Origin: Desulfobacteraceae bacterium
Lineage (GTDB): Bacteria > Desulfobacterota > Desulfobacteria > Desulfobacterales > Desulfatirhabdiaceae
Length of the DNA stretch: 64,000 bases
Direction of reading: 5' to 3'
NCBI GenBank assembly: GCA_037439445.1
Contig: JBBIWB010000011.1
Coordinates: 6,671 to 70,670, forward strand
Both the position numbers and the translations under genes were made by a program. The notes below the pieces were generated by a model. It saw only the letters and a list, made by a program, of their open reading frames with translations, was not told where the DNA came from and made no database searches. Shown here one piece after another: positions 1-64,000 of the stretch. Positions within the stretch are counted from its first letter, which is position 1. The number at the start of each line of letters is the position of its first letter.

Positions 1-58
1 TGGGTTTTCTGAACAGATGCCTGAGTGTCATGGCAAATCCTGAGAAAAGTCCGTTCAT
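1..58 (-). CDS. nuoI: NADH-quinone oxidoreductase subunit I, N-terminal fragment (continues off the window)
   Basis: A minus-strand ATG at 58 opens MNGLFSGFAMTLRHLFRKP and the frame stays open to position 1. It lies directly downstream of nuoH, and the N-terminus resembles NuoI proteins. Only 19 codons are visible. Confidence 0.5.
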   Translation of the reverse strand, partial: MNGLFSGFAMTLRHLFRKP

Positions 59-104
59 TCCTTCAGTTAACGACTTATAAAATGGTATATTCATGAAATT
101 AGAT

Positions 105-1097
105 TTACGACAGACTCAACATGATTATGCCTGTAACAACGATATTTAAAAGGGCAAGAGGAATAAGAAACTTCCAGCATATTGCCATCAGATGATCGGG
201 CCTGAAGCGAGGAAGTGTCCCCCTTATCCAGATCATCACAAAGACAACGGCAGCAATCTTTAATATAAGCCATAAAACCCCTGAAAAGAAAGGCCCGTGC
301 CAGCCGCCAAGAAAAAAAACTGCTGTAAGAGACCCAAGGGCAACCAGAGTAACATATTCACCCAGGAAGAAGATTCCGAATCTAAGCCCGCTGTATTCGG
401 TGTGGTATCCTGCAATGAGTTCGTTTTCAGCTTCAGGAAGATCAAAAGGTATTCGTTTTATTTCAGCCATTGAACTTACGAAAAAAATTATGAAACCAAT
501 AGGCTGAACAAGAATGAAGGGATAATCTGACTGGGCTGAAACAATGTCAACAAGACTTAAAGAGCCTGCAAGCATCACAACAGGGACAAGTGAGAGTCCA
601 AGAGGAAGTTCATAGCTTATCACCTGGGCAGCACCTCTTACAGCGCCTAGCAGGCTGTATTTTGAGCCTGATGCCCATCCGCCGAGTGCTACCCCGTAAA
701 CCCCAAGAGAAGACAGCCCTAATGCTGCCAGAAGTCCTACATTGAGATCTGTAATGACCATGGGGATTTCATTTCCCCAGACTGTTAAGCTGTCTCCAAA
801 AGGCACAACCGCGAAGATCAGCATTGCAGTTGCAGCGCCTGCTGCAGGAGCATAGCAAAATATGATTCTGTCTGCCCCAGCCGGGATAATATCTTCTTTT
901 GTCAACATCTTGACAAGGTCTGCCATAGGCTGAAGAAGGCCAAGAAGGCCTGCCCGGTTTGGACCGATTCTGATCTGAAGCCTTGCCAGCAGCTTTCTTT
1001 CAGCAAGCACAAGATAGGCTGCACCAAGAAGAAGTGCAATCATCACAATCCCAAGTTTTATGACAAGCAGAAGAAAACCTGCAAGCCAGTCAATCAT
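105..1097 (-). CDS. nuoH: NADH-quinone oxidoreductase subunit H
   Basis: 330-aa polytopic membrane protein with the NuoH/ND1 signature AERKLLARLQIRIGPNRAG and LGEYVTLV. It sits in nuo operon order. Confidence 0.95.
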   Translation of the reverse strand: MIDWLAGFLLLVIKLGIVMIALLLGAAYLVLAERKLLARLQIRIGPNRAGLLGLLQPMADLVKMLTKEDIIPAGADRIIFCYAPAAGAATAMLIFAVVPFGDSLTVWGNEIPMVITDLNVGLLAALGLSSLGVYGVALGGWASGSKYSLLGAVRGAAQVISYELPLGLSLVPVVMLAGSLSLVDIVSAQSDYPFILVQPIGFIIFFVSSMAEIKRIPFDLPEAENELIAGYHTEYSGLRFGIFFLGEYVTLVALGSLTAVFFLGGWHGPFFSGVLWLILKIAAVVFVMIWIRGTLPRFRPDHLMAICWKFLIPLALLNIVVTGIIMLSLS

Positions 1098-1123
1098 AAT
1101 TCAAATCTCCAAATAGCAACTAA

Positions 1124-3067
1124 TCAGATGTTTTGGCTGTTGGTCCTTGTCATTGCTTTTTCAAGTTCATGAATTATCTCCCATGCGGCTTTAGCTCCCG
1201 AGCCAGGAATGTCTTTTCTGAATTCCCTTGGTGGATGCTTTCCACAACTAACCTGAGATAGAGGCGTACCAGCCTGGTAAGAAGGACATGTTTTCTGAAG
1301 CCTTCCTTCCTGATTAATGAAGCTTGAGCCTGTTTCAAAATGTGTCAGAGTTGGCACTACTATATTAGCCATTTCAAGGATGTAACCAGGCATGTAATCA
1401 AACACAACGAGAAGCTCGAGTTTTTTCAGGGCATTTTTTACAAGTTCCTGGTCTGAGAAATCATATGGAAAACTCGACTCAATTAGAATAAGAGCTTTTA
1501 TTTCTCCTTTATCAATTCTTTCAAGGATTTCTGTAAAAGGCATGCTTCCTTTTGCAGCAAGGGCTGCTCCGAATGAATTGGCACCCTGCATCAGATAGAA
1601 AAGACCGGCTTTTTTCCCTGCCGCTTTGAGAAGTACTGCAATATCTGCTGTTAGATTTACGGTAGACAAACCTGTAATTTCAGTTCCACATATTATTGCA
1701 GGATGGAGGCTTTTTTTGATACGCTCTCCTGTGGCTTCAAATTCGTTATTCTCTGTTATGTTTTTTATGAGTCCATGCAATGAAGAATCGATATTATGGG
1801 GTGTCTGTGACAAGTGCTCGAATTTAAATGGAAGAACAACAGGACGCGGGTCAAGTATTACAATCTTTGCCCCTCTTCGGTTTGCCTGGCGCATGGCAAG
1901 GGCAAGCATTGGGGCTTCATTTACAGGGTCAGCACCTGTTGCAAGGATGAAATCCGCATTTTCAACATCCTTCAGCGAAATTGCAATATCCTTTTTGAGC
2001 CTTTCCACAGCAGCAGTTATTTTAGACTGCTGGAAACGATCCATGAAGAAGCCAGGGTTTTGCCAGTTCATGTTTCTGCTGATGGCTTTAAGGCTGTCAT
2101 GGGTTTCTACGCTGGCGTTAGTCGATGTCATGCAGACTATAGCCTTTGAACCGTATTTTTTTGAGATATCCAAAAGCTTTGATGAAGCATACTTAAGTGC
2201 ATCATCAAAGGTAGAACTAGTTGTGCCTATTCTTACATTTCGCGGTCTTTCAGGATTATTTGCAAAAGAAAACCCGAATCTGCCCCTGTCGCATATGAAA
2301 TAGCCATTAACATCCCGGTTATGCCTTGCCTCAATTCTGATAATTTCCCTGTATCTGGAGCTTACCACCGTGTTGCAACCCAGAGAACACATGATGCAGA
2401 TGGATGGGGCTCTTTCTAGATCCCATCTCCTTGCCTTGAAGCGGGCCTTTTTGTCCGTAAGAACCCCTGTAGGACATAGATCTATGAGATTGCCTGAAAA
2501 AGGGCTCTGGAGACTTCCATCGGAAAATCTTCCAAAATAAGTCCTGTTTGCAATTCCCATGGCACCAAAGTCATTGTAGCCGCTGTATTCCTGATAAAAG
2601 CGACGGCAGCGATAGCAGTGGATGCATCGGTTCATTTCGTGTTGGATAAACTCTCCAAGATACTGATCCCTGAAGGTGCGTTTTTTCCATGAATAGCGTC
2701 GCATGACATGTCCTGATGATGCAGTTTGATCCTGAAGAAGGCAATGTCCTCCTTCATCACAAACAGGGCAGTCATGTGGGTGATTCAGCATAAGGAGTTC
2801 TATCACATGACGCCTGAATTCAACTGCTTCATGGTCTGTGGTGGAAACCACCATAGAGTTTTTGGCCTCAACCATGCAGCTCATATGCAAGCCTTGAACA
2901 GGGCCGTCCAGAAACTTAACCGCGCACATTCTGCATGCCCCTGCTGAACCCAGTGCAGGATGATAGCAGAAGCGTGGTATCATGATCCCGGCCTTTTCTG
3001 CTGCATCAATCACCATGGTGCCATTGGTGACTTCAATTTTTCGATCATCTATGATCAGTGTCGGCAT
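1124..3067 (-). CDS. nuoG: NADH-quinone oxidoreductase subunit G (short form)
   Basis: N-terminal 2Fe-2S ferredoxin fold (CRMCAV). His/Cys cluster HPHDCPVCDEGGHCLLQD and 4Fe-4S motif CIHCYRCRRF. Molybdopterin-oxidoreductase-like C-terminal part. Confidence 0.9.
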   Translation of the reverse strand: MPTLIIDDRKIEVTNGTMVIDAAEKAGIMIPRFCYHPALGSAGACRMCAVKFLDGPVQGLHMSCMVEAKNSMVVSTTDHEAVEFRRHVIELLMLNHPHDCPVCDEGGHCLLQDQTASSGHVMRRYSWKKRTFRDQYLGEFIQHEMNRCIHCYRCRRFYQEYSGYNDFGAMGIANRTYFGRFSDGSLQSPFSGNLIDLCPTGVLTDKKARFKARRWDLERAPSICIMCSLGCNTVVSSRYREIIRIEARHNRDVNGYFICDRGRFGFSFANNPERPRNVRIGTTSSTFDDALKYASSKLLDISKKYGSKAIVCMTSTNASVETHDSLKAISRNMNWQNPGFFMDRFQQSKITAAVERLKKDIAISLKDVENADFILATGADPVNEAPMLALAMRQANRRGAKIVILDPRPVVLPFKFEHLSQTPHNIDSSLHGLIKNITENNEFEATGERIKKSLHPAIICGTEITGLSTVNLTADIAVLLKAAGKKAGLFYLMQGANSFGAALAAKGSMPFTEILERIDKGEIKALILIESSFPYDFSDQELVKNALKKLELLVVFDYMPGYILEMANIVVPTLTHFETGSSFINQEGRLQKTCPSYQAGTPLSQVSCGKHPPREFRKDIPGSGAKAAWEIIHELEKAMTRTNSQNI

Positions 3068-3086
3068 TAAAATCTCCGGTATAAGG

Positions 3087-4370
3087 TCACGATAGCATGT
3101 CCTTCTGAATGAACGGACATTTTCGCTGGCTTATGTGTTCACGCACCTCATCTTCAAAATAGGTCAAGAGACTCTCCACTGGTGCCGCTGCACCTGGAGC
3201 AAGGGCGCAGTAGGAATTGGAAATAAATTTACTCATCCGTTGAAGCCATGAAATGTGTTCTTCCTTTCCTTCACCGTTTTCTATGCGAAAGAGTATGTCT
3301 CTTATGAACGGGATTCCCTCCCTGCATGGAGTACACCAGCCGCAGGATTCTCTGGCAAAAAAGTCTATCATGTTAAGGGTTGCACCCACAAGACATGTCT
3401 TTTGATCAAAGACTATCACGGAGCCTGTTCCAAGGCGATGTCCAGCCCTTTTCAAGGATTCAAAATCCATCTCTATGTCATACAAGTCCTTTGGAAGAAA
3501 GCGGGTGGATGCTCCTCCAGGAAGACATGTCTTGTATTGATATCCTGGAGGAAGCCCCCCTGCATGATCTTCAATGATTTCACTGAGCCTTGTTCCCATT
3601 GGAAGTTCAAAACATCCTGGATTTTTTACCCTGCCACTTACACAGTATAGCTTTGTACCTGCTCCGGTTGAAGTCCTTGAAAGGCTCTTGAACCAGTCAT
3701 GACCATTTCTGATTATATGTGGAACACAGGCAAGAGTTTCAACATTATGGGTCACAGTAGGAAGATTCCAGAGACCTTTTTCTGTTGCATATGGCGGAGG
3801 CTGGATTGGATTTGCCCTTTTCCCCTGTATAGCATTTATCTGGGCAGTATTTTCTCCGCATATGTATCGCCCTGCGCTTCTGTGAATAGTTATTTCCATT
3901 GAAAATGAGCTTCCAAGGATATTTTTTCCTAAAAAACCTGCCTGCCTTGCGTTTGAAACTTCTCTTTCCAGTATCCTTGCAGCATTTTCATAAGATGATC
4001 TTATGAAAATGATTCCTCTTTCGGCAAACACAGAGTATCCCGCAATTATCATTCCTTCTATAATCTGGTGGGGATCTGCATGAATAAGAACCCTGTCCTT
4101 GAAAGTACCTGGCTCCATTTCATCAGCATTGCAGACAATGAATCTCGGAAAAGGCGCATTATCTGCCACAGTCATCCATTTTTTCCCTGCCGGGAAACCA
4201 GCACCTCCTCTTCCCAGAAGCAGCGCATCCAGGGCAATGCTCCTTATCTCTGAACCTGAATATTTCTTAAGCGCTTTTTCCAGGGCTTCATAACCCCCGC
4301 TTTTGCAATATTCTTCAAGGGTTGCGATGCGCTCAGGATGCCTGTTTTTAAATAGGACTTGCATGGTCAT
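3087..4370 (-). CDS. nuoF: NADH-quinone oxidoreductase subunit F (FMN/NADH-binding)
   Basis: Motifs GRGGAGFPAGKKW and ESCGWCTPCREG typical of NuoF/51-kDa subunits. Confidence 0.95.
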   Translation of the reverse strand: MTMQVLFKNRHPERIATLEEYCKSGGYEALEKALKKYSGSEIRSIALDALLLGRGGAGFPAGKKWMTVADNAPFPRFIVCNADEMEPGTFKDRVLIHADPHQIIEGMIIAGYSVFAERGIIFIRSSYENAARILEREVSNARQAGFLGKNILGSSFSMEITIHRSAGRYICGENTAQINAIQGKRANPIQPPPYATEKGLWNLPTVTHNVETLACVPHIIRNGHDWFKSLSRTSTGAGTKLYCVSGRVKNPGCFELPMGTRLSEIIEDHAGGLPPGYQYKTCLPGGASTRFLPKDLYDIEMDFESLKRAGHRLGTGSVIVFDQKTCLVGATLNMIDFFARESCGWCTPCREGIPFIRDILFRIENGEGKEEHISWLQRMSKFISNSYCALAPGAAAPVESLLTYFEDEVREHISQRKCPFIQKDMLS

Positions 4371-4373
4371 TGA

Positions 4374-4838
4374 TTAGTCCAGATTTTTAAGAATATCATC
4401 GATCTTCTCTGGGGACAGCCTTCCATAAACCCTGCGATTTATCATCATGGCCGGAGAGCGGTCGCAATAGCCTATGCAGCAGGTAGGAAGAAGAGTAAAA
4501 CGACCATCATGAGATGTCTGGCCGTAATCGATGTTCAGTTTTCTTCGGATATGATCAAGTACACTGCCATATTCATTCATCCAGCACACGACTCCGTCAC
4601 AAACATGTATGACATATTTTCCAACAGGTTTTCTGTATATGAATTCATAGAAAGTTGCTATTTCTTCTATTTCAAGATGGCTCATCTCAAAAAGCATGGA
4701 GACTTCAGCCAGAAGTTCATCACTTAAATACCCGTATCTGTCCTGGAGAGAAAATATGGTATCAACTATCTGCTCCCGCGGATGGTCTGAAGCAGATATC
4801 CTGTTTTCTAAAAAATGCCTAAAGTCTTCTTCTATCAT
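4374..4838 (-). CDS. nuoE: NADH-quinone oxidoreductase subunit E (2Fe-2S)
   Basis: 154 aa with the thioredoxin-like 2Fe-2S pattern (VCDGVVC ... CCIGYCDRSPAMMIN). Located between nuoBCD and nuoF. Confidence 0.9.
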   Translation of the reverse strand: MIEEDFRHFLENRISASDHPREQIVDTIFSLQDRYGYLSDELLAEVSMLFEMSHLEIEEIATFYEFIYRKPVGKYVIHVCDGVVCWMNEYGSVLDHIRRKLNIDYGQTSHDGRFTLLPTCCIGYCDRSPAMMINRRVYGRLSPEKIDDILKNLD

Positions 4839-4852
4839 ATTTTCCTTTTTTC

Positions 4853-7252
4853 TCAGCGATCAATATCAGGCAGCAAATAATCCACAGAACCAATTATAGC
4901 AATGAAGTCAGAAATGGAATGACCTCTTGCCATAACCGGTATTGTCTGGACATTGGCAAAGGCAGGAGCTCGTATCCGCATTCTGTAAGCACTTCCAAGT
5001 CCGTCGCTTACAACATAATAGCCTTGATCCCCTCGGGGTGATTCTGCCGCAGCGTATGCTTCCCCTTTTGGGATTTTAGGGCCTCTTGCAGTATTGACAA
5101 AATGATGAATAAGGGTTTCTATGTTTTTTAGTGTTTCATCCTTGCGGGGTATGCTGAAGCGACAGTCCTGACTCATATATTCTCCGCCAGGCATATTCTC
5201 GCTAGCCTGCCTTATGATCCTCAAGCTTTGCCGCATTTCTTCAACGCGTACAAGATAGCGTGCGTAACAGTCTCCTTCGTCTGAAACAGGGATATCAAAA
5301 TCAAAATTCTCATATCCGGAATAAGGGAATTTCTTTCGCAGATCCCAGTCCATGCCGCTTGCTCTTAGCATAGGGCCTGTTACTCCCCATTCTATGGCAT
5401 CCTTGAGGGAAAGGCACCCTACTCCAAGAGTGCGTGCCTTGAAAATGGGATTTTTAGTGGTGAGAGTCTCATATTCCTTCAGACGACAAGGAAATATTCT
5501 TATGAAATCATCCACAGCTTCTTTCCAGCCATCAGGAAAGTCAGAGGCAACACCGCCTATTCTGAACCAGGAAGGATGAAGTCTTCCTCCTGTTATAAGT
5601 TCAACTATGTCCATGATCTGCTCCCTTTCCCTGAAAGTATAGAAAGTAGGAGTCATGGCCCCTAAATCATGGGCAAAAGTTCCAAACCAGACAAGATGAT
5701 TATTCAGCCTGAACAGCTCGCTCAGCATAATCCTCATGAACTTTGCCCTGTCCGGGACCTTTATGCCGGCAAGTGTTTCAACAGCCAGAAGATATGAAAG
5801 GTTGTTTGCAGTCCCGTTCATGTAATCGACACGGTCAGTATATGGTATGAACTGATGCCAGGACTGACGCTCTCCAATTTTTTCAACCCCCCTGTGGTGA
5901 TAGCCTATATCCATTTCTATATTTGATATTTGTTCTCCGTTTAGAGCCACTACAAAACGCATCAGGCCATGGGTGCTTATGTGATGGGGGCCAATATTCA
6001 GGAGAAGTCTTTTTTCCCCGTCATTATCATGAAGATAGACCCCTGCATCAAGTGGCTGATAACGTCTGGCATCTTCTGCGGTGTAAGGGGGCATCTGAGT
6101 GGCACGGCCCTGATATGTTTTGAGAAGTGGGTGACCTTCCCAGTCATGAGGCATTAAGAGGCGTTTTAAGTTCGGATGTCCCCTGAAACCAATCCCAAAC
6201 ATGTCATGTACTTCACGTTCGTACCAGTTGGCATTTGGCCAGAGCTTTGAAATACTTTCGATTTCTGGCTTAAAGCCATTAAGGGGGGCTTTGATGCGAA
6301 TCCTTCTCGGGCCATCAAAAGAAAGAAGATGATATACAAGTGTAAAATCAGAATAAAGACTTTTTTCTGTTCTTGCCGATTCATCCACTGCAGTAATGTC
6401 TTCAAGGCGTAAAAATCTAGGCGAAGCCTCATTTTTTAAAAATCTCAGGATTTCATGACTTTGCTCAGGATTTACCACTAAACTCATCATGTCTGAAGTT
6501 GCCCCTTCAGTCTTTACAGCATTTCCGAATCTTTCCAGCATCTGGCCATGAAGCGAGAGATCGCTTGATCTAAGCTCAATTCTTTGAGCAGGCGCAGTCC
6601 ACATCAATTCCGTACGGTTTTCAAAGAAGAAAGGAGGGGTTGCTGCAGTTCCCCGTACTGGGATTCCTTCAAAGCCCGGACCTCTTGGGTCACGGCTTTT
6701 GCTTATACCATCTACAAGAACAGGTTTCTGTGTTCCCTGGCTTCCTCCTTCAATATTCAGGACAGAGAGGGCCGGGCTTTCTTCTCTTCTGATTTTTTCC
6801 TGAAGAAGCGTAAGGGCTGAAAGCACTGCTTCAGGTCGCGGGGGACATCCCGGAATGTAGATGTCTACTGGAAGTATCTGGTTAACTCCCTGGACAACGC
6901 TGTAAACATCGTACATACCTCCTGAATTAGCGCATGAGCCCATTGAAATAACCCACTTCGGCTCAGCCATCTGCTCGTAAAGACGAAGGACAACAGGGGC
7001 AATTTTTTTAAAAAGAGTGCCTGAAATTATGAGAAGATCTGCCTGTCGCGGAGACCCCCGCATCACTTCTGCGCCGAATCTGGACATGTCATAACGTGAC
7101 GTCAATGCCGCTGCTTCTTCTACAAAACAGCAGGAAAGCCCGAAAAACATGGGCCACAGGCTATACTGCCTTGACCAGTTTATGAGGGCATCCAATCTGG
7201 TTAAGAGGAAGTTGTGTTGCTGCAGGATTCTTCCGATTCTTTTGACTGCCAA
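4853..7252 (-). CDS. nuoBCD: Fused NADH-quinone oxidoreductase subunits B, C and D
   Basis: One 799-aa ORF. The NuoB part carries [18 protein letters not shown] and IPGCPPRPE. The NuoC part carries [25 protein letters not shown]. The NuoD part carries [23 protein letters not shown] and a C-terminal LLPDIDR. Confidence 0.9.
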
Positions 7253-7635
7253 TTGAGCCCACCTTTTTTCCAGACGTAGAAAAGTCCAAACAGAAGAAGT
7301 AATATGAAAAAAGTCATCTGAATCCAGCCAACCCAGCCAAGTCTGTAGAAAGAAACTGCCCAGGAAAAAATAAAGGCGGCCTCGACATCGAATATAAGAA
7401 AAAAGATTGCAACCAAATAGAAAGGCGCAGGTGAAAGGATTTGTGCAATTCCCGTAGGTGTGATCCCACTTTCATACTGAAGAAGTTTTTCACGGTGTAA
7501 AATTTTCCTGCCTAGAAACGAGCACAGAAAAAGAAGTATGGCAATAAGACCAATTACCATGATGCTGTATATCATCAGGGCAAGCAGGCCCGGTTCCCAT
7601 GGTGATAATGCTGCTGAAATATCTGTTCTTTGCAT
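7201..7635 (-). CDS. nuoA: NADH-quinone oxidoreductase subunit A
   Basis: Three-TM small protein with YESGITPTG and [12 protein letters not shown] motifs. Its 3' end overlaps the annotated nuoBCD start by 52 nt. Confidence 0.9.
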
Positions 7636-7708
7636 TTATTACTGTTTATCAGAACAGGAAAGAGAATTTCAATAGATTTTTCAGCGATTGGGATGATAAC
7701 GAAAAAAT

Positions 7709-10700
7709 TTATAAAGTCAGAAGCCATACCCTCAGAAGCTCGCTGACTCCCCATGCCTGGGCATCGCAACCCCTTGGTGTGTGTGGATAATCACCGTCAA
7801 GGATTTCAGGAACGTGGTTAATACAGCCGCTTTGAATCAGGTTTATGCTACTGTAAAGAATAGCCCTTGCAGCATCTTTTCCGTCTTTACCATAACATTT
7901 CATCCAGGCTTCGCAGTAGGAAGGAAAAAGCCATGTCCAGGCGGTCCCGTTGTGGTAGGCTGGTTTTCTTCTTGTGTCTTCGTCTCCTGTATATTTGCCC
8001 TGATATGGGTGATAAGGGTCATTTACGAGCTGTCCGCTATGTCTGATTTCAAGGGGGTGTTTGAGTGGCCTGTCTGCAAGGCTTCTTATAGCGCCTGGAA
8101 CTAGAAGTTCTTCACATGCCTTAAGTATTTTTTGCGAACTGCCTTTGTTTGAAATGAGCCCCATGGTTATTGCAAGGAGTTGGTTAGGTCTTAGGGCATC
8201 ATCTTTTTGAGCCATTCTTGCAGAAATCCCTGGTGCGGCATGCAGGCAATCTGAAAGAAACCCTTCTTCCTTAAGAAAAAAAAGCTCCATTACAGAACTC
8301 CTTACTTTCTCGGATAGTTTTTTCCATTTTTCAGTTTTTGCCTTATTGTCGTAACATGCTAAAAATGTCAGAGCTGAAAACCATAGTGCCTGTATCTCAA
8401 CAGGATAGCCTTCCCTGGGGGTTCCTGCAGGATGATTGGTGTCCATCCAGGTATAATGAGCAGGGCTGAAAACAAGACCTGACTCAGAATCCAAGCAAAT
8501 ACCGTTTATTGTTCCAGAAAGATAGGACTCCCCTATTGAAACTAGGACTTCAAGAAGAGTTCTGTTACCGCAGGGTTGGTTTAAAAACCCTTCATGTCCT
8601 TCTGCATTTATCAGATCTCTGCATGCTGCAAAAAACCATAACTGCGCGTCAGAAGTGTCTCTATTGCCGGCATCATAACCGTTTATCATGTTGGGAAGGG
8701 TTCCCTGTTGCTCAAACTGGCCAAATTGTATGAGCACATCTTTTGCATCCTGGTAAAAACCGGCAGCAATCATGCCACGGACAACTATGAGGGCATCTCT
8801 GCCCCAGTCCAGAAACCAGGGATAACCCGCAATAACTGATTTTAACCCCCCCCTTTTTACTATGTATTGTTTAAGAGTGTTTTTTAGTATTTCTGTAAAT
8901 GAACGTGAGGAAGGATTGTCGAAAAAACCAGTTATATTTTTTGGCGCTGTATTTATGCTTGTCCTGAAGGCCGTATCTGAAGATGTTATCTGAGCGCTGA
9001 GCCCTGCTTTTTGTCCTCCTTTTAAAGGAATGGAAAAATATCCAGGGCTGAAAAGATCAGAATCCGGGTCAAGCCCTCTTGCTGCCTCAACTGGACGATG
9101 AGTCATGTACTGCCACTGTGGTTCAGTATGATAATTACCTCCTGAAAGTCTTATTTCCAGTTTATGGTATGGATCAGGCTGAAAGACAAAACCTTCTGAG
9201 GTTGCAGCAGTACTTTTATGAAAGATATTTTCAGGCCCTAGATAGGCTTTGGTGGTTTCATGAAAGCTTCTGTTTTCAATGTCTGGTCTCAGTATAAGCT
9301 GAATAGGTTTACTGTCAGGAAGAAAAGATGGTTCACTGTCTTTAGGGTACCTGAAGAAAGTCATCTGAAGAAGGTTTTCATTTGGATCTATCTTCATCCC
9401 GATTACAATGAAAACATATTCGCCCTGACCCATCGGGACACAAAACCGCCACAGTCCCCAGCCTTCGTCATCTATTCCGAAGGCATCGAAACAATCCATG
9501 CATATTTCAGTTGAATAACCCTGAAAAAGCCCCCATGCCCTGAAGCGCGACAGCATGATCCAGCGATTTTCAGGGATGGCCGGATTTAAATTTGCCGCAA
9601 GAAGTGCATCATACCGGCTGTACAGATTGCCCCAGTCAATGGGGGCACGCAGAACTGCTCCTCTGCTGTTGGCTGATAAAAAAAGCGTCTGCTTACCTGC
9701 AACCTGCGATCTGTGGAAGAGCTGCTTTATTTGTGGATCTTCACCAGGGGCAGATAAATACAGCAGATGGGAATCGACGTGATGACATTTTTCGGGCATA
9801 TAAACCGAGAGCTTTAAAATGATGGAGCATGGACAGATCGAGGATGGCAGGGGGGTAAATAATGCAAAATGGCTATTGTCCGGCCCGGCAAAACTCTGTT
9901 CCTGGTTAAAGGTTCTGTTGCCGTCTGTGATTTTTGCCCTGAAAGATTTTTTTGCCTTTACAAGCAGAAAATGTCCAGGGGGAACTATAACATGGCGTTT
10001 TGAATCATTCGGCCATTGCCAGGTGACAACTCTTGGGGATTCACTGCCTGAAGGATTAAGCATTTTGCAGCAAGCAACAGGGTCGGAGGCCAAAAGCCTT
10101 GCTGCCTTGTCAATATCTATCAGTCCTATATCCTTGACCCCGTTGTATGTTTGCAATATGTCGAGAACCTTGGCTTTAAGGTGCTGACTTTCTATCCTTT
10201 CAGCTAAAAGCGATGGATGTTCCAGTTCGCTGCTGAGATTCCTCAGGTCTTCATTATCTTCTGTCAAACAAAAGACCTGCCCTGGAGCAAGTCTTAAAAA
10301 ATGGCTTTCATCTGATTCTGAAAGCTGAATACTTCCACCTGTTAAGAGATCCCATAATAAAAGCTTTGAATGATGAGGTTCCCAGCAAGCTGTTACTGGA
10401 TTCAGGTCATCAAGATTGACAACTATCACAAGTTTTTTCCCTGAAGGTTCATGAAACCGGAGAAGAACAACATGGTTTCCATGCCCTTTCTGAATGAGTT
10501 TGACAGATGTCTTATCATGAAAAACAGGATGGATATTTAAAATGGCTGTAAGGCGTCTGATAAGATCGACCTGGTTGGGTTCTGATCCCCAGTTCAGGGA
10601 AGGAGATTCGTGGACATTGATTTTTTCTGTTGCAAGCCATTCCACCCCATTTGCAAACCCGAAGCCTCCATTTATCGAAAAGAGGGCACAAAGAGCAGTT

Positions 10701-12001
10701 CTCATGCCTGCATAAATATGTGATCTTGCTGCAAGTCTGTTGTTGTCATGGGTTTCCGCAAAATGGACAAGAAGTCCGTCTTTGACAGAAATATCCGTAA
10801 ACAAAGGAATATAGGATTCTATCTGATTGCGGTCATAGTTTTGAAACAACTCTGAATATGCCCAGTCAAAATTGGCTGTGTTCAGAATGTCCCTTGCAAC
10901 AGATATTTTTCCGCCAAGACCTTCCAGGAAGAAAATCGTATCAGGATATTGCTCTCTAACTACTGCAACAATGTATTTCCATGCAGGAACAGGTATCATG
11001 TACCCTGCATCGCATCTGAACCCGTCAACTCCTCTTTTGCACCAGGTCAGAAAAACTTCTGCCATGTATTTCCAGAGTTCGGGTTTGGAATAGTCAAGAC
11101 GGGTAAGATCTTCCCACTGAATGCCCCATGCTCCAGGGACCTCGATTCGTCCGTCCTTGTCACGAACCAGCCATTCGGGATGGGTTTCATGAAGTGAGGC
11201 AGCCCATCCCGTGTGATTTGTTGCAATATCAATGATGATTCCTGCATTCCTGGTGTGAACGGCATCTACTAACTCGATGAATTGCTCAAGGGGGGTTGCC
11301 TTAGGATCAAACTCGGCAAGAGCCGGATCTACTGCTGTGAAGCTGAGGGCTGCATAAGGGCTTCCAAACCTGCCCATCCTGGCATAGGTGGTGGGAGTTG
11401 GGTGTACCGGAAGAAGGTGTAAAAATCTGCATCCAAGCCTTCCAATGATAAAATCGAGTTCCTCAATCAGATTTCTGAATGTTCCGGACTTTGGGATTAC
11501 AGTATATCCTGCCTTGTCCAGCTCGTTAACAAAGAATTTTTCATCTTTTCCAGGTGTTGCCTTTCCTGCCTTGTTCGGGCCGAATTGACGTACAAAAGCA
11601 TTGTAAATGCTGTTGGCGCAGCATGTGCTTGAAGATCTGACATTTATAATTGTATTAGAGCCTTCAGGCCATTCCGGATCTGATTTACCATCTTCTAGAA
11701 AAAAACATTTGGCTTCACAATGACCGATTTCAGCCAGTGGAAGGGTAATCTGAAAGAGACGATCATGAATCATTACCATTGGGATGTCAAACCAGTCATG
11801 TCCGAGGAATGGCTTGTCGTTGTCAATATGTTCGATTATTTCCTTGCGGCTGGTTGCAATATGGCCTATATTTGTTCTTATCCAGGCTTTGCCCTTTAAA
11901 GCGTGATCGAGCGAAAGGCTGAATTTAAGGCAGTCGCCTCTAAATGCCTGAATATGTATTCCAGGTATCGGGTTTTGTTTAAGACGACTTGAAACGGTCA
12001 T
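7709..12001 (-). CDS. Eukaryote-type glycogen debranching enzyme (GH13 glucanotransferase-like N-half plus amylo-alpha-1,6-glucosidase GDE_C C-half)
   Basis: 1430 aa. The N-half has GH13-like catalytic regions (DIATNHTGW, GFRCDAGYMIP, FFLEGLGG, FAETHDNNR). The C-half has GDE_C-type motifs (GYPWFLDWGRDALIVVRG, DAQLWFF, GYPVEIQALW, YHNGTAWTWL). Confidence 0.85.
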   Translation of the reverse strand: MTVSSRLKQNPIPGIHIQAFRGDCLKFSLSLDHALKGKAWIRTNIGHIATSRKEIIEHIDNDKPFLGHDWFDIPMVMIHDRLFQITLPLAEIGHCEAKCFFLEDGKSDPEWPEGSNTIINVRSSSTCCANSIYNAFVRQFGPNKAGKATPGKDEKFFVNELDKAGYTVIPKSGTFRNLIEELDFIIGRLGCRFLHLLPVHPTPTTYARMGRFGSPYAALSFTAVDPALAEFDPKATPLEQFIELVDAVHTRNAGIIIDIATNHTGWAASLHETHPEWLVRDKDGRIEVPGAWGIQWEDLTRLDYSKPELWKYMAEVFLTWCKRGVDGFRCDAGYMIPVPAWKYIVAVVREQYPDTIFFLEGLGGKISVARDILNTANFDWAYSELFQNYDRNQIESYIPLFTDISVKDGLLVHFAETHDNNRLAARSHIYAGMRTALCALFSINGGFGFANGVEWLATEKINVHESPSLNWGSEPNQVDLIRRLTAILNIHPVFHDKTSVKLIQKGHGNHVVLLRFHEPSGKKLVIVVNLDDLNPVTACWEPHHSKLLLWDLLTGGSIQLSESDESHFLRLAPGQVFCLTEDNEDLRNLSSELEHPSLLAERIESQHLKAKVLDILQTYNGVKDIGLIDIDKAARLLASDPVACCKMLNPSGSESPRVVTWQWPNDSKRHVIVPPGHFLLVKAKKSFRAKITDGNRTFNQEQSFAGPDNSHFALFTPLPSSICPCSIILKLSVYMPEKCHHVDSHLLYLSAPGEDPQIKQLFHRSQVAGKQTLFLSANSRGAVLRAPIDWGNLYSRYDALLAANLNPAIPENRWIMLSRFRAWGLFQGYSTEICMDCFDAFGIDDEGWGLWRFCVPMGQGEYVFIVIGMKIDPNENLLQMTFFRYPKDSEPSFLPDSKPIQLILRPDIENRSFHETTKAYLGPENIFHKSTAATSEGFVFQPDPYHKLEIRLSGGNYHTEPQWQYMTHRPVEAARGLDPDSDLFSPGYFSIPLKGGQKAGLSAQITSSDTAFRTSINTAPKNITGFFDNPSSRSFTEILKNTLKQYIVKRGGLKSVIAGYPWFLDWGRDALIVVRGMIAAGFYQDAKDVLIQFGQFEQQGTLPNMINGYDAGNRDTSDAQLWFFAACRDLINAEGHEGFLNQPCGNRTLLEVLVSIGESYLSGTINGICLDSESGLVFSPAHYTWMDTNHPAGTPREGYPVEIQALWFSALTFLACYDNKAKTEKWKKLSEKVRSSVMELFFLKEEGFLSDCLHAAPGISARMAQKDDALRPNQLLAITMGLISNKGSSQKILKACEELLVPGAIRSLADRPLKHPLEIRHSGQLVNDPYHPYQGKYTGDEDTRRKPAYHNGTAWTWLFPSYCEAWMKCYGKDGKDAARAILYSSINLIQSGCINHVPEILDGDYPHTPRGCDAQAWGVSELLRVWLLTL

Positions 12002-12288
12002 GGATGAGTAACAATAAGCACATTATTTTTTGTTCCAAAACAGTTCATGGATGTTAGGCTGTTATGCTGGTCTAGTTTCCACTGCCCGTCCACAAGGAAT
12101 TTATATTCATAGCGTCCGGCGTCAAGCATTAGAATTTTTTCCCATGTTCCGGTTTTGTTCTTTTTCATGGGATGGGCTGTCTTGTCCCAATTGTTGAAGT
12201 CGCCAGCCAGTGACACCTGAATTGCTTCAGGGGCATTCAGTGAAAAAACTGTCCTTCTTTTTTTGCTTTTAGATGCTGGCATTGCCAT
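11998..12288 (-). CDS. Glycogen-binding CBM48 (AMPK beta/isoamylase N-type) domain protein
   Basis: Contains VSLAGDFNNWDKTAHPMKK...GTWE...LDAGRYEYKFLVDGQW. I prefer the ATG at 12288 (MAMPASK) because AAGGAGG lies 6 nt upstream. The ORF track start is 12357. The stop overlaps the GDE start by 4 nt. Confidence 0.75.
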   Translation of the reverse strand: MAMPASKSKKRRTVFSLNAPEAIQVSLAGDFNNWDKTAHPMKKNKTGTWEKILMLDAGRYEYKFLVDGQWKLDQHNSLTSMNCFGTKNNVLIVTHP

Positions 12289-12699
12289 TGTTGACCTCCT
12301 TAGGAGTAAGTTTCTGACGGCACCTTCAAAAAAGTCTGGATGCTGCAATCTGGCCATCCTTAATGATTAAAGCCAGAAGTGCTATTAAGGTGGAAACAGT
12401 CAAGTAAAAGCTTGAAAATTCATCAGCATAGTCATGTGAAATTCACAGGGTGATGACGTTTGCAAGGCTGAATAAATAGGGTCGAAAAATAAAAACACAA
12501 GAATTATTTATGCTATCTAAAATGAAATCCTCAACTTGTCAACGTATTTTAATGGAGATCAATATACACATGGAATTGCTGTACTAATATTGACTTTTAG
12601 AACTCTATCATATAGGTTATTGACCGTGTATTCAGTCTATCTGCATGAATACCCGAGAAGTTATATAACACTCTGTAAGGAAAGAGATAGCCTGTCTTG

Positions 12700-14019
12700 A
12701 TGCTTGAAGATATCATATCGTATGCCAATAATCTTGAGAGGGTTTTGGATAACCTTAAAGAAGGCATAATTGCTCATGATACTGAAAGACGCATTTTTTA
12801 TTTCAATCGGGAAGCTGAGAAAATAACTGGATTTTCCAGAAATGAAGTGATGGGAAAGGATTGCCATCTTGCCTTTGGCAAGCCTTTTTGCGGAAACAGA
12901 TGTGATTTCTGTAATGATAATCCCGTCCCTGGTGAAAAAGAAGAATATCTTACCCATATTCAGACCAGGAACGGAGATTTCAGGTGTATCGAAATGCGTG
13001 TTACTTCAATGAGAGACAATATCGGAAATCTTATTGGGGTGTTGGCTGCTTTCAGAGATGTGACTGGTTTGTTAAATCTTCAGTTAAAGGCTGAAAAACC
13101 GCAGGGGTTTGCCGACATCATTGGCCAGGATGCAAGAATGATTGAAATTTTCAACCAGATTCGAAACATTGCTGGTTATGATTATCCTGTTCATATTTCT
13201 GGTGAAACTGGAACAGGAAAAGAGCTGGTTGCAGCAGCACTTCACAGTGAAAGCCCCAGAAGAGGCGGACCATTTGTACCCATAAACTGCGGGGCACTTC
13301 CCGATGGCCTAATTGAAAGCGAGCTTTTCGGACATGTAAAAGGCGCTTTTACGGGTGCTATAAGGGACAAAAAAGGAAGGTTTGAACTTGCTGACGGCGG
13401 AACCGTTTTTCTTGATGAAGTGGCTGATCTTAGCAAGCCGGTTCAGGTGAAGCTTCTGAGGTTTCTTCAGGAAGGGGAGTTTGACAGGGTTGGGGGTGAA
13501 AAACCAGTTTCAGTAAATGTGAAGGTAACTAGTGCTACCAATAAGGATCTAAGGAAAGAAGTTGAGATGAACCGTTTCAGGGATGATCTTTACTATCGCC
13601 TGAATGTCATTCCCATTCATCTTCCTCCGTTAAGGGAGCGAAAAATCGACATTCCTCTCCTTGTTGAACATTTTTTGCAGGAAGCTGCCAAAAGAAACGG
13701 CCATAAACCCTTAAGGATTTCTAAAGACGCACTGTCTCTGTTTACAGCATATGGATGGCCGGGAAATGTCCGTGAGCTTCAAAATGCCATTCAGTATGCT
13801 GTTGTCAAATGCAGGGGAAACATCATCCTCCCTGAACACATTCCTTTTGAAATAGGCTACAGGAATCAACTGGAAAGACAGCAGGAAAATTCCGACAAAC
13901 TGAACGACTACATTGTGAAATCAGCTCTTGAGACGACAGGCGGGAACAAGGTAAAGGCTGCAAAATTTTTGGGTGTAAGCAGGGCAACTCTTTACAGGTA
14001 CTTCAAAAAAAATGTTTAA
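12700..14019 (+). CDS. Sigma-54-dependent transcriptional activator (PAS, AAA+, Fis-type HTH)
   Basis: PAS-like N-terminus, Walker A GETGTGKE, GAFTGA motif (GHVKGAFTGA), WPGNVRELQN, and a C-terminal HTH (AAKFLGVSRATLYRY). Confidence 0.9.
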   Translation: MLEDIISYANNLERVLDNLKEGIIAHDTERRIFYFNREAEKITGFSRNEVMGKDCHLAFGKPFCGNRCDFCNDNPVPGEKEEYLTHIQTRNGDFRCIEMRVTSMRDNIGNLIGVLAAFRDVTGLLNLQLKAEKPQGFADIIGQDARMIEIFNQIRNIAGYDYPVHISGETGTGKELVAAALHSESPRRGGPFVPINCGALPDGLIESELFGHVKGAFTGAIRDKKGRFELADGGTVFLDEVADLSKPVQVKLLRFLQEGEFDRVGGEKPVSVNVKVTSATNKDLRKEVEMNRFRDDLYYRLNVIPIHLPPLRERKIDIPLLVEHFLQEAAKRNGHKPLRISKDALSLFTAYGWPGNVRELQNAIQYAVVKCRGNIILPEHIPFEIGYRNQLERQQENSDKLNDYIVKSALETTGGNKVKAAKFLGVSRATLYRYFKKNV

Positions 14020-14995
14020 ATATTCAGGGAAAAGAGTCCTCATTACAGGTGGACTTGGTTTTATCGGATCAAATCTTGCCCGTCATCTTGTATCCGTATC
14101 AGCAGAAGTCACTCTTGCCGATAGTCTTATTCCCCAGTACGGCGGGAATCAGTTCAATATCCATGATTTCAAGGACAAGGTTTGCGTAAATGTCTGCGAT
14201 ATCCGGGATCCCCATGCCATGGCTTATCTGGTACAGGGCAAAGACTATATTTTTAACCTTGCTGGTCAGACCAGTCACATGGATTCCATGACAGACCCCC
14301 AGACAGACCTGGAAATAAATGCTAAGGCCCAGCTATCCATTCTTGAAGCTTGCCGCAAAACCAACCGCGATGTAAAAATAGTATTTGCCAGTACCCGCCA
14401 GCTTTACGGAAAACCTAAATACCTCCCTGTGGATGAAGCTCATCCTGTTGAGCCAGTAGATGTTAACGGAATCAACAAGCTTGCAGGTGAGTGGTATCAT
14501 CTTCTTTATAACAATGTCTATGGCATTTGCGCATGTGCTTTAAGGCTTACCAATACTTTCGGACCTGGAATGAGGGTAAGGGATGCTAGACAGACTTTTC
14601 TGGGTATCTGGGTTCGTAAGCTAATTGAAGGAAGTTCTATACAAGTATTCGGAGACGGCCTGCAGTTGCGCGATTTTAACTATGTGGATGACTGTGTTGA
14701 GGCCTTGCTCATGGCAGGTGAAAGTGATAATGCAAATGGCAGGGTATATAACCTTGGAAGCAAAGAGGTGATTTGCCTTAAAGACCTGGCAGAAAAAATG
14801 ACGAGCCTTGGTTACGGCGGCAGGTTTGAACTTGTTGCGTTTCCGCAGGATCGTAAGTCAATCGATATAGGAGACTACTATGGAGATTTTTCTTTGATAA
14901 GAAAGGAACTGGGCTGGTATCCCAGGATAGATCTGGAAGAAGGCCTGAGAAGAACTATTGACTATTACAGACTCCATCACCGTCATTACTGGTAA
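14012..14995 (+). CDS. Extended-SDR NAD-dependent sugar-nucleotide epimerase/dehydratase/decarboxylase-like protein
   Basis: Rossmann motif VLITGGLGFIGSNL and ASTRQLYG. The start overlaps the activator stop by 8 nt. The exact substrate cannot be assigned from sequence. Confidence 0.85.
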   Translation: MFKYSGKRVLITGGLGFIGSNLARHLVSVSAEVTLADSLIPQYGGNQFNIHDFKDKVCVNVCDIRDPHAMAYLVQGKDYIFNLAGQTSHMDSMTDPQTDLEINAKAQLSILEACRKTNRDVKIVFASTRQLYGKPKYLPVDEAHPVEPVDVNGINKLAGEWYHLLYNNVYGICACALRLTNTFGPGMRVRDARQTFLGIWVRKLIEGSSIQVFGDGLQLRDFNYVDDCVEALLMAGESDNANGRVYNLGSKEVICLKDLAEKMTSLGYGGRFELVAFPQDRKSIDIGDYYGDFSLIRKELGWYPRIDLEEGLRRTIDYYRLHHRHYW

Positions 14996-15000
14996 AGCCC

Positions 15001-16095
15001 ATGATCCTGATGAACGATTTCAAAGCAATTCCTGCTGAATTGCGCCAGGCGATAATGGATGCTGTCAAGAGGGTAATTGATTCAGGATATTATATTCTGG
15101 GAAAAGAAGTTATAGATTTTGAATGTGAGTGGGCTAAGACATGCGGAACAGGTTTTGCCATCGGTGTCGGAAATGGACTTGATGCCATAGAGATTGCCCT
15201 CAGAGTTTTGAATATAGGCCCTGGTGAAGAAGTTATTACAACCCCCATGACAGCCTTTGCATCAGTTCTGGCAATAATGCGTGCTGGTGCAATTCCAGTG
15301 CTTGCAGATATCATTCCTGAAACTGCCCTGATGGATACGGAGAGTGTAAGGCGCTGTATTTCTGATAAAACCCGTGCTGTTTTACTGGTTCATATATATG
15401 GTCAGGTTTGCCATATGGATGAGTGGAACGGAATATGCCGTGAAAGAGGAATAGCGCTTATTGAAGATTGTGCCCAGGCCCATGGAGCAACATGGCAGAG
15501 AAAAGTTGCCGGCTCTTTTGGTTCAATCGGAGCATACAGCTTCTATCCAACTAAAAATCTTGGTTCTTTAGGAGATGCAGGAGCACTTGTGACAAATGAT
15601 TCAGATCTGGCAAACAAGGCCAGATGCCTGCGCAATTATGGACAGAGTATTCGTTACTACCATCCTGTGATTGGCATGAACAGCCGTATGGATGAAATTC
15701 AAGCCGCAATTCTTTCAGAGCAACTGAAGTGGCTTCCTCAATTTACAGAGCGTCGTAGAATGATTGCCTCAGCATTTCGTACGGGAATTAAAAATCCAAG
15801 AGTCCGCCTTCTTGCAGAACCTGAAGAAAGAGAATCCCATGTATATCACCTTTTCGTTGTGGCCTGTGATGACAGGGATGAGCTCCAGAGGCACATGAAC
15901 ATGAAAGGGGTTCAGACTCTTGTTCATTATCCTGTCCCAATTCACCACCAGGAGCCTTGCCTTTCAATCAAAAAGGATCCTTTAGGCTTGTTCCGTTCAG
16001 AGGCCCACGCAAAAACCTGTCTTTCTATACCATGCAATCCCCAATTGACTGATAGTGATCTGGAAATAGTAATCGATGCGGTTAATTCGTTTTGA
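15001..16095 (+). CDS. DegT/DnrJ/EryC1/StrS-family (ArnB-like) sugar aminotransferase
   Basis: 364 aa. The family pattern includes ...SFYPTKNLG... (PLP-Lys region), EDCAQAHGA and NSRMDEIQAAIL. Confidence 0.9.
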   Translation: MILMNDFKAIPAELRQAIMDAVKRVIDSGYYILGKEVIDFECEWAKTCGTGFAIGVGNGLDAIEIALRVLNIGPGEEVITTPMTAFASVLAIMRAGAIPVLADIIPETALMDTESVRRCISDKTRAVLLVHIYGQVCHMDEWNGICRERGIALIEDCAQAHGATWQRKVAGSFGSIGAYSFYPTKNLGSLGDAGALVTNDSDLANKARCLRNYGQSIRYYHPVIGMNSRMDEIQAAILSEQLKWLPQFTERRRMIASAFRTGIKNPRVRLLAEPEERESHVYHLFVVACDDRDELQRHMNMKGVQTLVHYPVPIHHQEPCLSIKKDPLGLFRSEAHAKTCLSIPCNPQLTDSDLEIVIDAVNSF

Positions 16096-16131
16096 TCCTG
16101 TGCAGCAATGAACTGAAATTAAGAAATACAT

Positions 16132-16866
16132 ATGGAAAGAGATGAATACGAGCGCATGGCTGTTATGGAAGAAACGATGTGGTGGTATCGCGTCCTGCAC
16201 TTAAGGCTTGCAGAGGCCATCTTGAAGCTTGATTTATCTGATGGGTCATGCCTTCTGGATGCAGGGTGCGGTACTGGTGGATTCATTCAAAAACTTCAGA
16301 AAATTTTACCCCATATCAGGCTGACCGGGTTGGAAATGGACATTTTTGCTTCAAATATCTGCAAGGGTAAAACGAGTGATTGTGCTGTAAACGGCAATGT
16401 CAATAACATGCCCTTTCTATCAGAGATCTTCGATGTCATAGTATCTTCAGATGTTTTATATCACAGGTCTGTGGATGAAGAAGCTGCACTCATAGAATTT
16501 TACCGATGCCTGAAAAAAGGAGGAACCCTTTTGTTAAATCTTCCTGCTTACGACTGGATGAAATCAGGGCATGATAAAAATATACATACTGCCCGCCGCT
16601 ATACTGTAAAAGGAGTAAAAAAATTGTTAAATAGAACTGGCTTTGAGATTAAACAAACAGGGTACTGGAACAGCCTGCTTTTTCCTGTAATGATGTTGTG
16701 GCGCCTTACTGTAGGACGTTTTGAGGATTCAAGCGATGTTAAGGCTTTTCCTGAAAGAATAGACAGGTTGTTTTATTCAATTGCTGCAACAGAGAATACT
16801 TTGGCAGAACAGGGTATCAGGTTCCCATTCGGAGGATCTGTTTATGCTTATGCGGTGAAACCATGA
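16132..16866 (+). CDS. Class I SAM-dependent methyltransferase
   Basis: SAM-binding motif I LLDAGCGTGGF, and a post-I/II acidic residue pattern (LEMD). Confidence 0.8.
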   Translation: MERDEYERMAVMEETMWWYRVLHLRLAEAILKLDLSDGSCLLDAGCGTGGFIQKLQKILPHIRLTGLEMDIFASNICKGKTSDCAVNGNVNNMPFLSEIFDVIVSSDVLYHRSVDEEAALIEFYRCLKKGGTLLLNLPAYDWMKSGHDKNIHTARRYTVKGVKKLLNRTGFEIKQTGYWNSLLFPVMMLWRLTVGRFEDSSDVKAFPERIDRLFYSIAATENTLAEQGIRFPFGGSVYAYAVKP

Positions 16867-17825
16867 AAAACACAGAACCTTTATTTGAGCTCTCTATTGT
16901 AGTTCCAGTATATAACGGCGCAAAAAGTGTCCCGAATCTTGTAGAGGCATTAAGTGCCCTTGAGGTTTCCGGGGGGCTCGAGATTGTTCTTGTTAATGAC
17001 GGGAGTCCTGACAAATCGCTGGATGTTTGCCTTGATCAGTGCAGGCTTAACAAAACAGCGGTGTCTGTGATCAATTTATCGCGAAATTTTGGTGAGCACA
17101 ATGCAGTTATGGCAGGTCTGACTTACGCCAGGGGAGCTTACATCATAACTATGGATGATGACCTGCAAAATCCACCTGAGGAAGTCCTGCGTCTTTGGCT
17201 TCATACTAAAAATAACTGTTATGATGTTGTTTACACCTATTATGAAAAGAAGAAGCATTCATTCTGGCGTAATCTTGGCAGCAGTATTGCAAACTGGGTT
17301 GCTGATGTCCTGATTGAAAAACCAAAAAGGCTTTATCTCTGCAGCTTTCGATGTATGAGCTCCTTTACGGTTAAATCCATTCTTTCTTACACAGGCCCAT
17401 TTCCTTATGTAGATGGTCTTATAATGCAGGTGACAAAAAACATAGGGCAGCTTGAGGTAAAGCACATGGCTCGTGCTGTAGGACGAAGCAATTACACGAT
17501 TAGGCGTCTTATCAGGCTTTTCATGTCATTGTTCATAAATTTCTCTGTAATGCCTCTGAGAATAAGCACAATTATAGGGTTTATTTTTGCAGGCATAGGC
17601 CTTTTAGGTTTCATTTTCGTTCTGATTGAAGCAATTATGGGATCAACTCCTCAGGGCTGGGCATCACTTGCTGCAGCAACTCTTCTGCTTGCAGGAGTTC
17701 AGCTTATCATGTTAGGCATAGCAGGGGAGTATATAGGACATCTGTTTCTCACCATTAACAAGAAACCACAGTTCATAATTCGTGATATTGAATATAATCA
17801 GCTTGCAAATGGAAATAAAAGATGA
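16863..17825 (+). CDS. GT2 polyprenyl-phosphate glycosyltransferase (ArnC/GtrB/DPM1-like) with C-terminal TM helices
   Basis: SIVVPVYNGA, VNDGSPDKS and the MDDDLQNPPEE (DxD) motif. Two C-terminal hydrophobic helices. 4-nt overlap with the preceding gene. Confidence 0.85.
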   Translation: MKNTEPLFELSIVVPVYNGAKSVPNLVEALSALEVSGGLEIVLVNDGSPDKSLDVCLDQCRLNKTAVSVINLSRNFGEHNAVMAGLTYARGAYIITMDDDLQNPPEEVLRLWLHTKNNCYDVVYTYYEKKKHSFWRNLGSSIANWVADVLIEKPKRLYLCSFRCMSSFTVKSILSYTGPFPYVDGLIMQVTKNIGQLEVKHMARAVGRSNYTIRRLIRLFMSLFINFSVMPLRISTIIGFIFAGIGLLGFIFVLIEAIMGSTPQGWASLAAATLLLAGVQLIMLGIAGEYIGHLFLTINKKPQFIIRDIEYNQLANGNKR

Positions 17826-18157
17826 CTTTATCCTATCTGTCGCTGTCAGCAAGTATTTTTTTTGGTGTTGCTGGACAACTGCTTCTGAAATCAGGGGCAA
17901 TGAAGGAAACTCTGCGTGCACAGATTCTTGCGCCTCAAACCATACTTGGCCTTGGAATATATTTTATTGCAGCAGTCCTTTACATATTTGCGTTGAGAAA
18001 AATTCCGGTTTCCATTGCATTTCCTAGTGTTTCTGTTTCTTATGTCATAGTCGCAATCCTTGCCCATTTACTATACTCTGAGCCTTTAAGCTTTCCTGTC
18101 ATAGGGGGCATAATTTTTATAATAATTGGTGTGGTATTGATTTCAAGTCAAATGTGA
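17822..18157 (+). CDS. Small EamA/SMR-like membrane protein (ArnE/ArnF-like flippase subunit candidate)
   Basis: 111 aa with about 4 hydrophobic helices. It overlaps the GT2 gene by 4 nt. The ArnE/F assignment rests on size, topology and context only. Confidence 0.6.
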   Translation: MTLSYLSLSASIFFGVAGQLLLKSGAMKETLRAQILAPQTILGLGIYFIAAVLYIFALRKIPVSIAFPSVSVSYVIVAILAHLLYSEPLSFPVIGGIIFIIIGVVLISSQM

Positions 18158-18207
18158 TAAGCTTTTAAAAAATTCATAATCACTGCTTCAAGACAAGGAT
18201 TCGTTCA

Positions 18208-18762
18208 ATGAGATATCCAAAGGAAGTTGTTCTTAAAGAAAATAAGGAGGCTGTAATACGCCTGCTTGAAAAATGTGATGAAGCTTTGCTGAGAAAGTTC
18301 TATCTCGAACTTCCGGATTCTGACAGGTGGTTTATGCGTTATGATGTGCTTGATCCCAAGGTAATCCTGATGTGGATTGATAACATAGATCTGGCTACTG
18401 ATTTTTCCATTGTAGCTTTATCTGATGACAGGATCGTAGGGCATGCAAGCCTTCATCTGAGGGGATTCGGCTGTACCAGGCATATTGGAAAAATAAGGAT
18501 TGTGATCCTGCCTGAATACCGCCATATCCGATTGGGAACCTGGATGATGCTTGATATCATCCAGTTGGGAATGGACAAGGGGCTTGAAGAACTCCGAGCA
18601 GATTTAATCTCAGGAATCGAAGATTCAGCCATAGAGGCTGCATTGAAGTTGGATTTCTTTGAAAGAACCAGAATAAGGAATTATGTCAGGGATACCAGCG
18701 GCAATCTTCATGATTTAGTGATCATGACCAAGAGGCTTCACAAGAACTGGGGAGATTATTAG
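18208..18762 (+). CDS. GNAT-family N-acetyltransferase
   Basis: 184 aa with a GNAT core pattern (IRIVILPEYRHIRLGTWMM). Confidence 0.7.
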   Translation: MRYPKEVVLKENKEAVIRLLEKCDEALLRKFYLELPDSDRWFMRYDVLDPKVILMWIDNIDLATDFSIVALSDDRIVGHASLHLRGFGCTRHIGKIRIVILPEYRHIRLGTWMMLDIIQLGMDKGLEELRADLISGIEDSAIEAALKLDFFERTRIRNYVRDTSGNLHDLVIMTKRLHKNWGDY

Positions 18763-18785
18763 CATGTTGATTTACAGCACTATGG

Positions 18786-19436
18786 ATGAATGAAGTGATG
18801 GATGAATCAATATCAAAGACTCTTATATGGGAGACCCTTGTTGGAACGATTCGAATTCGTTCCTTTTGCACTAAAGATGAAATCAGTATGTGCAGCCTGG
18901 ACGGGCAGTTTGGAATACACCCTCAGTATAAATCCCTTTATACAAAAAAAGACACTCTTGAAAGAATATCAGAACTGCCTGATGCCAATGTAGTTCTTGC
19001 TTTGATAGACTATCAGCATATCATAGGGTTTGGAGTTCTTGTTCATCCTGATCCGGAAGAACGGTGGTATGAATTAGGAGAGGGGCTTATGGCTGAAGTC
19101 AAGGCAGTTGAGGTTTGCAGGGACTGGCGCTCTACTGGCATAGCCAGGGGAATTCTTGGGCTTCTAGTCGATCATCCAAAGATAGAGGACATGATTGCCT
19201 ACATGGTTGGGTATTCCTGGACATGGGATCTTGACGGAGCCCTTAAAAGCGCTCAGGAGTACAGGATGATGCTGATTCGCCTGTTCGGGAGTTTTGGATT
19301 TCAGGAATACCAGACAAATGACCCGAATATTTGCCTGAAAACCGAGAACATCTTCATGGCAAGAACTGGTGCCAACATCTCAAAAGACATTCGGGATAAG
19401 TTCAAATGGCTCAGATTTGGTCTGTCTCCTTCTTGA
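18786..19436 (+). CDS. AcuA-like GNAT acetyltransferase
   Basis: The segment HPDPEERW...AVEVCRDWRSTGIA...YSWTWDL...EYRMM...MARTGANISKD...RF closely parallels my recollection of Bacillus AcuA (YPDPLERW, IEVAPDYRG, YYWHWDL, EYRKMM, LMARIGKNVS). Confidence 0.65.
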   Translation: MNEVMDESISKTLIWETLVGTIRIRSFCTKDEISMCSLDGQFGIHPQYKSLYTKKDTLERISELPDANVVLALIDYQHIIGFGVLVHPDPEERWYELGEGLMAEVKAVEVCRDWRSTGIARGILGLLVDHPKIEDMIAYMVGYSWTWDLDGALKSAQEYRMMLIRLFGSFGFQEYQTNDPNICLKTENIFMARTGANISKDIRDKFKWLRFGLSPS

Positions 19437-19486
19437 TCTTGTGTATTTATAACAAACCGTCTTCCAGAAACAATTTGGCATCTCGG

Positions 19487-21004
19487 TCAGGGGTATGTCG
19501 CTTCTGGAGTCAGAGCCGGAATGTAGATGTCAACAGTGGTGCCCTTGTTCAATTCGGATTTTATCGAAATATAACCATCGTGTTTGTGAATGATTGAGTA
19601 AACTGTTGTGAGCCCAAGGCCCATTCCTTTTTGGGGTCCTAGTTCCTTGGTAGTGTAGTAAGGATCAAATATCCGCGGAAGATGCTCCGGAGGAATTCCT
19701 AATCCTTGATCTATTACCCTGATATGAATATAGTTATTGGGGATAAGAGAATTGACAGGAATCTGCTGCTTGCCTTGGGAAGTGATGTTGCTGGCCTGGA
19801 TATGAACCTTGCCTCCGTTTGGCATTGCCTGAATGGCATTTGACAGCAAATTCTCAATTGCATAACTGATCAAGCTTTCGTCTGCATTTGAATTCCACAG
19901 ATTATCTGATGACTCAAAGACAAATTGAATCCCAGGTCTGTTTTCAAAAGTTTTGATGGTTTTTCTTAAAAGATTTACTATCGAAAGAGGTTTTTTTGAA
20001 GGATGGCTGCCTTTGGACAAAACGATGAATTTGTTTATAAGCTCTTTTGCCTGATTACAGGTAAGCTCAGCTTTTTGAAGGATTTTAGATGCCTTGTCAT
20101 CAGGATTCAGGTAAAGCTGTGCAAGAGAAAGATTGCCCATAATAGTCATCATCAGATTATTGAAATCATGGGCTATGCCACCTGCCAGAGTGGCAGTGAA
20201 CTCCAGTTGCTGATTCTTTAATATCTGTTCCTGTAACAGCAGTTTTTCTGTTATGTCGTAAATTATACAAAAAATAGTTTGAACCTTGTTCTTATTGTCA
20301 ATTTCCTGAAAGCCGTTAAACAGGATTCTGGCTGAAGAACCGTCTTTTTTGCGAACGTCCAGCTCAAGGCTATGGCAATTTCCTGAACTGCGGGTCAAAA
20401 AGCTTTCAAACTTGTCAGCATCAGAAGAGGACAGAAAATCAGTATACTTTGAGTGTAAAACATCTTTTTCTGCATAACCCATAAATGCTTCCCATGCAAG
20501 GTTAACTGACAGGATGCATCCGTTTACGTCAATGATTTGATAAGGGACAGGAGCTTTTTCATACATGAGGCAAAACCGATCCTCTATGGAATGAAGTGAT
20601 TCCCGGGCAGTTTTTATCCGTAATATGGACTCTATGCGTTCAACCATCTCACTTCCTGAGACTGGTCTTTCAATATAACCATCAACTTCTGTTTCTGGCC
20701 CTTCAACCTGTTTTTCCGATGGTGTCATTTCCCTGGAAAGAAGGACAACAAGACACCTGTTTAAAACTGAATCAGCTTTTATCCTGCGGCATATTTCAAT
20801 CCAGTTTATCTCCGGCATAACTACATTAATTAAAATCAAATCCGGTTTTATTTCTTCTGCAAGCCTGATTCCTTCTGTGCCGGTTAAAGCTCCTGCAACA
20901 GAATAGCCTTCGGATGCCAATATTTCCGAAGTTTCCTTCAGCATGACGGGGCTGTCATCAATAACAAGAATTCGTACCTGATCTGCCATAAGATGTGGTT
21001 CCAT
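19487..21004 (-). CDS. Response-regulator receiver / PAS / histidine kinase fusion
   Basis: N-terminal REC (ILVIDDSPVML ... DLILINVVMP), central PAS, H-box GGIAHDFNNLM, and HATPase_c with G-boxes (DQGLGI, GMGLGL). Confidence 0.9.
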   Translation of the reverse strand: MEPHLMADQVRILVIDDSPVMLKETSEILASEGYSVAGALTGTEGIRLAEEIKPDLILINVVMPEINWIEICRRIKADSVLNRCLVVLLSREMTPSEKQVEGPETEVDGYIERPVSGSEMVERIESILRIKTARESLHSIEDRFCLMYEKAPVPYQIIDVNGCILSVNLAWEAFMGYAEKDVLHSKYTDFLSSSDADKFESFLTRSSGNCHSLELDVRKKDGSSARILFNGFQEIDNKNKVQTIFCIIYDITEKLLLQEQILKNQQLEFTATLAGGIAHDFNNLMMTIMGNLSLAQLYLNPDDKASKILQKAELTCNQAKELINKFIVLSKGSHPSKKPLSIVNLLRKTIKTFENRPGIQFVFESSDNLWNSNADESLISYAIENLLSNAIQAMPNGGKVHIQASNITSQGKQQIPVNSLIPNNYIHIRVIDQGLGIPPEHLPRIFDPYYTTKELGPQKGMGLGLTTVYSIIHKHDGYISIKSELNKGTTVDIYIPALTPEATYP

Positions 21005-21243
21005 TTTTTACAAGACCATCATATTTTACAGAACTGCCGATATCAGCTTGATCAAAAAGCGTAAGTAATCTATAATGTGTACTCACATGATCAAGGGTTT
21101 TCCTATCCCTGGATATGAAAATCCTAAATAAAGTAATTCCTGCAAACACAGGAACTTCTAAAATTATATAATAATTTCATCTTTATATAATTATTTTATG
21201 AGAATTACCAGTTGATTCTTGCTTTCAAACAAAGGATTTTTTC

Positions 21244-22143
21244 TTGATAGTAAATCAGACAGGAAGAATTCTCGACAATCTCTACATGCTTGGAAATCCT
21301 TCGATTCCAGTCTATCTTCTGGACGGGGATAAACCAGCCATTTTTGATGCCGGATTTTCTTTTTTAGGGCATCATTATGCAGAAGCAGTTTCAGAAGTTC
21401 TGAAGGGAAGAAGTCCTTCATACTGTATTCTGACCCATTCACATTTCGATCATTGCGGATCGGTTTCCGTCCTCAAATCACATTTTCCTGAAATGATGGT
21501 AGTCTCATCAGAGCAGGCCAAAGCCGTTCTGTCAAGGCCAAAGGCAATCGCGCTGATAAAAGAACTTAACAGAGCATCTGTTGAAGTATCGATTAGAAAT
21601 GGATTTTCCGTGGACTCAGCAATTGAATTTACGCCTTTTGACATTGAAATTACTGTAAAGGAAAACGATGAACTGATGGTATCTCCTGATAGAACCATAA
21701 GGGTAATAGAGACTCCAGGACATACCAGGGACTGTCTCAGTTATTATATTCCTGAAATCAAAGCCTTGATTTGCTCTGAGGCAGCAGGGGTTGCAGATAC
21801 CACAGGCTATATCGTATCTGACTGTCTCGTCGATTATGACCAGTATGTAAGTTCAATGAAAAAGCTCGAGGCTTTGAAGCCGGATGCAATTTGTACTGCT
21901 CACAGATATGCCTTTACAGGCGATGATGCGAAAAAATATATACCAAGATCCATGTTGTATTGCGAAGAATTTAAAAATATAGTAGATGCTTTTCTTGCAG
22001 AAGAAGATGGGGATATTCATAGGGTCATGACAAGGATCAAGGCTGTGGAGTATGATGTAAAACTTGAACCAAAGCAGCCTGAACCAGCATATATTTTGAA
22101 TCTTGAAGCACGTGTGAGGGCTGTAGGAAGATGCAAAGGATAG
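21244..22143 (+). CDS. MBL-fold metallo-hydrolase
   Basis: HSHFDHCG metal-binding motif and a downstream ETPGHT. The ORF track uses a TTG start. Confidence 0.8.
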
Positions 22144-23081
22144 ATTCAGAGATCATGCAGCCATTTCCTGATCTTGAGGTCAGGATTGCAGGGGGGCTTA
22201 CCCTCAAAAACCCTGTAATGACTGCTTCAGGAACATTTGGATATGCAGGTGAATTTGTAGACCTTATGGATCTGAATCGCCTTGGTGCGATTGTCGTCAA
22301 GGGACTTTCTTTGGAGCCTTCTCCAGGGAATCCACCTCCAAGGATTGCGGAAACTCCTTGCGGGATGCTGAATGCCATCGGTCTTGAAAATGTAGGGATA
22401 GAGGCATTTATCTCCAACAAGCTCCCGTTTCTTAAAACTTTATCAGCCCCTGTCATTCTAAATATCTACGGAAAAAGCATAGAAGAATACGCTCAGCTTG
22501 CAAAGCGCATAGAAGATGTTGAAGGCATTGCCGCGATTGAGGTTAATATTTCATGCCCTAATGTTAAATCAGGCGGTATTGCCTTCGGAGTAGATCCATT
22601 GTCTGCATTTGAAGTGATCAGTGCTGTAAGGAAACAAACCCTTAAAACCCTTATTGCCAAGCTTTCTCCGAATGTGACAGATATTACACTGATAGCAAGA
22701 AGTGCAGTCGATGCCGGTGCAGACTGCCTGTCTTTGATAAATACTCTTACAGGCATGGCTATAGATATTGAAACCAGAAGACCAAAGCTTGCCAACATTA
22801 CGGGCGGTTTATCAGGGCCTGCCATAAAACCCGTGGCTTTAAGAATGGTATGGCAGGTCGCTGGTGCTGTTTCGGTTCCAATAATTGGCATTGGAGGAAT
22901 AATGAATGCTTCTGATGCCATAGAATTTTTAATTGCCGGTGCATCTGCAGTTCAGGTTGGGACAGCTAATTTTGTCAATCCCAGGGCAACCATGGACATA
23001 ATCGATGGAATTGAAGAGTTTTTAATCCGTTATAATATTGAGAAAATTTCGGATATTATTGGAACCCTTATAACCACTTAG
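22131..23081 (+). CDS. pyrD: Dihydroorotate dehydrogenase, class 1B catalytic subunit
   Basis: [27 protein letters not shown] and IIGIGGI motifs. The start could be ATG 22131 or ATG 22155. Confidence 0.9.
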
Positions 23082-23106
23082 GAATAAATACAAAAAGGAT
23101 AGAGTC

Positions 23107-23577
23107 ATGGATTTTAATAACTATAAGTCAATTATTGATTTTGCCATTCAAATGGAAGTAGCGGCAGCAGCATTTTACGATGAAGTTTCAAGGGAAGAAA
23201 CAAGAGTTGAAACAAAAAAAATGCTCCAGGATTTTGCCAATGAAGAAAGAAAGCACCGGGATCTTTTACAGAACCTCGACTGCACTGGCGAGTGTAAACT
23301 TGCCACCGAGGATTATAAATTCAAATGGATAACTGACATAAAGAGAAGCAATTATATGATTGATATCAAATGGCATAAAGGAATGTCTTACAGCGATATT
23401 TTGTTATATGCAATGAAACGTGAAGAAAAAGCCCTTGCTCTTTATAATGAAATGCAAATTAAGTCTGAAACAGAATCAGCAAAAAAAATCTTCAAAATAT
23501 TGTGCCAGGAAGAAGCAAGGCATAAACTGTCCCTTGAAAAACTCTATGATGAGTATATGGCCAAGATGGGGGATTGA
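23107..23577 (+). CDS. Ferritin-like/rubrerythrin diiron-domain protein (no rubredoxin domain)
   Basis: Two E...ExxH-type helices (ANEERKH and CQEEARH) in a 156-aa four-helix-bundle-sized protein. Confidence 0.7.
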   Translation: MDFNNYKSIIDFAIQMEVAAAAFYDEVSREETRVETKKMLQDFANEERKHRDLLQNLDCTGECKLATEDYKFKWITDIKRSNYMIDIKWHKGMSYSDILLYAMKREEKALALYNEMQIKSETESAKKIFKILCQEEARHKLSLEKLYDEYMAKMGD

Positions 23578-23760
23578 AGTTTGTTAGTTGTATCCTTTAC
23601 TGCTCAAGCAGATAGACTATGATGTTTTAGACTTTTTGGAGCGCACCACGACAGGCAGATACAGGCGCATAATGAGTCCTTCACATGCCTATCAGCCTTC
23701 AGTCCTCAGTCTTAAGCATCCGGGCAGTTCGAAAAATGAAAAGAAAGGAAGTTTTTTTGT

Positions 23761-24300
23761 ATGAAGCGAAAAAATATTGTACTGGTATTAATGGCCGCAG
23801 CCATTATGCTCTTTGGATCAATATCATATGCACAAGAGCTTAAGGTAGGAAGTAAGGCTTCTGACTGGTCTTTTCCGGATTCAGAAGATAAAACCTTCAG
23901 CATGGAGTCCTGGGCAGGAAAAGTGCTTCTTATCAATTATGTTGATCCTGATGAATCTGACCTGAACGATCATTTCACAGATGCAATGAAAAAAGCCAAG
24001 GATCAGGGGTTGCTCAAAGACGAAACCTACAAAGGAATAGGAATAGCTGACTGCAAATCTACATGGAAGCCGGATGTTCTTATTCGAACCATAGCAGGGA
24101 AAAAAGCCAAGAAATACAACACCGTCATTCTTTTTGACTATGATGCAACACTGAGAAAGGCATGGGGGCTTTCAGCCGATACAGCCAATGCCATTCTTCT
24201 TGATAAAAATCGGATAGTAAGGGCAATTGTAAGAGGGAAAGTTCCTGAAAGTGAAGTGGCATCTATAGTTAAGATGGCTGTTGACCTTCAGTCAGATTAA
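23761..24300 (+). CDS. Secreted thioredoxin-fold protein without CxxC (YtfJ-like)
   Basis: Signal peptide (MKRKNIVLVLMAAAIMLFGSISYA). AhpC/TSA-like beginning (LKVGSKASDWSFPDSEDKTFSMESWAGKVLLINYVDPD) with no redox Cys. Confidence 0.5.
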   Translation: MKRKNIVLVLMAAAIMLFGSISYAQELKVGSKASDWSFPDSEDKTFSMESWAGKVLLINYVDPDESDLNDHFTDAMKKAKDQGLLKDETYKGIGIADCKSTWKPDVLIRTIAGKKAKKYNTVILFDYDATLRKAWGLSADTANAILLDKNRIVRAIVRGKVPESEVASIVKMAVDLQSD

Positions 24301-25206
24301 CCCCAGCATGACAGCCTGATCATGAACCATCTTTGCAAGCCGGACGGTTGCCTTGTCAACCATCCGGCCGTCTACTTGTACAGCACCCAATCCTTTTGCC
24401 TCAGCCTCATGATAAGCCGCAAGCACTTTTTCTGCCCGTTCAATGTCTTCACCGGAAGGTGAAAAAGTCTCATTTATCATATCTATTTGATCGGGATGTA
24501 TTGCCCATTTTCCGTCATAGCCAAGGGCACAGGCCATTGCAGCCCCATGTTTCAAACCTTCATGGTCTTTGAAATTACCATATGGGGCATCTATTGCCTG
24601 AAGACCATTTGATTTTGCCGACATAACAACTTTGCTCATGGGAAAATGCCATCTGTGGCCAGGATAAATTTCAGCTTCTTTTTCACCATGTCCTGAAATT
24701 GAAACAAGCCTGGCTCCAACTGAAGCAGAATAATCTGCTACTCCAAAAACAAGGGTGTGTAGTCTGTCGCTTGCCTTAGCTATTTCTGATATTTTTTCAA
24801 GTCCCATGGCTGTTTCTATCGAAGCCTCTATTCCGATACGCCTTGTCCACCCCTTATTCATTTCAATGCCGTCAAGCATCCTGCTTACAAAGTGAACATC
24901 TCCAGGGTCATTTATTTTGGGGACTATGACCGCATCTATGACCTGTCCCGCTGCTTCTGCAACTTCAAGAAGATCTCGGTAGCCATAAGGTGTGTCTATT
25001 GCATTCATTCTGAACAAGACAGTTTTTTTGCACCAGTCAGAAGATATAAGAGACTGGATTATCGTTGTTCTTGCCTCAATCTTCAGTTCGGCAGGGACGC
25101 TATCTTCTAGATCAAGCATTATGGCATCGGCATTCGTTTTAATAGCCTTGTCATGCATCTTCCTAACATGCCCTGGAACTGACAATACTGTTCTTCTATA
25201 TTTCAT
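24292..25206 (-). CDS. HpcH/HpaI aldolase / citrate lyase beta (CitE, malyl-CoA lyase-like) family protein
   Basis: RTVLSVPG...DAIMLDLEDSV...VPKINDPGDV...G(I)EASIETA...FGVADY pattern. I call the ATG at 25206 (MKYRRTVLSVPG). The track ORF extends to 25368 with a non-homologous Cys-rich leader. Confidence 0.85.
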   Translation of the reverse strand: MKYRRTVLSVPGHVRKMHDKAIKTNADAIMLDLEDSVPAELKIEARTTIIQSLISSDWCKKTVLFRMNAIDTPYGYRDLLEVAEAAGQVIDAVIVPKINDPGDVHFVSRMLDGIEMNKGWTRRIGIEASIETAMGLEKISEIAKASDRLHTLVFGVADYSASVGARLVSISGHGEKEAEIYPGHRWHFPMSKVVMSAKSNGLQAIDAPYGNFKDHEGLKHGAAMACALGYDGKWAIHPDQIDMINETFSPSGEDIERAEKVLAAYHEAEAKGLGAVQVDGRMVDKATVRLAKMVHDQAVMLGLI

Positions 25207-25409
25207 ATGAGAGAAAACTCCTTTCTCATCAGCGTCACTGATGCATTGGATACGCTTGCACAGAGTAAGTCTGAGTATTTTTAGTGAAGCTTTCCCCATT
25301 GTCAAGACAAAAAATCGAGTTTCGATTTGCTGAAATATGCAACAAATATAATGAATTCGTAAACGCACATGAATCCGGGCTTAACTTCCAGATATGATGA
25401 TAAACAAAA

Positions 25410-25508
25410 CCGTCATTCCGGGGTTGATCCCCAATCCAGACCTTTAATCAGGTTTTCTAGATAGTGCCCCCAATTTTCATCGGGATGAGGCTCCGGTATG
25501 ACAGAGGT
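25410..25508. repeat. Imperfect inverted repeat (MITE-like remnant?) in the CitE/amt intergenic region
   Basis: The left arm CCGTCATTCCGGGGTTGATCCCCAATCC is compared with the reverse complement of the right arm, CTGTCATACCGGAGCCTCATCCCGATG. By eye, roughly 17 of 24 positions match. There is no coding capacity. Confidence 0.3.
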
Positions 25509-25569
25509 AATGTATTTTCACGGTAATAAGTCAAACTTAATCAGCATTGAGAATATATTAAAATAAATA

Positions 25570-26865
25570 TCAGGAAATGATGATTTCAAACCCCCTTTCT
25601 CCGTGCCTGGAGGTGTCCAGACCTGCGATTTCGTCATCTCTTTCGACCCTCAGCCCATTGGTTGCAAGAGATGTAATCCGGATGATTATAAAAGTGCCTG
25701 CGGCGCTAAAGATTGCTGTGGCAACAATGGAGATAACTTGAATCAGAATCTGCTTGGGATTGCCGTAGAGAAGGCCTATTCCTGTAGGGTTTACTGCTGG
25801 ATTAGCAAAAATACCACAGGCAAGAGCGCCCCAGATACCACAGATTCCATGAACTCCGAAAACATCCAGGGAGTCGTCATAGCCAAGCTTATGCTTCAGT
25901 CTGGAGACAGATAAAAATCCCAGGACCCCTGCAACAAAACCAATAACAAGGGCTGCTGACAAATCCACAAATCCGGATGCCGGAGTTATGGAAACCAGTC
26001 CAGCAACTATACCGGATGCAATTCCAAGCATAGTTGGCTTTCTGGTGAAATACCATTCTGCAGACATCCATGCAATAGCACCCATAGCGGCAGAGGTGTT
26101 TGTGGTCAGAAATGCTAATCCTGTCTGACCGTCTGCTGCCAACTGACTGCCTGCATTGAATCCGAACCATCCAAACCAGAGAAGAGCTGCACCCAGACCG
26201 CTCAGGGCAATACTGGATGGAAACATGGTTTCCTTGCCATATCCGATCCTTTTTCCGACGACAATAGCCAGAACCAGTCCAGCAACACCTGCATTTATAT
26301 GTACAACATTTCCACCTGCAAAATCGAGGGCACCCATCTTACCCATCCATCCTCCACCCCATGCCCAGTGTGCAATCGGGCAATAAATGAAAATTATCCA
26401 TAAAGTCGTAAAAAGGAGCCAGGCAGAAAATTTCATTCTGTCAACAATTGAGCCCACTACCAGCGCTACCGTGATTCCAGCAAATGTCATCTGGAACATG
26501 ACATAAATATAGGTTGGTATGGTTCCTGTGAGGCTTTTGACCGTAATGTTGTTCAGAAAAGCATACTCAAGCCCACCTATGAAACCTCCAATATCGGGTC
26601 CAAAAGAAAGCGTATAGCCTACTATGACCCAGATGATACTTGCCAGGCAATATGACATAAATGTCATTGCAAAGGTATTAAGTAGATTTTTGTATCTTGA
26701 CATTCCGCCATAGAATAGTGCCAGCCCAGCTGGGGTCATGACCATTACAAGTGCTGTGGACATAATAATCCATGCTGTATCTCCTGAATTCAAGGCTGGC
26801 TCATCGGCAAAGGCAGAAGTTGCGGATAAAATAATAAATAACAGTGACGAGATGATGAATTTCAT
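25570..26865 (-). CDS. amt: Ammonium transporter (Amt family) with signal peptide
   Basis: 431 aa and 11-12 TM. Amt signatures include DFAGGNVVHINAG, FGWFGFNAGS and DDSLDVFGVHGICGIWG. Confidence 0.95.
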   Translation of the reverse strand: MKFIISSLLFIILSATSAFADEPALNSGDTAWIIMSTALVMVMTPAGLALFYGGMSRYKNLLNTFAMTFMSYCLASIIWVIVGYTLSFGPDIGGFIGGLEYAFLNNITVKSLTGTIPTYIYVMFQMTFAGITVALVVGSIVDRMKFSAWLLFTTLWIIFIYCPIAHWAWGGGWMGKMGALDFAGGNVVHINAGVAGLVLAIVVGKRIGYGKETMFPSSIALSGLGAALLWFGWFGFNAGSQLAADGQTGLAFLTTNTSAAMGAIAWMSAEWYFTRKPTMLGIASGIVAGLVSITPASGFVDLSAALVIGFVAGVLGFLSVSRLKHKLGYDDSLDVFGVHGICGIWGALACGIFANPAVNPTGIGLLYGNPKQILIQVISIVATAIFSAAGTFIIIRITSLATNGLRVERDDEIAGLDTSRHGERGFEIIIS

Positions 26866-26939
26866 TTTGATCTCCTTTTCTTTTTCAAATCATATAGTAC
26901 TGGGTATCGTATTAAACCACTGATTTACAGACAGGAAAA

Positions 26940-26954
26940 GCAAGACCAGTGCCA
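26940..26954 (-). promoter_or_regulatory. Sigma-54 (-24/-12) promoter upstream of amt
   Basis: The minus strand reads TGGCAC-TGGTC-TTGC, an exact match to the TGGCAC-N5-TTGC consensus with GG-N10-GC spacing. It lies about 75 nt upstream of the amt ATG, which is preceded by AAGGAG. Confidence 0.7.
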
Positions 26955-27192
26955 TATAAATAACATAATAAATTTATTGAGTTTATTAATATCAGAAGAT
27001 TTTTTGAACAAGAATTTAATTACATAATTGTAGTAATTGAATCATATAATACATTTATGTAATATTGACCAATGCGATGGGGTTGGACAGGAACAAACCG
27101 AAAAACTTATTTTGTGTTTGCAGCGGTTTTAAAAAGATATGCCCGAATCGGGTTGATGCGCCCGAATGCAATGCGATAATGCTTTTTTATGG

Positions 27193-28245
27193 TCAAGATA
27201 TGGCTTTTTGCCTGAGGAGATGATCAGCAAGAACTAGTCTTACCATTGCTTCGCATACAGGATTAATGCGAGGGATTGCGGAAACATCATGCCTGCCTTT
27301 AATGGAAAGGGTCACAGGCTCGTTCAGGCGGTTAATGCTTTGCTGCTCTATGGAAATCGAAGGAATGGGTTTTACCCCGACCCTTATAATGATGTCATCT
27401 CCGTTTGAAATACCTGCTAAAATTCCTCCTGCGTTGTTTGATAAAAAACCATCAGGTGTAATGGGATCGTTATTCTCGGAACCAAGAAGGTCTGAAGCTG
27501 CAAAGCCAGCTCCTATTTCTACTCCCTTGACTGCACCTATGCTCATCAATGCCTTCGCCAGATCAGCATCCAGCTTGTCAAAAACCGGCTCACCCAGCCC
27601 TGGCGGTACTCCTGTTGCTATTATTTCAACTATTCCTCCTATGGAATCGCCTTTTTTACGAATCTCATCGACTCTTCTGGCCATGGCTGTTGCGGCTTCC
27701 TTGTCAGGGCATCTGAATGGATTGCTGCTGGCCTCGACAGGATCAAAGCCCACTGCCCTTACATTGCCAAGCATGCGGGTGAAGGCTTCTACATGGATAC
27801 TGTTCCGGTCAAGTAAAACCTTTGCAACTGCACTTGCTGCAACTCTTGCAGCGGTTTCGCGTGCTGATGCCCTTCCGCCCCCCCTCCAGTCCCTTATTCC
27901 GTATTTTGTCTGATAAGTGATATCTCCATGGCCAGGGCGATAGGCATCTGCAAAGGGCTGATAAGAACTTGAATCAGCGTCCACATTTTGTATGATTATG
28001 GAAACAGGGGTTCCGGTTGTCTTTCCTTCAAACACACCTGATAATATAGATGCCCTGTCTGTTTCCTTTCTTCCGGTGCTGGCAGATGATCCTCCGGGAC
28101 GTCTTCGGTCAAGACAGGACTGAATTTTTTCCTCATCAAGATCAAGTCCAGAAGGGCATCCATCTATAACGACACCTGTTGCTTTCCCATGAGACTCACC
28201 CCAGGTAGTGACCCTAAAAATTGATCCGAAAGTATTTCCAGCCAT
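27193..28245 (-). CDS. aroC: Chorismate synthase
   Basis: Contains FRVTTWGESHG, GRSSARETAARVAA-like (GRASARETAARVAAS) and GGILAGISNG. Confidence 0.95.
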   Translation of the reverse strand: MAGNTFGSIFRVTTWGESHGKATGVVIDGCPSGLDLDEEKIQSCLDRRRPGGSSASTGRKETDRASILSGVFEGKTTGTPVSIIIQNVDADSSSYQPFADAYRPGHGDITYQTKYGIRDWRGGGRASARETAARVAASAVAKVLLDRNSIHVEAFTRMLGNVRAVGFDPVEASSNPFRCPDKEAATAMARRVDEIRKKGDSIGGIVEIIATGVPPGLGEPVFDKLDADLAKALMSIGAVKGVEIGAGFAASDLLGSENNDPITPDGFLSNNAGGILAGISNGDDIIIRVGVKPIPSISIEQQSINRLNEPVTLSIKGRHDVSAIPRINPVCEAMVRLVLADHLLRQKAIS

Positions 28246-28287
28246 AATTTATTTCCTTTTTGCCTTCCAGCCATCAATTTTGACTTT

Positions 28288-28806
28288 TTATGTGTTGAGC
28301 CTGATGAATTCCAGGATTTTCCTGCTAATTAATTCAACTTCCATTTTATCTGAATCGATTGCAAAGTCGCAGGCTTTTCTATAAAGCAGTTGTCTTTCAA
28401 TGAAAAGAGGGCGTTCGTCTGAGACGACAGAAAAGGGAAGGGCAGGGCGCTGATCCTTTGTGCAGGGGTCGCAGGCCATTCTGGCTTTGGCAGTTTCATG
28501 TCTGACTCTTATCCAGACAATTTTCCCTGCTCTTTTCATGTTGTCGATGTTTTCAGGATTAAGTACTGCCCCCCCTCCTGTTGCAACAATATGACGATCA
28601 AGAAGGGTGGTCTTTAAAATAACACTTTTTTCTATATCTCTGAAAGAGTTCCAGCCTTTTTCTTCAACCATTTTGCTTATTGTCATTCCGGCAGTTCTGA
28701 CTGATTCTTCGTCACTATCCAGAAAAGACCAGTCAAGAAGCCGGGAAAGGGCTTTACCCACAGAGGTTTTTCCTGAACATCTGTATCCTACGAGATAAAT
28801 ATTCAT
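28288..28806 (-). CDS. aroK: Shikimate kinase
   Basis: Walker A GYRCSGKTSVG, FLDSDE and the ATGGGAV motif. 4-nt overlap with aroA. Confidence 0.9.
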   Translation of the reverse strand: MNIYLVGYRCSGKTSVGKALSRLLDWSFLDSDEESVRTAGMTISKMVEEKGWNSFRDIEKSVILKTTLLDRHIVATGGGAVLNPENIDNMKRAGKIVWIRVRHETAKARMACDPCTKDQRPALPFSVVSDERPLFIERQLLYRKACDFAIDSDKMEVELISRKILEFIRLNT

Positions 28807-30077
28807 TGATAGAGGCTTTCGAAGACTTTCCAGAAGTCCGGAAAGGATTTCTCCACACAGTTTTCATTCTCAATAAAAATTCCAGGAATTTTTAAGCCTG
28901 CTATGGCAAAACACATGGCGAGACGGTGGTCATCATGGGGATTTATTTTTGCCCCATGAGGCTTACCCCCTTTAATCCACATGGTGTCATCACTGCAGCC
29001 GGCTTCAATACCCATCTTCAGAAGTTCTTCAACGACAGAGCCGAGCCTGTCACTTTCCTTGACTTTCAGATGGCCCACGTTTGTTATTACGGTCTTGCCT
29101 TCAGCAAAAGCTGCAACAACAGCGAGGGTAGGAACCATGTCAGGCATTGAACTCATGTCTACTTCAACAGAAGACAGCTTTCCACCTGTTACAGAAATGC
29201 CGTGAGCAGCAGAATTGATCTTACATCCCATGGATTCTAGTACGGAAAGAAGACCGATGTCCCCCTGGCTGGAATCTGGCATGATGCCTTCTACTCCTAT
29301 GGTTGCCCCAGTCACTGCTGCTGTTGCCCAGAAATAACCAGCTTGGGAAACATCCGGCTCGACAAGGAAATTTTTCGACTTATAGACCTGTCTTCCTGCT
29401 ATTCTGAAGCTTTCATATCCGTTTCTTTCAACACTTACTCCCGCCTGATTCATGATGTCAATTGTCATGTCAATGTAAGGTCGCGAAACAGGTCCATGGG
29501 TGACAGCAATCTCAGTACCTTTTTCAGTATATGGTGAAATGAGCAGGAGTGATGAAAGATACTGACTGCTCTTGCTGCAGTTTAAAAAAATGCGTCCACC
29601 TTCTATTGCACAGGCTTCAATTTCAATTGGCGGACATCCTGTCTTGTTAAGTGAGTAAGTCTTGACCCCAAGTTGACTCAGTCCGTCCAGAAGCTCCTGA
29701 ACAGGGCGCTCCTGCATCCGTCTTGTACCGGTAAGCGTATATCTGCCTTTTCCCAGTGCACAAATGGCAGTAAGAAGTCTTACAGAAGTTCCAGAATTTC
29801 CGAGAAAAATTGGATTATTACATGGTTTTAAAAAACCACCTAATCCATGTACCACCCAAGAGGAGGAGGGGCTATCAGGCTCCTTCTGCCGGATTACTAT
29901 GCCCAGGTCTTTCAGTGCATTTCTTGTAAGCCTTGTATCTTCGCTTTCAAGGCCATTTTCTATTTCACATATTCCATCAGAAAGAGCTGATACAATAAGA
30001 GTCCTGTGTGTATAGCTCTTTGACCCTGGCACTGTAACTATTGTGTTTTTGACAGGGCAGGACTTGATTTCTATCAT
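28803..30077 (-). CDS. aroA: 3-phosphoshikimate 1-carboxyvinyltransferase (EPSP synthase)
   Basis: Contains PGSKSYTHR, LGNSGTSVRLL, KESDR and DHRLAM. Confidence 0.95.
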   Translation of the reverse strand: MIEIKSCPVKNTIVTVPGSKSYTHRTLIVSALSDGICEIENGLESEDTRLTRNALKDLGIVIRQKEPDSPSSSWVVHGLGGFLKPCNNPIFLGNSGTSVRLLTAICALGKGRYTLTGTRRMQERPVQELLDGLSQLGVKTYSLNKTGCPPIEIEACAIEGGRIFLNCSKSSQYLSSLLLISPYTEKGTEIAVTHGPVSRPYIDMTIDIMNQAGVSVERNGYESFRIAGRQVYKSKNFLVEPDVSQAGYFWATAAVTGATIGVEGIMPDSSQGDIGLLSVLESMGCKINSAAHGISVTGGKLSSVEVDMSSMPDMVPTLAVVAAFAEGKTVITNVGHLKVKESDRLGSVVEELLKMGIEAGCSDDTMWIKGGKPHGAKINPHDDHRLAMCFAIAGLKIPGIFIENENCVEKSFPDFWKVFESLYQ

Positions 30078-30103
30078 TTTATTCTCATTTTAAGATTAAG
30101 GTT

Positions 30104-30247
30104 GACGGCATCGTAAAAAGGCCGGATGCAGCGCTTGCGCTGCATCCTTCGTCATTGCGGCGTACCATAAGTACGCCTCATTCCCTTAGGATTTGCGTGC
30201 CTTGCCTGCGGCCTTTTTACAAAGCCGTCCGACGGATTTTTTACGAG
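30104..30247. repeat. Structured intergenic element with nested perfect inverted repeats
   Basis: Outer 12-bp pairing: GTAAAAAGGCCG (30113-30124) with CGGCCTTTTTAC (30209-30220). Inner 10-bp stem with a 4-nt loop: GGATGCAGCG-CTTG-CGCTGCATCC (30124-30147). Inner 7-bp stem with a 5-nt loop: GGCGTAC-CATAA-GTACGCC (30159-30177). TCGTAAAAA (30111-30119) is also complementary to TTTTTACGA (30238-30246). Confidence 0.5.
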
Positions 30248-30266
30248 TTCATCAAGGTTCACGATG

Positions 30267-32384
30267 TCATCCTATTTCCATAAAAACTGGTTCTTTCATG
30301 ATTTGTTCTATTGCTAGATTTGCAGTCCTTGCGGCCTCAGGAAAGGTTCTTGCCAGGTTGTTTATATGTCTCAGGTGATCTGCTGTTCTTAGTATCAGCA
30401 TGACAAGGTCACCTTCAGCGCCTTCGAAGAGCTCAACAACATCTTCCCAGGGCTCATCATTTGCCCAGGCATAGACTGCCATTGCAGGCTTTATGTAAAG
30501 AGGTTTTACTTCAAAACCATGGTCATACATTTCCCGCATGATGGGTTTTAGAGCTGTGTTTATGCTTATAAAGGCATTAAAAAGAACTGGTGGAACACTT
30601 CTGCGGTCAATTTTTTCATCGGCTTCTCTGTCTGAAACAAAAAGAGACATTAGAGCAGCCATGAGAGCAGGATCTGAATCCTTGAATACGCCTTTCCTGA
30701 ATCCTTCGGCAATCAAGAGCGGCTGATCCACCCTGAGCTGGGAAGCCCACCTTCCATCCACGGTCAGGCGGCCATCGTTATCAGCAAACCGCTTCAGCTT
30801 CAAAAACTCAAGGTGACGGTTGAAATCATCTGTTAATATCTTGTGTCGGGTTCCAGAAATGTATCTCGCCTCGTTTTTTTTGCCTTTGTCGTTCATGAGT
30901 AAAAATGTTGCAAAAGAGCGCATCAACAGATCTTCTATCTGGTCTGGGGGATGAGACATGAGAAGATTCAGCACCATGGAAAAATTGATCCTGATCTGAG
31001 AGGTTACATCTGACGGAGGCGCAGATAAAAGCTTGAAACAAAGTCTTGTATCAAGATATTTTCCAGGAATTGCAACTGCAAAACCAATGTTATCCATGCC
31101 GCGTCGTCCTGCTCTTCCTGTCATCTGATGAAACTCGGTGGGGCTGAGCGGCATGAACTCTCTGCCATTGAAGCGGTCTGTATTAAGAAATACGACTGTT
31201 CTTGCAGGAAAATTAACACCTGCTGCTACAGTTGATGTCGCAAAAACAGCATCAAGGAGCCCTTCGGTCATGAGAATTTCTATGACCTGTTTCCAGATCG
31301 GAAGCTGTCCGCTGTGATGAGCTCCTATGGCAAGCCTCTCAAGGTGCCAGAGCTGTCTGTGATTTTCAATATGAGGGCTTTGAGAAATGATTTCTTCAAT
31401 TCTACGGCGCAGTTTTTCCATTTTTTCAGGATCATTTATCCAGTGACCTCTGCACATATTGAGAGCATGATCACAGTCTGCACGTGATTTGAGAAAGAAA
31501 ATTGCTGGAAGAAGATCATAGTGGCCGAGAACTTTAAGTATCTCACCCATAGGAGGCAGTTGGGCATGCCCTGTTACTATGCTGCCTGGTTTTTCTTCAA
31601 GCAGATATTTTCTCACTTTTTTGGATATTCGATCCTTACCTTTTTCATCTGCTGAGATAAGAGGCAGAAGGGTTCCTGAAGGGTGAAAAAAAATTGGATA
31701 GAGTGGGACAGTTCTCTTGAATTCTTCTATGACAATGCATTTCTTTGATCTTATTGCAGTCAGCCATTCAGCAATTTTTCCGGCATTCCCTATTGTTGCA
31801 GAAAGCAAAAGAAGAGGAATTCTGGATGGAAGATAAATCATGGTTTCCTCCCAGACTACCCCGCGCTCTTCGTCTCCGAGAAAATGGGCTTCATCCAGAA
31901 CAACAAAATCAGTATCAAGGGTTTGACCTGTGTTCATTGCATCATAGAGCTGATTGCGAAGAATCTCTGTTGTGCCGACGATTACCGGTGCATCAGGTCT
32001 TTCTTTGCGATCTCCTGTGAGAATGCCTACCTGATCCTGGCCGAAAATCCTGCCGAATTCATGATACTTTGCATTAGACAAAGCCTTTAAAGGTGTGGCA
32101 TACCAGGTGCGCCCCTTCATAGCCATAACCTTAGAGATTGACTCGATTGCTATCCAGGTTTTCCCTGAACCAGTTGGTGCTGTAACAAGGCAGTCAGCTT
32201 CTTCAACAGCACTGACTGCCTTTGTTTGGAACTCATCAGGAGAAAATGTGCCTGCTTCTGGAGTGCCTATGGTCTTAAATATAGCCTTTAAACTGATATC
32301 AACACCTGCTTTCAGTCTTGTGATCTGAGGTGAAGGTTTTTTTTTAAAGGGTCTGAAGCGGATAGGTTTCCTTCCAGGTTTCAT
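30267..32384 (-). CDS. Ski2-like (HelY-type) DEAD/DEAH-box helicase
   Basis: Motif I APTGSGKT, motif II DEAHFLGD, motif III SATIGN, motif VI QMTGRAGRRG. A long C-terminal extension as in Ski2/HelY helicases. Confidence 0.85.
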   Translation of the reverse strand: MKPGRKPIRFRPFKKKPSPQITRLKAGVDISLKAIFKTIGTPEAGTFSPDEFQTKAVSAVEEADCLVTAPTGSGKTWIAIESISKVMAMKGRTWYATPLKALSNAKYHEFGRIFGQDQVGILTGDRKERPDAPVIVGTTEILRNQLYDAMNTGQTLDTDFVVLDEAHFLGDEERGVVWEETMIYLPSRIPLLLLSATIGNAGKIAEWLTAIRSKKCIVIEEFKRTVPLYPIFFHPSGTLLPLISADEKGKDRISKKVRKYLLEEKPGSIVTGHAQLPPMGEILKVLGHYDLLPAIFFLKSRADCDHALNMCRGHWINDPEKMEKLRRRIEEIISQSPHIENHRQLWHLERLAIGAHHSGQLPIWKQVIEILMTEGLLDAVFATSTVAAGVNFPARTVVFLNTDRFNGREFMPLSPTEFHQMTGRAGRRGMDNIGFAVAIPGKYLDTRLCFKLLSAPPSDVTSQIRINFSMVLNLLMSHPPDQIEDLLMRSFATFLLMNDKGKKNEARYISGTRHKILTDDFNRHLEFLKLKRFADNDGRLTVDGRWASQLRVDQPLLIAEGFRKGVFKDSDPALMAALMSLFVSDREADEKIDRRSVPPVLFNAFISINTALKPIMREMYDHGFEVKPLYIKPAMAVYAWANDEPWEDVVELFEGAEGDLVMLILRTADHLRHINNLARTFPEAARTANLAIEQIMKEPVFMEIG

Positions 32385-33142
32385 TGCATCAGCTTCTGAA
32401 TGATGGCATCTATCTGGGTCTTGGCCAAAGACTTCGTGTCGAAAGGGGATATGCCTTTTAAATCGGCTTCTATAAGGGTATCTTCATATGGGATAAAACC
32501 TAAAAACTCAAAGCCGGAAAGGTTTTTCTTAAGATAAGCCACGTCATCTTCCCCTCTTATTTTATTTCCAACAACTGCTATCCGGTTTAACCCGATTTCG
32601 GAAGCAAGTTTCTGAATGTTTTCAGCGGTATCAATACTTCTTCTTCCTGGTTCAACCACAACTATCAGTTTATCAACTGCCTTAGCAGTGGATCTTCCAA
32701 GATGTTCGATTCCTGCTTCCATGTCCATTACCACAATCTCATTTCTGGCAAGAACAATATGGGTGACAAGAGTCCTTAAAAGAGTGCTTTCAGGGCATAT
32801 GCAGCCTGAGCCGCCTTTTTTTATTCCGCCTAGACGCATCATCTTGATGTTTCCAAGCTTTGCAGACAAGGCATCAGGAAGATCATCCACCTTGGGGTTC
32901 AGTTTGAAAAAACCTCCCATGCTGTCGGGAGTGGCGCCGGTTCTTTCGAAGGCAAGGTCTTTCATTTCAGAAATGGGAATTATCTTATCAGCATCAGAAA
33001 TTCCCAGTGCTCCTGCCAGGTTGGCATCAGGGTCTGCATCAATTGCAAGTACTTTCTTTCCCTGTAAATCAAATGTTCTTATAAGCAAGGCAGAAAATGT
33101 CGTCTTTCCAACCCCGCCTTTACCGCTTACTGCTATTTTCAT
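32381..33142 (-). CDS. cooC: CooC/AcsF-family (MinD/ParA-type) nickel-insertion accessory ATPase
   Basis: Deviant Walker A SGKGGVGKTT, DADPDANL, and the CooC-type GCICPES Cys motif. 4-nt overlap with the helicase gene. Confidence 0.75.
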   Translation of the reverse strand: MKIAVSGKGGVGKTTFSALLIRTFDLQGKKVLAIDADPDANLAGALGISDADKIIPISEMKDLAFERTGATPDSMGGFFKLNPKVDDLPDALSAKLGNIKMMRLGGIKKGGSGCICPESTLLRTLVTHIVLARNEIVVMDMEAGIEHLGRSTAKAVDKLIVVVEPGRRSIDTAENIQKLASEIGLNRIAVVGNKIRGEDDVAYLKKNLSGFEFLGFIPYEDTLIEADLKGISPFDTKSLAKTQIDAIIQKLMQ

Positions 33143-33432
33143 GGTTATTTATCCTTTATATGAAGGCGATTTGTGGCTTATCAGGTTTAAAGTTCCAGAA
33201 ATCACTGAATGACTGGCTTTAGCCCTAAACACCTGAAACAGCTTAATTATGAAATTTCTGCTTTTTTTATCTTTAAGATTAAATAAGACTCTTTGTCTTG
33301 AAAGTCAAGGATGACAAATGCTTATACATCAGGCTTTAAAAAAGGGGCTTCAGGTTTTTGATAGGTTCTTGTTTCAGTTCTTGACAGTTGGCTGTTCTGA
33401 ATACTGAGATGATTATTTGCAGGTTTTTTAAA

Positions 33433-33461
33433 TTGACAAGCATATATATCAGCATTATTGT
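33433..33461 (+). promoter_or_regulatory. Candidate sigma-70 promoter for dnaG-rpoD
   Basis: TTGACA (33433-33438), a 17-nt spacer, then TATTGT (33456-33461). It lies about 60 nt upstream of the dnaG start. Confidence 0.35.
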
Positions 33462-33521
33462 TTCAATTATATTAAGCCTGCCTCTCTCGTTGACTACCTT
33501 TCTGATTAGGAGGTTTTTTTC

Positions 33522-35330
33522 TTGTCTCACATGGTTTCAGACGAAAAAATTTCAGAAATTAAACACAGTGCCGATATTATTGAAATTGTTTCTGAGACAG
33601 TAACCCTGAAAAAAAACGGAAGAAACTTTCTTGGACTATGCCCTTTTCATTCTGAAAAAACCCCGTCTTTTACAGTGAGTCCCGATAAACAGATGTTTTA
33701 CTGTTTTGGATGCGGGCTAGGAGGAAATGTCTTTACCTACGTTATGAAACACGAAGGGATTTCCTTTCCTGAAGCAGCAAGATTTCTCGCCAGACGCTAC
33801 GGAATAATGATTTCTGAACAAATGAATACATCTTCAAAGAATCACGTTGATGAAAGAGAGCTTCTCTTTCAGATCAACAGGCTGGCAATGGAATTTTTTC
33901 ATGACTGTCTTATAAAATCAAAGTCCGGAAGCCCTGCGCTTTCATACTTTGGCAGTCGAGGTATTACAGATGTTATGATAAAGGATTTCTGTCTCGGATA
34001 TGCAAGGCCGGGCTGGAGTAATCTATTAAATTTCCTTTCAAATAAGGGAATAGCCGTTGCACTAATTGAAAAGGCAGGTCTTGTAACAAGGCGGGAAAAA
34101 GGAAGCGGGTTTTATGACCGTTTCAGGGATCGTCTCATTTTCCCTATCCTTAATCTGCACAATCAGACAGCAGGTTTCGGGGGAAGGGTCATAGATGATG
34201 AGTCCTTGCCTAAATATCTCAATTCACCAGAAACTCCGATATACAGCAAGAGCCGATCCCTTTACGGTCTTTTTCAGGCAAAACCATATTGCAGGCAGGC
34301 TGGTGATGTCTTTGTTGCAGAAGGATACATGGATTTGCTGAGCCTTCATCTTCATGGATTTAAAAACTCGGTTGCAACTCTTGGAACAGCCATGACAGAA
34401 GAGCACATCCGTCTCTTAAGGGGAATCTGCCAGAAGATTACTCTTGTATATGACTCTGATCAGGCTGGAATAAAGGCTGCTCTCAGGTGTATTGAACTTT
34501 TCAATGTTCACCACCAGATTCAGGATATCAGGGTTCTGGTGCTGCCTGATGGCCATGATCCTGATACTTTTCTCAGACAATTTGGAAGTGAATCTTTCAA
34601 TAAGGCAGCAAGCCAGGCATCAGGAGTATTTTCTTTTCTTATAGATATTGCCATTAAGAAATACGGACTTACACTTGAAGGAAAACTTGGAATAATCAAT
34701 GAACTCGAAAAACCCTTGTCAGCTCTGACTGATGGGCTGATAAGAAGCTCTGCAATAAGGGAGATTGCTGAACGAACCGGTATAGATGAAAGGGCAATAC
34801 AGGACAGGGTAAGGGAAATGATTCCTGCAGGGCGCTTCATGGAAAAAACAGCAGAAAAGACATCTCTTTTTTCAGGATCTAAATTTGAAAAACGTATCAT
34901 TGCAATGATGCTTCAGTTTCCTGCAATCATACCCGTTATTGTTCGGAAAAAACTGATTGAATATATTTCAGACCCATTGCTCAAATCTACAGGAAGTGAT
35001 ATAATTAAGTTTTATCATTATTTGGACAAGACTTCAGGGAAGGTCGACGATCTTTCTTCCATCATGTTGATGAAAACTCAGGATGATGAGAAAAAACGTA
35101 TTATTGCAGCATATTCCATTCAGAAAGAGGAATGGCAGCATGATGGCTGTCTGAAACTGATAGAACAGTATGTAACAACTCAAAAGAGATCTGAGATGCG
35201 TTTATTGCAGCAGAAAATTAAAAAAGCTGAAGAATGTCAGGATGAGGCATTGCTTCAAAGACTCATTAAAGATTTTGAGATGGTCAGATGTCCGCAGGAG
35301 GAAGGAAATTATGGCAAAAATATCCGTTAA
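33522..35330 (+). CDS. dnaG: DNA primase
   Basis: Zinc ribbon [31 protein letters not shown] and a TOPRIM region ([15 protein letters not shown]). The TTG start at 33522 is 8 nt after AGGAGG. Confidence 0.95.
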
Positions 35331-37074
35331 AAAACAAAAAACGGAAAAAAGAATTGCAAAAAAATCCATGTCGGAACTGATTTTAAAAGGCAAGGAAAAA
35401 GGATCCCTTACATATGATGATATTAACATGGCTTTACCCGAAGATTTGATTTCACCAGATCACATAGATGAAACAATAATGATTTTTGATGAACTTGATA
35501 TTGATATACTGGATGAAAAAACTTCTGAATCAAGTGAAAATGATTCAATAGAGGCTGCAAAACGTGCAAAAAAAGACAATGCTGTGATTGATTTCGGTTC
35601 AGTGACAGATCCTGTCAAGATGTATCTAAGGGAAATGGGTCTTGTTACACTCCTAAGTCGTGACGGAGAGGTTGAGATTGCCAAGAAAATTGAAGCAGGA
35701 GAGCAGGAAGTACTGAAGGCCATAGTTGATACTGTAACAGGAATAGAGTCTTTGCTGAATCTTGCCTCTGAGATAGAAAAAGGGGTGCTTCGCCCAAAAT
35801 ACGTTCTCAAAGACCTTGATGAAGGTGATGCTTATGTGGATGAAGTGCTTCAAACAGAAAAGTTCTTAGACACTATCCGTCAGATTAAAGTTCATAATGA
35901 AGAAAACAATGAATCAAGAAAAATGTTATTATTACCGGATATCTCGCCAGATGATGCTAAGAAGATAAAGCGCGCCATAACAAGAAGAAACAACAAAATT
36001 TTCGATCTGCTTAAGGACTGGCGGCTGGAGGGAAATGTTGTAGACAAGATCGAACAGATCATTCGTGAACAGGTAGAATGGTTTGATGCAATGAACAAGA
36101 TGTTGTCTATGGTTTCAGATTCTCTAAGTGTTCATGTGAATGATGTCATTAAAAATCTTGATAATAAGAATCATTTTGTTGAATGGATAAAGCCTTTGTG
36201 CAGGCTGAATCAGGATGAATCAGGCCTGTTGTTTGACGAATTATCCAGAATCATTCTTCAGATAAATGAAAAAGAACAGATTATAAAAACGAAATCCCAG
36301 GCGTTGAAAAAGATTCTTGCTGATGTTGATGACGGACGATACAAGGCAAAAATTGCCAAAAGTGAGCTTACAAAAGCAAATCTTAGGCTGGTGGTAAGTA
36401 TTGCTAAAAAATATACAAATCGCGGACTTCAGTTCTTGGATCTCATTCAGGAAGGCAACATAGGCCTGATGAAGGCAGTTGACAAATTTGAATACAGGAG
36501 AGGCTACAAATTCAGCACTTATGCTACATGGTGGATACGCCAGGCCATTACCAGAGCCATTGCAGACCAGGCCAGAACCATAAGAATCCCTGTTCACATG
36601 ATAGAAACCATAAACAAACTCATCAGGACTTCAAGATATCTGGTTCAGGAACTTGGGCGTGAACCAAGGCCTGAAGAAATTGCCGAAAAAATGGAGATCC
36701 CATTGGACAAGGTCAGAAAAGTGTTAAAGATAGCAAGAGAGCCGATTTCACTTGAGACTCCCATAGGAGAGGAAGAAGACAGCCATCTAGGTGATTTTAT
36801 CGAAGACAAGAAATTTCTGCTTCCTTCTGATGCGGCAGTCAATCTGAATCTAGCAGAACAGACCAGAAAAGTTCTTGCCACCTTGACACCAAGGGAAGAA
36901 AAAGTATTGAGGATGCGTTTTGGAATCGGAGAAAAAGCCGATCATACACTGGAAGAAGTTGGCCATGACTTTGCTGTAACGAGGGAACGAATCCGTCAGA
37001 TAGAGGCAAAAGCCCTTAGAAAGCTCAGGCATCCAACGAGAAGCAAGAAGTTAAAAAGTTTTATTGATATGTAA
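35311..37074 (+). CDS. rpoD: RNA polymerase primary sigma factor
   Basis: Regions 1.1 to 4 are present, including [51 protein letters not shown] and [28 protein letters not shown] call the ATG at 35311 (MAKISVKK), which is preceded by GGAGGAAGG. The track ORF starts at 35242. Confidence 0.95.
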
Positions 37075-37117
37075 AGCTTGACAAAAAGTGATCTTGAAGC
37101 TAAAAGAAAATCATAGA

Positions 37118-37190
37118 GGGCCCATAGCTCAGCTGGAAGAGCCACCGGCTCATAACCGGTCGGTCCCTGGTTCGAACCCAGGTGGGCCCA
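37118..37190 (+). tRNA. tRNA with CAT anticodon (elongator Met or lysidine-modified Ile2)
   Basis: Cloverleaf folded by hand. 7-bp acceptor stem GGGCCCA/TGGGCCC, D-arm AGCTCAGCTGGAAGAGC, anticodon stem-loop ACCGG-CTCATAA-CCGGT, T-arm CTGGTTCGAACCCAG, discriminator A. No encoded CCA. Confidence 0.9.
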
Positions 37191-37206
37191 TCAAAAGAAA
37201 GAAAAA

Positions 37207-37238
37207 GGCGCTGGGGAATTCTTCCCCCGCCTTTTTTT
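37207..37238 (+). terminator. Rho-independent terminator after rpoD-tRNA
   Basis: The sequence GGCG-CT-GGGGAA-TTC-TTCCCC-CGCC forms 10 bp of stem with a 2-nt bulge and a 3-nt loop. It is followed by TTTTTTT. Confidence 0.7.
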
Positions 37239-37295
37239 AATTTTATATGAAAGCATCAGCTTTTGAAGCATGATGTTTTGTTTGAAAAGGGCAAG

Positions 37296-38411
37296 ATGCC
37301 AAATGTAGCAGATATTATAGATTTAATGGAAAAAGTTGCTCCTCACTGCCTGGCTGAATCCTGGGATAATGTAGGGTTGCAGTCAGGAAGCAGAGACTGG
37401 CCAGTAAATAAGATATGGGTTGCACTCGATCCTCTTCCTGAAGTTATTTCATCAGCATGCACTCATGATGTCGATCTTCTAATTACACATCATCCACTCT
37501 TGTTCAATCCAGTTCACAGTATTGATTTTAACTCTTCCATCGGCTCAATCATCGAAAAATCTGCTGTTGGAAAACTTGCCATATATTCAGCCCATACCAA
37601 TCTTGATAAGGCATCGGGAGGCCTGAACGATATGCTTGCAGACCGGCTTGAACTGGATGAGGCAACAGTCCTGGCTCCTACGTCTGATTCAGAGTCCTGC
37701 AAGCTGGTTTTGTACGTTCCGCCCGATCATGAACTCAAAGTCTTAACCGCATTGTTTCAAACCCCTGCAGGAATTATTGGCCAATATTCATGCTGTTCGT
37801 TCAGAAACTCGGGGAAGGGCTCTTTTCTTCCTGGAAATATGACCAGTCCTTTCATAGGACGACCCGGAGAAATTTCTCATGTTGATGAGACAAGGATTGA
37901 AACAGTGGTCAGAAAAAAAGACCTGTCTTCAGTCCTTTCTCATGTCAGAGCCCATCACCCTTATCAAACCATGGCTTATGACATCTATCCTCTTATCAAT
38001 GCAGAGAAAAAAAATGGTTTTGGAAGAATAGGGAAGCTAAAAGAAAGCATGACTCTGATGCAGTTTGCAAGTAAAGTTAAACAAAGGCTTTCCTTATCTT
38101 CAGTTAAAATTGCCGGCAATCAGGACATGGCTATTGACATTGCTGCGATTTGCTCAGGAAGTGGTGCCAGTCTCCTGGATGTTTTTTTTGCATCAAATGC
38201 CGAAGTCTTCATAAGCGGTGATTTTAAGTACCACGATGCAAGAGCTGCTGAAGAAAAAGGCAGGGCATTAATAGACATCGGTCATTTCCCTTCAGAGCAA
38301 ATCATGATAACCGAAATTACTGACTATCTTAGCAGGCAGATTTTAAACAATTCCTGGAATATTCAGGTAGAAGCCTGTAAACTTGAAAAAAACCCATTTA
38401 ACGTGATATAA
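37296..38411 (+). CDS. Nif3-like dinuclear metal center protein (GTP cyclohydrolase 1 type 2 family), long form with inserted domain
   Basis: Contains AESWDNVGLQ, DLLITHHPLLF, IYSAHTNLD and a C-terminal GDFKYHD...IDIGHF. The preferred start is the ATG at 37296. Confidence 0.85.
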   Translation: MPNVADIIDLMEKVAPHCLAESWDNVGLQSGSRDWPVNKIWVALDPLPEVISSACTHDVDLLITHHPLLFNPVHSIDFNSSIGSIIEKSAVGKLAIYSAHTNLDKASGGLNDMLADRLELDEATVLAPTSDSESCKLVLYVPPDHELKVLTALFQTPAGIIGQYSCCSFRNSGKGSFLPGNMTSPFIGRPGEISHVDETRIETVVRKKDLSSVLSHVRAHHPYQTMAYDIYPLINAEKKNGFGRIGKLKESMTLMQFASKVKQRLSLSSVKIAGNQDMAIDIAAICSGSGASLLDVFFASNAEVFISGDFKYHDARAAEEKGRALIDIGHFPSEQIMITEITDYLSRQILNNSWNIQVEACKLEKNPFNVI

Positions 38412-38417
38412 GAAAAT

Positions 38418-39176
38418 ATGCTTAACAATCCATCGCCCCTTAATTCCAACATACCCGGTACAAAAATGAAAGATCAGATAGACATACTGGTTGCATTGCA
38501 ACAAATAACAATTGAATCCTCGGTCATAAAAACTCACCTGGCTGCAATATCAAAAAAGCTTGAGATTCTTAATGACAGACGAAATGAAACAGATCAGCGT
38601 ATAATTGATGAAACTGAGCTGATAGAGGAATCCCGAAAAACATATCGTTCTTATGAATCTGACATAAAACAGAATCAGATAATGATAAAAAGAAGTCAGG
38701 AAAGGCTTTTTTCCATAAAGAACAACAGGGAGTATCAGGCTCTATTAAAAGAAATTGAAGAGCTCAAGAGAACAAATTCATCCATAGAAGACCAGATGAT
38801 TGAATGTCTGAATCTGATAGATGCTGCTGAAAAAAGACTCTCGAGCCTGCACAAGGATCTAAATGACATTTCTGAAGACTTAAATACGGAGCAAAAAACA
38901 GTAAGCCTGGAAACAAAATCTGCCAATAAAAGGATAGAAGAACTGGAAGCCGAACGGATCGATATATCCTGTAAGATTGAGCCTGATACTCTGAAGCTTT
39001 TTCAGAAAATACAGGCTAAGGAAAGCAGAGGAATAGCCGTTGTGCCGGTTCAGGATGCAGTATGCCGCGGGTGTTACGTCAATATCCCGCCCCAGATGTA
39101 TAATGAGCTTCAAAGATGTGACAGCCTCAGAATGTGTCCGAATTGTCAGAGGATAATTTACTGGAAACAGGCCTGA
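38418..39176 (+). CDS. Coiled-coil protein with C-terminal C4 zinc ribbon (COG1579/DUF164-type, common Nif3 neighbour)
   Basis: Long heptad-rich region, then CRGCYVNIPPQ...MCPNCQRIIY. An alternative start is the ATG at 38466 (MKDQID). Confidence 0.75.
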   Translation: MLNNPSPLNSNIPGTKMKDQIDILVALQQITIESSVIKTHLAAISKKLEILNDRRNETDQRIIDETELIEESRKTYRSYESDIKQNQIMIKRSQERLFSIKNNREYQALLKEIEELKRTNSSIEDQMIECLNLIDAAEKRLSSLHKDLNDISEDLNTEQKTVSLETKSANKRIEELEAERIDISCKIEPDTLKLFQKIQAKESRGIAVVPVQDAVCRGCYVNIPPQMYNELQRCDSLRMCPNCQRIIYWKQA

Positions 39177-39194
39177 ATTTATCTGATTTAAAAT

Positions 39195-39598
39195 GGCTGC
39201 AGCAGGACAGACGATCGCTGGATCGGTTTTTTGATCCCGGAGGAAAGTCCGAACACCACAGGGCAGGGTGCTCCTTAACGAGGAGTCGTGGCAACGCGAA
39301 GGAAAGTGCAACAGAAAATATACCGCTTTTTCATTCCGGTCCAGAAAGACCAGAATGAAAAAGTAAGGGTGAAATGGTGCGGTAAGAGCGCACCAGTTCT
39401 CCGGGTGACCGGAGAAGCTTGGTAAACCCCACCTGGTGCAAGACCAAATAGGGGAGCGTTTTAAGGCTGCCCGTCTTAAGCTCCCGGGTAGGTCGCAAGA
39501 GGCGTACTGGCAACAGTCGCCCTCAGATGAATGATCGTCACCCATATACCAGGTAACTGGTTATGGCTACAGAATTCGGCTTACGGACTGCTTCGGCC
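39195..39598 (+). ncRNA. rnpB: RNase P RNA, bacterial type A
   Basis: Conserved blocks GAGGAAAGTCCGAAC, AGGGCAGGGTGC, AGTGCAACAGAAA, GTAAGGGTGAAA-GGTGCGGTAAGAGCGCACC, GCAAGACCAAATAGGGG, AGATGAATGA and ACAGAATTCGGCTTA are collinear with E. coli M1 RNA. P1 pairing runs CTGCAGCAG (39197-39205) with CTGCTTCGG (39588-39596). The ends are approximate. Confidence 0.9.
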
Positions 39599-39696
39599 AT
39601 TAATTTTACCGTTAAAATGCATCGAGGCCTGTAGTGGCAGGTCTTAGCAATACTTTTTCTGCCTTGTGCCATAATTTATAAAAAGGATATACAGTC

Positions 39697-40455
39697 ATGT
39701 TGTTGATAGAAGAACTCAGGGTTGAAGTAGGTGGAAAACCTATCCTGAAAAATGTTAACATGCATATTCCTGAAGGTGAAACTCATATTCTGTTTGGTCC
39801 GAACGGCTCTGGTAAAACCAGCCTAATGATGACACTTATGGGTTTTTCAGGATATAAGGTTACTCATGGGAAGATTACTTTTAAAGGTGAAGATATCACC
39901 TATCTCCCAATTCATGAGAGAGCAAGGTTGGGAATAGGTATATCTTTCCAGAGACCTCCTACAATAAATGGACTCAAGACCCGTTCCATGGTCGAAATCT
40001 GTGCCGGCAACCGCATGGTGGATGTTGATGCCCTGTCTGCACAACTTAATTTCAGAGATTTCCTGGAAAGAGACGTTAACCATCATTTTTCAGGTGGTGA
40101 GATAAAGCGATCCGAACTCTTGCAGCTCATTGCCCAGCAGCCCGATCTTGTCCTTCTGGACGAACCTGAATCAGGAGTAGACCTTGAAAGTATAGTAATG
40201 CTGGGAGATACCATAAACAATCTTCTAAGAAGAGGAATCAAACGCCCTAGCCTAAAACCCCATATAGAGATTGTGCAAGACAGATCAAAGTCAGCGCTTG
40301 TCATTACACATACAGGCCATATTCTGGACTACATAAATGCTGACAAGGGACAAGTACTCTATAACGGTGTATTATGCTGTTCACGAAATGCCAGGGAAAT
40401 CTTGAAATGGATACGCGAATATGGATATGAGGAGTGTGTAAGATGTCAGATGTAA
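39697..40455 (+). CDS. sufC: Fe-S cluster assembly ATPase SufC
   Basis: ABC ATPase with GPNGSGKTSL, an FSGGEIKR signature and LLDEPESGVD. Followed by a SufB/D gene. Confidence 0.9.
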   Translation: MLLIEELRVEVGGKPILKNVNMHIPEGETHILFGPNGSGKTSLMMTLMGFSGYKVTHGKITFKGEDITYLPIHERARLGIGISFQRPPTINGLKTRSMVEICAGNRMVDVDALSAQLNFRDFLERDVNHHFSGGEIKRSELLQLIAQQPDLVLLDEPESGVDLESIVMLGDTINNLLRRGIKRPSLKPHIEIVQDRSKSALVITHTGHILDYINADKGQVLYNGVLCCSRNAREILKWIREYGYEECVRCQM

Positions 40456-41618
40456 TTCAGATCAATGACCTTAACCTTGATGCTTATAAAGACGATACAG
40501 TTCCTCATGAATATGTCAGCGAATTGAACTGGATAGATTCTAAGGATGCCAGACAATTCTTGAATGTTGGAGTCGATCCTTCAGAAATCGGACGTAGTGG
40601 TTCATTCATACAAAAAGACAAATCCGTGATTCATTGCAAATCTTGTGAACCAGGGGTTGAAATCATGGGAATATCTCAGGCTCAGGCCCAACATGAATGG
40701 CTTGAAGACTACATATGGAAAAACGTTTCTCCTGAAACGGATTTATTTACAAACAGGGTGAAAGAAACCCCCCATGAAGGATATTTTATTCGTTCTCTTC
40801 CAGGAGTAAAATCCGCTAAACCAGTTCAGGCATGTTTGTACATTGCCAGTGATAAATTTTCCCAGCACGTTCACAACATAGTAATTGCAGAGGAAAATTC
40901 AGAACTGCACATCATCACAGGATGCGCAACAGCGCCTCATCTTGTTTCAGGGCTTCATGTAGGGGTTTCAGAGTTTTATATAAAAAAAGGGGCAAAGCTT
41001 ACATTTACAATGATTCACGACTGGGGAGAAAAAATAAATGTTCGTCCCAGAACAGTTACAAGAGTGGCAGAAGGTGGAACCATAATTTCAAATTATATTT
41101 CATTGAGACCGGTAGGATCTCTTCAGATGTTTCCAACCACCCATCTTGAAGGACAAGGAGCTGTTGCAAGATATAACAGCATTCTGGTGGCAAGCAAGGG
41201 CAGCCATCTGGATGTAGGTTCACGTGTAATATTAGGTGCCCCGGGAACCAGGGCTGAAATCATTTCCCGCGGGATTACAACAGGGGGTACAATAATCGCC
41301 AGAGGTGATTTGATAGGAAAAATTGCCGGTGTCAAGGCGCATCTCGAGTGCAAGGGACTCATATTGAACAATGGTCTAATGAAGGCTATACCAGAGCTTT
41401 CAGGTTATGTTCCAGGTGTTGAAATGTCTCATGAGGCTGCTGTCGGAAAAATTGACAGGAGGGAGATTGAGTATTTAATGGCCAGGGGCTTAGATGAAGA
41501 ATCTGCGGTATCCACCATTGTTCGGGGTTTCCTGAGTGTTGATATAGAAGGGTTACCTCCTGCCTTGAAAGAAAAACTGGATCAAACTGTTGCAGAAACG
41601 CAGAAAGACATGATGTGA
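40443..41618 (+). CDS. SufB/SufD-family Fe-S cluster assembly scaffold protein
   Basis: Beta-helix SufBD core (…GAKLTFTMIHDWG…, …RAEIISRGIT…GD…, …HEAAVGKIDRREIEYLMARGLDEE.A…). The ATG at 40443 overlaps the end of sufC. Confidence 0.85.
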   Translation: MSDVIQINDLNLDAYKDDTVPHEYVSELNWIDSKDARQFLNVGVDPSEIGRSGSFIQKDKSVIHCKSCEPGVEIMGISQAQAQHEWLEDYIWKNVSPETDLFTNRVKETPHEGYFIRSLPGVKSAKPVQACLYIASDKFSQHVHNIVIAEENSELHIITGCATAPHLVSGLHVGVSEFYIKKGAKLTFTMIHDWGEKINVRPRTVTRVAEGGTIISNYISLRPVGSLQMFPTTHLEGQGAVARYNSILVASKGSHLDVGSRVILGAPGTRAEIISRGITTGGTIIARGDLIGKIAGVKAHLECKGLILNNGLMKAIPELSGYVPGVEMSHEAAVGKIDRREIEYLMARGLDEESAVSTIVRGFLSVDIEGLPPALKEKLDQTVAETQKDMM

Positions 41619-41674
41619 TTGCATCATAGTTTTGATGGCCTACGAGACCATCATAAGCTGAGAGGAGTCAATTT

Positions 41675-43000
41675 TTGACAATGGAGTTTATTGAATTGAA
41701 ACCTGTTTCGTGTAATATCTCGTTTGTAGAACATGCCGAGATTTTTTCACATGATCTTCTCAAATGCTGTCTTTATATCAGAGATTTTTCACCAGGTCAG
41801 AATATTTTCAATAAAATGCTGTATTCTAAGCTTTCATATACAACAAAACTGTTTGAAGATTTTCTTGATTTCCACGGAGCGAAAAACAATAAGAACTGGT
41901 ATTATCTGCGTGAGCTAATAGCTACTGTAATACATCTTAGCTCCGGAAGTTATTCACAGCAGCACATTTTAAGCCGCTTGGTGATTTATGGGCTTGAAGA
42001 TGAGGCTGAATTCAAGAAACAAGGAGAGATTACTCTTGATTTTCTAAACTCCGTGCTGATGAAAATTACTTCTTTAATTCTTGAAGAAGCACAGAGGCTT
42101 TCTATCCCTATACCTGAAAAAGGCTATGATCCTTCATATTTTTCACGACTCAGTATCTGTGAAATGCTGGAATCTGATATAGATGACAAAGACAGCGACC
42201 AGCAGAAACAACACATTGTAAAAATTGCTAGTGAGTTTTTGAGAATTTCAGAGAGTTTCGACCAGTTAGGATTTTACGAACCTTATAAAATCAATGAGAT
42301 ACTGGCTATAGTTCCAAAAAAAGTCAATGAAGTTGAAATCCGACATTTCGAGATGCTTGTACATAATCTTCAGTCTTCATTTGATTCTTATGTAATTCAT
42401 GGCGGGTACAGGTTTGGAAAGAAAAAACTGAAAGACCTGCGTGGACATTTTTCTGTTGTATTTCACCTTCTCCAGATGACAGGAAGACTTCTTCATCTTT
42501 ATGAAAGACATCTTCATGAAGCAAGCTATAAAAATACGTATAAACAGGTTCAGGAAAGGCTTGCATCAGTTGTTGATACTGAAAAACTGCTTGATGGGAC
42601 GATAAATTACTGTCTTTTTTATGCTTGCCATTTTTTAAATAACGGGAAAAAACTGGCAAAGGATATTCTGAATGAAAACATAGATCGCTCCTCAATAAAG
42701 GTTGGGATACCTGTAGCATTGGGATTTCATTCCAGGCCAAGTCTTCTTGTTGCAAGAATTGTGCAGCATTATGGTGGCCAGGTTGAACTTTGCATAGGCA
42801 GTGACAGATTCGATGCCGGCAGTGTACTAGATATTCAATGGGCAGGTGGTAAAATTCACAAAGAGAACATTACAGAGGTGACTTTCGAAGGAGACACAAG
42901 AGCCCTATGTGATATTAAAATTCTGGCTAGTGTCAATTATGGGGAAGATACGATGGGAAAAGGCGTTCCCCTGCCGATGGAACTGAAATATTTGAGATGA
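41675..43000 (+). CDS. Uncharacterised ~340-aa helical domain fused to a C-terminal HPr (PTS phosphocarrier) domain
   Basis: The C-terminal ~90 aa match the HPr fold: GFHSRPSLLVARIV (His-15-type site) and DAGSVLDIQ (Ser-46-type site). I do not recognise a family for the N-terminal part. The TTG start lies 7 nt after GAGGAG. Confidence 0.7.
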   Translation: MTMEFIELKPVSCNISFVEHAEIFSHDLLKCCLYIRDFSPGQNIFNKMLYSKLSYTTKLFEDFLDFHGAKNNKNWYYLRELIATVIHLSSGSYSQQHILSRLVIYGLEDEAEFKKQGEITLDFLNSVLMKITSLILEEAQRLSIPIPEKGYDPSYFSRLSICEMLESDIDDKDSDQQKQHIVKIASEFLRISESFDQLGFYEPYKINEILAIVPKKVNEVEIRHFEMLVHNLQSSFDSYVIHGGYRFGKKKLKDLRGHFSVVFHLLQMTGRLLHLYERHLHEASYKNTYKQVQERLASVVDTEKLLDGTINYCLFYACHFLNNGKKLAKDILNENIDRSSIKVGIPVALGFHSRPSLLVARIVQHYGGQVELCIGSDRFDAGSVLDIQWAGGKIHKENITEVTFEGDTRALCDIKILASVNYGEDTMGKGVPLPMELKYLR

Positions 43001-43060
43001 TGATTCCATTGGCAGGGCTGTCTCTTTTTTTGTGCCTGCCAGATCGAAAGTCAGTACAAT

Positions 43061-43765
43061 ATGTCTGTTTCAGCTATCATAGTTGCAGGTGGAAAAGGTT
43101 TCCGGATGGGCTCTGCCGTCAGCAAGCAATATATTGTGATTGCAGGCAAGCCTATTTTGCACCATACACTTGAAATATTCGATTCCTGTTCCTGTATTGA
43201 TGATATTTTTGTGGTTCTTCCTGCAGAAGACATGAACTGTTTTGAAAGACTCATTCCTCAAAAAACATTCAACAAAAAAATCCATCCTGTCAAGGGAGGG
43301 AAGGAGCGTCAAGATTCTGTTTATAACGGGATAATGGCAGTTCCTTACAAGAAATCACATGTAGTGATCCATGATGCAGTGCGACCTTTTGTAAGCCCTG
43401 GCATCATAACTGAATGTGTAAACAACGCTATCATTTCAGGAGCTTGTGTTGTCGGAGTCCCTGCTGTGGATACATTAAAACAGGTAAGTACTGCCGGTCA
43501 TATAGTCAATACAATCGATAGGGGCAGTATTTGGATGGCTCAAACCCCCCAGGTTTTTGATATTGACCTCATAAGGTATGCACATGAGAAGGCAAAAGAA
43601 GATAATGTTGCAGGAACAGATGATGCCATGCTGGTTGAGAGGATAGGCCGCAAAGTTAATATAATAGCAGGTACGAGATTAAATTTAAAAATTACAACAC
43701 CTGAAGATATATTATTTGCAGAGGCTTTATTTAAGAATCTTGAAAAAGCGAGGTCTCATTCATGA
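43061..43765 (+). CDS. ispD: 2-C-methyl-D-erythritol 4-phosphate cytidylyltransferase
   Basis: Contains IIVAGGKGFRMG..SKQY, VHDAVRPF, Q(T)PQ.F and TDDA motifs. Confidence 0.9.
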   Translation: MSVSAIIVAGGKGFRMGSAVSKQYIVIAGKPILHHTLEIFDSCSCIDDIFVVLPAEDMNCFERLIPQKTFNKKIHPVKGGKERQDSVYNGIMAVPYKKSHVVIHDAVRPFVSPGIITECVNNAIISGACVVGVPAVDTLKQVSTAGHIVNTIDRGSIWMAQTPQVFDIDLIRYAHEKAKEDNVAGTDDAMLVERIGRKVNIIAGTRLNLKITTPEDILFAEALFKNLEKARSHS

Positions 43766-45378
43766 ATCATACTGATATCAACCCGGACTCAAAGCAGCAA
43801 GACGATTTTATCAAAGACCTGAAAGCAACATTTGCAAAGATGCCAAATGATATCGATCTTATGCTATTTACCCAACAAGGCAGAGACGATGTGTTTGCAG
43901 AAGGTTGCAGGCAGATTGTAAGGGCTTTTCGGGAGCTGACGAATAGAATTCATTTCCGGGAATACGGCATGGATCATGAGATGGCGGTAAAATGGGAAAT
44001 TGAACACTCTCCAACCCTTCTGATAGCTCCTGAAAGATACAATATAAGGTGGATAGGCGCTCCGCTTGGTGAAGAAGTCAGAACATTTCTTGAAATCATG
44101 TTGATGGCAGGCTCAGGTAACAGCAATCTAAGCGATCAGTCCAGAAGAGTGCTGGAAAAGATTGATTCACCCCGTCAGATCAAGGTATTTGTTAGCCCGA
44201 CATGCCCTTATTGTCCTCAGGAAGCTGTTAATGCAGCAAGGGCTGTGATTGAAAAGCCCGGTCTCTTTTCTCTTGAAATCATAGATATACAGTGCAAACC
44301 TGAAATAGCAAGCCGGTATTCGGCAGAAAGTGTTCCACAGGCTTTTGCAAATGATGTACTGATAGGTTTGGGGGCTCAGCCTGAAGAAGTATTTGCGATA
44401 TCACTTGGCAAACTGGAGCCTCAGACGATATTTATTCCTGACAGCGATGCTGAGCTTGTTGAAGCTGATCTTCTCATCGCAGGAGGAGGGCCTGCAGGGC
44501 TTACTGCTGGAATTTATGCAGTAAGAAGTGGACTTAGTACTGTAATAATTGAACGCAATGCCCTTGGAGGGCAGGTGGCAACAACCCCTGTTGTTGAAAA
44601 CTACCCCGGATTCAAGCAGATCCCTGGGAAGACCCTTGTCGATATAATGGTTTCCCATGCTATTCAATATGTTCAGATTTTTCAGGGGGAAGAAGTCCTT
44701 GATGTTGTAATCGGCAAGCCTTTTGAAGTTATCACAAGCAGGCGACGGTTCAGGGTCAAGAGCATTCTTCTTGCAACAGGAGCAAACCATAAGCATTTGA
44801 ATGTTCCTGGTGAATCAAGGCTTTCAGGCAGAGGTGTAAGCTATTGCAGCACCTGCGATGGACCGCTTTTCAAGAACAGAAGGGTTGTAATGGTAGGAGG
44901 TGGAAACTCTGCAGTAACAGAAGCTCTTCACCTACACAATATGGGTGTCAAGGTAACTCTTGTCCACCGCAGAGACAGACTGCGTGCCCAGGATTTTCTG
45001 GTAAAACAGCTTGAATCAAGCGGTATTCCAGTTTTATTGAATTCTGAAATATCGGAAATTCTGGGTAAGAACAGGGTGGAGTCTGTAAAGCTGAGAAATA
45101 CTCTGGATAATAAGAGCTCTGATTTTTCAGTCGAAGGTGTTTTTATTGCTATAGGGTATGAACCTAGTGTTGATCTTGCCAGAAAAATCGGTGTTGCACT
45201 TACTCCTGATGGCTTTATTGAAAAGGATGAAAAGCATAGAACGAGTATTGCAGGAATCTATTCTGCAGGAGATGTTGAAGGAGGATACAAGCAGATAGTG
45301 ACTGCGGCAGGCCAGGGTTCAGAAGCAGCCATGTCCATTTTCGAGGATATAATTAATCCTTACTGGAACAGGGGCTGA
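43762..45378 (+). CDS. AhpF-like fusion: double thioredoxin-fold (PDO/glutaredoxin-like, CPYC) N-domain plus thioredoxin-disulfide reductase
   Basis: N-domain FVSPTCPYCPQ. The flavoprotein part has IAGGGPAGLTAG, the redox CSTCDG, GGGNSAVTEA and GDV motifs. 4-nt overlap with ispD. Confidence 0.85.
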   Translation: MNHTDINPDSKQQDDFIKDLKATFAKMPNDIDLMLFTQQGRDDVFAEGCRQIVRAFRELTNRIHFREYGMDHEMAVKWEIEHSPTLLIAPERYNIRWIGAPLGEEVRTFLEIMLMAGSGNSNLSDQSRRVLEKIDSPRQIKVFVSPTCPYCPQEAVNAARAVIEKPGLFSLEIIDIQCKPEIASRYSAESVPQAFANDVLIGLGAQPEEVFAISLGKLEPQTIFIPDSDAELVEADLLIAGGGPAGLTAGIYAVRSGLSTVIIERNALGGQVATTPVVENYPGFKQIPGKTLVDIMVSHAIQYVQIFQGEEVLDVVIGKPFEVITSRRRFRVKSILLATGANHKHLNVPGESRLSGRGVSYCSTCDGPLFKNRRVVMVGGGNSAVTEALHLHNMGVKVTLVHRRDRLRAQDFLVKQLESSGIPVLLNSEISEILGKNRVESVKLRNTLDNKSSDFSVEGVFIAIGYEPSVDLARKIGVALTPDGFIEKDEKHRTSIAGIYSAGDVEGGYKQIVTAAGQGSEAAMSIFEDIINPYWNRG

Positions 45379-45458
45379 AATATTTTTGTGTTCTGTATGG
45401 TAACTGTTTTCAATTTTTTTATGAGCTAATCAATTTTATAATAACAAAGGAAAATATT

Positions 45459-45800
45459 GTGAGAAAAAGATTAAGGAAGAAACTGAATCTAGGAGAATTT
45501 AAGGAAACAGGTTTTGAGCTAACATGGAAATTTATTCAGGAACCTGAAGAACTTGATCTTGACAAGTTTATCGATGATTTTCTTGCTGCAATAGAAAACA
45601 GAGGGCTTGCCTTCGGAGGTGTTTTTTCCGTTGACGATTCCTGGCAGGGCATCATAGCAAGCAGCAAGAGGTATTCCTGTCCTGATGCCTCTGATAAGGA
45701 GTTTGTTTCAGATTGGTTTAAATCAAGAACAGACATCAAGGATTTTTTTATAAGCCATGACATCGATTTATGGTATCAATGCGAATGTTGTTCTGACTGA
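45459..45800 (+). CDS. yggL: YggL-family (DUF469) protein
   Basis: The N-terminus RKRLRKKLNLGEFKETGFEL and the ~113-aa size are typical of YggL. GTG start 7 nt after AAAGGA. Confidence 0.65.
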   Translation: MRKRLRKKLNLGEFKETGFELTWKFIQEPEELDLDKFIDDFLAAIENRGLAFGGVFSVDDSWQGIIASSKRYSCPDASDKEFVSDWFKSRTDIKDFFISHDIDLWYQCECCSD

Positions 45801-46704
45801 TGTATTTCCCTATGAGAAGATTAAGTTTTTGATGAGTTGCGGCAGATATCGCCCCATGGTCGGTTACAAGGGCTGGAGCCAAAGCGCAGGCGCAGGCGCA
45901 ATAGCGCTTTGGGGGCACCCTTCCGGCAGTTAAAAGTATTGCTTTTTTTGCAAAATCTATATTATTGCGCATTGTCGTTAAAATAGCTTCGACAGTCACA
46001 GTCTCATTGGTCTCATGCCAGCTATCGTAATCGGAAATGCAGGCTATGGAAGCGTAGCAGATTTCAGCCTCACGTGCAAGTTTGGCTTCAGGCAGCACTG
46101 TCATGCCTAAGACATCGGCACCCCAGGACTTGTAAAGACGCGATTCAGCCCTGGTTGAAAAGGCCGGGCCTTCCATCGCGATGAAGGTGCCGCCCTTATG
46201 GACTGTAGCTCCTGCCTCCTTGGCCGTCGCGTAGACTATATCACTTAGCACTTGACAGAATGGGTCTGCAAACTGGATATGGGCTACGATGTCGCCTCCA
46301 AAAAAGGTGCTGGCGCGCTGGCGGGTGCGATCTATAATCTGGTTGGGCACTATGAGGTGACCTGGCTTCAGCTCTTCTTTGAAGCTGCCGCAAGAGTTGG
46401 ATGAGATGATAAATTCCACGCCGAGCGCTTTCATTGCATATATATTGGCGCGGTAGGGCACATCAGCAGGTGAGAGGCTGTGGCCTTTGCCGTGGCGTGG
46501 TAGAAAAGCTATACCTACTCCGCCTGTCTTTCCTACCACTAAGGCATCTGATGGTTTCCCAAATGGTGTATAAGGCCTGATCTCTTTAACATCCATGAGG
46601 CCTTCGATATCATAGAGCCCTGTTCCGCCGATAATCCCGATTCTGACCTGACCATCCAGAGACTCTTCATAACTCTGGTTTACTTGCTGAGCTTCTATTT
46701 CCAT
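45748..46704 (-). CDS. mtnP: S-methyl-5'-thioadenosine phosphorylase
   Basis: Contains IGIIGGTGLY, FLPRHG.GH, SVGS-like (SNSCGS), GPAFST.AES..Y and GMT..PEA.LARE. Confidence 0.85.
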   Translation of the reverse strand: MEIEAQQVNQSYEESLDGQVRIGIIGGTGLYDIEGLMDVKEIRPYTPFGKPSDALVVGKTGGVGIAFLPRHGKGHSLSPADVPYRANIYAMKALGVEFIISSNSCGSFKEELKPGHLIVPNQIIDRTRQRASTFFGGDIVAHIQFADPFCQVLSDIVYATAKEAGATVHKGGTFIAMEGPAFSTRAESRLYKSWGADVLGMTVLPEAKLAREAEICYASIACISDYDSWHETNETVTVEAILTTMRNNIDFAKKAILLTAGRVPPKRYCACACALAPALVTDHGAISAATHQKLNLLIGKYISQNNIRIDTINRCHGL

Positions 46705-46837
46705 AACTGCTGTATCCTTGATTTCAAACTAGTGTCTATCTTCTTCCTGCCTGCCTAACTATGACAAAATAAAAAAGTATGGGCAATTTTCTGAATCACC
46801 ATGGATAACTTGGTGAGAAAATCCATTTCCATTTTGT

Positions 46838-47359
46838 TCAGGTTTCCTGATGAATCTTCTGCATCCTGATCCCGGAATAAACAGCCCTGCAAATACCGCT
46901 TACACCGCCTTTGAGTCCTTCAGGGTTTTTGAAACCCTCGCTGCTCTGCAGGCTTGCCATGTAAGCAGTGGAGTCCTGAAGGTTCTCATAAGTCATACCG
47001 GCATGACCTCTGGGAGTTATTGCAAAAAGCCAGCCCCTGCTGTAAGTATCCTTGTTGATTAGCTCAGTATCTGCTCTGACTTCTGCATTGAAGTGAATGA
47101 CACCTTGAACAGGGGCATCAATGTAGAGAATCTTGCCAGTGATGGCAAAGAGTATGCACTGGTTCTGCTCAACAGTTTCTCCTTCTTCAGTAAGAAAGTT
47201 AAGTTCTTGAACTCCACCGGAAAGAACAATCGCAGGTTCGGAAAGACCAAAGAAGATGGCTTTCTTGTCCAGTCTTGCCCATAGTCCATGTTTTAATGAA
47301 TAACGGAGATTATCAGGGATAGTCACCCGATGCCCAAGAAATTTATCAATTACTGCCAT
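46838..47359 (-). CDS. GcvH-like (lipoyl/biotinyl hybrid-barrel) protein with ~45-aa C-terminal extension
   Basis: LRYSLKHGLWARLD...FFGLSEPAIVLSGGVQELNF...GETVEQNQCILFAITGKILYIDAPVQG follows the GcvH pattern (Y...HEW....VGIT..A...G.I...LP..G......VES.K....YAP.SG). AAGGAG RBS. Confidence 0.65.
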   Translation of the reverse strand: MAVIDKFLGHRVTIPDNLRYSLKHGLWARLDKKAIFFGLSEPAIVLSGGVQELNFLTEEGETVEQNQCILFAITGKILYIDAPVQGVIHFNAEVRADTELINKDTYSRGWLFAITPRGHAGMTYENLQDSTAYMASLQSSEGFKNPEGLKGGVSGICRAVYSGIRMQKIHQET

Positions 47360-47430
47360 TGCTTCTCCTTTAGTGCTAACCTCGGTTTTTTGACTATTTT
47401 AGGAATAAAAAACGAAGAAACAAAAGTCTT

Positions 47431-47763
47431 TCAGTGCTTTGATGCTCGCTTAGGGGAGAAAATCTTATCCCAAAGCCCCTTCTTTTTCGGCCCAGCAATT
47501 TTCAGGTGCCGGCAGATGGAATTTTCAATCCTGTCCTGTGAAATACCGGCACCTTCAACCACTATCTCATCAGCGACCATTACTGCAGGTGCAACAGGCA
47601 GATTCAGTTCAAAGTATTCATCATTCTGATATTCAGCGACTGGTTTGGACGTGATTTCGATATCTATATCCTTGTATCTTTTGCCCAGACCGGGCATCAT
47701 TTTCAGAAAATTCTTTCACGGCTTTCCATTAGGTTCATTCAGGAAAAATCTCACCTTCAGCAT
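47431..47763 (-). CDS. Small Trx-fold protein (redox-active disulfide protein 2 / Thioredoxin_3-like), candidate selenoprotein with in-frame TGA at codon 16
   Basis: The ATG at 47763 lies 6-7 nt after AAGGAG and 15 nt after the upstream gene's stop. Its frame reads MLKVRFFLNEPNGKP-TGA-KNFLKMMPGLGK... and is continuous with the 89-aa track ORF. The TGA (47716-47718) falls at the C-terminal Cys position of a Trx-fold CxxC site, and a hairpin lies downstream. Confidence 0.6.
47682..47696 (-). promoter_or_regulatory. SECIS-like stem-loop downstream of the in-frame UGA of the Trx-fold gene
   Basis: The mRNA reads U-GCCC-GGUCU-GGGC-A. The loop begins about 24 nt after the UGA. The GGUCU apical loop resembles the E. 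coli fdhF SECIS loop as I remember it. Confidence 0.45.
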
Positions 47764-47778
47764 TTTTTTCTCCTTTTT

Positions 47779-49530
47779 TTAGCTGCCTGTTTTCTTAAGC
47801 TCAGTCATACGGCCAATGAACTGATCCGGAGGGAGGTAATCCACCAGGCGCAGCTCCTGCTTTTCAATGCCGTCAGCATCCAAAAATACTATGGTTGGAA
47901 GGCCTTTGACTTGGTATTGCTGAAGCAGGCTGTCATTCAACGAATTCCCTCCGGTTGTGACATCAACTTTAATCATGACAAAGTCAGTATCAGCAAGCTT
48001 TACGACCATAGGATCGTGAAAAGTTACTTCTTCGATCTCAACGCATGCTGCGCACCATGAGGCATAGAAATCGATGATTACAGGCTTTTTAAGGTTTCTG
48101 GCCTCTTTAAGTGTTTCCTCTGAATAAGATTTCCAGTCAACTCCTTGTCCCTTCAAGGCCGATGATGTGATGATGACAGTGACCAAAACCAGACATGCTA
48201 TCCCTGCTGCGCCCTTAAGCAAGGGAAATGCCCTGAAGCTGGCACTGCTCTTGTCGATCCATCCAAGGTGTAAACCAGCAGCAAGTATGGCAAGGGCAAA
48301 CAGAAAGGTTCCAATGTGGCCGGGAAGAACTGGCCTTATGAAATGAACGGCCATTGCAACCAGAATCCAGCCCATGAGTTTTCTTACCCAGAGCATCCAA
48401 TCACCCGAGCGGGGCAGTTTTTTCAGTTGTCCGGAGAACAAGGCAAGGAAAAAGAGGGGCAGTCCCAGTCCAAGGCTCAGGGTAAAAAATATCACAAATC
48501 CGAGCCAGGGGCTTCCCATGCTTGCCACCCAGGTCAAAAGCCCCAGTACGAAAGGTCCGATGCAAGGGGCTGCTATCACTCCGAGGGTCAGCCCCATGAA
48601 GAGGCTTCCAAAGTAGCCAGTATATGATTTTGCAGCAGCCTGCGTAAGTCCGCTCGGAAGGTGCATTTCCCAAAACCCGAAGAGGCTTGTTGCAAAAAAG
48701 ACAAGAACCAACGCCACTACAATCAGGACAAAGGGATTCCGGAGCATCGATCCCATGAGGCCTCCTGTGAGCGAGGCTATTACCCCGAGTAAGGAGTTTG
48801 TAACCGAAAGACCCATAACGTAGCACAAACCGTGTGTTGCTAGCTTTCCATGTCCTTCTCCTTCCTTTGCAGCGTGGCCGCCGAAATAGGATATGGTAAT
48901 GGGAATAAGAGGGTAGATACAGGGGGTGAGGTTCAGGGCAATGCCGCCGACAAAAATACCAAGGAGTGTCAGGATCATTGCCCAGCCATAGAGCTGTCCA
49001 TATGCACTTGGAGATTCTATTGTCTTAGCCAGTCCTGCAGGAGTGCTGTCAACCGGCAGTCCCAGACTCTGCCATTCAGGAAAGCCGTATGGATCACGGT
49101 AGACGTTTTTATATCCGAGTTTTACAGCCACACGGGCTGCCGAGTCGCTGCGGGCTCAACTGAGACCCGCTCAATAGAAGATGACTGTGCGCTCCTTGTC
49201 CTGTCCCAGGATATTTTCAAGTGCCGAAGCCTTGTGCCATCTCGACCAGCCTGTTGGCTCCATGGGAAAGTTTACCGCACCCCTGATATGCCCTGTCCGG
49301 TATTCCCATTCCTGGCGGGTGTCCACCAGAAGAAGGCTGTCTGCATCTTTTTTATGGAGCTCCATGAGAGCTTCTGTGGTGATAATAGCATAGCCCCCGT
49401 TTTTGCCTTCGGTTAAAACATCGTCCCATGTGGATTGTCTGGGTGTAACTGCGCGATTTGTTAGCCACAGAGCTCCAACCGTCAGAAATATTGCCGCAAT
49501 AGCTATCAATGTCGTTTTTCTGTTCTGCAT
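47779..49530 (-). CDS. Signal-anchored rhodanese :: DsbD/CcdA transmembrane domain :: thioredoxin fusion, candidate selenoprotein with two in-frame TGA codons in the rhodanese active-site loop
   Basis: Track ORFs 49171..49530 and 47779..49131 are in the same frame and are separated only by TGA (49171-49173) and TGA (49156-49158). Read-through gives ...ERTVIFY-U-AGLS-U-ARSDSAARVAVKLGYKNVYRDPYGFPEW, a complete rhodanese domain. This is followed by 8 TM helices with LNLTPCIYP and IAAPCIGP, then FYASWCAAC. Confidence 0.6.
49125..49170 (-). promoter_or_regulatory. Stem-loops downstream of the rhodanese in-frame UGA codons (SECIS candidates)
   Basis: The mRNA hairpin GCGGG(U)CUC-AGUU-GAG-CCCGC (49150-49170) starts right after UGA-1 and contains UGA-2. 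A second hairpin, CAGCC-CGUGU-GGCUG (49125-49139), has its loop 21 nt after UGA-2 and 36 nt after UGA-1. Confidence 0.4.
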
Positions 49531-49566
49531 TATAAATCCTGTCCTGTCAAAAAAACTGTTCAGGTT

Positions 49567-49827
49567 CTATACTTTTCCTTCACGACTCAGTTTTGAAAGG
49601 AGAAACGTTGTCCCCCTCAGAGAAAGCCCTGTCTTTTCTGCGAGCTCTCCCGGATTGAGATGGCCGTGTTTTCTTAAGAGTGATATGAATTCATCTTCTA
49701 TTCCCCACAGAAACTCAGAACGCGTCTGATCACCCAGAGTCAGGAATAGCGTTTTCAATGCCATGGATATTTCATTAAGCGCTTCTTCAGGGTCCATGCT
49801 TCCAATTATTTTCTGAATCTCTTCCAT
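49567..49827 (-). CDS. Small hypothetical protein with HTH-like C-terminus
   Basis: 86 aa. The segment HLNPGELAEKTGLSLRGTTFLLSKLSREGKV looks like the HTH of ArsR/MarR-type winged-helix proteins, but the protein ends before a wing. Confidence 0.4.
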   Translation of the reverse strand: MEEIQKIIGSMDPEEALNEISMALKTLFLTLGDQTRSEFLWGIEDEFISLLRKHGHLNPGELAEKTGLSLRGTTFLLSKLSREGKV

Positions 49828-49851
49828 GCGGTTCAGAACCCTCTCTTATTC

Positions 49852-50184
49852 TCAAAAAGTTTTTCTTGCATTTAACAGGTCTGTTGCCATGGTGTTCAAC
49901 GTTTTAACTACATCAAGAATTCTATGATCTACCAATTCATAATAGATGAAGGGGCCATTTCGTTCAATATTCACCAGGAGTGAACGCTTGAGTTCCTTCA
50001 GGTGATGAGAAACAAGAGGCTGAGAGAGGCCGAGCTCCTCAACTATGCCTGAAACGGATTTCTTGCCGTTGCTCACACACAGTATTATCCTCAAGCGATT
50101 TTCATCAGAAAGGCTTTTTGCCAGAAAAGCAACTTTCTGAAAATGCTCATTGCACATCACCATTTCCTCCTGCTCAAAAAGCAT
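49852..50184 (-). CDS. ArsR/SmtB-family transcriptional regulator
   Basis: The pattern LSDENRLRIILCV...KSVSGIVEELGLSQPLVSHHLKELK...LV is the classic ArsR HTH. Confidence 0.85.
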   Translation of the reverse strand: MLFEQEEMVMCNEHFQKVAFLAKSLSDENRLRIILCVSNGKKSVSGIVEELGLSQPLVSHHLKELKRSLLVNIERNGPFIYYELVDHRILDVVKTLNTMATDLLNARKTF

Positions 50185-50261
50185 TCATCGCTCATTCCTG
50201 TTAAATCAATGCGGTTAAAGGCTTTACTCTGGATATTTTTCAGAAGGCATTCATCCAATAA

Positions 50262-50301
50262 ATGAAATAATATATTAATGAATATTTATATGTTATTTCA
50301 T
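50262..50301. promoter_or_regulatory. AT-rich inverted repeat upstream of the ArsR-led operon (candidate operator)
   Basis: ATGAAATAA (50262-50270) and TTATTTCAT (50293-50301) are perfect reverse complements. The spacer contains AATAT...ATATT symmetry. The repeat lies about 80-115 nt upstream of the ArsR start. Confidence 0.3.
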
Positions 50302-50532
50302 CGAATGTCAAGAAAAAATTGATGAACTGTAACAAGTCAGGAATTCAACAGCATCGCCTGCTGCTGCTACTTACCAGGCCGGCACTTCCCCATCCTGGAG
50401 AAACGACTTCTCTGACGGTCGTATTTTACTTATTGATCTTCTTGTTAAAGACTTTTTTTGTCACTAATTCCTGGTCTGTCCCCTCATCTTTTTTATATGG
50501 AGATCTGGGGCCTGAATCATTCTGCATTTTTT

Positions 50533-51183
50533 TCATAGGCTTTTCTGCAATGCCTTTGCAAAAGCAAGTGAGAGATCAGTGCTTGGATTATTTGACATGT
50601 ATTCTTTCAGGCCTGTTATATCGTCAATATCTGACATCTCAGGAAGGCATCCGTAATCTATACCCAGAAAGCTGGCTGTTCTTACAGTTTCTGTAAACAC
50701 TGTATCAGTACCCCAGGCAATGCCTTCAAACAGCTCGGGGTGAAACACGGACAAACCGACGAGATAGTATCCACCGTCAGAGGAAGGACCGAGCACAAGT
50801 TCAAAGTGTCCAAGAAGATCAAAAGCCTGTAATATGTCTGAAGATGAAATACCAGGACAATCCGTCCCTGTTAAGCATATCCTTGTGTATCCGCGGGCAA
50901 ATTCAGATTTAAAAGCCGCCGAAATTCTCTTGCCGAGATCCCCTTCCGGTTGATTCCTAATAACTGCAGAAGGCAGTATTGCCTCGAAGAACGCCAAGCT
51001 GCTTTCAGGTGTCTTGTATATAACAATATCGTAATGAGGCCAAGTCACCCCATCTATAACGTGATGAAGGATTAGATCATAGAGCAAGGCTGCTTTCTGA
51101 AAGCCGACATCTTTTGCAAGCCTTGTCTTAACCAGCCCTGGAACAGGTTCTCTTGCAAAAATAAGGAGAAGATCATTTTTCAT
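50533..51183 (-). CDS. DUF2064 / TIGR04282-type nucleotidyl/glycosyl-transferase-like protein (rSAM/selenodomain- or arsenosugar-associated 'transferase 1')
   Basis: The N-terminus LLLIFAREPVPGLVKTRLAKDVG is the DUF2064 hallmark. 4-nt overlap with the upstream GT2 gene. Confidence 0.8.
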   Translation of the reverse strand: MKNDLLLIFAREPVPGLVKTRLAKDVGFQKAALLYDLILHHVIDGVTWPHYDIVIYKTPESSLAFFEAILPSAVIRNQPEGDLGKRISAAFKSEFARGYTRICLTGTDCPGISSSDILQAFDLLGHFELVLGPSSDGGYYLVGLSVFHPELFEGIAWGTDTVFTETVRTASFLGIDYGCLPEMSDIDDITGLKEYMSNNPSTDLSLAFAKALQKSL

Positions 51184-51869
51184 CTTATATCCCTGTAAAG
51201 TCCTGCAAGATAATCAGGTGATACACCCAGCCTGAACAAGGAAGGTATTGCCAGCATCAGCAAAGTTGCGGTTATGATTCCATGCTTAAAGCGCCTGTAG
51301 GAAACATCAACAGTCTGTCTGGAATAGTATATTTTACCGATCCCAGATATTTTTCTTGAAAACTCAAAATCTTCCATTATGGGTATTTCCGGAAAACCTC
51401 TAACAGATTCAAAGGCTCTTTTTTCCACAAAGATTGCCTGATCGCCGTACATGTTTTTTGCATAACTGGATCGCAAACTGGACAAAAAGGCAAAAAAACG
51501 CTCATGTCTTCCGAGAGTTTCATGTCTGCCGCATCTGATCCTGAATCCGCCTGCGACACAGCCACTTTCAATTGCCTTCTCGACCTCTTTTTTCCATCCC
51601 TCAGGAAGTTCAGCATCGGCATGCAGGAACAAAAGAACATCGCCTTTTGCAAAAGAAGCTCCAAAATTCATCTGGACTCCTCTGCCCTTACTTGGAGACT
51701 GCAGAAGCATCACGTCTCCATGAGCCTCTATGATGCAGGCAGTCCGGTCAGAGCTTCTGCAGTCAACAGCTATAACTTCGGTCTCGGGGTCTGTTACTGC
51801 CGCAAGACGTCTAAGCTGTTCTTCTATTATCTTTTCTTCGTTGTAAACTGGTATTATTATAGAGACCAT
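51180..51869 (-). CDS. GT2 glycosyltransferase, TIGR04283-type (rSAM/selenodomain- or arsenosugar-associated 'transferase 2')
   Basis: Contains VSIIIPVYNEE, VIAVDCRSSDRT and LFLHADAELP. Located immediately downstream of the radical SAM gene. Confidence 0.8.
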   Translation of the reverse strand: MVSIIIPVYNEEKIIEEQLRRLAAVTDPETEVIAVDCRSSDRTACIIEAHGDVMLLQSPSKGRGVQMNFGASFAKGDVLLFLHADAELPEGWKKEVEKAIESGCVAGGFRIRCGRHETLGRHERFFAFLSSLRSSYAKNMYGDQAIFVEKRAFESVRGFPEIPIMEDFEFSRKISGIGKIYYSRQTVDVSYRRFKHGIITATLLMLAIPSLFRLGVSPDYLAGLYRDIR

Positions 51870-51873
51870 CAAA

Positions 51874-52854
51874 CTATTCCAGCGATCCCTGGCATGACGA
51901 ACCAGTGCCTGCTGTACATCCGTAGCAATGGTTATGGAGCACTATAGGGCGGTTTCCAAGCTGTTTTAAGTCAAAATTTTCTATATGTCCGGAGGAGGAT
52001 ACTCTAAGACCAAGCATTTGGTTAAAATCGCAGTCATGTAAGGTTCCGTCCCAGGCCACCGAAACCGTTGTTCTGCACATCACGCTTTTAAGTGTATCGG
52101 GATTGAAAGCATCAGTTAATGTCTGCATGTATTCGTCATAATTGCCTGAAGCAAGAAGAAAATCAAGATATCTGCCAACTGGCATGTTGTTCAGGCAATA
52201 GAGTGTATTGAAATCAATGCCGTGAAATTTCCAGAGCCTTGTGCGGTAATCCTGCTCAAGGCTCTTCTGGGAAGCAGGCAGATACGCACCTACCGGGTTA
52301 TGAACGAGGTTGAATAGAAGTCCGGTTCCTGGCTTTGCGTATCCCATTGAGTTAAGCCTTTTGGCAACCCGGATAAATTTTCTGAAGAAACCAGCGCCTC
52401 GCTGGCGGTCGGCTCTTGACTCGTTGCAGTCCGGCAGAGAAGACACGATCTCAATGCCGTTATCAGCGTAGATATTGGCGTAATCAGCGTAATCTTCATC
52501 TTCAAGTATGACCAGGTTTGATCTCACAATCAGGCGGCGCCCCAGCTTTGCTGCCTCCTTAATGAAGACCTTGATACCGGAATTCATCTCAGGGGCTCCG
52601 CCTGTTATATCTATCGTGGTGATTGTTCTGTTTCCCCTTATAACTTCGAGACACAGTTCCAGAACGTCTCCTGGCATCATCTCTTTTCTCTCATTGCCTG
52701 CTTCGACATGGCAGTGTTTGCAGGATAGGTTGCAGCGCTTCCCGACATTTAACTGAAGTATTTCCACTCCTGATGCAAACATTGGCCCGTGCAGTTTTCT
52801 GTTGAAACTTGTATTATATTTTTCGAGCACGGCGAGTTGATAGTTGTCCTGCAT
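51874..52854 (-). CDS. Radical SAM / Cys-rich C-terminal domain protein (ArsS-type, TIGR04167-like)
   Basis: Radical SAM cluster motif GKRCNLSCKHCHVEAG. C-terminal Cys-rich tail NHCYGCTAGTGSSCQG. In some members of this family the tail Cys positions are selenocysteine (recalled family description). Confidence 0.85.
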   Translation of the reverse strand: MQDNYQLAVLEKYNTSFNRKLHGPMFASGVEILQLNVGKRCNLSCKHCHVEAGNERKEMMPGDVLELCLEVIRGNRTITTIDITGGAPEMNSGIKVFIKEAAKLGRRLIVRSNLVILEDEDYADYANIYADNGIEIVSSLPDCNESRADRQRGAGFFRKFIRVAKRLNSMGYAKPGTGLLFNLVHNPVGAYLPASQKSLEQDYRTRLWKFHGIDFNTLYCLNNMPVGRYLDFLLASGNYDEYMQTLTDAFNPDTLKSVMCRTTVSVAWDGTLHDCDFNQMLGLRVSSSGHIENFDLKQLGNRPIVLHNHCYGCTAGTGSSCQGSLE

Positions 52855-52855
52855 A

Positions 52856-53191
52856 TTACAAGGCCTTTTTCTTGATTATCTTTCTCATCTGTGTCGAGTG
52901 GGCGAGTGTAATGCCTGCCATCATGGCAGCACCAACATGCACGGCTTCCATCATTTCATCTTCTCCTATCCCAAGAGAAAGGCACTTGTTGGTATAGGCG
53001 TCGATACAGTAAGGACAGCTCTGTGTCATGGCAACGGCTATGGCTATAAGCGCCTTTTCGCGTTCGTTCAGCTTCCCTGCTGAAGTTGATGCCATGTAAT
53101 AATCGAAAAACTTATGTCCCTGTTCCTTGGCATATTCGGTTATGTTTGGAAAATCAGCAAGATCCCCGGGTTCATAATAATTTTGCTTCAT
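52856..53191 (-). CDS. Carboxymuconolactone decarboxylase (AhpD-like) family peroxidase-like protein
   Basis: 111 aa with the CMD-family redox motif QSCPYCIDAY. It abuts the radical SAM gene with a 1-nt gap. Confidence 0.85.
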   Translation of the reverse strand: MKQNYYEPGDLADFPNITEYAKEQGHKFFDYYMASTSAGKLNEREKALIAIAVAMTQSCPYCIDAYTNKCLSLGIGEDEMMEAVHVGAAMMAGITLAHSTQMRKIIKKKAL

Positions 53192-53568
53192 GTAAGGACT
53201 CCTAAAATTTAATTTCCGTAGTCAGCAAGGGTATATTAGCCGCTTTGGTTTGGGTTGGTTTACCGTTTAATGCAAAAAGACATGCCCAGCCCATACAGAG
53301 TTTCCCTGTGCTGTTGATCGATCCTTAAAAAAGGTGATTCGGCGCCATTAGACTGAGCACTGCATGGGAGTAAGGATTTTTTCAGCTATTTTTTTTCATT
53401 TCTTGTGCCAGTACAACCGAAAAAACAAAGATGACTCTCTTACAAATCTTTAAATCCTTGACTTTCGTAAAACCCTTCTGATAGATAATATACGAGAAGA
53501 GAAGAAGTCAATGAAAATAAAACGTTGTAATCAGGGGAAATTAACGCTTTGTTTTTAACAAAGCCATC

Positions 53569-55755
53569 ATGACTGATATGGAATCAGAAGAAGAAAGCAT
53601 CAGGGAAAAGCAAAGGCTTCGGCTGCGTCGTTTTGGAGTCGCCTTAGTCACATATGCATTTCTATTCCTTGCATTGATTTTTGTGGATCGCTTCGGACTT
53701 GGCAAGATGAGTGCCTATAATTGGGCATTTTTCATCAGCTTGGTGATTTTGGGCAACACGGTTTTCTTTTTTCTGTTTTACAACAACATCAACCTGCGTT
53801 TTCAAGATCCGTCTCTTACTCGAGAACAGATCACTTATTCAGCCCTGGCAGGAATTGTCCCGTTATACTGCCTTCCGGATGCCCGCCCGATTATTCTGAT
53901 GTTTTTTATAATTCCTTTGAATTTTGGTATACTGCGGCTTAATCAAAGACAGTATATCAGTGTAGGAGCATCAGTTCTCGCGTTTTACGCACTGATGCTG
54001 GTCACTGAATATTTTACCGGAAGGCCTGGATTCAGGATTGAATACGAATTGTTCCTGTTTTTAATGTATTCTATAATAGTTGTCTGGTTGGCATTTTTCG
54101 GCGGTTTTGTTTCAGACATACGTCGGAGATTGAAGTCTTACAACCATGAAATAACAGAAGCCAATGCAGACTTGAAAATCCAGATAGACGAGCGCAAACG
54201 CACTGAAGAAATGCTCCGCATAGAAAGCGAAAGATTCAGGATTCTTATAAACAATGCCCCTTTTGGGCTCATGCTGGTTGATGAAGAAGGTTTTTTTAAA
54301 TATGTAAATCCAAAGTTTACGGAAATCTTTGGTTATGCCCTTGAAGATGTTCCTGACGCAAGAACATGGTTCAGGAAAGCCTATCCTGATCAGGAGTATA
54401 GAAAGCAGGTCATAAAAGACTGGTTTGGTGACCACAAAGCCCATAAGAATGGCGAAAAGCCGGCAAAACCCTTTGAAGTTAAATGCAAGGACGGCACAAA
54501 GAAATTCATAAATTTCATACAAGTAGCCGTTAATACAGGGGCTCACCTTGTTGCCTGCGAAGACATAACAGAACGCCTTCTTATAGAAGAACAGCTTCAA
54601 CAGGCACAGAAGATGGAGGCAGTAGGCATTCTGGCTGGAGGCATTGCCCATGATTTCAACAACCTTCTCCAGTCCATAAGCGGCTATACCCAGCTTCTGC
54701 TGATGGATAAGAATGCCCAGGACAAGGACTACTCAAAGCTTCAAGCCATAGATAAATCCATTGAGAGGGCGTCTAAGCTAGTCCGGCAGCTCCTTTTCTT
54801 CAGCCGCAAGGTCGAGGTCAGGATTCAGAACTTAGACCTTAATCAGGAACTGGCTGCTTCGGTAAAACTTCTGAAACGGGCTGTTCCCAGGATGATTGAA
54901 ATCAGGTTTCAACCTGCAAGCAGTCTATGGACTGTGAAAGCTGATCCGGTACAGATAGAGCAGGTAATGCTAAATCTTGGCATAAATGCAGCAGATGCAA
55001 TGCCAGATGGGGGAAGTTTTGTAATCAGGACAGAAAACATTACAATTGATGATAGCAGCGCAATCAATCTTGGAGTCTCTTCTGCCGGAAAATACGTTCT
55101 TGTAAGTGTTTCCGATACAGGATGCGGGATTGACAAGGAAACTGTCAAGCACATCTTTGAGCCGTTTTTTACCACAAAAGGAATAGGAAAAGGAACTGGG
55201 CTGGGACTGTCGTCTGTTTATGGTATCGTCAAGTCTCACGGCGGTACTATAGAGTGCGACAGTGAGCCTGGAAAGGGAACTACATTCAGTATTTACCTGC
55301 CTGCAATTGAAAATGATGATATCGTACCTGCTATGCCCATTGAGAAACTGCCTGAAGGTGGAACAGAAACGGTACTGATAACAGATGATGTTCCAGACAT
55401 AAGATTTCTTGCATCCCAGATGCTTATGCGTTTTGGTTATTCTGTCATCACTGCTTCAAGCGGAGAAGAAGCGCTCCAGATTCATAACCAGAAGAAAGGA
55501 TCAATTGATCTGACCATCCTTGATTTAGGCATGCCTGGAATGGGTGGATACAAATGCATGAAGGAAATACTTGCACTCAACCCTTCTGCAAAGATTCTCA
55601 TAGCAAGCGGGTATTCTGCTGATGGAATGGTAATAAAAGCAATCGAATCAGGAGAAGCAGGATTCATCGGAAAACCATATCAGCTTAAGGAGTTGCTGAT
55701 GCGGGTACGAAGCATTCTGGATGAAAAGAAACGATTAAATGTGACGGAATCATAA
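53569..55755 (+). CDS. Membrane-bound hybrid sensor histidine kinase (multi-TM, PAS, HisKA, HATPase_c, REC)
   Basis: About 5-6 N-terminal TM helices, a PAS domain (FGLMLVDEEGFFKYVNPKFTEIFGY), H-box GGIAHDFNNLLQ, G-boxes DTGCGI/GTGLGL, and a C-terminal receiver (VLITDDVPD...DLTILDLGMPGMGG). Confidence 0.9.
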   Translation: MTDMESEEESIREKQRLRLRRFGVALVTYAFLFLALIFVDRFGLGKMSAYNWAFFISLVILGNTVFFFLFYNNINLRFQDPSLTREQITYSALAGIVPLYCLPDARPIILMFFIIPLNFGILRLNQRQYISVGASVLAFYALMLVTEYFTGRPGFRIEYELFLFLMYSIIVVWLAFFGGFVSDIRRRLKSYNHEITEANADLKIQIDERKRTEEMLRIESERFRILINNAPFGLMLVDEEGFFKYVNPKFTEIFGYALEDVPDARTWFRKAYPDQEYRKQVIKDWFGDHKAHKNGEKPAKPFEVKCKDGTKKFINFIQVAVNTGAHLVACEDITERLLIEEQLQQAQKMEAVGILAGGIAHDFNNLLQSISGYTQLLLMDKNAQDKDYSKLQAIDKSIERASKLVRQLLFFSRKVEVRIQNLDLNQELAASVKLLKRAVPRMIEIRFQPASSLWTVKADPVQIEQVMLNLGINAADAMPDGGSFVIRTENITIDDSSAINLGVSSAGKYVLVSVSDTGCGIDKETVKHIFEPFFTTKGIGKGTGLGLSSVYGIVKSHGGTIECDSEPGKGTTFSIYLPAIENDDIVPAMPIEKLPEGGTETVLITDDVPDIRFLASQMLMRFGYSVITASSGEEALQIHNQKKGSIDLTILDLGMPGMGGYKCMKEILALNPSAKILIASGYSADGMVIKAIESGEAGFIGKPYQLKELLMRVRSILDEKKRLNVTES

Positions 55756-55899
55756 AAAGCCTGGATGCTCTGTTTTTGTGTTGCCCCCGTCTTTGCGTTG
55801 AACTGTAAGTACGACTCATTCCTGTATGGTTTTCATGTCTTACCAGCGGTTTTTTCACCATGCCGTCTATATTCCGGGCTTTCATGAAACCTTCTTATG

Positions 55900-56667
55900 T
55901 TATGGCACAAAACGTTTTACGCTTGCTGTCTTTTTCAAATGAATTAAAAATTCCTTGTTTCCTTTGGGTCCAAGAATAGGGGAGGGAAGAACCGAAGAGC
56001 AGGTAAGGTTGTTTTCTGTGAAAAACTTACACAATTCTTCAATTACACGTTCGTGCAGAACTGGGTCCCTTACCACTCCTCCTTTTCCAACCTTGCCTTT
56101 TCCTATCTCAAACTGAGGTTTGATCAAACAGATCATGCATGCAGAATTTTTCATGAATTTCAGCACAGCAGGTACAACGATTTTTAATGATATAAAAGAA
56201 ACATCTATTGTTACGATGTCAACAGGCTCTTTAATCATGTACTCAGGCATGCTGCGTATGTTCATTCTTTCCATTGCGATAATCCTGGAATCCAGCCTTA
56301 GTTTCCATGCAAGCTGTCCGTATCCTACATCTACAGCGTAGACAAGTGATGCACCGTTTTGAATCAGACAATCTGAGAAGCCTCCTGTTGAAGCCCCGAC
56401 ATCTATACAAATTTTTCCTTCAACTGAAACCTGAAAAGACTTTAATGCCTTTTCAAGTTTCAGTCCACCTCTGCTTACATAAGGATGGATTAGACCTTTT
56501 ATTTTAATGTCCGAATTTTCAGAAACTAAATAGCCGGACTTGTCAATTGTCTGGCTGTTGACCAGAACATTTCCTGCCATGATCATGGCCTGGGACTGCT
56601 GCCTGCTTTCAGCCAGTCCACGATCGACTAACAGCTTGTCCAGCCGTTTTTTAACGGGGTCAGTCAT
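55900..56667 (-). CDS. tlyA: TlyA-family 16S/23S rRNA (cytidine-2'-O)-methyltransferase
   Basis: S4 domain (KRLDKLLVDRGLAESRQQSQAMIMAGNV), YVSRGGLKLEKAL, and the SAM motif IDVGASTGGFSD. Confidence 0.9.
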   Translation of the reverse strand: MTDPVKKRLDKLLVDRGLAESRQQSQAMIMAGNVLVNSQTIDKSGYLVSENSDIKIKGLIHPYVSRGGLKLEKALKSFQVSVEGKICIDVGASTGGFSDCLIQNGASLVYAVDVGYGQLAWKLRLDSRIIAMERMNIRSMPEYMIKEPVDIVTIDVSFISLKIVVPAVLKFMKNSACMICLIKPQFEIGKGKVGKGGVVRDPVLHERVIEELCKFFTENNLTCSSVLPSPILGPKGNKEFLIHLKKTASVKRFVP

Positions 56668-56688
56668 TATTGCCTTTTTGGAGAATTC

Positions 56689-58224
56689 TCAATTCTCCAT
56701 CATTGTTACCGGATGGGCTTTTAGATATTCGAGTCTGTTAAGCCCGTTGATATATGCCTTTGCACTTGCTGTTATCACATCAGGGTCAGCTCCTCTTCCC
56801 ATGGCTTCAAGGCCGTTTTCACGAAGCCTGACAATTACCTCGCCCTGGGCATCTGTTCCGCCTGTGATGGCATTAATGGAAAATCGAAGAAGCTCTGATC
56901 CTGTTCCAGTCAAATCTGCTATTGTTTTGTATGCCGCATCTATTGGACCGTTGCCGTAGCCTGCGCCCTGGGCCGGTCTCCCGTTTATCATCATCCTTAC
57001 ACTTGCCATGGGTAAAACCGTAGTACCGCTTGTTACATGAAGATAATCGAGGGCAAAAACATCACGGGTTTGAAGAATTCCCTCAGTAACCAGTACCTCT
57101 ATGTCTTCATCCACAACATGTTTTTTCTTGTCGGCCAGTTCTTTGAACTTTGTGAAAATGAGTTGAAGCTCCTCATCAGAGAGATCGTATCCCATGTCTT
57201 TCAAATGAGTGCGAAGCGCATGTCTTCCTGAGTGTTTCCCAAGAACAAGTTTGTTTGCATTCAGTCCGATGGTCTCAGGCTTCATGATTTCATAAGTCAT
57301 GGGATTCTTTAATACCCCGTCCTGATGAATTCCTGCTTCATGGGAAAATGCATTGGCGCCCACTATCGCCTTGTTAGGCTGGACAGGAATACCTGTGATC
57401 ATGCTTACAAGCCTGCTTGACGGATAGATGAACTCTGTCCTGATGTCAGTTGAAAAATCAAGAAAATTCGGTCTTGTATGAAGAGCCATGACCACTTCTT
57501 CCAGAGAAGTGTTGCCTGCTCTTTCACCTATTCCGTTGACAGTTACTTCTGCCTGCCTTGCCCCTGCTGCAATAGCCGCAAGGGTGTTGGCTGTGGCAAG
57601 CCCAAGATCATTGTGGCAGTGGACACTCAAAACGGCCTTGTGCATGTTAGATGTATGGGAGATGACATATCTGACAAGCTCAGAGAATTCTTCTGGAATA
57701 GCATATCCGACAGTATCAGGAAGGTTTATTGTTGTAGCTCCTGCCTCAATTGCTGCTTCGAAGACTCTGCATAAAAAATCGCGGTCGCTTCTGGATCCGT
57801 CTTCTGATGAAAATTCAACCCTGTCTGTAAAAGACTTTGCGTACCTGACAGCCTCAACTGCAGCAGCAAGAACTTCCTCCCTGCTCATTCTTAGCTTGTA
57901 GGCAAGGTGAATGTCTGATGTTGCTATAAAAGTATGAATTCTTGGAAGTGCAGCATGGCGTATGGCGTTCCATGCTCTGTCAATGTCATTTTTTGAGGTT
58001 CTGCAAAGGGCTGCGACCTCTGTTCTTTTAAGGTGCCCTGCAATTTTTGAAACTGCATCGAAATCGCCGTCTGAGGCTGCCGGGAATCCTGCCTCAATCA
58101 CATCTACTCCAAGTTTTTCAAGCTGAGTCGCAAGGCGAAGTTTTTCCCCTGTATTCATGCTTGCTCCAGGGGACTGTTCCCCGTCTCTTAAAGTCGTATC
58201 GAAAATAAAAACTCTCTCTGTCAT
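56689..58224 (-). CDS. leuA: 2-isopropylmalate synthase
   Basis: Contains IFDTTLRDGEQSPG, HCHNDLGLA, NGIGERAGN and a C-terminal LeuA dimer/regulatory domain. Confidence 0.9.
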   Translation of the reverse strand: MTERVFIFDTTLRDGEQSPGASMNTGEKLRLATQLEKLGVDVIEAGFPAASDGDFDAVSKIAGHLKRTEVAALCRTSKNDIDRAWNAIRHAALPRIHTFIATSDIHLAYKLRMSREEVLAAAVEAVRYAKSFTDRVEFSSEDGSRSDRDFLCRVFEAAIEAGATTINLPDTVGYAIPEEFSELVRYVISHTSNMHKAVLSVHCHNDLGLATANTLAAIAAGARQAEVTVNGIGERAGNTSLEEVVMALHTRPNFLDFSTDIRTEFIYPSSRLVSMITGIPVQPNKAIVGANAFSHEAGIHQDGVLKNPMTYEIMKPETIGLNANKLVLGKHSGRHALRTHLKDMGYDLSDEELQLIFTKFKELADKKKHVVDEDIEVLVTEGILQTRDVFALDYLHVTSGTTVLPMASVRMMINGRPAQGAGYGNGPIDAAYKTIADLTGTGSELLRFSINAITGGTDAQGEVIVRLRENGLEAMGRGADPDVITASAKAYINGLNRLEYLKAHPVTMMEN

Positions 58225-58229
58225 TACTC

Positions 58230-59825
58230 TTAACTCCTTTTTGGTGATTGCGAGCGGGCGAGTTTGTATTGAAAACTGTCTGCCAAAGCCTGCCAGCTTG
58301 CTTCAATTATATCTTCAGATACTCCGATTGTGCTCCAGACATGGTCCTCATCCCTGGATTCAATAAAAACCCTGACTTTTGCCGCTGTGGCAGCTCTTCC
58401 ATCTATCACGCGGACCTTGAAATCAACAAGCCGCATGTGATCGATGTTGGTAAAGAAATTATCCAGGGCTTTTCTAAGCGCATTATCCAGCGCACTCACT
58501 GGGCCATTGCCTTCCGCAGCCATTATGGTATGTTTTCCGTCAACAGATATCTTAATGGTTGCTCTTGCTGAGCATGGTCTGTTCCTGTCTTTTTCTATTG
58601 TTACCCTGAAGGATTCAAGCTCGAACAAGGGTTTGAACTTGTCAGTGAGCTTTTCAAGGAGGATCTTGAAAGAGCCGTCTGCAACGTCAAACTGGTAACC
58701 TTCATGCTCCATTCTTTTTATCTCGGAAACTACTTTTTGCCTGTCTGAGCCATTCAGCTCAACTCCAAGCTCTCTTGCCTTGTATTCAACATTGCTTTTT
58801 CCTGACATATCTGAAACCAGAACCTTTCTCCTGTTTCCGACTGTCTCGGGATCAATGTGTTCATAGGCTTTGGGCAGTTTCATTACAGCGTTCACATGAA
58901 TCCCGCCTTTGTGTGCAAATGCGCTTTTTCCTACAAAAGGCATGTTATTGTTAGGTATCATGTTGGCTGTTTCACTCACAAACCTGGACAATTTTTTCAG
59001 CCTCGAAAGATTTTCCGCAGATACACAGGGACTGTTCATCTTAAGACACAGGATGGGGATGATGCTGGTAAGATCAGCATTTCCACATCTTTCCCCGTAT
59101 CCGTTAATTGTGCCTTGAACCATTACTGCACCGGCGTTTACAGCAGAAATGCTGTTTGCTACAGCAAGGCTTGAATCGTTATGCGTATGAATACCAAGTT
59201 TTACAGAAGCCCTGGAAGACGTGATTTCATCAAAAACATTTTTCACTCTTGAAATGATTGGTTCTATTTCAAAGGAAAGTGTTCCCCCGTTTGTGTCGCA
59301 AAGGACTATGAAGTCGGCACCTCCTTCAAAAGCGGCCATGAGGGTGGACATGGCATAGTTTGGGTTTGCCTTGTAGCCATCGAAAAAATGCTCTGCATCA
59401 TAGATGACCTCCCTGCCATGTCCTTTAAGATAAACCACAGTGTCATGAATCATGGCAAGATTTTCTTCCAGGGTATTATTCATGATTTTTCCTACATGCA
59501 TATCCCAGCTTTTCCCAAAAACTGTGACTACAGGGGTCCTGGCATCCAGAAGGGCTCTTACACTTGGATCATCTCCTGCAGTAAATCCAGGCTTTCTGGT
59601 TGCACCAAAAGCTGCGATTTTTGCCTTCTTGAAATCAATCTGCCGGGCAAGTTCGAAAAACAGGAGATCTTTGGGATTTGCCCCTGGCCATCCGCCTTCA
59701 ATATAGTCAATGCCAAAATCATCCAGCCTTTGAGCTATCATGATTTTTTCATCAGCGGAAAAATTAACGTCTTCTCCCTGAGTTCCATCTCTCAGGGTCG
59801 TATCGTAAAGCAGGACCTGTTTCAT
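58230..59825 (-). CDS. cimA: (R)-citramalate synthase (LeuA-family, CimA-type)
   Basis: Contains LYDTTLRDGTQGEDVNFS..EK..IA..LD.FGIDYIEGGWPGANPKD, HTHNDS.LAVAN and NGYGERCGNA. Its size and N-terminal pattern match the CimA subfamily rather than LeuA. Confidence 0.8.
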   Translation of the reverse strand: MKQVLLYDTTLRDGTQGEDVNFSADEKIMIAQRLDDFGIDYIEGGWPGANPKDLLFFELARQIDFKKAKIAAFGATRKPGFTAGDDPSVRALLDARTPVVTVFGKSWDMHVGKIMNNTLEENLAMIHDTVVYLKGHGREVIYDAEHFFDGYKANPNYAMSTLMAAFEGGADFIVLCDTNGGTLSFEIEPIISRVKNVFDEITSSRASVKLGIHTHNDSSLAVANSISAVNAGAVMVQGTINGYGERCGNADLTSIIPILCLKMNSPCVSAENLSRLKKLSRFVSETANMIPNNNMPFVGKSAFAHKGGIHVNAVMKLPKAYEHIDPETVGNRRKVLVSDMSGKSNVEYKARELGVELNGSDRQKVVSEIKRMEHEGYQFDVADGSFKILLEKLTDKFKPLFELESFRVTIEKDRNRPCSARATIKISVDGKHTIMAAEGNGPVSALDNALRKALDNFFTNIDHMRLVDFKVRVIDGRAATAAKVRVFIESRDEDHVWSTIGVSEDIIEASWQALADSFQYKLARSQSPKRS

Positions 59826-59836
59826 TGTAGTTTTCC

Positions 59837-60889
59837 TTAAGATTTTCTGTTTTCAGGCCGAAGCGAGCGAACTGCTGCGCCTGCCTGCCACATTTCAGAA
59901 AGACGAAGGACATCCAGTTCTTTTTTGAGGTTTTCCCGGTAATCAGGGAGGCTGTTGGCATCGAGGGTTTTTTTTGTTTCTTTCCCTGTAATCACGCTCT
60001 GGTAGAGCTCATCAAAAACAGGTTTGACTGCATCTCGGAAACGAGGCGACCAGTCCAAGGCCCCTCTTTGGGCAGTTGTGCTGCAATTGGCAAACATCCA
60101 GTCCATCCCGTTTTCTGCAACTAACCTGATGAGGCTCTGGGTGAGTTCTTCGACTGTTTCGTTGAAAGCCTCACTCGGGCTGTGGCCGTGTTTTCTAAGA
60201 AGATTGTACTGTGCCTCCATTACCCCAGCAAGACATCCCATGAGAACCCCGCGCTCTCCGGTAAGATCACTGTAAACTTCTTTTTCAAATGTTGTTGGAA
60301 ACAGATATCCTGATCCAATGGCGATTCCAAGCGCGATGACCCTTTGTTTTGCCTTTCCAGTATAGTCCTGATAAATGGCGAAACTCGAATTGATGCCACT
60401 TCCTGCCAGAAAATTGGTTCTCACAGTCCTTCCTGATCCTTTGGGGGCAACCATTATTACATCCACAAAAGGCGGAGCAACTATTCCTGTCTGATCGTGA
60501 AAGGCAATCCCGAAGCCATGAGAAAAATACAGGGCATCCCCAGGGTCAAGGCAGGGTCTGATCTCTGGCCATGCAGCAACCTGGCCTGCATCAGAGAGAA
60601 GATACTGAATTACGGTTGCTTTTTTTGCTGCTTCATCGAGGGGAAAGAGTGTTTTTCCCGGAACAAACCCATCGGCAACAGCCTTATCCCATGAACTGCC
60701 TCCTTTGCGCTGTCCTACAATGACATCAAAACCATTGTCTTTAAGGTTAAGAGCCTGTCCTGGACCCTGAACCCCGTAGCCAAGAATTGCAATGATTTCA
60801 TCTTTGAGTACTTCTTTTGCCTGCTTTAAAGTAAACTCTGAAGCAGTGATCACTTCTTCCATTGTTCCGCCAAAATCGATTTGCGCCAT
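59837..60889 (-). CDS. ilvC: Ketol-acid reductoisomerase
   Basis: Contains ILGYGVQGPGQALNLKDNG, APKG.G..VR and the C-terminal knotted domain pattern. Confidence 0.95.
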   Translation of the reverse strand: MAQIDFGGTMEEVITASEFTLKQAKEVLKDEIIAILGYGVQGPGQALNLKDNGFDVIVGQRKGGSSWDKAVADGFVPGKTLFPLDEAAKKATVIQYLLSDAGQVAAWPEIRPCLDPGDALYFSHGFGIAFHDQTGIVAPPFVDVIMVAPKGSGRTVRTNFLAGSGINSSFAIYQDYTGKAKQRVIALGIAIGSGYLFPTTFEKEVYSDLTGERGVLMGCLAGVMEAQYNLLRKHGHSPSEAFNETVEELTQSLIRLVAENGMDWMFANCSTTAQRGALDWSPRFRDAVKPVFDELYQSVITGKETKKTLDANSLPDYRENLKKELDVLRLSEMWQAGAAVRSLRPENRKS

Positions 60890-60974
60890 TTTATTCTCCT
60901 GTTATTCATAAAATATTAGTAACTATTAAGCTCTGAACAAGCTGTTATGATAATACTTCGGCCTGTTTTTTTGC

Positions 60975-61463
60975 TCATTTCGGTTCCCTAAAAAGAGCTA
61001 CAGTTCCTGTTCTGGCAATTTTCTTGATCCCAATAGGCTTTAGAAGGTTTATGATTGCAGAAATCTTTTCTTCGTCTCCGGTGACTTCGATTATGTAATG
61101 CTCAATTCCTGTATCGACTACCTTGCAACGGAAAATATCAACTATTCTCAATACTTCTGCTCTGTGTTCAGGCTTTGCCTTAACGCATATGAGGGCCATT
61201 TCGCGCTGAACAGCCCTTGATTTATCCATGTCGCGTACCTTGATGACATTGATCAGCTTTCTAAGCTGTTTTTCGATCTGTTCCGTCAACAGAGGGTCTG
61301 CATGGGTCACGAGGGTGATTCTTGAGATTTCAGGATTGATTGTTTCTGCGACACAAAGACTCTCAATATTGAATCCTCTTGCGCTGAAAAGCCCTACTAC
61401 CCTTGCAAGGACCCCTGGCTGGTTATCCACCAGCATTGTTAAGACATGTTTTGTTTCAGACAC
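60975..61463 (-). CDS. ilvN: Acetolactate synthase small (regulatory) subunit
   Basis: ACT domain HVLTMLVDNQPGVLARVVGLFSARGFNIESL plus the ALS_ss_C region. Confidence 0.9.
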   Translation of the reverse strand: MSETKHVLTMLVDNQPGVLARVVGLFSARGFNIESLCVAETINPEISRITLVTHADPLLTEQIEKQLRKLINVIKVRDMDKSRAVQREMALICVKAKPEHRAEVLRIVDIFRCKVVDTGIEHYIIEVTGDEEKISAIINLLKPIGIKKIARTGTVALFREPK

Positions 61464-61481
61464 TTTAGAATTCCTCCATTT

Positions 61482-63182
61482 TCATACCAGAAGCATCTCT
61501 GTGATCGGGGCACCTGCAGGAACCATGGGATATACACATTCCTCCCTGTCGACCCAGAAATCCATGATTACAGCCTTATCAGAAGCAAGCCCGCGTTCCA
61601 GAACGGATTCTACTTCTTCAGGAGCAGTTGCCCTTAGTCCCAGGGCACCATAAGCTTCAGCAAGTTTCACGAAATCAGGGGCATGTTCCATCCCAGTGCA
61701 CGAATAACGCTTGTTATAAAAAAGCTCCTGCCATTGTCTTACCATTCCAAGATAACGGTTGTTCAGTATTACGATTTTTACAGGAAGGTTGTAATGCACA
61801 GCAGTTGCCATCTCCTGAATGTTCATCTGAATGCTTCCGTCTCCTGCAACATCTACTACCAGTTTATCCGGTTTTGCAAGTTGAGCACCTATTGCAGCAG
61901 GAAGCCCGAAGCCCATTGCCCCGAGGCCTCCTGATGTGATGAAATGATCAGGCTGATCAAAATGATAATACTGAGCAGCCCACATCTGGTTTTGCCCCAC
62001 TTCGGTCGTTATTATGGCCTTTCCCTCAGTCAGCCGGTATAAGGTTTCAATTACGTACTGTGGTTTAATGACAGTTTTTTGATCATAACTAAGGTAACCA
62101 GCCGCCTTCCACTCATCTATCTGGGCAAGCCAGGGTTTTCTTTGTTCTTCAAGATTCCCAAAATCGGTATTTTCAGTAAGACGGTTCAATTCCTGAAGTG
62201 TTATCTTGCAGTCACCTACAAGGGGAAGGGATACAAGGACATTTTTTCTTATGGATGTCGGATCAATGTCTATGTGGACGATCTTTGCCTGAGCTGCAAA
62301 AGCATCGGTCTTTCCTGTAACCCTGTCATCAAAACGGACACCGATTCCTATCATCAGGTCACATGCCCCAGAAGCCTTGTTGGCTCTGAAAGTGCCATGC
62401 ATCCCTATCATTCCCAGACATAGCGGATCGGTTCCTGGAAAAGCACCCATTCCCATGAGAGAAGTGGTTACAGGCATCATGGTCTTACGGGCAAAAGATG
62501 TAAGCTCCGAAGATGCCTTCGAGAGTATCACCCCTCCTCCTGCAAAAATCATGGGTCTTTTGGCTTCCATGATCATGGAAACCATTTTTTCCAGTTGTTT
62601 CATGTTGGGGTTATATGTCGGATTGTAGGCTTTCAATCTGATCTTTTCTGATGGTAAATATTCTGCCTTGTTTTTGGCCACATCTTTTGGAATATCTACA
62701 AGAACAGGCCCTGGCCTGCCTGATCTTGCTATGTGGAAGGCTTCCTTCAGAATTTTCCCGAGGTCTTCAGTGCGTTTCACAAGGTAGTTGTGTTTGGTAC
62801 ATGGTCTTGTAATGCCCACAATATCGACTTCCTGGAAAGCATCATTTCCGATGAGATGAGTCGGAACCTGTCCTGTAATGACCACAAGAGGTATGGAATC
62901 CATGTATGCTGAAGCAATGCCTGTTACAGTATTGGTTGCACCAGGCCCTGAAGTGACAAGACATACTCCGACCTTGCCTCCTGCCCTGGCATATCCGTCT
63001 GCAGCATGAACCGCACCCTGTTCATGGCGAACAAGAATATGCCGGATGTTGGTTTTGGGCAGTTCGTCATAGAAATCTATGACTGCTCCGCCTGGAAAAC
63101 CGAAGATGGTATCGACTCCTTCTTCCTGTAAAACCGTCATGAGAATCTGTGCACCTGTTAAAGTTTCTGCTATTGCTTCCAT
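61482..63182 (-). CDS. ilvB: Acetolactate synthase large (catalytic) subunit
   Basis: ThDP enzyme with GFPGGAVIDFYD, TSGPGATN, GGLGAMGFGLPAAIGA and GDGS.QMN.QE motifs. Confidence 0.95.
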   Translation of the reverse strand: MEAIAETLTGAQILMTVLQEEGVDTIFGFPGGAVIDFYDELPKTNIRHILVRHEQGAVHAADGYARAGGKVGVCLVTSGPGATNTVTGIASAYMDSIPLVVITGQVPTHLIGNDAFQEVDIVGITRPCTKHNYLVKRTEDLGKILKEAFHIARSGRPGPVLVDIPKDVAKNKAEYLPSEKIRLKAYNPTYNPNMKQLEKMVSMIMEAKRPMIFAGGGVILSKASSELTSFARKTMMPVTTSLMGMGAFPGTDPLCLGMIGMHGTFRANKASGACDLMIGIGVRFDDRVTGKTDAFAAQAKIVHIDIDPTSIRKNVLVSLPLVGDCKITLQELNRLTENTDFGNLEEQRKPWLAQIDEWKAAGYLSYDQKTVIKPQYVIETLYRLTEGKAIITTEVGQNQMWAAQYYHFDQPDHFITSGGLGAMGFGLPAAIGAQLAKPDKLVVDVAGDGSIQMNIQEMATAVHYNLPVKIVILNNRYLGMVRQWQELFYNKRYSCTGMEHAPDFVKLAEAYGALGLRATAPEEVESVLERGLASDKAVIMDFWVDREECVYPMVPAGAPITEMLLV

Positions 63183-63217
63183 GATAATAACTTCCTATAT
63201 GAGAATTTTGAACAACT

Positions 63218-64000
63218 CTATAAATCCAGTACGGCACCACAGCTTGCCGAAGTAACTCTTCTTGAATACCTTGCCAGATATCCTGATGTGATTTTCGGTT
63301 CCCTAGGCACCCATCTGGAAAGCCTTTCTTGGATAACTGTATCAGAAACATCAAGGGTTAAGGTTTTTCCAGGAATATCAATTGAGATGGTATCTCCTTC
63401 ATTTATAATGGCAATTGGTCCTCCTGATGCTGCTTCAGGGGAAATATGGCCGATTGCTGCACCTCTGGTTCCACCTGAAAACCTTCCGTCTGTGATAAGA
63501 GCAACATGGGCATCCAAACCCATTCCTGCTATTGCAGATGTTGGTGAGAGCATCTCCTGCATTCCAGGGCCACCCTTCGGGCCCTCATAACGGATAACAA
63601 CAACATCCCCTTTATTAATCTGACCAGAAAGGATAGCCTTGCATGCACTGGGTTCTGAATCAAATACCCTCGCAGGTCCCTTGTGAGTAAGCATTTCCTT
63701 ACAGACTGCAGATTGTTTTACCACACATCCGTCCGGTGCAAGATTTCCGAAGAGAGCTGCAAGCCCTCCTTGTTTGTTGTATGGATTTTCTATCGGGCGA
63801 ATCACATCAGGATTTAAAACATGGGATTTTTCAATGTTTTCACCCACTGTCTTTCCGGTTACTGTCAGGCTTTTGCCATCTATCAGCCCTGCACGAGACA
63901 GCTCTCTCATTACTGCGAACACTCCTCCTGCCCTGTAAAGGTCTTCTACATGGTGTTTGCCGCCGGGGCTGAGGGAACATAAATGTGGAGTGGCCAGACT
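63218..64000 (-). CDS. ilvD: Dihydroxy-acid dehydratase, C-terminal part (N-terminus lies beyond the window)
   Basis: The frame is open from 64000 (…[25 protein letters not shown]…) through [25 protein letters not shown] and the stop at 63218. Confidence 0.9.

Follow-up and report, generated by a model that had tools for sequence, protein, structure and literature searches.

A Desulfobacteraceae copy of the three selenoprotein operon (Tso) with a deletion in tsoA

Genes of the locus and their identity

The window, which is the whole 64-kb stretch of DNA that was analysed, carries five co-oriented, closely packed open reading frames on its minus strand (46838-50184). All five lie where the earlier note had placed them, and the AAGGAG sequences that it reported ahead of the last two genes are present. 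From tsoR to the GcvH-related gene, successive genes are separated by 24, 36, 15, and 71 nt.

49852..50184, minus strand: tsoR, ArsR/SmtB-family winged-helix regulator, 110 aa; NF045707 170.7 bits (cut-off 115); Pfam HTH_5
49567..49827, minus strand: tsoA remnant, 86 aa; N-terminal helices fused to a C-terminal wHTH; Pfam HTH_24
47779..49530, minus strand: tsoB, 583 aa with two Sec; NF045694 TsoB 963 bits (cut-off 805)
47431..47763, minus strand: tsoC, 110 aa with one Sec, NEPNGKP-U, TGA at 47716-47718; NF045708 136.4 bits (cut-off 45)
46838..47359, minus strand: GcvH-related gene, 173 aa; NF045810 GcvH_rel_desulf 237.5 bits (cut-off 150); Pfam GCV_H 38 bits

Five NCBIfam models were scored at the locus (NF045707, NF045695, NF045694, NF045708, and NF045810), and four of the five genes, namely those for TsoR, TsoB, TsoC, and the GcvH-related protein, score above the curated cut-offs. 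Pfam matches (HTH_5/ArsR; HTH_24; Rhodanese, DsbD_TM, and Thioredoxin_7; GCV_H) agree with the gene identities proposed earlier. That domain picture holds, except that it overlooked a second in-frame TGA in the rhodanese loop and that its small HTH protein is a truncated TsoA. The neighbourhood is conserved in other genomes: the order TsoR-TsoA-TsoB-TsoC recurs in approximately 17 independent Desulfobacterota loci, and the arrangement is therefore not due to chance.

The Tso operon was reportedly described by Haft and Tolstoy in mSystems in 2025 (10:e0141724). It is entered in a 2026 review (PMC13188914), in which its function is given as unknown, and the motifs LULAxC, UxxxxU, and GxxU are given for it in the literature. 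On the basis of the NCBIfam matches, these motifs, and the synteny across approximately 17 loci, we identify the locus as one copy of the Desulfobacterota system Tso ("three selenoprotein operon"), comprising tsoR, tsoA, tsoB, tsoC, and a recurrent accessory GcvH-related gene. The window shares with Tso the gene order, the regulator, the fusion of a U-X4-U rhodanese to DsbD, the NEPxGxxU protein, and the taxonomic range (Desulfobacterota), and three of the four Tso family models are matched above the curated threshold. Unlike Tso, it has a TsoA without the LULAxC Sec core, and hence two selenoprotein genes instead of three; it carries the GcvH-related gene (NF045810), which adjoins tsoB/tsoC in about a third of the loci (7 of 19, window included); and the VTT/DedA gene, which comes after tsoC in 12 other loci, is absent. 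The "undescribed system" of the earlier note is thus a known one, with curated models and a review entry, and not a novel module. New from the present analysis are the two-Sec TsoB with its SECIS-like hairpins, the tsoA deletion, the conserved gene order and putative operator, the residue analysis of TsoR and TsoC, and the recurrence of the GcvH-related gene.

Selenocysteine codons and the shortened tsoA

The two in-frame TGAs of tsoB (49171-49173 and 49156-49158) fall in the rhodanese active-site loop, FY-U-AGLS-U-ARS, and both are kept in all 26 loci examined. The TGA of tsoC is kept in 20 sequences, and TsoC has homologs with Cys (P0041, P0047, P0099, and P0116). Predicted RNA hairpins follow the TGAs of both genes:

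49115..49174, minus strand: tsoB SECIS-like region, an outer helix including UGA1 plus tandem hairpins H1 and H2 (RNAalifold, 23 sequences)
49142-49157, minus strand: tsoB hairpin H1, starting 13 nt past UGA1, its 5' arm beginning in UGA2
49124-49140, minus strand: tsoB hairpin H2, starting 15 nt past UGA2, loop CGUGU
47683..47695, minus strand: tsoC SECIS hairpin, GCCC-GGUCU-GGGC, 20 nt downstream of the UGA

In the RNAalifold consensus of the 23 tsoB sequences, pair 42-54 of H2 covaries (A-U in 12, G-C in 10, and one A.C). The tsoC consensus (15 sequences) is a hairpin of 6 bp whose loop is of the GGU type; its pair 27-39 occurs as four pair types (GC 9, UA 3, CG 2, and AU 1). Because the TGAs are conserved, TsoC has Cys homologs, and the hairpins are conserved and covary, we read the TGA codons of tsoB and tsoC as true Sec codons and the genes as selenoprotein genes, as proposed earlier, and not as pseudogenes.

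The 86-aa protein reaches only 65.8 bits with the TsoA model NF045695 (cut-off 170). Aligned with L001, its gene has a clean in-frame gap of 189 nt (63 codons), with a junction at 49699/49700 and 2 nt of microhomology. The missing segment encodes the LULAEC selenocysteine core; start codon, stop codon, and wHTH are intact. Three close relatives (L035, L036, and L037; 99.0–99.8 per cent nucleotide identity) have an intact tsoA (...VHL-TGA-LAECMGEGVDPTQMC...), and a fourth (L034; 99.95 per cent identity) has the same deletion. The "small HTH-like protein" of the earlier note is TsoA stripped of its Sec core by an in-frame deletion, and the loss in this strain is recent. With this core deleted, two selenoproteins are left, TsoB (two Sec) and TsoC (one Sec).

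Loss of the tsoA core would also fit a cluster that no longer functions in this strain and whose TGA-containing genes are decaying pseudogenes, as would a decayed tsoB/tsoC copy in another MAG (L031) and a C.A mismatch in H1 of the window, which is due to a Val-to-Ala codon change. We give this reading almost no credence: apart from the conserved TGAs, the frames of tsoB and tsoC are intact (583 and 110 codons), both genes have SECIS hairpins and share 99.4–99.6 per cent identity with their counterparts in strains whose tsoA is intact, and the tsoA deletion itself is in frame and spares start, stop, and wHTH.

The regulator and its putative operator

Orthologs of tsoR head the operon in approximately 17 loci. 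TsoR has the ArsR-type wHTH of the ArsR/SmtB family, but Ser-Val-Ser (SVS) stands in place of the Cys-Val-Cys (CVC) As(III) site of ArsR, and the alpha5 site is missing. Across the alignment of 18 orthologs there is no conserved set of Cys/His ligands, and the role of metalloid sensor that had been assigned to this protein is therefore unsupported.

50270..50293, minus strand: putative TsoR operator, palindrome ACATATAAAT-N4-ATTAATATAT

A palindrome with the consensus ACATATAAAT-N4-ATTTATATGT (at most 4 mismatches in 20 positions) precedes tsoR in 14 of the 17 independent loci having upstream sequence, usually approximately 105–240 nt ahead of the conserved core, and in the window and its near-identical copies too. 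It is the single such site in the 64-kb window, and three shuffles of 528 kb gave no match. The palindrome overlaps a sigma-70-like promoter (TTGACA at approximately 50307-50312 and -10-like hexamers within 50267-50296), and no terminator-like site was found on the minus strand within the operon. Since internal terminators were not found and the palindrome recurs in the natural loci and not in the shuffles, a single promoter upstream of tsoR probably drives all genes, and the conserved 10-4-10 palindrome that it overlaps is presumably the TsoR operator.

A candidate relay to a periplasmic U-X4-U rhodanese

Read through its TGAs, TsoB matches Rhodanese, DsbD_TM (140 bits), and Thioredoxin_7 of Pfam. 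Hydropathy and charge predict an N-in membrane anchor (residues 6-24), followed by a periplasmic rhodanese (residues 25-183, U120-AGLS-U125), an eight-helix DsbD core with TPC and APC cysteines (residues 184-459), and a periplasmic Trx-like domain with WCAAC (residues 465-583). The proposed fusion of a periplasmic rhodanese to a DsbD-type core and a Trx domain is thus borne out by Pfam and by predicted topology. As in Escherichia coli DsbD, the eight-helix core has two cysteines of the essential type, the C-terminal Trx-like domain with CxxC is predicted to be periplasmic, and so is an N-terminal acceptor domain with a closely spaced redox pair. Unlike in DsbD, this acceptor is a rhodanese with two selenocysteines in place of the Ig-like alpha domain, built into the same protein, whose N-terminus looks like an uncleaved membrane anchor. 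The NCBIfam DsbD model PRK00293 aligns with residues 185-579, a stretch that includes both the beta and the gamma domain, but its score of 247.6 bits is under the cut-off of 330.

In fold, in the position of its first Sec at the catalytic Cys, and in its predicted extracytoplasmic location, the rhodanese domain resembles periplasmic rhodaneses (E. coli PspE and Wolinella Sud) and selenoprotein rhodaneses ("forms 1-4", NF041203). It differs from single-domain and selenoprotein rhodaneses in an active-site loop longer by two residues, a second Sec, and a reductase fused to it. Because U1 falls on the catalytic Cys in the alignment with rhodaneses of solved structure, U2 lies within the two-residue loop insertion, and the [C/U]-X4-[C/U] spacing recurs (the [C/U]-X4-[C/U]-x-R-S loop is C-X4-U in the relative L038 and C-X4-C in P0344 and L030), the two residues may form a redox pair. 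The non-Sec homolog P0349 retains the second position alone, as Cys, and a two-residue couple is therefore not universal.

Taken together, the DsbD_TM match, the PRK00293 alignment, the core cysteines and WCAAC, and the predicted outside location of the rhodanese and Trx domains suggest that TsoB acts in a DsbD-like manner, with the rhodanese replacing the alpha domain. Cytoplasmic reducing equivalents would pass through the two core cysteines to the periplasmic WCAAC domain and on to the U-X4-U pair. In the oxidising environment of the periplasm, that pair would be held reduced, or be regenerated from a diselenide or from an adduct with substrate, and its selenols would act on extracytoplasmic chalcogen or metalloid species, our best guess being sulfane sulfur or selenium species. 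A Tso copy with a tsoA deletion and such a relay is the account that we favour as probable for the whole locus. A diselenide is far harder to reduce than a disulfide, so that a CxxC Trx domain may not be able to reduce it; the pair could instead be a ligand site.

The GCV_H fold spans residues 13-138 of the GcvH-related protein, as expected of a relative of GcvH/LbpA, but GcvH equivalog models score far under their cut-offs (44 vs 117 bits). Its alignment shows an invariant ITGK and, in a 35-residue C-terminal extension, an invariant ...KGGVSGIC[KR]AVY... with Cys. The Lys is offset by +1 from the lipoyl-Lys of E. coli GcvH, which speaks against the "swinging-arm carrier" of the earlier note.

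In the AF2 model of the TsoC homolog P0041 (pLDDT 77; beta-alpha-beta-alpha-beta-beta-alpha), the Sec/Cys sits at the N-terminus of helix 1, and the best Foldseek matches are ArsD, SA0789, and thioredoxins (TM about 0.5). This Trx-like model and the absence of a signal peptide in TsoC agree with a cytoplasmic Trx-fold Sec protein. The earlier note went further, with a seleno-Trx TsoC feeding the TsoB core and, through it, the Sec-rhodanese, a GcvH-like lipoyl-type swinging arm, and ArsR metalloid sensing. Besides fold and location, the modelled Sec at the second-Cys position of a CxxC, the position of tsoC as the gene next after tsoB (15 of 19 loci), and the predicted TsoB topology are compatible with such electron flow. 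Against it, Sec is the sole conserved redox residue of TsoC: the second Cys is missing in about a third of orthologs ("ICR" Cys; L008, L010, L014, L017, L020, and some paralogs), and position 83 is merely "nearly invariant". TsoC alone is therefore incapable of dithiol-disulfide exchange, which makes it a weak candidate for an electron donor. In addition, three tso loci have no adjoining tsoC, and known DsbD-family proteins draw on housekeeping thioredoxin. With the regulator and lysine residues described above also against it, we find this scheme quite doubtful; its genes, Sec codons, and periplasmic rhodanese stand, and its novelty, metalloid sensor, TsoC donor, carrier, and radical-SAM support do not. 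In the DsbD-like reading that we prefer, TsoC, TsoA (where intact), and the GcvH-related protein would be cytoplasmic partners, each with a single reactive Sec/Cys site, and more likely carriers or sensors than a two-electron donor.

Alternatively, the system may handle soft metals and metalloids, with U-X4-U, the TsoC Sec, and the U/C/C cluster of TsoA as high-affinity ligands of As(III), Sb, Hg, Te, or the like, TsoC as an ArsD-like chaperone, and the rhodanese loop as an oxyanion reductase of the Cdc25/Acr2 type. ArsD (3kgk) is the best Foldseek match of the TsoC model (E 0.013; TM 0.51-0.55), and its binding cysteines occupy the same beta1-alpha1 loop as the reactive residue of TsoC. Yet this match hardly beats ordinary thioredoxins, the model is of moderate confidence, and the likeness is at fold level only (11 per cent identity), with one Sec against three ArsD cysteines. 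The rhodanese loop exceeds that of the sulfurtransferase type in length, and the sequence matches include Cdc25 phosphatases; a complete DsbD beta and gamma module is hard to square with a pure binding function. The radical-SAM cluster beside the operon, to which the earlier note appealed, is an ArsS arsenosugar cluster, but it adjoins the operon in this species and its 99 per cent relatives only and in none of 22 other tso loci. Stand-alone U-X4-U rhodaneses adjoin PstS-like oxyanion ABC transporters, and three tso loci contain a SAM methyltransferase that is weakly similar to ArsM; ars, mer, or efflux genes do not recur in tso loci, whereas sulfur-relay genes do. We regard metal handling as unlikely.

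The window has neither TsoX nor TsoY, and none of the VTT/DedA and other accessory transporter and sulfur-relay genes of other tso loci. Besides VTT/DedA, those loci are accompanied by TauE/SafE, TusE/DsrC-like, and DsrE genes, a chalcogen theme.

Identity and conservation of the operon

Five co-oriented open reading frames (ORFs) occupy the minus strand, with intergenic gaps of 24, 36, 15 and 71 nt and AAGGAG before the last two, just as the earlier note had laid them out. Its domain types agree with Pfam, which matched HTH_5 (ArsR-type), HTH_24, Rhodanese + DsbD_TM + Thioredoxin_7, and GCV_H among the five ORFs and gave no match for the 110-aa protein (47431-47763). Scores against the curated cut-offs of NCBIfam models (in bits) establish the gene identities.

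Genes of the operon and their NCBIfam scores
49852-50184, minus: tsoR, the regulator heading the operon; NF045707, 170.7 bits (cut-off 115)
49567-49827, minus: tsoA, 86 aa, a partial match only; NF045695 'LULAXC motif selenoprotein', 65.8 bits (cut-off 170)
47779-49530, minus: tsoB; NF045694 'rhodanese/DsbD fusion-like selenoprotein', 963.1 bits (cut-off 805)
47431-47763, minus: tsoC; NF045708 'NEPxGxxU motif selenoprotein', 136.4 bits (cut-off 45)
46838-47359, minus: GcvH-related protein; NF045810, 237 bits (cut-off 150)

By these model assignments, the module is the already known Tso (three selenoprotein) operon, for which Haft and Tolstoy (2025) gave a bioinformatic description. A 2026 review (PMC13188914) lists TsoA (LULAxC, one selenocysteine [Sec]), TsoB (UxxxxU, two Sec) and TsoC (GxxU). 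The claim that no described system has such a composition was wrong, because the NCBIfam models and the review already name Tso; the observation behind that claim stands, and its interpretation does so in part only. An Rfam search of the operon region returned no match. As a discovery, the module carries little weight, being published bioinformatically in 2025 and recognised by NCBI annotation models. The system is an unusual one, in which a DsbD-type reductase is fused to a double-selenocysteine rhodanese and accompanied by two more small selenoproteins. It offers experimentalists several handles: a candidate TsoR operator, tandem SECIS-like hairpins for two UGAs 15 nt apart, a [C/U]-X4-[C/U] loop, a TsoR apparently without a ligand site of its own, and a natural in-frame deletion of the tsoA core beside near-identical strains.

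When one genome per GTDB species was scanned and synteny assessed by tblastn and ORF clustering, 33 loci were found, all from Desulfobacterota MAGs save one isolate (Desulforhopalus sp. IMCC35007, L022). A second cultured candidate carrier is Desulfomicrobium baculatum, to whose Dbac_1936 the NCBIfam model name refers. The order TsoR-TsoA-TsoB-TsoC is kept in about 17 loci, and the neighbourhood is thus conserved. The co-occurrence asked about for the rhodanese-DsbD fusion holds for TsoR (in about 17 loci) and for TsoC, which is adjacent in 15 of the 19 loci whose downstream sequence is long enough; the GcvH-related gene adjoins in only 7 of these 19, where it sits between tsoB and tsoC or follows tsoC. 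Five loci have a second TsoC paralog. Other genes recur beside tso, and neither these nor a TsoX motif was found in the 64-kb window.

Recurrent neighbours at other tso loci
VTT/DedA-family membrane protein: immediately 3' of tsoC, 12 loci
TauE/SafE: about 6 loci
FA_hydroxylase: 4 loci
TusE/DsrC-like: 4 loci
SAM methyltransferase: 3 loci
DsrE: 3 loci
Divergent Hcp/FeS/HD genes: 5-6 loci

A decayed tso copy was observed at a second locus of a Desulfosudis oleivorans MAG (L031, 7900-9000), where the rhodanese of tsoB is fused straight to the Trx domain, the entire membrane core is gone, and the following tsoC-like frame is broken by stops.

In the window, the operon adjoins a complete arsenosugar-type cluster.

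50533-53191, minus: ArsS cluster, comprising a peroxidase-like protein (TIGR04169), radical SAM ArsS (TIGR04167, 401.7 bits; the Cys form, with stop TAG) and glycosyltransferases (TIGR04283 and TIGR04282)

The earlier note took this neighbour to strengthen a metalloid/chalcogen theme. The adjacency is limited to this species: apart from the window, only near-identical relatives show it, and at 22 other tso loci no ArsS cluster lies within 8 kb. It provides no functional evidence, and we reject a functional link between the two as a conserved feature.

Further features lie nearby. A plus-strand gene (43762-45378), some 1.5 kb away from the end of the operon, encodes a 538-aa fusion of Thioredoxin_3 with an FAD pyridine-nucleotide-disulfide oxidoreductase, which could be a cytoplasmic reductase; its domains were taken from the Pfam listing of the identical gene in two near-identical relatives (L034 and L036). 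An S-methyl-5'-thioadenosine phosphorylase (MTAP) gene (45748-46704, minus) shares the strand of the GcvH-related gene and lies 133 nt downstream of it, and the two may be co-transcribed, since no terminator-like site separates them. The window also carries a class A bacterial RNase P RNA (39199-39598, plus, 300 bits) and a tRNA-Met (37118-37190, plus); no sel genes or tRNA-Sec were found in its 64 kb.

Selenocysteine codons and protein architecture

TsoB has 583 residues when read through two in-frame TGAs (…VIFY-TGA-AGLS-TGA-ARSDSAARVAV…), and TsoC has 110 residues with one (…NEPNGKP-TGA-KNF…). Both tsoB TGAs are kept in 26 of 26 loci and the tsoC TGA in 20 sequences, and TsoC has genuine Cys homologs (P0041, P0047, P0099 and P0116). 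RNAalifold applied to 23 sequences placed two tandem hairpins after the tsoB TGAs. The first (H1) starts 13 nt past the first UGA (UGA1), and its 5' arm begins within the second (UGA2); the second (H2) starts 15 nt past UGA2 and has the loop CG(G/U)GU, and UGA1 itself lies in an outer helix of this SECIS-like region. One pair of H2 covaries (A-U in 12 sequences, G-C in 10, one mismatch), and H1 of the window has one C.A mismatch because of a Val-to-Ala codon. In tsoC, the hairpin GCCCA-GGU-UGGGC lies 20 nt 3' of the TGA, with four pair types at one of its pairs. Because the TGAs are conserved, Cys homologs of TsoC exist and the hairpins covary, we reject a pseudogene reading of these genes, and comparative evidence marks the TGAs as Sec codons. 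The same conserved TGAs and hairpins of tsoB and tsoC also speak against the alternative that the cluster is in decay. A different hairpin immediately 3' of UGA1 (GCGGG-U-CUC/GAG-CCCGC), strong in the window and unconserved across loci, was rejected as a SECIS element.

Hydropathy and charge predict for TsoB an N-in anchor (residues 6-24), an external rhodanese (25-183), eight helices (184-459) and an external Trx-like domain; domain scores are 140 bits for PF02683, 59.8 bits for PF13899 and 59.5 bits for the rhodanese (PF00581). Like DsbD, TsoB has a membrane core with two conserved cysteines (in LTPCIYP and AAPCIGP) and a C-terminal Trx-like domain with a CxxC motif (WCAAC). DsbD differs in its N-terminal Ig-like alpha domain, which bears a Cys pair, whereas TsoB has the rhodanese there. 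Consistent with this difference, the NCBIfam DsbD model PRK00293 covers residues 185-579 only (247.6 bits, below the cut-off of 330). Judged by its domain order, TsoB has the DsbD alpha-beta-gamma layout with a rhodanese replacing alpha.

The UxxxxU motif reads FY-U-AGLS-U-ARS. Aligned with solved rhodaneses (FYCAGG--LRS), its first Sec (U1) takes the position of the catalytic Cys, which in rhodanese sulfurtransferases starts a six-residue loop; the TsoB loop is two residues longer, with the second Sec (U2) within the insertion. A search with the 95 residues preceding UGA1 against 1.84 billion representatives retrieved 288 relatives. Most stop exactly at the first TGA, and others stop at …YCR(S/N)FR; in a related rhodanese (L038 598-1150, ENA ERZ16299723), the DNA at this point reads FYC-RSFR-TGA-VRS, that is, C-X4-U. 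Because many database relatives end where this sequence has its TGA, they imply a wider, putative group of unannotated C-X4-U selenoprotein rhodaneses. C-X4-C loops are found in P0344 and in a Cys paralog at locus L030 (FYC-GFTK-C-TRS). Since U-X4-U, C-X4-U and C-X4-C forms recur among relatives, the loop [C/U]-X4-[C/U]-x-R-S is, on present alignments, a family hallmark, and it would fit an intramolecular dichalcogenide couple.

Two variants were also observed. P0349 (L039 6001-7776), a 591-aa rhodanese-DsbD-Trx fusion without Sec, has the loop FY-G-ADLS-C-DRS (G-X4-C), which retains the second position alone, as Cys; its gene is followed by a response regulator and is not beside tsoR, tsoA or tsoC. 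L028 (7938-8440), L029, L030 and L032 encode stand-alone U-AGLA-U rhodaneses that are membrane-anchored, about 165 aa long and devoid of a DsbD part, and those of L028, L029 and L032 adjoin PstS-like ABC transporter genes.

For TsoC, the AF2 model of its Cys homolog P0041 (pLDDT 77) has the element order of a Trx fold, with the Sec/Cys at the N-terminus of helix 1 and an LPVAPA loop preceding strand 3. Foldseek searches with the model returned ArsD, SA0789 and many thioredoxins (probability 0.9-0.99, TM about 0.5). We assign TsoC a predicted Trx fold with moderate confidence. Thioredoxin has a CxxC dithiol site, whereas TsoC has G-K-P-U, with a redox residue at the second position only. The alignment of the GcvH-related protein with E. 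coli GcvH spans residues 13-138, and the protein falls below the cut-offs of the GcvH equivalog models. Its invariant Lys (in ITGK) lies one residue after the lipoyl-Lys in the ungapped alignment, and its C-terminal tail KGGVSGIC(K/R)AVY is invariant.

TsoR, its candidate operator and a possible relay

ArsR/SmtB proteins bind their ligands through CVC in alpha3, an alpha3N or alpha5 site, or the Cys pair of BigR. TsoR has Ser-Val-Ser in place of the Cys-Val-Cys of R773 ArsR. Of 18 orthologs, only 6 have Cys36, and the 18 share no conserved His/Asp set of the alpha5 type. Direct metalloid sensing by TsoR, which had been assumed when the gene was called an ArsR-type metalloid sensor, is unsupported by these residues.

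Upstream of tsoR, a palindrome (ACATATAAAT-N4-ATTTATATGT; 10-4-10) is conserved in 14 of the 17 independent loci with upstream sequence. The window copy (50270-50293) has two mismatches, overlaps promoter-like hexamers and is the single copy in the 64 kb (0 in shuffled sequence). We regard the palindrome as a candidate TsoR operator. At L020, a second palindrome of this type (13046-13075) immediately precedes a TauE/SafE gene (13158-14147, minus) some 3 kb downstream of tsoC; its place before this gene suggests TauE as a member of the TsoR regulon there.

The operon would be expressed as one transcript under TsoR control. Electrons would pass from the core cysteines to WCAAC and then to U-X4-U, and the periplasmic selenols, kept or regenerated in this way, would act on external chalcogen or metalloid species. 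Dithiols reduce diselenides with difficulty, a caveat to the last transfer. DsbD itself carries electrons from cytoplasmic thioredoxin to periplasmic acceptors. The relay proposed in the earlier note, with TsoC as the cytoplasmic donor, agrees with the DsbD-like order and the topology predicted from hydropathy and charge. Its choice of donor fits less well, as TsoC has Sec as its sole conserved redox residue and no CxxC, and a housekeeping thioredoxin would be the likelier donor. As a rival to the relay, the proteins may instead bind or chaperone metal(loid)s.

Deletion of the tsoA core

What the window adds to a known operon is the state of its tsoA. Canonical TsoA has about 147-150 aa (…EFLW-(N/G)LMGES..DKVSSLVHL-U-LAECMGEGVDPTQMCQ…FEDW(F/L)EELE-EE(I/F)ISL…wHTH). 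In the window ORF, …SEFLWG is joined straight to IEDEFISLL…, and alignment with the comparison locus L001 gives a clean 189-nt in-frame gap spanning the LULAxC motif region. In the remnant, the wHTH thus follows directly on the N-terminal helices and the Sec motif is missing, and the 64-kb window holds no second tsoA copy. The junction (49699/49700, within 49567-49827, minus) shows only 2 nt of microhomology. An assembly artefact is an unlikely source, as the junction has no repeat and the deletion is in frame, and it is further disfavoured by the identical junction in the Logan assembly of SRR11582157 and in the 72-kb NCBI contig.

The Logan contig from SRR11582157 (L034), which carries the deletion, is 99.95% identical to the window. 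Three other contigs, L035 (Logan SRR11582139), L036 (NCBI GCA_037442145.1) and L037, are 99.0-99.8% identical to it over 2-10 kb, and they have an intact tsoA with the flanks of the window (ArsS cluster, histidine kinase and MTAP). These comparisons show that the Sec core was lost in frame, very recently and at the level of strains.

The TsoA family comprises 1057 clusters at 90% identity. The TGA position is present in 20 of 20 full-length sequences inspected, where gene callers write W, and the residue pattern U-x3-C-x9-C lies N-terminal to the wHTH. The AF2 model is all-helical (pTM 0.41), with pLDDT below 50 at residues 47-90, and is unreliable precisely in the deleted core.

One combined reading would make Tso a selenol relay across the envelope, reducing or capturing a chalcogen or metalloid species outside the cytoplasm, and TsoA a selenocysteine-based sensor or co-regulator working with a ligand-less TsoR; we consider this combination improbable. 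If the sensor reading of TsoA were true, TsoA would be the first Sec-dependent transcription factor, and the strains with deleted and with intact tsoA, which occur together and share 99.4-99.6% nt identity, would form a natural regulatory mutant pair, usable in metatranscriptomes of the same series. Within that run series, the contigs of SRR11582139, SRR11582140 and GCA_037442145.1 have intact tsoA, and that of SRR11582157 has the deletion.

Follow-up and report, generated by a model that had tools for sequence, protein, structure and literature searches.

Gene content of the locus

The window analysed here, a stretch of 64,000 nucleotides on a contig of a Desulfobacteraceae bacterium, carries on its minus strand a gene cluster in the order tsoR, a short tsoA-like open reading frame (ORF), tsoB, tsoC, and a gcvH-related gene. 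The operon is headed by tsoR (49852..50184), which encodes an ArsR/SmtB-type metalloregulator (NF045707, 170.7 bits, cut-off 115), and continues with the TsoA-like ORF of 86 amino acids (49567..49827), with tsoB (47779..49530), and with tsoC (47431..47763), immediately 3' of which lies the gene for a GcvH-related protein (46838..47359; NF045810, 237.5 bits, cut-off 150). The adjacency of tsoB and tsoC is conserved among the loci examined.

tsoB encodes a rhodanese/DsbD-fusion-like selenoprotein that scores 963.1 bits against NF045694 (cut-off 805); the N-terminal part of TsoB and the full-length protein each match a curated model. Its two in-frame TGA codons (49173..49171 and 49158..49156, minus strand) fall in the rhodanese active-site loop, which reads Y-U-AGLS-U-ARS (U, selenocysteine, Sec). 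This UxxxxU motif is kept in 64 tsoB copies, and in the related loci L006 and L075 the rhodanese loop reads YCRGPYC, with Cys in place of Sec. A hairpin located 15 nt after the second TGA, GCAGCC-CGUGU-GGCUGU (49124..49140, minus strand), is a candidate SECIS element of tsoB, as judged by RNAfold and by RNAalifold on 64 homologous segments. TsoB also has a DsbD-type transmembrane domain that retains both PC-motif cysteines, and at the C-terminus of TsoB lies a thioredoxin domain carrying WCAAC. Its hydropathy indicates an N-terminal anchor and eight transmembrane segments. In DsbD, the alpha and gamma domains are found on the same, periplasmic, side of the membrane. The anchor and the eight transmembrane segments of TsoB would therefore place its rhodanese and C-terminal thioredoxin domains on one side as well. 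Where E. coli DsbD has its N-terminal alpha domain, TsoB has a rhodanese domain containing two Sec residues.

The reading frame of tsoC

The stop codon of the tsoB/DsbD fusion (TAA, 47781..47779) is followed by a spacer of 15 nt, AAAAAGGAGAAAAAA (47764..47778, minus strand), in which an AAGGAG Shine-Dalgarno sequence lies 6 nt before the ATG of tsoC at 47763. From this ATG the frame reads MLKVRFFLNEPNGKP-TGA-KNFLKMMPGLGK and runs to a terminator at 47433..47431, giving 110 codons plus terminator with a single in-frame TGA at codon 16 (47716..47718, minus strand), directly behind the motif NEPNGKP. The upstream start with its AAGGAG and ATG and the in-frame TGA are thus all present on the minus strand as the original prediction had it. 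The terminator of tsoC is itself TGA (47431..47433), and TGA consequently acts as an ordinary stop here, the code not being reassigned; it follows that the internal TGA of tsoC needs local, context-dependent recoding.

A mechanical ORF finder returns a different product at this place, an ORF of 89 amino acids that starts at the ATG-ATG at 47700. Inspection of the sequence upstream of this ATG-ATG found no AGGAG-like site, which bears out the earlier remark that the 89-aa ORF is not preceded by a Shine-Dalgarno sequence. The exact 89-aa protein of the window is absent from public protein records, where its nearest relative differs by one residue. In a closely related metagenome-assembled genome (MAG), GCA_964412295.1, tsoC was called as a protein of 89 amino acids and tsoB was split into pieces of 119 and 450 amino acids; standard gene calling would likewise shorten tsoC at the present locus.

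Assignment to the TsoC family

The read-through product, with the TGA translated as Cys, matches the NCBIfam model NF045708, "NEPxGxxU motif selenoprotein TsoC", with 136.4 bits (E 2.5e-40), three times the cut-off of 45, and its residues 2–88 align with positions 1–86 of the 87 in the profile. NF045708 is an equivalog model, in which membership is defined by a whole-protein score above the curated cut-off. The window motif, FLNEPNGKP followed by TGA at 47718..47716, fits NEPxGxxU with U supplied by the in-frame TGA. A 2026 review (PMC13188914) lists TsoA (LULAxC), TsoB (UxxxxU), TsoC (GxxU), TsoX, and TsoY, and gives Tso as "three selenoprotein operon"; it credits the family, together with its GxxU motif and its operon, to Haft & Tolstoy 2025 (mSystems 10:e0141724). 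The operon is one of sulfate-reducing bacteria. The tsoC gene of the window is a member of the TsoC family, described and curated in 2025, and the call of a selenoprotein made from the letters is right and not new. The protein itself shows no difference from the TsoC of NF045708: motif (NEPNGKPU) and length agree, and so does the place of the gene, which comes right behind tsoB within an operon that tsoR heads. It is the locus that differs: its TsoA-like ORF is without a Sec core, which leaves the window locus with only two genes for selenoproteins and three Sec codons in all.

With the family already catalogued in 2025, the present locus adds one member and not a new kind. The main value of the result is as an annotation check, in which a reading of the raw sequence recovers a selenoprotein gene that ordinary gene callers shorten.

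Conservation of the Sec/Cys column and of the upstream codons

A protein search with TsoC returned 342 homologues, most of them 82–90 amino acids long and beginning at the Met after the TGA. The homologues that cover the N-terminus read either NEPNGKP-W-KHF or NEPNGKP-C-KHF; the W arises where the pipelines of the submitters rendered TGA as Trp (ENA proteins), whereas the C marks true Cys forms. Scanning of species-representative genomes (one per species) yielded 371 tsoC loci, and 79 of the 80 loci retrieved from among them are labelled Desulfobacterota, delta-proteobacterial, or more broadly Proteobacteria/Pseudomonadota. Codons were counted in these 80 related Desulfobacterota loci and the window, which together contain 87 tsoC copies. 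The Sec column is occupied by TGA in 86 of the 87 copies and by TGC in the remaining one, a paralogue in L063. Four metagenomic tsoC homologues were found at the DNA level to carry TGT (L081), TGC (L082 and L083), and AGA (L084) at this column, and five proteins (P0008, P0014, P0033, P0066, and P0083) have Cys there. The conservation of a Cys/Sec column, proposed at the outset as a check, is therefore borne out by the 86 TGA codons and by the true Cys codons of L063, L081, L082, and L083.

The product of the mechanical ORF finder could itself be the real gene, with the 15 upstream codons forming a separate leader peptide, or left untranslated, and the UGA acting as an ordinary stop. Both mechanical ORF finding and the public gene callers give exactly this product, and TGA does serve as a stop in the organism, including at the end of tsoC itself. 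However, the strong Shine-Dalgarno sequence precedes the upstream ATG and none precedes the ATG-ATG, and the 15 residues encoded before the TGA are kept as protein in all 87 copies (MLKVRFFLNEPNGxP) while their codons vary synonymously; at the Pro at position -5 from the TGA, for example, CCC, CCG, CCT, and CCA are all used. Such synonymous variation with the amino acid kept implies that the upstream segment is translated within a constrained protein. Moreover, the natural Cys-codon homologues have the upstream residues fused with the remainder in one ORF, and the downstream ATG-ATG is not kept as start codons, being replaced by ATT-CTG in L057. We therefore regard it as very improbable that the 89-aa ORF is the real gene, and favor a tsoC gene that begins at 47763 and is complete only if its TGA is decoded.

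A SECIS-like hairpin downstream of the TGA

On the minus strand at 47696..47682, exactly where the original prediction had located a hairpin with a GGUCU loop, the mRNA of tsoC can form U-GCCC-GGUCU-GGGC-A (47682..47696), with a stem that begins 20 nt after the TGA and a loop that begins 24 nt after it. It was characterized by its fold energy, its conservation, and the synonymous constraint on its codons. Folded alone, the 21-nt stretch with the hairpin has an energy of -8.2 kcal/mol, which is equalled or bettered by 0.37% of the 21-nt windows in the 64-kb sequence, and a hairpin of this kind follows 2.0% of all TGA triplets in the window at about that spacing. The 86-nt region overall has no unusual stability (z = -0.40). 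Within one sequence the hairpin is uncommon and not decisive; its weight comes from conservation.

The CCC:GGG core of the stem is invariant in 63 distinct sequences. In the stem, Pro is encoded by CCC in 85 of 86 copies, compared with 68, 47, 48, 25, and 4% CCC at five other conserved Pro columns; the stem Leu codon is restricted to CTG or TTG (YTG); and the Gly codon GGA is always paired with a preceding ATC (13/13), which keeps the closing U-A pair, with kinship between the copies ignored in all three of these stem-codon counts. RNAalifold and pair counting revealed neither a conserved lower stem nor compensatory covariation, as no pair has changed on both sides and the outer pairs vary on one side only. 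Because the stem is too conserved for double-sided covariation, the case for selection at the RNA level rests on the synonymous-site statistics. Among the homologues with a Cys codon, the three TGC forms (L063, L082, and L083) have a broken stem, with energies of -2.0, -1.0, and -2.1 kcal/mol, respectively, compared with -7 to -8 kcal/mol in the others, in what is a small sample; the amino-acid changes that break the stem are ACC, or PKLD replacing PRLG. The TGT form L081 retains the hairpin, which is consistent with a recent change.

The loops of the TsoC homologues always contain GU or GGU; the GGUCU of the window is a minority form, the commonest hairpin being GCCC-AGGUU-GGGC. In position and in its GU-containing loop the hairpin fits bacterial SECIS elements. 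The bSECISearch of Zhang and Gladyshev reportedly places the loop G about 16–37 nt from the UGA, a range inside which the hairpin of the window falls. The resemblance to the SECIS loop of E. coli fdhF, noted in the original prediction, could be confirmed: the 46-nt element TGACACGGCCCATCGGTTGCAGGTCTGCACCAATCGGTCGGTAATG lies within fdhF, where it was found in 5419 of 5426 E. coli genomes, and its apical loop can be read as A-GGUCU. Both hairpins lie inside the coding sequence just 3' of the UGA, and both have a small apical loop, in which GGUCU is common to fdhF and the window copy, whereas the tsoC family at large has GGU or GU. The tsoC stem is shorter (4–5 bp), with no evident bulged U and without a conserved lower stem. 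Counted from the U of the UGA, the loop G-U lies at about nucleotides 29–30 in the window and 30–31 in the commonest tsoC form, but at about 23–24 in fdhF by our own reading, which places the tsoC loop about 7 nt further from the UGA.

The TGA might alternatively be read through without Sec, by a near-cognate Trp or Cys tRNA or as a locally suppressed stop, with a hairpin that just slows the ribosome. This would accord with the window genes examined, which include none of selA, selB, selC, and selD and, as the only tRNA gene, one for tRNA-Met, and with the shortness of the hairpin, for which a search of 46800..50300 against Rfam (E <= 10) returned chance matches only and no SECIS family. Nevertheless, the column alternates solely with Cys codons, bar one AGA, which is the classical Sec/Cys signature, and the adjacent tsoB has two conserved TGAs at rhodanese active-site positions that are Cys in related rhodaneses. 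These two TGAs also lend indirect support to the presence of Sec machinery in the source genome. Both TsoC and TsoB are curated as selenoproteins by NCBI, and the position of the hairpin and its GU loop speak for a bacterial SECIS as well. We give read-through without Sec very little credence and retain the decoding of the TGA as Sec. A small ORF with one in-frame stop looks like a decaying gene, and tsoC might be taken for a pseudogene whose TGA arose by recent nonsense mutation or through an error in sequencing. The probability of this is negligible, as 86 of 87 copies, which come from different species, share the TGA at this column and the flanking codons are under purifying selection. The conservation of the column, the synonymous variation, and the non-conserved ATG-ATG together exclude both this pseudogene and a separate leader peptide. 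The central claim of the original prediction, a selenoprotein gene that is complete only if the TGA is decoded and that has a SECIS-like hairpin 3' of it, is accordingly upheld by the NF045708 match, the Sec/Cys column, and the constraint on the hairpin.

Predicted fold and active site of TsoC

The original prediction regarded TsoC as a small thioredoxin-fold protein of the Thioredoxin_3 type. Membership in Pfam Thioredoxin_3 (PF13192) is not borne out, since neither the read-through protein nor the 89-aa form matched a thioredoxin-type model in a Pfam scan at E <= 1, where the only match was a chance one to EcpB_C (E 0.028, below the cut-off). Similarly, a search of PDB sequences with the TsoC profile at E <= 10 returned no thioredoxin and only weak unrelated matches, for example ribosomal protein L9. 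For the proposed alignment of the G-K-P-U turn to a Thioredoxin_3-type CPYC site, the PDO/Thioredoxin_3-like domain encoded in the window itself (VFVSPTCPYCP) was compared by hhalign, which returned no alignment.

The structure was modelled with AlphaFold2 on the natural Cys homologue P0008, which is 65% identical to the window protein, from an alignment of 27 sequences. The model (pLDDT 78.6) has the order beta-alpha-beta-alpha-beta-beta-alpha, with strands at residues 2–10, 32–40, 59–62, and 65–69, helices at 17–29 and 75–86, and two short helices between the second and third strands. The active-site loop (residues 11–20) is its least confident part, with a mean pLDDT of 61. The best 50 Foldseek matches of this model in the PDB are all thioredoxins or thioredoxin-fold proteins, though modest in strength, with E values of 2e-3 to 1.6e-2, TM scores of 0.39–0.57, and probabilities mostly of 0.96–1.00 (one of 0.87). 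The predicted topology and the Foldseek matches thus agree in suggesting a thioredoxin fold, as originally proposed. A protein that starts at 47700 would miss beta-1 and the active-site turn of this predicted fold, which agrees with what had been said of the 89-aa form and argues further against its being the real gene product.

TsoC resembles thioredoxin-fold redox proteins in its predicted order of strands and helices and in the redox residue at the N-terminus of helix 1; it differs from them in having G-x-x-U instead of CxxC, in showing no sequence match, and in the longer loop between beta-1 and helix 1. In the P0008 model the Sec/Cys residue is positioned immediately before helix 1, within the low-confidence loop, and the CxxC expected at the N-terminus of helix 1 is absent from the TsoC of the window, where the motif is G-K-P-U. 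The original prediction put U at the second Cys of CxxC and Gly at the first. This register recurs in an hhalign alignment to human thioredoxin, in which KP-C/U-KHF stands opposite GP-C35-KMI of the CGPC motif and Gly13 takes the place of the first Cys, but the probability of that alignment is just 2%. Given this value and the low confidence of the loop, the register cannot be regarded as fixed. As for the cis-Pro region, the invariant Pro of APAVMV is predicted to lie just before beta-3, where thioredoxins carry the cis-Pro.

The site may not be the single selenol that was proposed. The last helix, at AICRHL, contains a Cys (Cys83 when numbered as in P0008) that shows at least 90% conservation and may pair with the selenol, for which it could serve as the resolving partner. 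On account of this conserved Cys a single-selenol site is not established.

Proposed function and the reduced Tso locus

Taken together, the data make it highly likely that tsoC occupies 47763..47431 on the minus strand and encodes, in 110 codons, a small and soluble selenoprotein with a thioredoxin fold, in which the UGA at codon 16 specifies Sec with the hairpin as the SECIS. Translation would begin at the ATG at 47763 behind the Shine-Dalgarno site, and codon 16 would be read as selenocysteine instead of stop, the hairpin 20 nt further 3', with its GGU loop on a CCC:GGG stem, presumably acting as a bacterial SECIS that recruits SelB and Sec-tRNA(Sec). TsoC has no hydrophobic segment and is probably soluble. 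The diselenol rhodanese and C-terminal thioredoxin domains of TsoB are expected to face the same side of the membrane, by analogy the periplasmic one, and the simplest reading of the gene adjacency is that TsoC would serve TsoB in the cytoplasm as a redox partner or carrier. At a putative CxxC-equivalent site, the selenol of TsoC may cooperate with the Cys conserved in the last helix. Compared with E. coli DsbD and its donor thioredoxin, a small soluble protein with a predicted thioredoxin fold is here encoded next to TsoB, and compared with the cytoplasmic donor thioredoxin, TsoC has one selenol instead of a dithiol; the putative pairing of TsoB and TsoC is suggested by gene adjacency.

The local oddity of the window locus is a TsoA without its selenocysteine core. 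The 86-aa TsoA-like ORF reaches 65.8 bits against NF045695 (cut-off 170) in two stretches and was also detected by tblastn; it matches the N-terminal ~40 and the C-terminal ~45 residues of TsoA and misses the central LULAxC segment, a motif that is absent from every frame of the 64-kb window. The gaps that separate the ORF from its neighbors are only 24 nt to tsoR and 36 nt to tsoB, which implies that the TsoA core is truly absent. The same 86-aa ORF is present in the closely related MAG GCA_964412295.1, and the TsoA matches in other loci are all nearly full-length. This remnant is of interest for the question of which one among the "three" selenoproteins can be spared by the Tso system. It is conceivable, at a level of confidence that we would call low, that the Tso system of this lineage runs without Sec-TsoA following an in-frame loss of LULAxC that left the 86-aa remnant, and that TsoC, with its GxxU selenol and last-helix Cys, is a dedicated cytoplasmic donor or carrier feeding the DsbD-like domain of TsoB, in a selenol relay across the membrane to the outer diselenol rhodanese, possibly to deal with a metalloid, or with reactive species of sulfur or selenium, that TsoR senses.

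A general link of tso with the adjacent arsenosugar cluster was considered and rejected, since just 2 of the 84 other loci have that cluster. The GcvH-related gene is a recurrent neighbor, coming next after tsoC in about 20 of the 84 loci, and in L081 as well.

Misannotation of the tso locus

The rhodanese active-site loop of the product of tsoB (49530..47779, minus strand), a DsbD-fusion-like selenoprotein gene, reads Y-U-AGLS-U-ARS and is encoded with two in-frame TGA codons that lie five codons apart (49156..49173, minus strand) and are kept as a pair in 64 copies. Beginning 15 nt past the second TGA is a hairpin, GCAGCC-CGUGU-GGCUGU (49140..49124, minus strand), which is itself conserved and may act as a single element for the two codons. 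Gene calls for the nearest relative in public databases (L085/L086; GCA_964412295.1 and SRR11582139) divide tsoB into two products of 119 aa and 450 aa and give 89 aa for the small selenoprotein gene tsoC; the public annotation of the locus is therefore wrong. The split tsoB and the 89-aa tsoC of this relative bear out the mis-calling of genes suspected in the original prediction.

An 86-aa ORF (49567..49827, minus strand) is a remnant of TsoA. Its N- and C-terminal portions are homologous to TsoA, while the central ~58 residues, including the LULAxC selenocysteine motif, are absent in frame. The close relative L086 has the same ORF (1874-2134), and this short form was found in none of the other fetched loci.

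Genomic neighborhood of the tso locus

An arsenosugar-type cluster of four genes (50533..53191, minus strand) lies directly upstream of the regulator gene tsoR and is co-directional with it. It encodes an AhpD-like peroxidase-like protein (TIGR04169), the radical SAM (seleno)protein ArsS (TIGR04167), whose gene in the window has no in-frame TGA, and two glycosyltransferases (TIGR04283 and TIGR04282). Such a cluster is linked to tso in only two of the 84 other loci. The gene 3' of tsoC (46838..47359, minus strand) encodes a GcvH-related protein (NF045810) and follows tsoC in the window and in about 20 other loci; compared by eye with E. coli GcvH, its candidate lipoyl-lysine seems to be displaced by one position. 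A 538-aa protein encoded at 43762..45378 (plus strand) joins a protein-disulfide-oxidoreductase/Thioredoxin_3-like domain (CPYC) to thioredoxin reductase. It has homologues less than 6 kb from tsoC in nine other loci and might supply the tso system with electrons.

Paralogs and variant forms of TsoC

In some genomes an additional, more divergent TsoC-like gene adjoins the first; this applies to the homologous loci L034, L039, L052, L058 and L063 (several positions), and also to L018, L024, L057, L073 and L076. One such divergent paralog reads MQKIRFFLNEPNGKS-U-THF; that of L063 has a TGC codon and a broken hairpin.

In one metagenomic homolog, L084 (3001-3321), the codon in the Sec column is AGA (Arg); its hairpin is intact, as is its tsoB, which carries UxxxxU. 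This homolog might be a point mutant or an inactive copy, or it might reflect an error of assembly. In two others, L082 (210-2252) and L083 (1199-3251), TsoC is a Cys form (TGC), the hairpin has been lost, and TsoB is not adjacent. In both, TsoC is preceded by a membrane protein of ~565 aa that contains DUF8269 and TauE domains, upstream of which lies another TsoC-like ORF.

Follow-up and report, generated by a model that had tools for sequence, protein, structure and literature searches.

TsoB, a predicted double-selenocysteine rhodanese-DsbD-thioredoxin protein, and the decoding of its two UGA codons

Two neighbouring ORFs, of 119 and 450 aa, are separated by two in-frame TGA codons in the 64-kb stretch of DNA that was analysed (the window), and the question raised by this locus is whether these codons terminate translation or are read as selenocysteine (Sec). 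The original prediction was that they join the two ORFs into one 583-aa rhodanese, DsbD and thioredoxin fusion, and that no rhodanese fusion with two Sec residues had been described. The joined frame was confirmed; the second statement was outdated. The double-TGA protein is TsoB (NCBIfam NF045694), already named and described in 2025, and its detection here is a rediscovery rather than a new find. In a 2026 review (PMC13188914), TsoB is listed with the motif UxxxxU and two Sec residues, citing Haft and Tolstoy 2025, and the Tso operon is named, with the same citation (mSystems 10:e0141724), as the "three selenoprotein operon". A literature search returned no experimental report of Sec insertion or function for any TsoB. 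From the evidence set out below, we put at about 90% the probability that the locus encodes one 583-residue inner-membrane TsoB in a tso operon, with both UGA codons decoded as Sec.

Reading frame and domain layout of tsoB

Frame translation of the minus strand, from the ATG at 49530 to the TAA stop at 47781-47779, gave a single frame of 583 codons with two internal stops, both of them TGA, in the context ...ERTVIFY-TGA-AGLS-TGA-ARSDSAARVAVKLGYKNVYRDPYGFPEWQ... The ORF finder had cut this frame into the 119-aa ORF (49171-49530) and the 450-aa ORF beginning at GTG 49131; as predicted, the latter codon is internal and corresponds to Val134 of the merged frame. The merged protein matched the TsoB model NF045694 at 963.1 bits (cutoff of 805), with residues 6-578 aligned to positions 2-571 of the 572 in the profile, and the UxxxxU motif, formed by the two TGA codons (U120 and U125), was present in the rhodanese loop. 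The coordinates of all features are collected in Table 1.

Table 1. Features of the tso operon and of the hairpins downstream of the tsoB UGA codons.
Feature	Position	Strand	Remarks
tsoR, ArsR/SmtB-type regulator, first operon gene	49852..50184	-	NF045707, 170.7 bits (cutoff 115)
tsoA remnant, 86 aa	49567..49827	-	NF045695, 65.8 bits (under cutoff of 170)
tsoB coding sequence	47779..49530	-	583 codons plus TAA; predicted to be read through two UGA codons (Sec120, Sec125)
First in-frame UGA (UGA1), predicted Sec120	49171..49173	-	Codon 120; sits where rhodaneses have their catalytic cysteine (FY-U)
Second in-frame UGA (UGA2), predicted Sec125	49156..49158	-	Codon 125; in the stretch that makes the active-site loop two residues longer (U-AGLS-U-AR)
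Hairpin H1	49150..49170	-	First stem-loop of the original prediction; within the MFE fold of the window; mutually exclusive with H3
Hairpin H3, GAGCC-CGCAGC-GACUC	49142..49157	-	Candidate SECIS or helper for UGA1
Hairpin H2, GCAGCC-CGUGU-GGCUGU	49124..49140	-	Best-supported SECIS candidate
tsoC, 110 codons	47431..47763	-	NF045708, 136 bits (cutoff 45); in-frame UGA at 47718-47716 (NEPNGKP-U)
GcvH-related protein, last operon gene	46838..47359	-	NF045810, 237.5 bits (cutoff 150)

Pfam analysis of the merged protein (U replaced by C) placed a Rhodanese domain at residues 59-155, covering both TGA codons (PF00581, 59.5 bits, cutoff of 22.2), a DsbD_TM domain at residues 186-402 (140 bits) and a Thioredoxin_7 domain at residues 465-552. 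Hydropathy analysis revealed a hydrophobic N-terminal segment (residues 6-24) and eight TM segments, the eight-TM DsbD-type domain being made up of residues 186-402 and two further helices. In agreement with the layout first proposed, which comprised an N-terminal anchor, eight TM helices, two DsbD cysteines and a WCAAC thioredoxin, TsoB had both the two-Cys membrane domain (Cys204 in LNLTPCIYP and Cys323 in IAAPCIGP) and the C-terminal CxxC (Cys493/496 in WCAAC) of DsbD.

The proposal that Sec lies in the rhodanese active-site loop was also borne out. Sec120 aligned with the catalytic Cys of the FYC motif in the solved rhodaneses 6mxv, 2hhg and 3d1p. At the Sec125 site a two-residue gap was needed in all three of these best-matching structures (CAGLSCARS compared to CGG--FRS, CAG--GLRS and CA--SGKRG), and the TsoB loop is not of the standard rhodanese length.

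Conservation of the TGA codons and the hairpins downstream

Among related loci of other genomes, 26 carry the loop, and all of these had TGA at both columns (27/27 with the window). The loop consensus FYU-AGL[TSA]-U-[VA]RSDSAARVAV was found in each of the 27 sequences, and the in-frame protein downstream was conserved. Such conservation of a double TGA followed by in-frame protein is far beyond chance. Gene calls for the top 120 database relatives were, with few exceptions, fragments of approximately 450 aa (426-483 aa) that represent the same C-terminal part. Two homologues, P0062 (C-TGQT-C) and P0120 (C-AGPD-C), had Cys at both columns, and the corresponding codons in locus L034 were TGT and TGC. 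One further homologue (P0100/L035) had Gly and Arg at these columns, which indicates that the protein can be retained even where these loop residues are absent.

The bacterial SECIS model (bSECISearch, as summarised in PMC13188914) specifies a loop of 3-9 nt, a stem of 4-16 bp, a spacing of 16-37 nt, a G in the first two loop positions and an energy of no more than -7.5 kcal/mol. Two stem-loops had been predicted to follow the UGA codons. The one at 49125-49139, the core of H2, was conserved and covarying. It was found independently by RNAalifold, with 99.4% of cells paired, and its pair 36:48 was A-U in 14 sequences, G-C in 12 and A-C in one, both positions being synonymous third positions. 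The six parsimony changes that this pair required on the tree point to several independent switches rather than to a single inherited event; the remaining third positions of the stem were invariant. H2 has a stem of 6 bp and a loop of 5 nt in which the second position is G and the next is G or U; with a median energy of -9.1 kcal/mol, it resembled the bacterial SECIS consensus. Its apical loop begins 21 nt past UGA2 and 36 nt past UGA1, and it agreed with the model in every respect for UGA2 and, at the upper limit of the spacing, for UGA1. A search of the Rfam covariance models, the other check that had been suggested, gave no match to a SECIS-like or other relevant family, either in the whole window at the gathering threshold or in positions 47600-49300 at E≤10.

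The other predicted stem-loop (H1) folds well in the window and was rejected as a conserved element; 80% of cells were paired, there was no covariation, two pairs were broken in most sequences and the energies across the family ranged from -11.8 to +0.7 kcal/mol. The alternative hairpin H3 was conserved instead. Its apical loop begins 18 nt past UGA1, and the GA of UGA2 forms part of its 5' arm. All changes in H3 were one-sided, and its energy (median of -6.0 kcal/mol, -4.7 kcal/mol in the window) did not reach the -7.5 kcal/mol of the SECIS model, the geometry of which it matched for UGA1.

At somewhat less than even odds, we tentatively read these elements as a compact two-hairpin recoding module, with H3 serving UGA1 and H2 serving UGA2, each approximately 18-21 nt downstream. 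For UGA2, SelB with Sec-tRNA would be recruited by H2; for UGA1, SelB may be recruited by the weaker adjacent H3 or by H2 from the longer distance. If the two-hairpin module is real, the position of UGA2 in the first stem would force the ribosome to melt that SECIS before the second Sec codon could be read. When compared to the bacterial SECIS consensus, tsoB differs in that two UGA codons only 15 nt apart share the region and in that UGA2 falls inside the candidate UGA1 hairpin.

The main alternative, also at less than even odds, is that H2 is a single SECIS directing Sec at both UGA codons, with H3 and H1 being incidental. It is consistent with the finding that compensatory changes and an energy of -7.5 kcal/mol or below were seen in H2 only, with H2 spacings that for both UGA codons lie inside the permitted range, and with the weakness of H3, which carries one C.A mismatch in the window and is broken in two relatives (L018 and L016). 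Nevertheless, 95.6% of H3 cells were paired across the family, and the third positions of its stem were much less variable than free four-fold sites (entropy of 0.38-0.75 bits compared to 1.4-1.8 bits). The 36-nt spacing that a single SECIS demands is at the extreme edge of the range, and the distance from UGA1 to H3 is so close to that from UGA2 to H2 that the arrangement looks designed.

The tso operon and alternatives to Sec decoding

The operon is made up of tsoR, tsoA, tsoB and tsoC, in that order, together with a GcvH-related gene, and the same tso gene order was found in relatives. The operon context of TsoB was present, with TsoR and TsoC scoring above their cutoffs and TsoA represented only by a deleted, sub-cutoff remnant. 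Alignment of this remnant to the 149-aa TsoA of three relatives (L004, L022 and L013) revealed an in-frame internal deletion of 63 residues, by which the LULAxC Sec motif has been lost; LULAEC was found in 17 related loci. TsoB and TsoC stay intact in this genome, the TsoA of which has lost its Sec core.

In tsoC, the Sec position of the NEPxGxxU motif was TGA in every occurrence found (18 in 16 related loci, and the window) and was followed by the conserved GCCCAGGUUGGGC. A candidate hairpin, GCCC-GGUCU-GGGC, was read by eye at approximately 47683-47695, 20 nt downstream of the tsoC UGA, and the annotation of tsoC should be extended through this codon. A crude scan of the window for other TGA-interrupted ORFs gave, tsoC excepted, only noise. 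The GcvH-related gene adjoined tsoB or tsoC in six related loci. An arsenosugar gene cluster also adjoins the tso operon in the window; since these genes were not found in the flanks (up to 4 kb) of the related loci, no functional link to the operon was drawn.

It is very improbable that the TGA codons of tsoB are true stops, which would leave either a shortened rhodanese without catalytic activity next to a distinct DsbD-like protein or a pseudogene in decay. Standard gene callers do give the same split and, as had been predicted, TGA serves as a normal stop for other genes of the operon, ending those for TsoR, TsoC and the GcvH-related protein. The window also lacks Sec machinery: no tRNA-Sec was found within its 64 kb, the relevant RNA genes being one tRNA-Met and RNase P RNA only, and no SelA, SelB or SelD was detected by the NCBIfam scan among 37 window proteins (36 large ORFs and the merged TsoC). 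True stops are, however, hard to reconcile with the conservation of both TGA codons and of the peptide between and after them in all 27 sequences, with a Pfam rhodanese domain that runs across them, with homologues that have Cys at both columns, with the constraint of downstream synonymous sites into a covarying hairpin, and with the full-length match of the merged protein to a curated selenoprotein model. Least probable of all is recoding without Sec, by near-cognate insertion of Cys or Trp or by local codon reassignment, which would suit the Cys/Cys homologues and an inserted residue that is read here from sequence alone, but which is opposed by the conserved TGA at Cys-like motifs in two more families of the operon, TsoA (LULAxC) and TsoC (NEPxGxxU), by a hairpin that agrees with the bacterial SECIS model, by the termination of neighbouring genes at TGA and by the curation of the family as a selenoprotein.

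The reading of TsoB as a selenoprotein is supported by the continuous frame, the match to a curated family, the conserved TGA codons, the Cys/Cys homologues and the covarying hairpin at SECIS distance. For annotation, the 119-aa and 450-aa ORFs belong together as one selenoprotein.

Proposed electron path and comparison with known systems

The membrane redox protein TsoB is as yet uncharacterised, and its loop, of a rare type, would be capable of forming a diselenide. Its electron path and substrate we infer purely from domain homology. The N-terminal anchor would place the rhodanese domain in the periplasm, the eight predicted TM helices would bear the two PCxxP cysteines of DsbD/CcdA, and the C-terminal WCAAC thioredoxin domain would likewise be periplasmic. 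Electrons may then pass from cytoplasmic thioredoxin to the membrane Cys pair, from there to the thioredoxin domain of TsoB, and finally to the rhodanese U-x4-U loop. This loop would cycle between diselenide and diselenol and may reduce or carry a chalcogen or metalloid substrate. The system would be controlled by the ArsR-type regulator TsoR.

TsoB resembles DsbD of the E. coli type (PRK00293) in that both have a pair of PCxxP cysteines in the TM domain, a C-terminal CxxC thioredoxin domain, periplasmic in DsbD and probably also in TsoB, and eight TM helices flanked by this and a second domain on the same side. It is not a complete DsbD; it scored 247.6 bits with PRK00293, below the cutoff of 330, and the alignment began only at profile position 168 (positions 168-573 of 574 with TsoB residues 185-579), which is after the alpha domain. 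In agreement with the original prediction, the immunoglobulin-like N-terminal alpha domain of DsbD is replaced in TsoB by the two-Sec rhodanese.

There was a clear fold-level match to the single-domain rhodanese sulfurtransferases (PF00581; 6mxv, 2hhg and 3d1p), and the first Sec of TsoB falls exactly at their catalytic Cys after the FY beta-strand. TsoB differs from these enzymes in having Sec in place of Cys, a loop that is two residues longer and a second Sec, and its rhodanese domain, which is joined to a reductase, is anchored in the membrane and probably lies in the periplasm. The other rhodanese-type selenoproteins (forms 1-4, PMC13188914; NF041203, rhodanese_LYCAU) similarly have Sec in or beside the active-site loop. 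In contrast to TsoB, forms 1-4 have one Sec (UxxS, UxxG or CxU) and no DsbD fusion (PMC13188914), and TsoB scored only 35 bits with NF041203 (cutoff of 115).

The closest likeness is to the TsoB family itself (NF045694), which the window protein matched over its full length, with UxxxxU and two Sec residues, with the rhodanese, DsbD-TM and thioredoxin domains, and with the operon partners TsoR, TsoA and TsoC beside it. The only difference in the protein is the loop sequence, AGLS-U-A here compared to AGLT-U-V in most relatives (Ser/Ala for Thr/Val), and the difference in context is a partner TsoA without its Sec-containing core. The window thus contributes one further TsoB ortholog and a natural TsoA-deleted variant of a system of known kind.

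The interrupted tsoB frame and its relatives

The tsoB frame was re-read on the minus strand, from the ATG at 49530 to the TAA at 47781-47779. It contained exactly two internal stops, the TGA codons at 49173-49171 (UGA1, predicted Sec120) and 49158-49156 (UGA2, predicted Sec125), in the peptide ...ERTVIFY-U-AGLS-U-ARSDSAARVAVKLGYKNVYRDPYGFPEWQ..., where U is selenocysteine (Sec). This agreed in coordinates and sequence with the original prediction, which had joined the 119-aa and 450-aa ORFs into which the frame was cut by the mechanical ORF list; the GTG at 49131, the listed start of the 450-aa ORF, is an internal valine codon. TGA is the normal stop codon of the tsoR, tsoC and GcvH-related genes of the same operon and, therefore, any recoding of UGA in tsoB would have to be local, as had been argued.

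The merged protein, with U written as C, had three Pfam domains and separately matched positions 2-571 of the 572 in the curated NCBIfam model of TsoB. Its identity as TsoB is held with high confidence (probability about 0.9). Hydropathy analysis gave an N-terminal hydrophobic segment (6-24) and eight further transmembrane segments. The membrane cysteines, 204 and 323, both lie in PCxxP contexts, and the thioredoxin motif is WCAAC (493-496).

Coordinates, domains and model matches of the tso operon and the merged TsoB protein
Feature	Position	Strand	Model	Score / cutoff (bits)
TsoR (ArsR/SmtB-type)	49852-50184	-	NF045707	170.7 / 115
TsoA-like ORF	49567-49827	-	NF045695	65.8 / 170
TsoB	47779-49530	-	NF045694	963.1 / 805
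TsoC	47431-47763	-	NF045708	136.4 / 45
GcvH-related protein	46838-47359	-	NF045810	237.5 / 150
Rhodanese (bridges both TGAs)	residues 59-155 of merged TsoB		Pfam
DsbD_TM	residues 186-402 of merged TsoB		Pfam
Thioredoxin-like domain	residues 465-552 of merged TsoB		Pfam

A scan of species-representative genomes yielded 33 loci from Desulfobulbaceae, Desulfobacteraceae, Desulforhopalus sp. IMCC35007 and other Thermodesulfobacteriota. TGA was present at both columns in all of the loci that have the loop (26/26), within the peptide FYU-AGL[T/S/A]-U-[V/A]RSDSAARVAV; this conservation supports the predicted two-Sec rhodanese loop in one merged protein. A protein search (E ≤ 1e-20) returned 6245 relatives, and nearly all of the best 120 were fragments of approximately 450 aa (426-483 aa) from the C-terminal part covered by the 450-aa ORF, the outcome expected of gene callers that end at these TGAs. 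Three full-length proteins appeared. Two had Cys at both columns, with the loops C-TGQT-C (P0062) and C-AGPD-C (P0120), so that both columns form Sec/Cys pairs; in locus L034 the Cys codons are TGT and TGC. The third (P0100; locus L035, 4358-4423) had the loop G-HGLA-R, encoded by GGA and CGA, each one base from TGA. Both hairpins downstream of this loop were intact, and the locus encoded TsoX as well as a TsoA with Sec (NLULAEC); both Sec codons appear to have been lost here recently, in an organism still able to decode Sec.

In L028, L029 and L032 the U-x4-U rhodanese was stand-alone and ended after the domain, that of L028 (3938-4420) adjoining phosphate ABC-transport genes outside any tso operon, and L033 had just the post-loop part of the domain. 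None of these is a split at a TGA and they do not count against the fusion.

Hairpins downstream of the two UGA codons

RNAalifold analysis of 66 nt from UGA1 in 27 sequences gave two adjacent hairpins, H2 (49124-49140) and H3 (49142-49157). H2, which corresponds to the second of two stem-loops originally proposed, has 6 bp and a CGKGU loop and was 99.4% paired. Its pair 36:48 was A-U in 14 sequences, G-C in 12 and A-C in one, both sites being synonymous third positions of Ala codons; six parsimony changes on a neighbour-joining tree from flanking sequence indicated that this was not one inherited event. H3 has 5 bp and a CGNAGY loop and was 95.6% paired, with one-sided changes only. Third-codon entropy was 0-1.0 bits in the H2 and H3 stems compared to 1.4-1.8 bits at free four-fold sites nearby.

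The consensus bacterial SECIS model requires a 3-9 nt loop with G in its first two positions, a 4-16 bp stem, a distance of 16-37 nt from the UGA and an energy of ≤ -7.5 kcal/mol (PMC13188914). H2 passed for UGA2 (21 nt, median -9.1 kcal/mol) and, at the limit, for UGA1 (36 nt). H3 suited UGA1 in its geometry (18 nt), but its energy was weak (median -6.0 kcal/mol; -4.7 kcal/mol in the window, where a Val-to-Ala change causes a C.A mismatch). UGA1 may be served by H3, H2 or both. The family structure scored about -11 to -17 kcal/mol in nearly all Sec forms and -9.5 in the most divergent, L018; the single Cys/Cys case, L034, had one mismatch per hairpin and also scored -9.5.

When the window sequence is folded to its energy minimum, the other proposed stem-loop (49150-49170) is among the structures formed. 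It was rejected as a conserved family element, being 80% paired with no covariation, two pairs broken in most sequences and energies from -11.8 to +0.7 kcal/mol.

No tRNA-Sec was found in the 64-kb window, and SelA, SelB and SelD were not found among 37 proteins scanned from it; we infer both Sec insertion at UGA1 and UGA2 and the function of the protein.

The tso operon and its surroundings

The tso gene order was repeated in related loci. The window TsoA has 86 aa compared to 149 aa in relatives, an in-frame deletion having removed a central 63-residue block with the LULAxC Sec motif while the N- and C-terminal parts were retained; the predicted Sec of this operon is therefore confined to TsoB and TsoC. 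The listed downstream 89-aa ORF is part of TsoC, which has 110 codons with an in-frame TGA (47718-47716, minus strand; NEPNGKP-U) and, read by eye, a GCCC-GGUCU-GGGC hairpin approximately 20 nt downstream. All 18 NEPxGxxU motifs found in 16 related loci had the TGA and this hairpin. Two loci, L001 (2592-3100) and L018 (3137-3740), each carry two tandem TsoC paralogues, every one with its own in-frame TGA.

Directly upstream of tsoR is an arsenosugar-biosynthesis-type cluster (50533-53191, minus strand) encoding an AhpD-like, peroxidase-like protein (TIGR04169), the radical SAM protein ArsS (TIGR04167; Cys form, C-terminal ...GSSCQGSLE) and glycosyltransferases (TIGR04283 and TIGR04282). No arsenosugar genes were found in the flanks (up to 4 kb) of related loci. 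MTAP lies downstream (45748-46704). Located 2.4 kb from tsoB, a gene at 43762-45378 (plus strand) encodes a 538-aa fusion protein with a glutaredoxin/PDO-like domain (TIGR02187, CPYC form) at the N-terminus, followed by thioredoxin reductase, which could supply electrons in the cytoplasm. Two related loci, L008 and L020, have distant homologues of it (39-41% identity) close to the operon.

Proposed mechanism and comparison with known proteins

The original prediction cited no described fusion with two Sec residues in one rhodanese loop, which is out of date. A review (PMC13188914) lists the TsoB family with the motif UxxxxU and two Sec, citing Haft & Tolstoy 2025, and also lists TsoA (LULAxC), TsoC (GxxU), TsoX and TsoY. 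The family thus has a name and a curated model that already serves annotation, and the window protein is an ordinary member of it. A literature search for experimental work on the Tso proteins found none. The remaining interest lies in how the recoding signals are laid out around two UGAs spaced by 15 nt, and in the TsoA deletion in this genome.

The mechanism as a whole is drawn from homology of the domains. An anchor at the N-terminus, which is positively charged, would place the rhodanese domain outside the membrane, and eight transmembrane helices would bring the chain back outside, so that the thioredoxin domain would be periplasmic too, as in DsbD. Electrons would pass from cytoplasmic thioredoxin to Cys204/Cys323, then to Cys493/Cys496 and finally to the Sec120/Sec125 loop, which would switch from diselenide to diselenol and back. 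Judging by its rhodanese cradle, this loop may carry or reduce chalcogen or metalloid species, and an ArsR-type TsoR fits an operon responsive to metalloid or sulfur species; the detailed chemistry is tentative at best.

In comparison with the solved rhodaneses 6mxv, 2hhg and 3d1p, Sec120 aligned with the catalytic Cys of FYC, and every alignment required a two-residue gap; the TsoB loop is thus two residues longer than usual, with Sec125 within the extension. The DsbD model PRK00293 aligned from its position 168 onward only (247.6, cutoff 330), which indicates that TsoB has the beta and gamma parts of DsbD, with another domain in place of alpha.
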